A stretch of DNA of 13,605 bases from Promethearchaeota archaeon. Lineage in GTDB: Archaea > Asgardarchaeota > Lokiarchaeia > Sigyniarchaeales > SOKP01. Positions 1-13,605 of this stretch are shown here, one piece after another. The DNA lies in the NCBI GenBank assembly GCA_048938025.1, contig JBHLMP010000012.1, forward strand, positions 1-13,605. The letters are read 5' to 3'. Under the pieces are notes generated by a model. It made no database searches and was not told the origin of the DNA. It worked only from the letters and a program-made list of their open reading frames with translations. Within the stretch, counting starts at the first letter, position 1; each line of letters begins with the position of its first letter. The position numbers were made by a program, and so were the translations under genes.

Positions 1-1779
1 GTCATCAAAATCAGCTCTATAAGATTCCTTATTTACCATTTCTAGAATTTTTTCAGCATAATCATTCTGATTTTCACTAACAGTAATAATTCGTACTTGA
101 ATTGGAGATAACCATGTTTTAAATCCCGGTACAATCTTTTCTTTATTTCGAATAGAACTTTCAATTAAACCCCATAAAACTCTTTCTAATCCACCTGTAG
201 GAGAATTGTGTAATATAATTGGATGTTTAAGTCTACCATCAGAATCAGTAAAGGAAATATTATACTTTTCTCTTTTCTTGCCTTCATTATCAATCATATA
301 CTCCAAAGAACTCTCGACATCAATCTGGTTTGTGGCTAATGTAGCACTTTTATTATGAGCTGAAAGTACATTTCTTTCTAATTTTAATATATAATAGTAG
401 TATCTATCTTCCCATAATTCTAATAGAGCAGGGTATTGTTCTGTTTTAATTAAATCAATAATCCAATCTCTATTTTCCTCATAAAAATCTTGTGTAACTC
501 GAAATATAACATAAGTTTTTACACCTAAATCGTTTTCCAGATTCTTAATTAAATCATATTGCTTTATAAACTCTTCAATTGAAGATTCCAAATCTTTACA
601 CATAGTATGAAGATCAGGCATGATAAAACCACGTAATCTATATAATCCAGATAATTCACCTTCTTGCTCTCTTCGAAAAGCATATTGTTCAAATTCATAT
701 GCTCTCAATGGAAAGTAGTGAGGTTTCAAATTCATTTGTGAAAATAAATCGAATAGAAGGAAATCACTTGCATATCTTAAAAGATATCTATCATTTCCAG
801 ATTCAAGCCAATAACTTCTCGCTGGAAATCGAGCTGTTTGAGCTGTCAATTTTTTATTTTTTACTGTGTACATGATGGGGGTCTCAATAAGTAATGCCCC
901 ATAGTCTATTAATCTATCTTCTACGAAATTTTTGATTAAATTTTTCATAATGACTCCTTTAGTATACCATCTAAAATTTCCAGCATCTGTATTAGGATCA
1001 AAATCTACCAATTCAAAATCTTTCATCACCTTTATATGAGCTGGTTCAAATGATTTATCTATTATTCTAGAACCTAATTCTGATTTCAGGAATGAATAAA
1101 AATCTTGATCTTTTATTTCTTTAGGTGGTATCAGTTCATTATTTTCATCAAATTCTAACTCTATTTCATTACCTGAAGTTGTAATAATTTTAAATACTGA
1201 ATTTTTAACTTGTTCTTCAGGTTTAATAGCTAGTTTCACATCTCTATACATTTCTGCCATTTCATGACCCAAACAGTTAACTTTGAATGATTTGTACCAT
1301 CCAAATGGAGAAAATTTTGCTTCAATACCTCTTTCTTCTAAAAATTTAGCGATTTTAGGACAAACTTCCATAGCATTTTGGTCATTGCTAAGAAATTTGC
1401 TTAGATGTGCCCATGGATAAACTAAGACTTTATCAACACGATACATATCGCGATCTTTAATAAGTGCTAATAATTTTCTTGGTTTTCCTTTAATCTCACC
1501 TTTCTCAATCTTTTTATTGTATCCTCTTATCTCTTCATTTTTTTGGCGAAGCTTTTCTGGAAATCCTGTAATTTGTAGTATTGCTGCTTCAATTTCCTCT
1601 GCTCCTTGGCTAGCAATTAAATCAGTATCATAAGTATCTTGATCTTCTATAGAAACATAAGCTACTAAAACTAATCCATCCATTTTTATGAAATTTTCAG
1701 AAAAATCTTGAGGATTGCTTGTAGCTTCCTTATTTTTAATAACTTCAACGCCTTCAGAATGAATTAATAAAATTTTCAT
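1..1779 (-). CDS. thrS: Threonyl-tRNA synthetase, archaeal type with N-terminal DTD-like editing domain (partial, runs off left edge)
   Basis: Manually translated: ATG at 1779-1777 and 593 codons with no stop to position 1. MKILLIHSEG...YPWAHLS...PFGWYKSF..CLGH (editing domain); FRREQEGELSGLYRLRGFIMPDLH (class II motif 2); ILHNSPTGGLER (motif 3); WLSPIQVRII (start of anticodon-binding domain). SD-like GGGAG at 1790-1786. Confidence 0.97.
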   Translation of the reverse strand, partial: MKILLIHSEGVEVIKNKEATSNPQDFSENFIKMDGLVLVAYVSIEDQDTYDTDLIASQGAEEIEAAILQITGFPEKLRQKNEEIRGYNKKIEKGEIKGKPRKLLALIKDRDMYRVDKVLVYPWAHLSKFLSNDQNAMEVCPKIAKFLEERGIEAKFSPFGWYKSFKVNCLGHEMAEMYRDVKLAIKPEEQVKNSVFKIITTSGNEIELEFDENNELIPPKEIKDQDFYSFLKSELGSRIIDKSFEPAHIKVMKDFELVDFDPNTDAGNFRWYTKGVIMKNLIKNFVEDRLIDYGALLIETPIMYTVKNKKLTAQTARFPARSYWLESGNDRYLLRYASDFLLFDLFSQMNLKPHYFPLRAYEFEQYAFRREQEGELSGLYRLRGFIMPDLHTMCKDLESSIEEFIKQYDLIKNLENDLGVKTYVIFRVTQDFYEENRDWIIDLIKTEQYPALLELWEDRYYYYILKLERNVLSAHNKSATLATNQIDVESSLEYMIDNEGKKREKYNISFTDSDGRLKHPIILHNSPTGGLERVLWGLIESSIRNKEKIVPGFKTWLSPIQVRIITVSENQNDYAEKILEMVNKESYRADFDD

Positions 1780-1905
1780 AGTAATCTCCCTTACTATTTT
1801 TCCTACTAAATCTTTAATGAAAAATCCTAAATATTTTACTTACTTTTGATATATAATTACATTTAAAATTCAAATGAATTATTACTAAAATAATTATCTA
1901 TAAGG

Positions 1906-2526
1906 ATGACTCTTAAAAATATTTTTTCAGAATTAACTGAATCATTAGATAAATTAGATCTCGATAGAGAAGAGATTTTAAAAATTTCTCGGATAATAAT
2001 TCGAGAATGTAGTATTGCGATAAAATCTATCCATAGGAAAGAATTTGATCAATATGAAATAAAAATGCAATTAGTAAAAAATAATCATGAGAAACTGGTA
2101 TCACTGGTTAATAAAACCCCTGGTATTTTTTATAAATACTTGAAAACACCTGAACAAGAATACGCAGAAGCAGTTTCATTTTATTCAATTATCTTAAAAA
2201 AAAAGGTCCCTAGTCCCCATGAAATGAAAATCGATCCATTAAATTTTGCTTTAGGGTTAGCTGATGTTGTAGGAGAACTACGAAGATATGCACTAGATAA
2301 TATAAGAGATTCTCAAGTGAAAGATCTCAATGAAATATTAGAAAGTATGGATGATATTTATTCTAATTTGTTTTCACTCGATTACCCTTCAGGATTAATC
2401 CAAGATCTAAGGCAAAAAACTGATCGAGCAAGATTAATTATTGAAAAAACTAGAGGAGATATATCAATATCTCTTCAGATGAATGATCTTAAAAGATGTA
2501 TTGAAGATAATGTAAAGGAGGATTAA
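1906..2526 (+). CDS. Translin/TRAX (C3PO)-family RNA-binding protein or endoribonuclease
   Basis: All-helical 206 aa protein with QEYAEA and GLADVVGELRR motifs, which carry the acidic catalytic residues typical of archaeal translin/TRAX. Confidence 0.9.
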   Translation: MTLKNIFSELTESLDKLDLDREEILKISRIIIRECSIAIKSIHRKEFDQYEIKMQLVKNNHEKLVSLVNKTPGIFYKYLKTPEQEYAEAVSFYSIILKKKVPSPHEMKIDPLNFALGLADVVGELRRYALDNIRDSQVKDLNEILESMDDIYSNLFSLDYPSGLIQDLRQKTDRARLIIEKTRGDISISLQMNDLKRCIEDNVKED

Positions 2527-2558
2527 TCCTTTCATAATTAATTTAATGAAGATTGAAA

Positions 2559-4118
2559 ATGCCTTTTAATTTTGAAAAGATCAAACGAGAAAGTCTAGTT
2601 AATTATGAAAAAGTATGGCTAGATACAAAAAACCTCTTAAAACTGAAAGGAAAGTATTTCAATTTAGAAAAGAAAGGGAAATCTCATATTGTAAATGATT
2701 TTATCTGTGAAGCAAGGGTAAAGATGATATCTCTAGGATTTGAAGAATTAATACTTCCTATGTTTGTTGAAGAAGAGGAAATCTATAAACAGTATGGTCC
2801 AGAAGCAGCTTTAATTCTTGATAGGCTATTTTATTTAGCAGGGCTTCCCCGTCCTGATATAGGTATTTCTAAAGAAAAAATCAATAAAATTCGAGATGTT
2901 GTACCTAATTTTGAGGATACTGATTCTTTAAAACAAATATTTAGAGATTACAAAAAAGGTAAGATAGAAGCTGATGATTTCATTGAAATTTTTATCACTG
3001 AATTAGAGTTTAAAGAAAGTGAAGCTTCTGAAATAATTGACAAAATATTTCCTGAATTAAAACAATTAAAACCTATACCTACAAAAACAACTTTAAGAAG
3101 TCATACCACGGCATTATGGTTTAAAGTATTGCGTAATTTAATTAGAAAAAAAAGATTACCTTTGCAATATTTTAGTATAGCTCCAAAATTTAGAAGAGAA
3201 CAGAAAATTGATGCAACTCATTTGTATTGTTCTAATACTCTATCAATTGTAATTTTGGCTGAAGAAATTTCTCTAGAAGATTGTCAAAGGATTACTTCAG
3301 AAATTTGTGAAGAAATTGGCTTTAAAAATAGTAGGACCGAAATTAAAAAAGCTACTTCAAAATATTATGCTCCACAAACAGAATTTGAAATTTTTGTTGA
3401 ACATCCAAAAACAAAAAAATGGATAGAAATTGGAGATGGAGGTTTTTATAGCCCTGTTAGTCTTGCTCAATATGAGATTGAATATCCTGTTTTTAATATT
3501 GGTTTTGGAGTAGAGCGAATTTGCATGATAAAAACTGAAATTGAAGATATTAGAAAAATAGTTTATCCCTATTTTTTTGAAGATATATCCTTTTCCGATG
3601 AACAAATTAGTAAAGGTATCAAATATAAAAAGATTCCATTTACTGAAAAAGGAATTGAAATTAAAAATGCTATAATCAGGGCAGCAATTAATCATAAAGA
3701 TGATTCTGCGCCGGTTGAAATTAAAGCTTGGGAGGGTATTATTAGGGATCGAACTATTGAAGTAACTATTTGGGAAAAAGATAAAGGAGTCAAACTTCTT
3801 GGCCCAGCATGTTTAAATAAAATCTGGGTAAAAGAGGGGAACATTTTAGGGTTATCTCAAGAAGAGAATCCCGCTGAAGGTATTGATACAGGAATGACTT
3901 ATTTAGAAGGAATTGCTTCAGAAATGGCCTATAATATTGAAATACTGTTTGATCAAAACAAATATAATTATGAACATAGAGTAAAGATGTGCTATAGAGC
4001 TTCAGAAATCAATATTGAAATTGATGATCTTATTCTAGAGTTCATCCACTCAAAACAAAAAAGAATTGACATAAGAGGACCGGTTTTTATTGGTCTTTCA
4101 TTTATTGTTAAAGAATAA
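2559..4118 (+). CDS. sepS: O-phosphoseryl-tRNA(Cys) synthetase (SepRS), divergent
   Basis: YGPEAALILDRLFYLAGLPRPDIG, TLRSHTT, FRREQ, SKYYAP, YSPVSL, NIGFGVER, KLLGPA and IDIRGPVF match SepRS signature blocks. ATG at 2559 preferred over the track's TTG at 2553. Confidence 0.92.
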   Translation: MPFNFEKIKRESLVNYEKVWLDTKNLLKLKGKYFNLEKKGKSHIVNDFICEARVKMISLGFEELILPMFVEEEEIYKQYGPEAALILDRLFYLAGLPRPDIGISKEKINKIRDVVPNFEDTDSLKQIFRDYKKGKIEADDFIEIFITELEFKESEASEIIDKIFPELKQLKPIPTKTTLRSHTTALWFKVLRNLIRKKRLPLQYFSIAPKFRREQKIDATHLYCSNTLSIVILAEEISLEDCQRITSEICEEIGFKNSRTEIKKATSKYYAPQTEFEIFVEHPKTKKWIEIGDGGFYSPVSLAQYEIEYPVFNIGFGVERICMIKTEIEDIRKIVYPYFFEDISFSDEQISKGIKYKKIPFTEKGIEIKNAIIRAAINHKDDSAPVEIKAWEGIIRDRTIEVTIWEKDKGVKLLGPACLNKIWVKEGNILGLSQEENPAEGIDTGMTYLEGIASEMAYNIEILFDQNKYNYEHRVKMCYRASEINIEIDDLILEFIHSKQKRIDIRGPVFIGLSFIVKE

Positions 4119-4152
4119 TAGATTAATAAAATAGATAATTAAGTGAAATTAG

Positions 4153-4599
4153 ATGAAAAAAAAAATCTTAGTTGCTGGAACTTTCGATATTTTGCATCCA
4201 GGACATATTTTTCTGATAAATGAAGCGGCAAAATTAGGTGATGTATATATTGTAATAGCTACTGACAAAAATCGAGAATTATATTCTGGAGAAGCTCCAA
4301 TTGTGCCTGAGCAACAAAGATTTGAAGTGATGAAAAGTATAAAAAATGTAAAAGATGTAATATTAGGACGACATGATAATGATACACTTAGAACAGTTGA
4401 AGAGATCAATCCAGATATTATACTTCTAGGACCGGATCAAAAATTTAGCGCTCAAAAACTTCAAAATGCTCTTAAAATGAAAGGATTGAATCATATAGAG
4501 GTAAGAAGATTAGAAAAATATTATGATAAATTCAAATTACACAGCTCTAGTCTTATTAAAAAGAAAATATTTGAAAAATATAAGAAGAATCATTCATAA
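4153..4599 (+). CDS. ribL: FAD synthase (archaeal RibL, cytidylyltransferase-like family)
   Basis: GTFDILHPGH (HxGH), PIVPEQQR, PDIILLGPDQ and C-terminal SSSLI; lies directly upstream of the riboflavin kinase. Confidence 0.85.
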   Translation: MKKKILVAGTFDILHPGHIFLINEAAKLGDVYIVIATDKNRELYSGEAPIVPEQQRFEVMKSIKNVKDVILGRHDNDTLRTVEEINPDIILLGPDQKFSAQKLQNALKMKGLNHIEVRRLEKYYDKFKLHSSSLIKKKIFEKYKKNHS

Positions 4600-4609
4600 A
4601 ACTGTAAAT

Positions 4610-5320
4610 ATGTCAGAAGAAAACGAAATTTCACCGGAAAACTATGCAAATTGGTTTGCGTTATATCATTTATGCCAAAATATAGGTAATCAAAAAGCTA
4701 TTCATATTAGTAGTGTAGAATTTGGAAAAGTATTAAATTTGTCTCAACAGACAGCATCAAGAAGGATTAATACCTTAGAAGAAATTGGATGGATTGAGAG
4801 GAAGATTGAAGCAAAAGAGCAAATAATTAGAATAACTAAAAAAGGTGCTGATGCAATACTTGCAATGTATAAAAGTTTAAAACAAATTCTAGAAAGTATC
4901 TTAATTGTAGGGGAGGTTACTACTGGGATAGGAGAGGGTCATTATTATGTCAAAATTAAAAACTATTTTAAGCAGTTTCAAGAAAAACTGAGATTTATTC
5001 CCTTTTTTGGAACATTAAATCTCCAACTAAGCGATCTTAACTATGAATTATTAATGGAAAATTTAAAAAATCGAATCCCTGTTAAAATCGATGGATTTAA
5101 AGATGTCGAGGAGGGACGGACTTTCGGTTCAGTTGATTGTTATTATTGTTTTGTCTCTCGTTTAGATAATCAAGAAAAAAAAATAAATGCAGCAATATTA
5201 AAAATTAAAAGAACACACCATAAGAAAAATATTGTTGAGATCTTAGCAGAACCTTATTTAAGAGATATATTGAATTTACATGATAGTGATAGAGTAAGGA
5301 TTGAATTAATAAAAGAATAA
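4610..5320 (+). CDS. ribK: CTP-dependent riboflavin kinase with N-terminal winged HTH (RbkR-type bifunctional regulator)
   Basis: N-terminal wHTH (SQQTASRRINTLEEIGWIER..IRITKKG), then GEGHYY, GTLN, RTFG, RTHH and EILA..LRDILNLHDSD. ATG at 4610, 10 nt after the ribL stop, preferred over 4523, which overlaps ribL. Confidence 0.92.
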   Translation: MSEENEISPENYANWFALYHLCQNIGNQKAIHISSVEFGKVLNLSQQTASRRINTLEEIGWIERKIEAKEQIIRITKKGADAILAMYKSLKQILESILIVGEVTTGIGEGHYYVKIKNYFKQFQEKLRFIPFFGTLNLQLSDLNYELLMENLKNRIPVKIDGFKDVEEGRTFGSVDCYYCFVSRLDNQEKKINAAILKIKRTHHKKNIVEILAEPYLRDILNLHDSDRVRIELIKE

Positions 5321-5329
5321 TATACTTAC

Positions 5330-5953
5330 TTAATGTTCATTTACTTCTTTTTTTATATGTTTATTAATTTTTACAAATCTAAATATTGCTGTTCCAATTA
5401 CAAGCCACATAAAAACAAAAAGAAGCTCGTTCATAAATCCAAAAAAAGAAGCGATTAGCATTGTTATAAAAATATAAAATAACCTTTCTGATCTGGCCAT
5501 TAACCCAATATCAAAATCTCCCTTAAAGAATACGTAAGCTCTTGCTCTAATATAACTAATCATAATTGAACTTAAAAAAGCTATAGTTACTATTAATTTC
5601 ATATCAAAAAGATTCCAGAGCATCTTATCCCAACAAAAAACCATAAGCCCAAAAAAAATTATAAATTCTGAAAATCTGTCCATAATAGAATCAAAAAAAC
5701 CACCAAATGATGAGCTTTTTCCTGTTAATCTAGCAATAGCACCATCAATTCCATCCATAATCCCGGTAATAAATATAAAAATTGCAAAAAACAAAAGACT
5801 TGAGAATAAAATAAGAGAAATTGCACTAAGTATAGCAAAAAAGAACATAAAGATTGTAGCTAAATTTGGTGTGATACCAATTTTAATGAAGCATTTAGCG
5901 AGAATCTCAACTAAAGGGTGAAAAATATATCGTATCCTAAATTTCGAAGGCAT
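5330..5953 (-). CDS. CDP-alcohol phosphatidyltransferase, probably archaetidylinositol-phosphate synthase-like
   Basis: Signature DGIDGAIAR...GGFFDSIMD (DxxDGxxAR...GxxxDxxxD), GITPN, SYIRARA, GLMARSER; multiple hydrophobic helices. Confidence 0.9.
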   Translation of the reverse strand: MPSKFRIRYIFHPLVEILAKCFIKIGITPNLATIFMFFFAILSAISLILFSSLLFFAIFIFITGIMDGIDGAIARLTGKSSSFGGFFDSIMDRFSEFIIFFGLMVFCWDKMLWNLFDMKLIVTIAFLSSIMISYIRARAYVFFKGDFDIGLMARSERLFYIFITMLIASFFGFMNELLFVFMWLVIGTAIFRFVKINKHIKKEVNEH

Positions 5954-6146
5954 TTTATCAAATTTTCTTGATTTTTTGAAGATTTTATTATACTAAACAT
6001 TTGAAATTCACATTTAAATATCTTAATATTGATTTTTTAATTTAAAATATTATTATATACGAGATCATGATTATAATATAATTTTTTTATTTTGGTACTT
6101 TTAAAATATATAATTAATTTAAATTTTTAATAAAAAGTGGGAATTC

Positions 6147-6455
6147 TTGAAATTACGGTTAATCCTAAAAACAAGAACTAAGAAAAATAAAGAAATTTGC
6201 TTGAAATTTAACATAGCACCCAGTAAACATATTGGTTTTATTAATTTTATTAATTTAGCTCTTAAACAAGATAAACCTATTACTATATCTTTTGAAAAAA
6301 TTTCTAAAACTGGTCAAAAAGAAGAAAGTAAGATTTATGGTGAATTTAAATTTACTGGTAAAGACCCAGCAAGATTAGAACAATTAGAAGAGGATATACA
6401 AGAAGCAGAAAAGAGAAGAAAAAAGCAACAAGAGAGAAGAAAACATAAACAATAA
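6147..6455 (+). CDS. Hypothetical basic protein with C-terminal charged coiled coil
   Basis: 102-codon ORF with TTG start, purine-rich sense strand, divergent from the phosphatidyltransferase; no recognisable family motif. Confidence 0.7.
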   Translation: MKLRLILKTRTKKNKEICLKFNIAPSKHIGFINFINLALKQDKPITISFEKISKTGQKEESKIYGEFKFTGKDPARLEQLEEDIQEAEKRRKKQQERRKHKQ

Positions 6456-6484
6456 TTAAAATACAAATTAATGGATTAATCTCT

Positions 6485-7249
6485 TTAAAATAATGATATA
6501 AAACCTAATTTTATTAAATTTTTAGAAATATTATAGACTTTTTCTGGTTCGATACTCAACTCTTTTGCTATTAATTCAATTGATTTTTTCCCATCAATCT
6601 GATAGAAAACTTTATGAGAAGTTTCACCCGTTAAGTAAAATTTAGGGTTAATTTTTTTGGATATTGTGAAATGTGGTATATGTTTATAATATTCTGGTAA
6701 TGAAAGATTCTTTTCTTCTATTTCATCAACCCTAGCAATTACTGAATTTGCAGTATCTTCGATCTTAAATCCTAAACTATTAAGAACATCATTAACGTTA
6801 TGATTAGACTTTGGTTTAATTTTATCTTGCTCTTCATTTATGTATCGCGTAATTTCCTGTTCAAATGATTTAAAAGTATCTTTTCTCCCACTCCACTCTA
6901 ATATTTGATTATAATTGTATTGTTGTAAAAATGTTTCAGAAATTTTTTTTAAAACACTTTGAACAGTTAATCCCTTGGAATGTTCATCATATGTCGCTAA
7001 AAATATTAAATTTGGAATGCTTGAGTCTCTCAGAAAAGATACTTTTAAGTTATTATTTGCTAATTTTAATTCACTGATATTTCCTAAATCCTCAAAGGAA
7101 TCTGAAAATGAATTTAATGCTGAAAAAAAGCCTGATGCCATAATGAGGTTATCTCCTTGAGTAAAAAGAGTTTGTGAACTAGAAGGATCACTAAAGCTCT
7201 TGGATAATAACGGTAAGCCATCCCGAATAATCACAATATCGCAAATCAT
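6485..7249 (-). CDS. Longin-like domain + C-terminal winged-helix protein (Asgard eukaryotic-signature-like)
   Basis: N-terminal pattern IVII.DGLPLL...SGFFSALNSF...beta strands...LKKISETFLQQY...F..EI resembles Asgard longin-like folds; C-terminal QIDGKKSIELIAKELSIEPEKVYNISKNLIKLGFI is a wHTH. Confidence 0.75.
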   Translation of the reverse strand: MICDIVIIRDGLPLLSKSFSDPSSSQTLFTQGDNLIMASGFFSALNSFSDSFEDLGNISELKLANNNLKVSFLRDSSIPNLIFLATYDEHSKGLTVQSVLKKISETFLQQYNYNQILEWSGRKDTFKSFEQEITRYINEEQDKIKPKSNHNVNDVLNSLGFKIEDTANSVIARVDEIEEKNLSLPEYYKHIPHFTISKKINPKFYLTGETSHKVFYQIDGKKSIELIAKELSIEPEKVYNISKNLIKLGFISLF

Positions 7250-7329
7250 AATCTGAGAGCAGTTAATTGTAAAAATTTAAAAAGATTGAAGAATATTCTC
7301 ATCGAATCATTAAAATCTAAATAATAGTG

Positions 7330-7372
7330 AAAAAAAAAGAGTTATAATACTTCTGTAATACCAGAGTAATAT
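7330..7372 (-). terminator. Probable terminator of the HTH module
   Basis: Minus strand after the 7385 stop: TACTCTG-GTATTA-CAGAAGTA hairpin (one bulge), followed by a T9 run (A-run 7330-7338 on +). Confidence 0.55.
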
Positions 7373-7384
7373 GATTTGTTAAAT

Positions 7385-7777
7385 TTATTCTCTTATAAAA
7401 ATAGTATCAAAACTCTCTCCAATAGCTCGAGCAATCTTGAACAATTCTTTTTCGTTAAAATTATTTAATAATTGCTCGTCATTTAAATCCTTTAACATTA
7501 TTAATCTCTCTGTTTTAACACCCGATTTTTCAGAAAACTCTTCTAATTCATCCAATGTTTTACCTCCTAATATATCTTTAATTATAGGTTCAAAATAGAA
7601 AATTTCCTCTATTGTTTTATCAAAAATTTCTGCAATTTTTAGAGATAATGTTAAGGAAGGATTATATGATCCTTTCTCTAAAAAATAAATAGTTTGGCGA
7701 GAAACACCTACTAAGTCAGCTAATTCTTGCTGTTTAAGATTTCTCTCATCTCTCAGTTCTTTTATCCTTGTAACCAA
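7385..7777 (-). CDS. XRE/Cro-C1 (HTH_3) transcriptional regulator with C-terminal degenerate second HTH
   Basis: RIKELR...QQELADLVGVSRQTIYFLEKGSYNPSLTLSLKIAEIF is a canonical XRE HTH; TTG start. Confidence 0.92.
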   Translation of the reverse strand: MVTRIKELRDERNLKQQELADLVGVSRQTIYFLEKGSYNPSLTLSLKIAEIFDKTIEEIFYFEPIIKDILGGKTLDELEEFSEKSGVKTERLIMLKDLNDEQLLNNFNEKELFKIARAIGESFDTIFIRE

Positions 7778-7860
7778 TTTCTTCCTAAATTTCAGTGTTT
7801 CCTAACCTATTTAATATTGTATTTAAATTAAAAATAAAATAAGAAAATAAAAACTTAAAA

Positions 7861-8709
7861 TTAAACCATTTTAAAAAGATCTTCGATTCTACAATTCAAT
7901 ATTTCAGCAATTTTATATGCTAATGTTAAACTAGGATTATATCTACCTTCTTCCAAATAATTTATGGTTTGAATGGGGACTCCTACTTTTTCAGCTAATT
8001 GAGCAGTTGACATATTATTCTTTTCTCTCAATTCTTTTATTGATGTCTTTAATTTTTCCCCTTCTCGCATTTTTGAGAGAATATAGCTAATGAAGTTATC
8101 AAATGCGAGCTCTTCAGGTTTGAATATTTTATCTTCTAATCCAGAGGGTACAGCAGAATATTTTGTCATCATTTCTTTTATTTTATTTTCGATGATATAG
8201 GGTTCTTTGAGACCTGGGATATATCCCTCTGGTCGTAAGATGCCCTTTTGAGCACTTGAAACAGCAGCAGCTGATCCAGCAGTTTCGATCTTAACTGTAA
8301 ATGTTTTAAACATTCTATCAAAAACACCATTTGCTATGTTAATATTTTGAATTCGACTATAAGGAACAGTTGCTCTCACTTGTGTAAAAACACCATGATT
8401 AATAACTATGTTATCTTCTGATATTTTGTAAGAGAATTTATGTACATAAGCGGTGTAATACCAAATTTGGATTATCATTATTATTGTAAATGGAATTATA
8501 AATACAAATAAAATTACTAATAATATCACAATGTTAGTGAAATTTTCAGGATTAATTCCATCATCAGTAACAGCAACCCAAGAAAGGTACATTGCTAATG
8601 TAGTAGCTGCACTAAGTATCAAAAGAAAAATTAATCCCCCCTTTAATACTTCTTTATTTCTATAACTGTTAGAAATCGTCCCTTCGTATGAAAAATTTTC
8701 TTTATTCAT
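7861..8709 (-). CDS. Membrane protein: 2 TM + bacterial PH domain (bPH_2/YdbS-like) fused to C-terminal XRE HTH
   Basis: Two hydrophobic helices, then YKISEDNIVINHGVFTQVRATVPYSRIQNINIANGVFDRMFKTFTVKIETAG (bPH_2 pattern), then IKELRE...LAEKVGV..QTINYLEEGRYNPSLTLAYKIA. GGAGG SD at 8720-8716, 6 nt before the ATG. Confidence 0.9.
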   Translation of the reverse strand: MNKENFSYEGTISNSYRNKEVLKGGLIFLLILSAATTLAMYLSWVAVTDDGINPENFTNIVILLVILFVFIIPFTIIMIIQIWYYTAYVHKFSYKISEDNIVINHGVFTQVRATVPYSRIQNINIANGVFDRMFKTFTVKIETAGSAAAVSSAQKGILRPEGYIPGLKEPYIIENKIKEMMTKYSAVPSGLEDKIFKPEELAFDNFISYILSKMREGEKLKTSIKELREKNNMSTAQLAEKVGVPIQTINYLEEGRYNPSLTLAYKIAEILNCRIEDLFKMV

Positions 8710-8747
8710 TTTTTTCCTCCTTTTTTTTAAAAAATTTTAATTCATTC

Positions 8748-8769
8748 TATGTTAAATAAACTTAACATA
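8748..8769. promoter_or_regulatory. Palindromic operator 1 (TATGTTAA-N6-TTAACATA)
   Basis: Perfect 8-bp inverted repeat with 6-nt spacer, lying between the TATA box and the start of the PH-HTH gene. Confidence 0.8.
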
Positions 8770-8771
8770 AA

Positions 8772-8779
8772 TATTTAAA
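8772..8779 (-). promoter_or_regulatory. TATA box for the PH-HTH/HTH module
   Basis: TTTAAATA on the minus strand, preceded by an A-rich BRE-like stretch and immediately upstream of operator 1. Confidence 0.55.
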
Positions 8780-8813
8780 TGTTTTGATCTTTGAAAAATC
8801 TCAATTTAAAAGC

Positions 8814-8831
8814 GTTAATAAAACTTAACAT
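8814..8831. promoter_or_regulatory. Palindromic operator 2 (GTTAA-N6-TTAACAT)
   Basis: Same core and spacer length as operator 1, both share AAACTTAACAT; offset is exactly 63 bp. Confidence 0.7.
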
Positions 8832-9016
8832 TTGATTTTTTTGAAAAATGTAAAATTAATTTGAAATTGATTTTCCAATTTCTATAAAGACAAAAAGGAT
8901 TACTCAGAAAAACTTACGCCTTTTTATATGAAAAACTAGAAGTTCTAATGTAATTAATACAAAATTATTAAAATGAAAATTCTTAACGACTTTTTTATTT
9001 TGGGTGATTACAAAGA

Positions 9017-9517
9017 GTGTATCAAAGAGTTATCATATTTGTAGATCATGCTAATATTTTTCATAATGTTGCAAAATTAAATATCAGAATCAATTATAAA
9101 AAATTAAAAGAAATCCTAACAAAAAATAATCACTTAGTAGGCGTTTTTACATATATGGGAATTCCCGATAAGCTATTTCCCAAAAAACGTAATTTTCTTA
9201 ATTATTTAAATTCGCAAGGATTTATCATTCAGCCTAAACCTATTAAAATATCACCTGATGGTAAAAAAGAGCAAAAAGGTGTTGATATATTCATTTATAA
9301 GGATATTGTTGAGTTAGCTGAGGAAGATGCATATGATAAAGCTATTTTAGTAAGTGGAGATGCTGATTTCGTTGATGTGGTAAAAACTATAAAAAAGTAT
9401 CACAAAAGAATCGAGATCTGGAGCTTTAGGAAATCTCTTTCGAATCTATTAAAAGATGAAGTAGGAAAGGAGAACGTTCATTATATTGATGATATTCTAA
9501 ATCAAATTAAATTTTAA
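9017..9517 (+). CDS. NYN-domain (LabA/DUF88, PIN-like) putative ribonuclease
   Basis: IFVDHANI, EQKGVDIFIYKD and LVSGDADF motifs with the acidic residues intact; GTG start with SD GGTGAT at 9003-9008. Confidence 0.92.
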   Translation: MYQRVIIFVDHANIFHNVAKLNIRINYKKLKEILTKNNHLVGVFTYMGIPDKLFPKKRNFLNYLNSQGFIIQPKPIKISPDGKKEQKGVDIFIYKDIVELAEEDAYDKAILVSGDADFVDVVKTIKKYHKRIEIWSFRKSLSNLLKDEVGKENVHYIDDILNQIKF

Positions 9518-9537
9518 ACTATAAAAAATTATCTAAG

Positions 9538-9545
9538 TTTATATA
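9538..9545 (+). promoter_or_regulatory. TATA box upstream of the putative ncRNA
   Basis: TTTATATA ending 24 nt before the first paired base (9569) of the predicted RNA rod, which is normal archaeal TATA-to-TSS spacing. Confidence 0.55.
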
Positions 9546-9568
9546 ATTATTCTAAGATCAATTATTGT

Positions 9569-9728
9569 TTCATTGATAGAAAACCCTCCTTATAGAGAGA
9601 ATAATAAGAAGAGTTGCAAAAAGCAATTTAATGTTCGCTAAATTTTTTCCCTTCGATAAAAACGACTCTTCTAAAATATTCTCTCGCTTATAAGAGTTAC
9701 TTAGTGAATGAATATCCTTATTTTTTTT
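9569..9728 (+). ncRNA. Putative structured non-coding RNA (long rod of about 140 nt), family unknown
   Basis: Nested helices: 9569-9576/9701-9708 (8 bp, 2 G-U), 9589-9594/9689-9694 (6 bp), 9595-9603/9677-9685 (9 bp), 9607-9616/9663-9672 (10 bp, 1 G-U), 9625-9630/9639-9644 (6 bp, loop containing UUCG). Upstream TATA box; T8 run at 9721-9728. Confidence 0.62.
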
Positions 9729-9825
9729 AAAAAAATCAAAGTTAATAAAAAATGGACTAATCAAAAAATATATACAAATATTAATAATAATCTCTATAAA
9801 CTTTTAAAAAATTGAGTTGATAAAA

Positions 9826-10392
9826 GTGTCAGAGGAAAAATATAGATATCGTTATTATTATAAAGAAAAATATGAGGCAGCTATAGGAACATTTGCTGTC
9901 GCTATAGTATTTCTCTTTGTTGCGATTCTTTCTTTAGCTTTAAACGCATTTGATATTAACTTCATCGGATTAAGAGATTGGGGGTACTGGATGTTCATTC
10001 CGGCTTTCTTTATCTTTATTGGTGGATTTAACCAACTTTATACTAACTATAAATATAAACAGGTAGTTAAAAATGCTTTAGCCCAAAGAAATTTTCAAGG
10101 AACTCATAAACTTGAACATATTGCACTAGAGATAGGAATGAGACCAAAAGATTTGCTTAGGGTTTTATTAGATTTACGAAATCGTGGTGTAGTCCAATAC
10201 AGTTTTAGTCCTGATACGGGAGAAATAATTTTAGGAAAAGGAATTTCATATACCCAATCAAAAGAATTTACTCCTCCAGAAAAAAAACTAGAAGCTCCTA
10301 TTCAAACAGAAGGCAAGAGCTACTGTGTTTATTGTGGTCATAAATTAGAAGCAAGAGCAAATTTTTGTCCAAATTGTGGTTCAAAGCTATAA
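9826..10392 (+). CDS. Membrane protein: 2 TM + winged-helix + C-terminal zinc ribbon
   Basis: Two TM helices; KLEHIALEIGMRPKDLLRVLLDLRNRGVVQYSFSPDTGEI (wHTH/PCI-like); CVYCG...CPNCG. In-frame GTG at 9826, preceded by GAGTTGA, preferred over TTG at 9817. Confidence 0.85.
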   Translation: MSEEKYRYRYYYKEKYEAAIGTFAVAIVFLFVAILSLALNAFDINFIGLRDWGYWMFIPAFFIFIGGFNQLYTNYKYKQVVKNALAQRNFQGTHKLEHIALEIGMRPKDLLRVLLDLRNRGVVQYSFSPDTGEIILGKGISYTQSKEFTPPEKKLEAPIQTEGKSYCVYCGHKLEARANFCPNCGSKL

Positions 10393-10393
10393 G

Positions 10394-10421
10394 TTTTTTA
10401 TTAATTAATAAATTTTTTTTT
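10394..10421 (+). terminator. T-rich terminator region between convergent genes
   Basis: T6 and T9 runs flanking an AT-only palindrome (10397-10412) right after the 10392 stop. Confidence 0.4.
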
Positions 10422-10515
10422 AATTATTCGCTATGTAACTTAGTCCTATAAAACATTTTTAAAAGAGTAAAAAAAATTAAATTTTTAAAATTAAACTCTA
10501 AATTCTCATTTGAAA

Positions 10516-11931
10516 TTAACTAGCAGAAACTTTTTGTTTTTTCTCTGAATGCATTTTCTTCGCATCTTCTGTTAATTGGTCATATTTTTCTTTATTGATC
10601 GGGAAATAACTCATAGCTATAATTCCAATAATTAGAAACACTATTGGAAAAATTACCATGAGACTTCGTAATCCAAACTCTACAGCATATTCTGCTGATT
10701 TAAGATCGAAGATATTCCAGTCTGAGCCGATAAATACCAATCCTATTGATAAGAAGACTACCACATTAGAGAATTTGACTACAAAACCATTTATTCCGTA
10801 GAAATTACCCTCTCTTCTAACTCCTGTATTTAACTCATCCTCATCTATAATTGCACTAAGCGTTATATCTCTCACAATTAATATTCCTGCTAGCCCAAAT
10901 CCTAAAATAAAGAAAAATACAAACCCTAAGACTACGCCCTTAATGAACATGAGAGGTAGTAAAGTTATTATAAACATAATCAAAGATAAAATATAAGATC
11001 CTTTAGCACCAAGTTTGTTTACTATTAGGCGCCATGGGAATACAAAGATAGCTGCTGATACAAAACCAACTCCAAGGATGAGAGAAATTATATCGGCATC
11101 TGAAACGCCCAAACATATTGTTCCATAAATCGGCATGATTGTAGGAATCATATTGAATGCAAACCACAATCCAAAGTTCCCAATAACGTACAATTTGAAA
11201 GATTTATGTCCAAAAGTATATTTTAATGCTTGTTTAAATGTTGGAGTTTTTTCATAATCCTTCGAAAATTCAACTCGTTCTTTTAATCCAAATTTGATAA
11301 ATATAAAAGCTCCAATTGCACAGATAATTGAAATAACAATTGCAGCAAATATATATTGCATATAAGTATCACGAATTGGGATATCTTCACTTGTGAAGCT
11401 CTCAATAATGAATCCTGGTAATAGGAAAGCAACCAATAATGAAAGAACTTGAAAAAATTGAATTGAATTACTTGCCTTAGCTCTTTGGTCTAAATCTCGA
11501 AACATCTCTGGAAACAAACTCGTTTGATTTAATGAATACATTGTATAAAATAACTCCCAAATGATAATTATAATTAAGAAGTAAGCAAAAGCTAATGGTT
11601 TAGGTTCTAAAGGTGCAGTAAATAAAAGAACATTTAAGACAGTTAGAGGAATAATACCTATGATGATGAATGGTTTTCTACGACCCATTTTAAGATGTGA
11701 TCGATCAGAAATCGCTCCTAGCATTGGGTCATTAATAGCGTTCCAGATTGCCCAGATGATAAAACCAAGAGACATCCATACTGCGGGTAAGTCTACTATG
11801 GAAAAATAGAAAGTGAAAATTAAGAAAGTAAAGAATTGTAGAAAGATGACATCAGTAAAACCAGCAAAACTGTACAACACCGCTTTTTTTAAAGTATATT
11901 CTTCTTCAGTACCTTTCTTTTCTTCCGTCAT
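10516..11931 (-). CDS. MFS transporter, glycoside-pentoside-hexuronide (MelB-like) family
   Basis: WNAINDPMLGAISDR, GRRKPF, IDEDELNTGVRREG motifs and about 12 hydrophobic helices. Confidence 0.93.
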   Translation of the reverse strand: MTEEKKGTEEEYTLKKAVLYSFAGFTDVIFLQFFTFLIFTFYFSIVDLPAVWMSLGFIIWAIWNAINDPMLGAISDRSHLKMGRRKPFIIIGIIPLTVLNVLLFTAPLEPKPLAFAYFLIIIIIWELFYTMYSLNQTSLFPEMFRDLDQRAKASNSIQFFQVLSLLVAFLLPGFIIESFTSEDIPIRDTYMQYIFAAIVISIICAIGAFIFIKFGLKERVEFSKDYEKTPTFKQALKYTFGHKSFKLYVIGNFGLWFAFNMIPTIMPIYGTICLGVSDADIISLILGVGFVSAAIFVFPWRLIVNKLGAKGSYILSLIMFIITLLPLMFIKGVVLGFVFFFILGFGLAGILIVRDITLSAIIDEDELNTGVRREGNFYGINGFVVKFSNVVVFLSIGLVFIGSDWNIFDLKSAEYAVEFGLRSLMVIFPIVFLIIGIIAMSYFPINKEKYDQLTEDAKKMHSEKKQKVSAS

Positions 11932-12007
11932 TTTAATTCCTTTTTATAATTTTTTTGATAAAAGTACTAAATATATGTTAAAATTATTAATAAATTGTTT
12001 GTAGTAT

Positions 12008-12370
12008 TTATAAATAAATATTTTTCCTTAAATGTGGAAGAACTAATAATTCTACTAAATTCACAGAGGCTTTTTTTTTAAATAGCTGGTAAATCTTACT
12101 TAAATCAAATTGAAATTTGGGTTGATACATAATTTCTAAAGGATTTGCTAGCAAAGAATTATCTGACCAATTCTTCGGAAATAACATAAGTTTTGAAGAA
12201 TCCGATAGTTTAGATAAATCAAAATTACAAAATCCTACTTTTAATCTAATTTCTGAACTTGTCTCGGAGTTATTGAAGTATAAGGATTCAAAGGACAATT
12301 TTTCTGCAATTTCGGATTTAATAATTTCATCTTTAATTGCATACGAAAACAAATATCCAATAGAAATCAA
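12008..12370 (-). CDS. Possible hypothetical protein (conflicts with the antisense ORF)
   Basis: 120-codon ORF with TTG start and no motif; overlaps a longer open + frame. Confidence 0.25.
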   Translation of the reverse strand: MISIGYLFSYAIKDEIIKSEIAEKLSFESLYFNNSETSSEIRLKVGFCNFDLSKLSDSSKLMLFPKNWSDNSLLANPLEIMYQPKFQFDLSKIYQLFKKKASVNLVELLVLPHLRKNIYL

Positions 12371-12605
12371 TCACAAATTTAATGATACTGTTCCCTCTGA
12401 GAATTACCTCCAAGAGAGTAATATTTTAGAATGCAAATCTCATGATACAAGAGAAGAATATCTTATTATTTCAAATGATATTCATTCTATCTTATCTAAT
12501 TGCTCTAATTTAACGAATAATCAAAAATTAGAGTTTTGTAATAGTCAGAGATACTTTATGAAATTATTTTTAAAAGATATGCTGATTAAAATTAAAAGTA
12601 AATAG
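12273..12605 (+). CDS. Possible hypothetical protein or gene remnant
   Basis: Frame is stop-free from 12126 to the TAG ending 12605, but the first canonical start is TTG at 12273; no family motif. Confidence 0.35.
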   Translation: MKYKDSKDNFSAISDLIISSLIAYENKYPIEINHKFNDTVPSENYLQESNILECKSHDTREEYLIISNDIHSILSNCSNLTNNQKLEFCNSQRYFMKLFLKDMLIKIKSK

Positions 12606-12648
12606 TACAAGTCAAAAATAAAATAAAAAGTAATAAAAAAAAACACAT

Positions 12649-13350
12649 TTAAGTTTTAAGCCCCAGATAGAGCCATATTGCATAAGTCATCATGACAACT
12701 CTTATAAAGCCAATGCCTATACCTAATGGAAGTATTGAATCCAAAGCTCCAGTTAAGACAAAGATAATAAATGCAATAGATAAGAATAGAAATTTCCTTC
12801 TTAATTCGCCTGTTGCTTGTTTAGCTTTTATTAAAAAGCCAATTCCTAAGAATACTAAAGTAGAAACTAAAAAAACAGCAACTAATAAAAATGTTGGATG
12901 CGTTCTGACAAAACTGGCATCTATTAAATCTTCCCCAGGGTTATCAAGCGTAAATTCGAATGAATGCAATGTATTAAACCATAGAAACATCTCAAATATA
13001 ATACCTAATGCTAAAAGGATTGCTACAATAATCCATTTTCCTTTAGGCCATATGAGTTCGCCCCCCAAATACATTGAGACAAGTAAAGCTGGAGCAACCC
13101 ATGTATAACTTAAAATCGAATAAACCTGAATTGGATCTATATTTTTTCCTGTAGTAAGCACAAAAATGAAATCAGTGGAAGGTCCTAACCATAAAAGACC
13201 CGTAAAGACCATAGTAAGAGCAGCAACACCAAGGAGTTTAGCTTTTAATTTTATCGCTTTATATAAAGAAAACAATCCGAATAGAGTTGCTGACAGAACA
13301 ATACCAGCCGCAGTTATCCCATCCAACAGTCCTTCAGGAGTAATAGCCAT
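12649..13350 (-). CDS. Stand-alone seven-transmembrane protein (HisKA_7TM-like topology)
   Basis: Seven hydrophobic segments, a long loop between TM4 and TM5 and a basic loop KAKQATGELRRK between TM5 and TM6. ATG at 13350, with GGTG upstream, preferred over TTG at 13389. Confidence 0.85.
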   Translation of the reverse strand: MAITPEGLLDGITAAGIVLSATLFGLFSLYKAIKLKAKLLGVAALTMVFTGLLWLGPSTDFIFVLTTGKNIDPIQVYSILSYTWVAPALLVSMYLGGELIWPKGKWIIVAILLALGIIFEMFLWFNTLHSFEFTLDNPGEDLIDASFVRTHPTFLLVAVFLVSTLVFLGIGFLIKAKQATGELRRKFLFLSIAFIIFVLTGALDSILPLGIGIGFIRVVMMTYAIWLYLGLKT

Positions 13351-13462
13351 TTTTAAATTAACACCATTTTTTATAAAATAATTATTCAATTGATAGAAGT
13401 ATATAATTATTTATTATCATTTTATTTATAATTATATTTTTTAGTGACAATCGAAAAAATAT

Positions 13463-13605
13463 TTAAAGTCTAGAGTAAAAATAGGTGGTAAATTCTTTAT
13501 TTCCCTTCTTTTGATTTAATTTACAATCAAGCTTCAAATATGAATTTAAACCATTTAATGGATATTTATGTGAAACAATAATTGCGCCCTTTTTTGCTGT
13601 AGAAA
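13463..13605 (-). CDS. 3' end of a probable class I SAM-dependent methyltransferase (partial, enters from right edge)
   Basis: Manual translation STAKKGAIIVSHKYPLNGLNSYLKLDCKLNQKKGNKEFTTYFYSRL*. KKGAIIVSHKYP resembles the LKPGAxIVS strand of small methyltransferases, and TYFY resembles the terminal strand. Confidence 0.6.
   Translation of the reverse strand, partial: STAKKGAIIVSHKYPLNGLNSYLKLDCKLNQKKGNKEFTTYFYSRL

What the first reader, a model, noticed from the sequence alone, without database searches (positions are those of the whole stretch)
7385..8831. Candidate membrane-sequestration switch: PH-domain membrane protein with a degenerate XRE-HTH plus a soluble paralogous repressor
Seen: the 282 aa gene is 2TM + bPH_2 + helical linker + XRE HTH, and the next gene is a soluble XRE. 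By manual alignment the two HTHs are identical at 33 of 60 positions and share YNPSLTL..KIAEI. The membrane copy has lost typical DNA-contact residues (KQQELA to STAQLA; GVSRQT to GVPIQT), while the soluble copy keeps them. Known: bPH_2/YdbS-like proteins are usually stand-alone envelope-stress membrane proteins, and Bacillus SdpI/SdpR shows repressor sequestration at a membrane. Inference: the tethered HTH is a decoy that heterodimerises with the repressor to control an autoregulated promoter; alternatively it is a membrane-bound transcription factor released by proteolysis.
Basis: partly seen in the sequence, partly recalled or inferred. Interest (0 to 1): 0.78.

Follow-up and report, generated by a model that had tools for sequence, protein, structure and literature searches.

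The report
Membrane-tethered repressor paralogue pair in Asgard archaea
A membrane protein that carries its own copy of a DNA-binding domain sits next to a soluble sister repressor, and this uncharacterised pair is conserved across Asgard archaea, probably as a membrane-linked gene switch.

Summary
Window 7861-8709 (-) encodes F, 282 aa: two TM helices, a bPH_2 domain, a linker and an XRE HTH. The next gene encodes S, a soluble XRE protein. Their HTHs share 34 of 60 residues.

The fusion is not an artefact. All 121 listed relatives carry both domains. Of 61 Asgard genome loci, 55 have a full S gene directly downstream, while the flanking genes differ.

Both HTHs are CylR2-type. S keeps the S-R-Q-T-I recognition helix in 56 of 56 sequences. 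F has P-[I/L/V] at the S-R positions in 53 of 54. Even so, F's HTH is more conserved than S's (0.745 vs 0.679), so it is specialised, not decaying.

F's 34-aa linker is its most conserved part (0.917), yet the model has low confidence for most of it. A palindrome abuts the TATA box of F in 37 of 54 loci.

An F-S complex prediction gave weak support only (0.51; best control 0.00).

Best reading (about 0.37): S is the autorepressor, and the tethered F HTH titrates it. A DNA-binding membrane regulator and proteolytic release remain open.

This is a new variant of a known kind.

The parts
7861..8709 (-). Gene F: 282-aa membrane protein made of a 2-TM hairpin, a bPH_2 domain, a conserved linker and a CylR2-type XRE HTH
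   Evidence: ORF and translation. Pfam bPH_2 and HTH_3. 455 relatives at E<=1e-3, and all 121 listed rows carry both domains. AF2 model with mean pLDDT 79.2.
8575..8637 (-). F transmembrane helix 1 (about residues 25-45)
   Evidence: A hydrophobic run lies inside AF2 helix 15-48. The charge pattern fits N-in.
8461..8535 (-). F transmembrane helix 2 (about residues 59-83)
   Evidence: A hydrophobic run lies inside AF2 helix 59-91. The acidic loop 46-58 between the helices has 0 K/R.
8155..8439 (-). F bacterial PH domain (residues 91-185)
   Evidence: Pfam PF03703 at 91-148, E 1.6e-16. AF2 shows strands 93-167 plus helix 170-185. Foldseek matches the bacterial PH structures 3dcx, 3hsa and 3b77. 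Mean pairwise identity is 0.675.
8053..8154 (-). F linker (residues 186-219), the most conserved part of the protein and mostly of low model confidence
   Evidence: Mean pairwise identity is 0.917 over 52 loci, and most columns are at least 95% conserved. pLDDT is below 50 at 188-197 and 199-206, with one helix at 200-213. There is no Pfam match. The motif is also present in the type-2 subfamily and absent from HTH-less relatives.
7864..8052 (-). F C-terminal CylR2-type HTH (residues 220-282)
   Evidence: Pfam HTH_3. phmmer against PDB gives 9k3w 1.2e-14 and CylR2 4.2e-13. Foldseek TM 0.86-0.90. P245 is present in 53/54, and residue 246 is I/L/V/T and never R/K.
7385..7795 (-). Gene S: soluble 136-aa XRE protein, starting at CTG 7793-7795 rather than the TTG at 7775-7777 used by ORF finders
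   Evidence: The peptide x-K-F-[K/R]-K-K is conserved upstream of the TTG in all 56 sequences, with synonymous changes, after a GGTGAG-like motif. Start-codon tally: CTG 24, ATG 12, TTG 12, GTG 5, TTA 2, ATA 1. Residues 2-9 model as a beta strand with pLDDT about 95. Public 139-aa homologues cover 100% of the 136-aa query.
7586..7795 (-). S basic N-terminal strand plus CylR2-type HTH (residues 1-70)
   Evidence: A profile of 38 S sequences against PDB gives 9k3w 2.8e-18 and CylR2 1utx 1e-17. Foldseek to CylR2: TM 0.88, 45% identity. Q22, S32, R33, Q34, T35 and Y37 are invariant in 56/56.
7388..7585 (-). S C-terminal helical domain (residues 71-136), possibly a degenerate second HTH-like repeat
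   Evidence: AF2 shows helices 71-132 at pLDDT above 90. No Pfam family. hhalign of the F-HTH profile against this domain gives probability 89%, E 2.3e-6 over 42 columns. Against S's own N-domain it gives only 7%. Mean pairwise identity is 0.45.
8749..8768 (.). Operator O1: perfect palindrome ATGTTAA-N6-TTAACAT, 3 nt downstream of the TATA box
   Evidence: 0 mismatches. The equivalent site ATGTWA-N7-8-TWACAT starts 0-6 nt after TTTAWATA in 37 of 54 loci. Any such site occurs in 42 of 54, against a shuffled mean of 6.8 and maximum of 13.
8772..8779 (-). Putative TATA box TTTAAATA of gene F, 70 nt upstream of the ATG
   Evidence: Read from the sequence. The same octamer precedes the palindrome in most related loci. 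Promoter function is inferred.
8812..8831 (.). Operator-like site O2, 63 bp from O1 start to start
   Evidence: 2 mismatches to the O1 pattern. Related loci carry a second half-site-like element, but at another position.
8716..8720 (-). Shine-Dalgarno-like GGAGG, 6 nt before the F start codon
   Evidence: Read from the sequence. GGAGG or GGTGA occupies the same place in related loci.
7796..7860 (-). F-S intergenic spacer (65 nt): T-runs directly after the F stop codon and a TTTAAATA at 7820-7827
   Evidence: Most of the 56 loci have a run of about 7-13 T just after the F stop. Termination there, or a separate promoter for S, is inferred and was not tested.

Best explanation
This is a conserved two-gene regulatory module of Asgard archaea.

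F sits in the membrane, N-terminus in, with a 2-TM hairpin. Its bPH_2 domain, an ultra-conserved 34-residue linker and a CylR2-type HTH face the cytoplasm. S is a soluble CylR2-type repressor with a basic N-terminal strand, an invariant recognition helix and an extra C-terminal helical domain. It is translated mostly from a non-AUG start.

Proposed mechanism:
1. S, as a dimer, binds the palindrome ATGTWA-N7-8-TWACAT that abuts the TATA box of F. This represses the module, and probably distant targets too.
2. F's tethered HTH has replaced two or three DNA-facing residues with apolar ones but has kept the rest of the domain. It pairs with S through the CylR2-type dimer surface and holds S at the membrane.
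3. The TM/PH module and the linker set whether the tethered HTH is free to do this. A membrane-level signal is thereby turned into derepression without phosphorylation.

Shown: the architecture, its conservation, the paralogy, the residue pattern and the operator conservation.

Inferred: which protein binds the operator, the F-S contact, the direction of the switch and the signal.
For: 1. Pairing. Of 61 loci, 55 have a full S gene directly downstream of F on the same strand. Two more have a partial S at a contig end. The flanking genes are not conserved: for example NYN is found in 2 of 61 loci and the 254-aa ORF in 8 of 61.
2. Both HTHs are CylR2-type. CylR2 is called a homodimeric protein in the abstract start of PMC3042103 (listing). 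That it dimerises through this domain is my recollection.
3. S keeps Q22, S32, R33, Q34, T35 and Y37 in 56/56 sequences. It also has a conserved basic arm (K2 in 51/56, K5 in 46/56). At the aligned positions F has A/V/T/M (never Q), P (53/54) and I/L/V/T (never R/K). Position 247 is Q in 41, E in 9, N in 3 and R in 1. In F the aligned DNA-facing positions are apolar (235, 245, 246) or, at 235, 246, 247 and 250, among the more variable of the domain. The rest of the domain is nearly fixed.
4. F's HTH is under strong constraint (0.745, against 0.679 for S), so it has a function.
5. The operator sits next to the TATA box in 37 of 54 loci. S's recognition helix is invariant across the same loci.
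6. S uses a non-AUG start in 44 of 56 loci. This fits tightly limited dosage, as a titration switch needs.
7. Complex prediction of F 170-282 with S gave 'weak support'.
   - The median score was 0.51 (runs 0.49, 0.54, 0.51). The best of 3 controls was 0.00.
   - The mark was reached by 58 of 80 solved complexes and by 2 of 110 mismatched pairs.
   - Scores of 0.60 or under came from only 7 of those 80 solved complexes and from both mismatches that passed.
   - The runs agree in at least 69% of contacts, and the partner's pLDDT is at least 85.
   - My own alignments were used, so these counts hold only roughly.
8. The closest studied system, CylR1/CylR2, pairs a membrane protein with a CylR2 repressor. 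Published models show them in contact (PMC3709268, passages read).
Against: 1. No tool shows which protein binds the operator, or that F and S touch. The complex score is in the band that the tool calls more often wrong than right. CylR2 homodimers are solved, so the score may reflect likeness rather than binding.
2. The type-2 subfamily of the same fusion keeps V-[S/T]-R-Q-T-I. It includes proteins of Promethearchaeum syntrophicum and Lokiarchaeum ossiferum. Tethered HTHs that are competent for DNA therefore exist, and F may simply have a different specificity.
3. F keeps Q247 (41/54), T248 and I249 (54/54). Apolar residues can also contact DNA.
4. The window has two operator-like sites, which could serve two different proteins.
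5. The model has low confidence for most of the most conserved element, the linker. Its role is unexplained and could point to another partner or to cleavage.
6. The tool returned no interface or contacts.
Confidence: 0.37

Rival explanations
1. F is itself a DNA-binding transmembrane transcription regulator. It binds an operator from the membrane, with a specificity shifted by the P-[I/L/V] change. S is a second regulator that acts on the same or a neighbouring site, either in competition or together with F. No sequestration is involved.
For: F has a TM region plus a DNA-binding domain, which is the definition of the transmembrane transcription regulators reported as widespread in bacteria and archaea (PMC10269533, passages read). 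F's HTH scores well above the Pfam cut-off (58.4 vs 23 bits) and is more conserved than S's. Q247, T248 and I249 are largely kept. Type-2 fusions keep the canonical recognition helix. The window has two operator-like sites.
Against: Three positions that S and the solved relatives keep polar or basic are apolar in F: 235 and 246 in all 54 orthologues, and P245 in 53 of 54. Nine of 54 have Glu at 247. F lacks the basic N-terminal arm of S. The operator half-site is broadly conserved while F's positions 246, 247 and 250 vary. The strict retention of a soluble paralogue is not explained.
Confidence: 0.3
2. F is a latent, membrane-anchored factor that is activated by proteolysis. A signal sensed by the TM/PH module exposes the conserved linker to a protease. 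The freed HTH then acts in the cytoplasm, alone or as a heterodimer with S.
For: The linker is the most conserved segment (0.917) and is mostly modelled with low confidence, as expected for a recognition or cleavage site. XRE repressors cleaved by dedicated proteases are known (DdrO by IrrE, ImmR by ImmA; recalled). DdrO structures appear among the fold matches of S.
Against: No protease gene is conserved next to the pair, because only F and S are syntenic. No cleavage motif was identified. Conservation of 34 residues at about 92% identity is more than a cleavage site usually needs. No tool here can test cleavage.
Confidence: 0.13
3. The pair is a toxin-antitoxin, defence or mobile-element cassette, in which the XRE proteins act as antitoxin or controller and the membrane protein acts as the effector.
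For: XRE HTHs are common as antitoxins and controller proteins. NCBIfam and PADLOC give sub-threshold HTH-only hits: HipB, RstR, capH and control proteins.
Against: All those hits cover only the HTH and lie far below the curated cut-offs. F is 55-95% identical (best tblastn segment) across the 57 loci whose match covers most of F, from several Asgard lineages. The four lower or partial matches are L053 and L054 (cut by a contig end), L059 (53%) and L058 (52%, truncated). The pair sits in differing chromosomal contexts next to housekeeping genes. There are no integrase, repeat or toxin domains nearby.
Confidence: 0.04
4. The fusion is an artefact, caused by a lost stop codon or misassembly that joined a YdbS-like gene to an XRE gene.
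For: None was found. HTH-less YdbS-like relatives do exist (P0148, P0157, P0159, P0166), and one locus has a truncated copy (L058).
Against: All 121 listed relatives carry both domains at lengths of 213-294 aa. Complete F ORFs of 260-300 aa were recovered from 53 independent genome loci plus the window. The junction (linker) is the best conserved part of the protein.
Confidence: 0.01

Closest known systems
CylR1/CylR2 of Enterococcus faecalis (regulator pair of the cytolysin operon)
   Same: Both HTHs here are CylR2-type. For S the sequence profile gives E 1e-17, with fold TM 0.88 at 45% identity. For F the value is E 4.2e-13. In both systems a small XRE repressor is encoded beside a membrane protein that is needed for signalling, and no kinase is involved. 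The repressor binds the promoter, whose precise binding was determined in vitro (PMC3709268, passages read). That the site is an inverted repeat is recalled.
   Different: CylR1 is described as a small protein with three predicted TM helices and no HTH (PMC3709268). Here the membrane partner is a 2-TM bPH_2 protein that carries its own CylR2-type HTH. S has an extra C-terminal domain. The organisms are archaea, with a TATA-box promoter. How CylR1 signals is itself unknown. I did not compare F with a CylR1 sequence.
Transmembrane transcription regulators (TM region plus DNA-binding domain in one protein: ToxR, CadC, BcrR, archaeal ArnR/ArnR1)
   Same: F meets the definition used in the census PMC10269533 (passages read). 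ArnR and ArnR1 are membrane-bound archaeal factors (PMC6396743, title and abstract start only). BcrR is, from my recollection, an XRE-type HTH fused to TM helices.
   Different: In those proteins the DNA-binding domain is usually N-terminal and is the sole output. Here it is C-terminal, follows a bPH_2 domain, has altered DNA-facing residues and always comes with a soluble paralogue. The main text of the census does not mention XRE, bPH or Asgard (0 occurrences each). I did not open its supplementary tables, and they may list such proteins.
SdpI/SdpR of Bacillus subtilis (repressor sequestration at the membrane); Mlc/PtsG is similar
   Same: The logic proposed here is the same: a soluble autorepressor is removed from DNA by capture at a membrane protein. 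This comparison is recalled from the literature and was not checked in any call.
   Different: There is no homology. S is XRE, not ArsR-type, and F has no SdpI domain (Pfam). In SdpI/SdpR the membrane protein has no copy of the repressor's own domain.
SinR/SlrR/SinI of Bacillus subtilis (paralogous XRE proteins that form heteromers)
   Same: A soluble XRE repressor with a C-terminal helical domain is controlled by pairing with a paralogue. SinR structures appear among the fold matches of S (1b0n, 3zkc).
   Different: The NCBIfam SlrR hit of S is 18.2 bits against a cut-off of 250. SinR partners pair through the C-terminal domain (recalled), and none is membrane-bound.
YdbS/YdbT-type bPH_2 membrane proteins of Firmicutes
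   Same: The first 185 residues of F have the same plan, a 2-TM hairpin plus bPH_2. Beyond the fused family, the representative search is dominated by multi-bPH_2 proteins of about 350-890 aa and short single-domain ones. ydbS/ydbT are discussed with the sigma-W regulon and with leaderless-bacteriocin transport (PMC3498285 and PMC8657885, listing only).
   Different: Those proteins have no DNA-binding domain and lack the conserved linker.

Membership tests
Pfam bPH_2 (PF03703) | Match to the family profile above the gathering score | tested here: met
   F residues 91-148, E 1.6e-16, 60.7 bits against a cut-off of 22.
Pfam bPH_2 (PF03703) | PH-like beta-sandwich capped by a C-terminal helix | tested here: met
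   The AF2 model has strands 93-167 plus helix 170-185 at pLDDT 86-91, with a low-confidence loop at 147-157. Foldseek matches 3dcx, 3hsa and 3b77 at weak E-values of 4e-3 to 3e-2.
XRE / HTH_3 (PF01381) | Match to the family profile above the gathering score, in both proteins | tested here: met
   F 58.4 bits and S 72.5 bits against a cut-off of 23.
CylR2-type HTH subfamily | Close sequence and fold similarity to CylR2, including flanking beta strands | tested here: met
   S: 1utx E 1e-17, Foldseek TM 0.88, strands 5-9 and 66-70. F: CylR2 E 4.2e-13, TM 0.86-0.88.
CylR2-type HTH subfamily | Recognition helix V-S-R-Q-T-I, as in CylR2 and DR_2454 | tested here: met
   This verdict is for S, which has S-R-Q-T in 56/56. 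F does not meet the feature: it has P at the S position in 53/54 and never R/K at the R position.
CylR2-type HTH subfamily | Homodimer that binds an inverted repeat in the regulated promoter | not testable with these tools
   A conserved palindrome next to the TATA box exists. Binding and oligomeric state were not measured.
CylR1/CylR2 two-gene system | Partner is a CylR1-like small 3-TM protein | not tested
   I held no CylR1 sequence. F's membrane part is a 2-TM bPH_2 module, which differs from the description of CylR1 in PMC3709268.
Transmembrane transcription regulator (TTR) | Predicted TM region and predicted DNA-binding domain in one polypeptide | tested here: met
   Two hydrophobic helices plus HTH_3. 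The definition is from PMC10269533.
Transmembrane transcription regulator (TTR) | Binds DNA and regulates transcription while in the membrane | not testable with these tools
The DNA-facing residues are altered.
SdpI/SdpR sequestration system | ArsR-type repressor and an SdpI-family immunity/signal protein | tested here: not met
   Pfam gives XRE-type families for S, with only HTH-level sub-threshold hits, and bPH_2 for F. No SdpI or ArsR family was reported.
SinR/SlrR family | Match to the equivalog model | tested here: not met
   NCBIfam SlrR gives 18.2 bits against a cut-off of 250.
Known anti-phage defence systems (PADLOC) | Match of non-HTH parts to a system component | tested here: not met
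   All hits lie within residues 215-281 of F or cover the HTH of S.

The most novel reading that the evidence does not exclude
Asgard archaea share a phosphorylation-free signalling device. A PH-domain membrane sensor carries a built-in, DNA-blind copy of its own repressor's dimerisation domain. The 34-residue, roughly 92%-identical linker acts as the switch: it hides or exposes this decoy, so that a membrane signal titrates a dosage-limited repressor (non-AUG start) off a TATA-proximal operator. In this reading the type-2 fusions of cultured Asgard archaea, which keep the canonical helix, are the ancestral DNA-binding form. The window's type arose by duplication followed by a division of labour.
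Probability: 0.3. Interest if true: 0.7.

Novelty: new variant of a known kind. Interest (0 to 1): 0.55.

Why it matters
Almost nothing is known experimentally about how Asgard archaea, the closest prokaryotic relatives of eukaryotes, couple membrane events to transcription.

This module has several features that make it a good entry point:
- It is small and strongly conserved. F is 55-95% identical across loci labelled Promethearchaeota, Hod-, Hermod-, Thor- and Odinarchaeota.
- It has a clear candidate operator.
- A sister form occurs in proteins attributed to the cultured species Promethearchaeum syntrophicum and Lokiarchaeum ossiferum, so it can be tested directly.

If the titration model holds, it would add a new design to the short list of membrane-sequestration switches. 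It might also shed light on the unresolved CylR1/CylR2 mechanism.

If F instead binds DNA, it is a clean archaeal example of transcription control from the membrane.

In either case, the ultra-conserved linker of low model confidence marks an interaction site that is worth mapping.

Tried and rejected
- Fusion artefact: rejected.
- Conserved neighbourhood beyond the pair: looked for and not found.
- Regulon within the window: only the two promoter sites stand out. There are 8 matches at up to 3 mismatches against 5.0 expected. Two of the 3-mismatch matches lie in the paralogous YNPSLTL codons of the two genes.
- Stop-codon read-through joining F to S: considered when some loci showed no ATG/GTG/TTG start for S. 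Rejected because the F-S frame relation varies (0, 1 or 2) and a conserved start position explains the data.
- Defence or toxin-antitoxin membership: only HTH-level hits.
- Pfam for the linker and for the S C-domain: nothing.
- S C-domain as a repeat of S's own HTH: hhalign gives only 7% probability. Against the F-HTH profile it gives 89%, so I keep 'HTH-like' as a lead only.
- Covariation between the F Q247E variants and operator type: not consistent on inspection. L024 has E247 with a canonical operator, while L022, L029, L035 and L056 have E247 and no canonical site.
I used source names instead.
- The CylR2 structure paper PMC517608 is not held. CylR2 dimer and DNA-contact details are therefore recalled, not read.
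- Literature searches found no description of a bPH_2+HTH fusion:
  - 77 papers held at least 2 of 3 terms, 20 were listed, none relevant.
  - 505 papers, 30 listed, on YdbS/YdbT in Firmicutes or irrelevant.
  - 0 papers held all 5 terms.
Full report
**The sequence**

The window comes from an Asgard archaeon. Its genes include a threonyl-tRNA synthetase with the archaea-specific editing domain, a Translin-family protein, the PheRS alpha subunit and a CTP-dependent riboflavin kinase. The closest relatives of the gene in question are labelled Promethearchaeota and Hodarchaeota.

On the minus strand, 7861-8709 encodes a 282-aa protein, called F here. Pfam finds bPH_2 at residues 91-148 (E 1.6e-16) and HTH_3 at 224-278 (E 7.2e-16). 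Both lie far above their cut-offs.

An AlphaFold2 model built on 62 sequences has mean pLDDT 79.2 and pTM 0.57. It shows two long helices (15-48 and 59-91), a PH-like sandwich (93-185), a stretch of low confidence (188-206), one helix (200-213) and a five-helix HTH. The inter-helix loop is acidic and the N-terminus is basic. The PH domain and the HTH should therefore face the cytoplasm.

The next gene downstream, called S here, was listed as 7385-7777 with a TTG start. It has HTH_3 at E 2.8e-20. The two HTHs share 34 of 60 residues.

**The fusion and the gene pair are conserved**

- A search of 5.8 billion clustered proteins gave 455 hits at E<=1e-3. All 121 listed rows carry both PF03703 and PF01381, with lengths of 213-294 aa.
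- A search of 1.84 billion 50%-identity representatives gave 28 hits at E<=1e-30. About 20 of these cover the full architecture. Beyond them, the hits are mainly multi-bPH_2 proteins of about 350-890 aa or short single-domain proteins.
- The ESM Atlas has one cluster with both families. It has 61 members, all Archaea, most commonly Promethearchaeota.
- A scan of one genome per species returned 61 loci. Their labels are Promethearchaeota/Promethearchaeia, Hod-, Hermod-, Thor- and Odinarchaeota or 'uncultured archaeon'.
- In 55 of the 61 loci, a full-length homologue of S lies directly downstream on the same strand. Two more loci (L003, L027) have a partial S cut by the contig end. Three (L053, L054, L059) end inside F. 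One (L058) has a truncated F and no S.
- The flanking genes are shared only among close relatives. For example, the NYN gene is found in 2 of 61 loci, the 254-aa ORF in 8 of 61 and the zinc-ribbon gene in 10 of 61.

The conserved unit is therefore the pair.

**The true start of S**

In all 56 S sequences, the peptide x-K-F-[K/R]-K-K is conserved upstream of the annotated start. It shows synonymous codon changes and follows a GGTGAG-like motif. The codon at that position is CTG in 24 sequences, ATG in 12, TTG in 12, GTG in 5, TTA in 2 and ATA in 1. In the window it is CTG at 7793-7795, and an in-frame stop lies three codons upstream.

The extra residues form a confidently modelled beta strand that pairs with residues 66-70. 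Public homologues of 139 aa cover the whole 136-aa query. The public record of the window's own protein starts at my residue 7.

S is therefore 136 aa, and in 44 of 56 loci it starts with a non-AUG codon.

**What kind of HTH these are**

A profile of S matches the solved CylR2 (1utx, E 1e-17) and DR_2454 (9k3w, E 2.8e-18). The S model (pLDDT 95.7) superposes on CylR2 with TM 0.88 at 45% identity. F's HTH matches the same two structures, at 1.2e-14 for 9k3w and 4.2e-13 for CylR2, with TM 0.86-0.90.

Both solved proteins have V-S-R-Q-T-I-N in the third helix (alignments). S keeps S32, R33, Q34, T35 and Y37, and also Q22, in 56 of 56 sequences. F differs at the aligned positions:
- P245 is present in 53 of 54.
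- Residue 246 is I/L/V/T and never basic.
- Residue 235 is A/V/T/M and never Q.
- Residue 247 is Q in 41, E in 9, N in 3 and R in 1.
- T248 and I249 are invariant.

From my recollection of the 434 repressor, these positions align with its DNA-contact residues. That mapping is recalled and was not computed.

S also has a conserved basic N-terminal arm that F lacks.

**F's HTH is specialised, not decaying**

Mean pairwise identity over the 52 loci with complete F and S is as follows:

| Region | Mean pairwise identity |
|---|---|
| F N-terminus and TM | 0.361 |
| F PH domain | 0.675 |
| F linker 186-219 | 0.917 |
| F HTH | 0.745 |
| S HTH | 0.679 |
| S C-domain | 0.45 |

So the tethered HTH is more constrained than the soluble one. 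The P-[I/L/V] signature is fixed across the family.

The linker is the best conserved part of either protein. Yet the monomer model has low confidence for most of it, and it has no Pfam family. It accompanies the HTH in every fused relative examined, and it is absent from HTH-less YdbS-like relatives. High conservation combined with low model confidence suggests a binding or switch element.

**A second subfamily**

Searching with the distant fused protein P0131 gave 119 hits. The named ones include Promethearchaeum syntrophicum (P0315), Lokiarchaeum ossiferum NEF87_000538 (P0321), Heimdallarchaeota, Sigynarchaeum, Hodarchaeota and one partial 'Bathyarchaeota' record.

Most of the type-2 proteins inspected keep V-[S/T]-R-Q-T-I or a close variant (P0131, P0139, P0140, P0147, P0168, P0283, P0287, P0321). 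P0315 has V-S-R-T-T-V, and P0290 and P0300 have V-S-E-T-T-L. All of them keep the linker motif.

In an HTH tree, all 56 S domains form one clade (support 0.86) next to these type-2 domains. The tree rests on about 63 columns, so this is only a hint.

Locus L005 has an F gene, a broken second copy at 42% identity, and then S.

**The promoter**

In the window, TTTAAATA (8772-8779, minus strand) lies 70 nt upstream of the F start. Three nucleotides after it comes the perfect palindrome ATGTTAA-N6-TTAACAT (8749-8768). A second copy with 2 mismatches lies at 8812-8831.

Across 54 upstream regions, a site ATGTWA-N7-8-TWACAT with at most 1 mismatch starts 0-6 nt after TTTAWATA in 37. Any such site occurs in 42, against a mean of 6.8 (maximum 13) in 200 mononucleotide shuffles.

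From general knowledge of archaeal transcription, an operator directly downstream of the TATA box is the usual place for a repressor that blocks polymerase recruitment. Autoregulation is therefore a fair inference.

Which protein binds cannot be read from sequence. The invariance of S's recognition helix across loci that share the half-site favours S.

**The S C-terminal domain**

Residues 71-136 form a confident helical domain that packs on the HTH. A profile-profile comparison with the F-HTH alignment gives 89% probability (E 2.3e-6, 42 columns). Comparison with S's own N-domain gives only 7%. I treat 'degenerate HTH-like repeat' as a lead only.

**Do F and S bind each other?**

One complex job was run, with F 170-282 and full S, both as alignments. 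The result was 'weak support':
- The median score was 0.51 (runs 0.49, 0.54, 0.51), and the best of three controls was 0.00.
- The mark was reached by 58 of 80 solved complexes and by 2 of 110 mismatched pairs.
- Scores of 0.60 or under came from only 7 of those 80 solved complexes and from both mismatches that passed.
- The runs agree in at least 69% of contacts, and the partner's pLDDT is at least 85.
- My own alignments were used, so the counts hold only roughly.

CylR2 homodimers are solved, so the pass may reflect likeness rather than binding. No interface was returned.

**Weighing the models**

The titration model says that S is the repressor and that F's tethered HTH captures it. It best explains four things together:
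- the strict pairing of the two genes;
- the pattern in F of apolar or variable DNA-facing positions on an otherwise fixed domain;
- the basic arm and invariant helix of S;
- the non-AUG start of S.

It has only weak direct support. I give it 0.37.

The view that F binds DNA from the membrane is kept alive by the type-2 subfamily, by the high conservation of F's HTH and by the presence of two operator-like sites. I give it 0.30.

Proteolytic release at the linker is possible but has no specific support (0.13). Defence or toxin-antitoxin readings (0.04) and artefact (0.01) are poorly supported or refuted.

**Comparison with known systems**

- The closest studied analogue is CylR1/CylR2. There, a membrane protein is needed for a CylR2 repressor to respond to a peptide signal, and the mechanism is still unknown (PMC3709268, passages read).
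- F also fits the definition of transmembrane transcription regulators, which a census found widespread in bacteria and archaea. The main text of that paper does not mention XRE, bPH or Asgard, and I did not open its supplements (PMC10269533).
- SdpI/SdpR and SinR/SlrR are analogies of logic only. Both fail tests of homology.
- Three literature searches found no description of a bPH_2+HTH fusion.

**Verdict**

This is a real, conserved and uncharacterised module. It appears to be restricted to Asgard archaea: every organism named by a source is an Asgard lineage, apart from generic labels ('archaeon', marine sediment metagenome) and one partial 'Bathyarchaeota' record.

It is a new variant of known kinds, namely a membrane-tethered regulator and repressor titration.

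Noticed in passing
window 7775-7795 (-); all S genes in L001-L061: The soluble XRE gene starts at a conserved position 6 codons upstream of the annotated TTG. The start codon there is CTG in 24 of 56 sequences, TTG in 12, ATG in 12, GTG in 5, TTA in 2 and ATA in 1. The public record of the window's protein begins at the TTG. A family-wide preference for non-AUG starts, with CTG the commonest, is unusual in itself.
   Followed up: yes
window 8053-8154 (-), F residues 186-219: This 34-residue linker has 0.917 mean pairwise identity across 52 loci, higher than any domain of either protein. It is mostly modelled with pLDDT below 50 and has no Pfam family. It is also present in the type-2 subfamily. 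Its partner or role is unknown.
   Followed up: partly
window 7388-7585 (-), S residues 71-136: The C-terminal domain of S resembles an HTH profile: 89% against the F-HTH profile but 7% against S's own HTH. It may be a degenerate second HTH packed on the first.
   Followed up: partly
window 7796-7860 (-) and the F-S spacers of related loci: Most loci have a run of about 7-13 T directly after the F stop codon, which looks like an archaeal terminator. The window has TTTAAATA at 7820-7827, ending 24 nt before the CTG. S may therefore have its own promoter, with a very short leader. This was not tested.
   Followed up: no
proteins P0315, P0321, P0300, P0287, P0283, P0290: A second subfamily of the same bPH_2+HTH fusion, with a canonical or near-canonical recognition helix, occurs in proteins attributed to Promethearchaeum syntrophicum, Lokiarchaeum ossiferum, Heimdallarchaeota and Sigynarchaeum. 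Its gene neighbourhood could not be fetched.
   Followed up: partly
L058 4001-4621; protein P0138: This F-like gene ends after ...IPSGL (182-183 aa). It has no HTH, and there is no S within 4 kb. The tblastn match runs on past the stop into the linker region. It is either a decaying copy or an HTH-less derivative.
   Followed up: partly
L005 3974-6243: This locus has a tandem arrangement: F, then a second F-like copy at 42% identity whose ORF breaks inside the HTH, then S.
   Followed up: partly
proteins P0141, P0146, P0152: Distant fused relatives carry an extra hydrophobic insert, probably two more TM helices, in place of the Ala/Ser-rich loop of the PH domain.
   Followed up: no
window 4153-4599 (+) and 4523-5320 (+): A cytidylyltransferase-like ORF overlaps by 77 nt the next ORF, which combines a MarR-type winged helix with a CTP-dependent riboflavin kinase domain. 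The overlap suggests that the listed start of the second ORF is too far upstream.
   Followed up: no
window 7648-7667 and 7923-7942 (+): Two 3-mismatch matches to the operator pattern lie inside the two HTH coding regions, at the paralogous YNPSLTL codons. They are most simply a by-product of paralogy.
   Followed up: no

What the first reader, a model, noticed from the sequence alone, without database searches (positions are those of the whole stretch)
9538..9728. Unannotated rod-shaped RNA with its own promoter and terminator directly behind a NYN ribonuclease
Seen: five nested helices totalling 39 bp: UUCAUUGA/UUAGUGAA, CUUAUA/UAUAAG, GAGAGAAUA/UAUUCUCUC, AGAAGAGUUG/CGACUCUUCU and AAUUUA/UAAAUU around a UUCG-containing loop. 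Three G-U pairs work only on the + strand, and the helices are broken by bulges and internal loops, which favours RNA-level structure over a DNA inverted repeat. TTTATATA lies 24 nt upstream and a T8 run follows. It does not resemble tRNA, 5S, SRP, RNase P, C/D or H/ACA RNA by eye. Known: NYN/LabA proteins are PIN-fold nucleases with mostly unknown substrates. Inference: a nuclease + dedicated ncRNA module (RNA antitoxin, substrate or partner RNA) in an Asgard archaeon.
Basis: partly seen in the sequence, partly recalled or inferred. Interest (0 to 1): 0.82.

Follow-up and report, generated by a model that had tools for sequence, protein, structure and literature searches.

The report
Asgard small RNA beside NYN nuclease
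A conserved small non-coding RNA gene of a previously undescribed family in Asgard archaea lies directly behind a putative RNA-cutting enzyme, and the two are usually gained and lost together, which gives this poorly understood enzyme class a first candidate RNA partner.

Summary
The hairpin is real and is a gene.

- **Conserved core.** Comparison shows only two helices (GAGAGAAUA/UAUUCUCUC and AGAAGAG/CUCUUCU) plus a UUCGCUAA loop motif. The other three helices are lineage-specific.
- **Family.** A covariance model finds the RNA in 50 of 135 genomes of one family of Promethearchaeota (Asgard), in two genera only. It finds none in 125 genomes of 26 other families. There is no Rfam match.
- **Paralogues.** There are several types (three loci in this genome). 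Most have a TATA box at a fixed distance: 55 of 65 copies.
- **Strand.** G-U pairs, model scores and promoter position favour the + strand.
- **NYN link.** The link is real but not exclusive. An NYN orthologue lies directly upstream in 29-30 of 37 loci of this type, across two genera with different downstream genes. In this genus the NYN+RNA unit is present (24 genomes) or absent (16 examined) as one block. Seven loci keep the RNA without NYN, none shows NYN without the RNA, and the other paralogues have no NYN neighbour.
- **Reading.** Most likely a standalone trans-acting small RNA or RNP scaffold (about 0.5). An RNA-controlled NYN module is the main rival (about 0.3).
- **Gaps.** Expression could not be tested and no target was found.

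The parts
9017..9517 (+). NYN-domain gene (166 aa), the neighbour gained and lost together with the RNA
   Evidence: Pfam PF01936, E 1.6e-21. D10, D90, D115 and D117 are invariant in 11 aligned sequences: 9 orthologues and 2 paralogues. Nearest solved structure is 2qip, E 6.1e-10.
9538..9545 (+). TATA box of the RNA gene (TTTATATA)
Evidence: The same 26-nt distance holds in 33 of 65 family members, 27 nt in 4, 30 nt in 13 and 38 nt in 4. The other strand has no preferred distance. The TTTAWATA consensus is recalled.
9567..9728 (+). Predicted transcript in this lineage (about 160 nt). The start at G9567 and the end in the T8 run are inferred, not measured.
   Evidence: Covariance-model match at 9564-9693: 97.5 bits with R1 and 92.9 bits with R2. 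The - strand scores 35.6 bits. The conserved ATTG lies at the expected distance from the TATA box.
9567..9594 (+). 5' leader with U-rich start and C/U box CCCUCC (9584-9589)
   Evidence: The leader is alignable across paralogue types. A C/U box is present in 42 of 65 leaders, against 0.11 in the genome background; the rows are not independent.
9595..9603 (+). P1, 5' strand GAGAGAAUA (pairs with 9677-9685)
   Evidence: Helix 1 is 91.3% paired over 65 sequences. The core is nearly invariant. The closing pair 45-145 covaries: UA 33, CG 3, AU 1, GC 1.
9677..9685 (+). P1, 3' strand UAUUCUCUC
   Evidence: In 22 of 65 copies a T run of 5 or more starts at the model's end, just after this strand.
9607..9616 (+). 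P2, 5' strand AGAAGAGUUG (pairs with 9663-9672)
   Evidence: The core GAGAAG/CUUCUC is nearly invariant. The end pairs covary: 52-141 is UA 30, CG 6, GC 6; 59-134 is AU 28, GC 5, GU 5, UA 1. The inner extension differs between groups but stays paired.
9663..9672 (+). P2, 3' strand CGACUCUUCU
9617..9662 (+). Apical region: UUCGCUAA (9634-9641) and a pyrimidine tract U6-CCC-UUCG (9643-9655) followed by an A-rich stretch
   Evidence: UCGC(U/A)A is near-invariant in the window-type RNA, the type B paralogue and both forms found in the second genus. It is absent from type C. The local helices here are not conserved.
9686..9720 (+).
   Evidence: Present only in G000, G012, G043 and G056, and partly in G063. 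One compensating change occurs in G056.
9721..9728 (+). T8 run, the likely transcription end in this lineage
   Evidence: Sequence. That U-tracts terminate archaeal transcription is taken from the abstract of PMC8716108 (search listing).

Best explanation
Window 9567-9728 (+) is an independently transcribed small non-coding RNA gene. It belongs to a previously undescribed RNA family confined, as far as searched, to two genera of one family of Promethearchaeota (Asgard archaea).

All members share these parts:
- a U-rich 5' leader;
- two stacked helices whose cores hardly vary in sequence (GAGAGAAU with AUUCUCUC, and GAGAAG with CUUCUC);
- a large apical region that is specific to each paralogue type.

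Shown:
- homology and the two helices, including covariation at their ends;
- strand;
- a TATA box at a fixed distance;
- several paralogue loci in unrelated gene contexts.

Inferred:
- The RNA works in trans.
- The sequence-invariant double helix is a docking site for a protein that has not been identified.
- The single-stranded C/U-rich leader and apical tract contact purine-rich RNA such as ribosome-binding regions, as described for Methanosarcina sRNA154 and sRNA41.
- The NYN gene directly upstream is an ancestral neighbour that travels with this paralogue. It may process or degrade the RNA, but the RNA does not need it.
For: Conservation:
- One copy per genome at about 70-78% identity sits between NYN and the zinc-ribbon gene in 10 same-genus genomes.
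- Model R1 finds it in 27 of 54 genomes of the genus.
- Model R2 finds the family in 50 of 135 genomes of family f1: g1 33/53 plus the window's genome, g14 16/42.

Structure:
- 84.4% of 1156 cells are paired, against 50.3-61.9% when the partner is slid.
- 12 of 18 pairs show changes on both sides.
- 0 of 500 shuffles reach the observed values on four of five measures.

Strand:
- G-U pairs occur at 43-147 (8 sequences), 44-146 (5), 38-152 (5) and 59-134 (5).
- The + strand scores 92.9 bits and the - strand 35.6 bits.
- The TATA box sits 26, 27, 30 or 38 nt before the model start in 54 of 65 copies and 25 nt in one more. The other strand has no preferred distance.

Standalone gene family:
- Paralogue B lies between an acyl-CoA synthetase gene and a convergent AN1 zinc-finger gene.
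- B2 lies about 7 kb away from B.
- Type C lies next to small-GTPase-like genes with a convergent downstream gene.
- Each has its own TATA box.

RNA without NYN:
- G012, G043 and G022 in this genus.
- L054, L059, L060 and L063 in g14.

Not coding: indels of 1-6 nt, no conserved frame, and the 64-aa ORF on the - strand has no Pfam hit.

C/U boxes are present in 42 of 65 leaders and 40 of 65 apical regions, against 0.11 and 0.21 in the background.

Precedent for anti-RBS loops in archaeal sRNAs: review PMC5867862, passages read.
Against: - No transcript evidence: no RNA run holds the stretch.
- No target was found. Complementarity to the NYN and zinc-ribbon gene start regions is no better than shuffles: mean z -0.35 (23 loci) and +0.61 (25 loci).
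- Complementarity to the cdhE-like start region is only weakly better than 300 background start regions; the fraction at least as good is 0.04-0.41 over 10 loci.
- The best genome-wide antisense matches of the apical region are 14-mers at E 0.37.
- The C/U boxes do not match the Shine-Dalgarno type enriched in this genome (GGTGA, AGGTG, GAGGT). They are absent from several paralogue types.
- The docking protein is not identified.
- NYN+RNA were lost together at least twice, and NYN was never seen without the RNA. A mere-neighbour reading does not predict this.
- The alignment used for pair counts was fitted to the structure, and the sequences are related. Both inflate the shuffle control.
Confidence: 0.5

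Rival explanations
1. NYN plus RNA is a two-part functional module. The PIN-like NYN ribonuclease is held in check by, guided by, or specifically processes the RNA made from the strong promoter just behind it. This could be an RNA antitoxin or inhibitor, or a cognate substrate or guide.
For: - An orthologous NYN gene lies directly upstream in 23 intact plus 1 N-masked of 27 loci in genus g1, and in 6 of 10 loci in genus g14. This holds although the downstream gene differs: zinc-ribbon protein in g1, cdhE-like in g14.
- At the g1 locus the states are: both 24, RNA only 3, NYN only 0, neither 16 of 16 examined. The flanks and the zinc-ribbon gene promoter are the same throughout.
- On a tree of the zinc-ribbon protein, 'neither' is nested at least twice among carriers, with supports 100/98 and 93/85. 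This points to repeated joint loss. One genome (L234) keeps a relic.
- RNA-only orphans and no nuclease-only locus is what an RNA that restrains a toxic nuclease would leave behind.
- The four acidic residues are invariant, so the nuclease is probably active.
- The NYN domain matches a PADLOC model of a LabA-like nuclease, E 2.7e-14.
- The RNA in G022, which lacks NYN, has a broken P1.
Against: - The RNA belongs to a family whose other paralogues (B, B2, C) have no NYN neighbour.
- Genomes with only those types lack the NYN orthologue; for example G009 and G006 have best NYN matches of 44%.
- The RNA is kept at 93% identity in G012 without NYN.
- There are only 3 NYN-only losses against 0 RNA-only losses, and the RNA is a four-fold smaller deletion target.
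- The single-gene tree is weak: 13 of 38 inner branches are open.
- The one possible NYN-only case (G011) ends at a contig break 30 nt after the stop codon.
- No antisense match to the NYN start region.
- The layout is unlike known RNA-antitoxin systems: no repeats, and the RNA lies downstream.
Confidence: 0.3
2. The element is a cis-acting leader or attenuator of the co-oriented downstream gene. The alternative pairing of GAGAG with either the leader's C/U box or the 3' CUCUC plus T run decides read-through.
For: - The RNA is co-oriented with the downstream gene in type A (zinc-ribbon gene) and in the g14 loci (cdhE-like).
- In 22 of 65 copies a T run of 5 or more starts at the model's end, just after P1.
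- The leader UUCUC can pair with GAGAA as an alternative to P1. In paralogue B the leader UUUCUC matches GAGAAA (sequence reading).
Against: - The zinc-ribbon gene has its own conserved promoter block between the RNA and the gene. That block is present and the gene intact in 16 genomes that lack the RNA.
- Paralogues B and C are followed by convergent genes.
- g14 copies lack a T run directly after P1.
- No riboswitch family matches.
Confidence: 0.07
3. It is a DNA-level feature and not an RNA: an inverted-repeat protein-binding site, a decayed MITE, or a chance hairpin in AT-rich spacer DNA.
For: - Both strands fold about equally well.
- The arm cores are invariant in sequence, as binding sites are.
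- The genome is 29% G+C.
Against: - G-U pairs and covariation fit only the + strand.
- The arms are 45-75 nt apart, with conserved single-stranded motifs between them.
- The TATA box sits at a fixed distance on one strand only.
- The genome holds three diverged, syntenic loci and no dispersed near-identical copies.
- None of 53 pattern hits in viral contigs matches the model.
Confidence: 0.03

Closest known systems
Intergenic trans-acting archaeal sRNAs with anti-RBS loops (Methanosarcina mazei sRNA154 and sRNA41)
   Same: - A small RNA gene in a spacer with its own promoter.
- Structured, with pyrimidine-rich single-stranded stretches.
- Family members in the second genus, and paralogue B here, sit next to genes of the acetyl-CoA decarbonylase/synthase complex. 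This is the pathway sRNA41 is reported to repress (review PMC5867862, passages read; Pfam of the neighbour).
   Different: - No sequence or Rfam relation.
- No target shown.
- The invariant GA/CU double helix and the multi-paralogue family have no counterpart in what I read about those sRNAs.
- The resemblance is in working principle only.
Type III toxin-antitoxin systems (ToxIN, CptIN, TenpIN); features recalled, not read here
   Same: - A ribonuclease gene next to a strongly expressed non-coding RNA gene.
- Patchy distribution, with gain and loss as one unit.
- RNA-only orphans occur, but no nuclease-only locus.
   Different: - The RNA is not a tandem repeat array.
- It lies downstream of the nuclease gene, not upstream.
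- The nuclease is a PIN-like NYN domain, not ToxN-like.
- The RNA has NYN-free paralogues.
NYN / LabA-like nucleases, Pfam PF01936 (group NYN.COG1432 of the PIN-like classification, PMC5499597, passages read)
   Same: The neighbouring protein is a single-domain member with the four acidic residues. Its nearest solved relative is 2qip.
   Different: That paper states the function is unknown and no nuclease substrate has been studied. It describes no conserved RNA-gene neighbour.
Scaffold-plus-variable-region RNAs of archaea (C/D box and H/ACA guide sRNAs)
   Same: A family of small RNAs with an invariant protein-binding-like module and paralogue-specific parts.
   Different: - No C or D box in 0 of 65 copies.
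- ACA near the end in only 3 of 65 (box motifs recalled).
- The internal loop between P1 and P2 lacks the tandem G-A pairs of a kink-turn (sequence reading).
- No Rfam hit.

Membership tests
Any Rfam 15 family | Match at or above the family's gathering score | tested here: not met
   0 matches in the whole window and in 8 loci that hold other family members. In E-value mode on 9400-9900 the best hit is E 1.4.
tRNA / tmRNA | ARAGORN cloverleaf | tested here: not met
   0 genes in the window.
Type III toxin-antitoxin | Antitoxin RNA is a tandem array of short direct repeats | tested here: not met
   Tandem Repeats Finder finds nothing within 9538-9728. No direct-repeat family lies in the RNA.
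Type III toxin-antitoxin | RNA gene upstream of the toxin gene; toxin of the ToxN/AbiQ type | tested here: not met
   The RNA lies downstream of the nuclease gene. The nuclease is PF01936 NYN.
Type III toxin-antitoxin | Toxin activity neutralised by binding its own RNA | not testable with these tools
   Needs expression of NYN with and without the RNA, and binding and cleavage assays.
C/D box sRNA | C box near the 5' end and D box near the 3' end (motifs recalled) | tested here: not met
   0 of 65 family members; no C box anywhere.
H/ACA sRNA | ACA three nucleotides from the 3' end, after the lower stem | tested here: not met
   3 of 65. T runs follow P1 instead.
MITE / dispersed repeat | Many near-identical dispersed copies with terminal inverted repeats and target-site duplications | tested here: not met
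   One BLAST copy in the genome. Three diverged loci by model and by relaxed pattern. Each is syntenic across species.
Cis-regulatory leader / riboswitch | Lies in the 5' UTR of the gene it controls, with no promoter in between | tested here: not met
   A conserved promoter block lies between the RNA and the zinc-ribbon gene. It persists in 16 of 16 genomes without the RNA. Paralogues B and C are followed by convergent genes.
Trans-acting archaeal sRNA (functional class) | Own promoter at a fixed distance | tested here: met
   The first base of the TATA box lies 26 nt (33 copies), 27 (4), 30 (13) or 38 (4) before the model start, out of 65 copies.
Trans-acting archaeal sRNA (functional class) | Conserved complementarity to a target mRNA | tested here: inconclusive
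   No signal for the neighbours' start regions. A weak trend for cdhE-like start regions. Genome-wide matches are at chance level.
Trans-acting archaeal sRNA (functional class) | Discrete transcript | not testable with these tools
   No RNA run holds the stretch.
NYN domain, PF01936 (the neighbouring protein) | Domain match above cut-off and four conserved acidic residues | tested here: met
   77.7 bits against a cut-off of 24.2. D10, D90, D115 and D117 are invariant in 11 sequences.

The most novel reading that the evidence does not exclude
The invariant GA/CU double helix is the handle by which NYN-type (PIN-like) nucleases hold these RNAs. Two forms of this are possible:
- The NYN+RNA pair is an RNA-restrained nuclease, that is, a toxin-antitoxin-like or defence module of a new type, with a structured non-repetitive RNA behind a PIN-like toxin.
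- It is an RNA-directed ribonuclease, for which the other paralogues supply alternative variable loops in trans.

The evidence does not exclude this:
- NYN and the RNA are lost together or NYN alone, and NYN was never seen alone.
- More distant NYN paralogues are present in most of the genus (49 of 54 genomes have an NYN match at E 1e-30 or better).
Probability: 0.25. Interest if true: 0.8.

Novelty: new member of a known kind. Interest (0 to 1): 0.55.

Why it matters
- **Asgard RNA biology.** Four full-text searches and Rfam 15 turned up nothing like this RNA. This adds a well-delimited RNA gene family with a covariance model, promoter geometry and paralogue structure that can be looked for directly in cultures and metatranscriptomes.
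- **NYN nucleases.** According to the PIN-superfamily classification paper (PMC5499597, passages read), NYN/LabA nucleases (PF01936) occur in all domains of life, yet none had been studied for nuclease function and no substrate was known. A conserved, co-inherited RNA gene 50 nt behind one orthologue group gives a concrete candidate RNA to test for binding, cleavage or inhibition.
- **If the tie is not functional.** The family is still unusual for the near-invariant sequence of both strands of its two helices. That points to a sequence-specific double-strand RNA-binding partner that remains to be found.

Tried and rejected
- **Expression.** The look-up of sequencing runs listed 21 runs. 20 hold the stretch or part of it and none is on record as RNA: no RNA holder listed.
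- **Antisense to neighbours.** RNAduplex of 26 type-A RNAs against the NYN and zinc-ribbon gene start regions gave mean z -0.35 and +0.61 against mononucleotide shuffles. Unconstrained duplexes were mostly long, loop-ridden artefacts.
- **Antisense to cdhE-like start regions.** The fraction of 300 background start regions at least as good was 0.04-0.41 for 10 loci. For the two zinc-ribbon gene controls it was 0.46 and 0.96.
- **Genome-wide antisense search.** The apical region and leader gave nothing above chance.
- **NYN ORF complementarity.** An 11-nt perfect match links the NYN ORF (9297-9307) and the RNA's lineage-specific tail (9711-9721). It lies in the non-conserved tail and was not pursued.
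- **Pairing of the 5' U run with the loop's A run.** Rejected. Orthologues with C in the U run show no compensating change (reading).
- **Kink-turn between P1 and P2.** Rejected. There is no G-A next to the stem on the unbulged strand (sequence reading).
- **Small ORFs.** A 7-codon ORF in some orthologues is broken by 1-nt indels in others. The 64-aa ORF on the - strand has no Pfam hit.
- **16S rRNA 3' end.** Not found in this assembly with a short recalled motif. The anti-Shine-Dalgarno sequence was therefore inferred from enriched upstream motifs only.
- **Global pattern scan of genome contigs.** 80 loci were listed and tested, and 7 match the model, all from genomes already found. It cannot show absence elsewhere.
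- **T runs as a strand test.** Not informative in this AT-rich DNA: 48 of 65 on the forward strand against 50 of 65 in the reverse control.
- **Not used.** Complex prediction, structure prediction and the large protein searches. None would bear on an RNA question.
Full report
**Observation.**
- The five nested helices lie at 9569-9576/9701-9708, 9589-9594/9689-9694, 9595-9603/9677-9685, 9607-9616/9663-9672 and 9625-9630/9639-9644.
- They contain three G-U pairs.
- TTTATATA is at 9538-9545 and T8 at 9721-9728.

RNAfold recovers the nested helices. The predicted transcript 9567-9722 gives z -3.77, with 0 of 200 shuffles as good. The opposite strand folds about as well (z -2.57 and -3.22). An orthologue from G020 is no more stable than its shuffles (z -0.69). 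Folding energy therefore neither tells the strand nor is the conserved property.

**Surroundings.**
- Upstream is a 166-aa NYN-domain protein (PF01936, E 1.6e-21).
- Downstream is a 191-aa protein with a C-terminal zinc ribbon.
- Further genes in the window are archaeal housekeeping genes: a threonyl-tRNA synthetase with the archaea-specific editing domain, the PheRS core, CTP-dependent riboflavin kinase and a Translin-family protein.
- No Rfam family matches the window or the region in E-value mode (best E 1.4).
- ARAGORN finds no tRNA.
- The element is single-copy by BLAST in its own 3.5-Mb assembly.

**Conservation.**
- A BLAST of 211 nt against 40 relatives found one hit per genome at 69-78% identity in ten same-genus genomes, and 93% in G012.
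- In the ten, the hit lies between orthologues of NYN and of the zinc-ribbon gene.
- The alignment shows these conserved parts:
  - a BRE/TATA-like block;
  - a conserved ATTG followed by a U run;
  - a C/U box;
  - GAGAGAAU, then GAGAAGA;
  - an apical stretch with CAUUCGCUAAUC and UUUCCCUUCGAAAAAA;
  - CUCUUCUC, then UUCUCUC.
- In most genomes a T run follows directly.
There a 40-nt 3' extension pairs back to the leader.

**Family.**
- Model R1, built from 12 orthologues, finds the RNA in 27 of 54 genomes of the genus. It also finds weaker second hits, including G000:C14:52108-52241.
- Model R2, built from 42 sequences, finds family members in 50 of 135 genomes of the taxonomic family. That is g1 33/53 plus the window's genome, g14 16/42, and 0/39 in eleven other genera.
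- R2 finds members in 0 of 125 genomes of 26 other families in a phylum-wide sample. Both searches used Infernal's stricter filters, so weak members may be missed.
- The window's genome has three members: the window copy (type A), B and B2.
- Other genomes carry a fourth type, C, of about 117 nt.
- All share GAGAGAAU, a short internal loop, GAGAAG, 45-75 variable nt, CUUCUC, 4-5 nt, then AUUCUCUC. Leaders are alignable and apical regions are type-specific.
- None of eight loci with other members hits Rfam.
Of the 80 loci listed, 7 match the model. Their titles read 'Promethearchaeota archaeon' (5), 'Candidatus Hermodarchaeota archaeon' (1) and 'uncultured archaeon' (1). Promethearchaeota is a phylum of the kingdom Promethearchaeati, which I recall to be the Asgard archaea.
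- Of 53 pattern hits in viral contigs, none matches the model.

**Structure and strand.** On the 65-sequence alignment A5, an 18-pair structure (P1 of 8 pairs, P2 of 10) gives the following:
- 84.4% of cells are paired, against 50.3-61.9% with slid partners.
- 12 pairs show changes on both sides, against 6.3 in shuffles.
- 0 of 500 shuffles reach the observed value on four of five measures.
- The helix cores hardly vary. For example 54-139 is AU in 65 of 65, and 40-150 is GC in 62.
- Covariation sits at the helix ends: 52-141 is UA 30, CG 6, GC 6; 45-145 is UA 33, CG 3, AU 1, GC 1; 59-134 is AU 28, GC 5, GU 5, UA 1.

The alignment was fitted to the structure and the rows are related, so these figures are supportive and not proof.

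- G-U pairs at 43-147, 44-146, 38-152 and 59-134 fit only the + strand.
- The model scores 92.9 bits on the + strand and 35.6 on the - strand for the window.
- A TATA box (at most one mismatch to a recalled consensus) has its first base exactly 26 nt before the model start in 33 copies, 27 nt in 4, 30 nt in 13 and 38 nt in 4, of 65. The reverse strand has no preferred distance.
- This places the likely start at G9567.
- There are no C/D or H/ACA boxes, no tandem repeats and no conserved reading frame.

**The NYN link.**
- Of the 27 type-A loci in the genus:
  - 23 have the NYN orthologue (66-100% identity) directly upstream;
  - one (G068) is partly masked;
  - three (G012, G043, G022) lack it;
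  - 26 have the zinc-ribbon gene downstream.
- In the second genus the RNA lies about 150-200 nt upstream of a gene like the one that Pfam calls CdhD plus FeS in the window's genome. Six of ten such loci have the NYN orthologue (59-63% identity) directly upstream and four do not.
- In the window's genome, paralogue B lies near the same cdhE-like gene without NYN.
- NYN paralogues of 50-60% identity have no such RNA nearby, searched with filters off.
- The zinc-ribbon gene is found in 45 of 54 genomes. In 16 genomes that have it but lack the RNA:
  - the model finds nothing (best 16 bits, filters off);
  - no NYN ORF lies at the locus;
  - the gene's own promoter block is intact.
- One of these 16 (L234) keeps a relic with ATTCGCT and TTCTCT.
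- On a tree of the zinc-ribbon protein (41 rows; single gene, 13 of 38 inner branches open), the NYN+RNA state needs six changes. At least four are forced by well-supported branches. 'Neither' is nested twice among carriers.
- So the block was lost as a whole at least twice, NYN alone three times, and the RNA alone never.
- The only possible NYN-only case (G011) ends at a contig break 30 nt after the stop codon.
- The NYN protein keeps four invariant aspartates. It is nearest to the uncharacterised 2qip and hits a PADLOC model of a LabA-like nuclease over the nuclease domain only.

**How it most likely works.**

Shown:
- It is a + strand RNA gene with its own promoter.
- It has two conserved helices.
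- It belongs to a paralogous family in varied gene contexts.

Inferred:
- It acts in trans.
- A protein reads the sequence-invariant double helix.
- The C/U-rich leader and apical tract contact purine-rich RNA. C/U boxes are present in 42 and 40 of 65 copies, against 0.11 and 0.21 in the background; the rows are not independent.

This mirrors what a review reports for Methanosarcina sRNA154 and sRNA41. The latter acts on mRNAs of the acetyl-CoA decarbonylase/synthase complex (PMC5867862, passages read).

Against this reading:
- No target emerged.
- The Shine-Dalgarno type enriched in this genome is GGTGA/AGGTG, which the C/U boxes do not match well.
- Expression is untested.

The main rival is a functional NYN+RNA module. 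Joint inheritance and the absence of NYN-only loci favour it. The NYN-free paralogues and orphan RNAs weigh against it. A cis-leader role is unlikely, because the downstream gene has its own promoter that persists without the RNA and two paralogue types face convergent genes. A DNA-level repeat is unlikely, given the strand-specific signals.

**Comparison with what is known, and novelty.**
- Nothing in Rfam 15 matches.
- Four full-text searches turned up nothing that describes such an RNA:
  - Asgard, non-coding RNA, archaea, small RNA;
  - NYN domain, archaea, LabA;
  - Lokiarchae-, sRNA, transcriptome, promoter;
  - Lokiarchae-, ncRNA, covariation, Rfam.

  I saw only listings and abstracts of those hits.
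- The PIN-superfamily paper states that PF01936 proteins have unknown function and no studied nuclease activity (PMC5499597, passages read).
- I file the RNA as a new family within a known kind, the small structured non-coding RNA genes of archaea.
- It fails the defining features of type III toxin-antitoxin systems, C/D and H/ACA RNAs, MITEs and riboswitch leaders that could be tested.

**Verdict.**
- Interest is moderate. The value lies in a testable RNA candidate for an orphan nuclease class and in a first well-defined RNA family specific to a group of Asgard archaea.

Noticed in passing
window 9742-9775: A conserved block (GTTAATAAAAAATGGACTAATCAAAAAATATATAC here; TTATAAAAATTGGACTATTCAAGAAAT in relatives) lies about 40-75 nt before the zinc-ribbon gene. 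It is also present in the 16 genomes that lack NYN and the RNA. It is probably that gene's promoter plus a regulator site (GGACTA just after the TATA-like part).
   Followed up: partly
G000:C14:52108-52241 (+) and G000:C14:45090-45216 (-); loci L049 and L198: Two paralogues of the RNA lie about 7 kb apart in the same genome. One is 800 nt upstream of a CdhD/FeS-domain gene (acetyl-CoA decarbonylase/synthase complex). In the second genus the orthologous RNA sits directly upstream of that gene.
   Followed up: partly
loci L064, L071, L202-L210, L216 (about 1501-1617 in each): A fourth paralogue type (about 117 nt, starting ACAACUUUGAUCAC, without the UUCGC motif) lies next to small-GTPase-like genes (IFKIIVIGDPAVGKTSLL...). 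It occurs in many genomes of the genus, including some that lack the NYN-linked copy.
   Followed up: partly
window 9297-9307 and 9711-9721: An 11-nt perfect complementarity links the NYN coding region and the RNA's lineage-specific 3' tail, just before the T8 run. It may be chance.
   Followed up: no
window 7861-8709 (-) and 7385-7777 (-): A fusion of a bacterial-type PH domain (bPH_2) with an XRE-type HTH sits next to a second stand-alone HTH gene, immediately upstream of the NYN gene in this subclade only. In most relatives a nucleotidyltransferase gene takes that place.
   Followed up: no
locus L234 (G051), about 100-160 nt upstream of the zinc-ribbon gene: A decayed relic of the RNA (…GTTATTCGCTTGG…TTATTTCTCTAAC…) remains in a genome that has lost both NYN and the RNA. 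This shows deletion, not primary absence.
   Followed up: partly
IMG/VR loci L237, L238, L241, L244, L246 and about 25 more: Many viral contigs match the search pattern with an identical span of 97 nt, so they share a conserved element. It is unrelated to this RNA: 0 of 53 match the model.
   Followed up: no
window 1906-2526 (+): A Translin-family protein (PF01997, E 3.4e-11) is encoded between the tRNA synthetase genes. In eukaryotes this family takes part in RNA processing.
   Followed up: no
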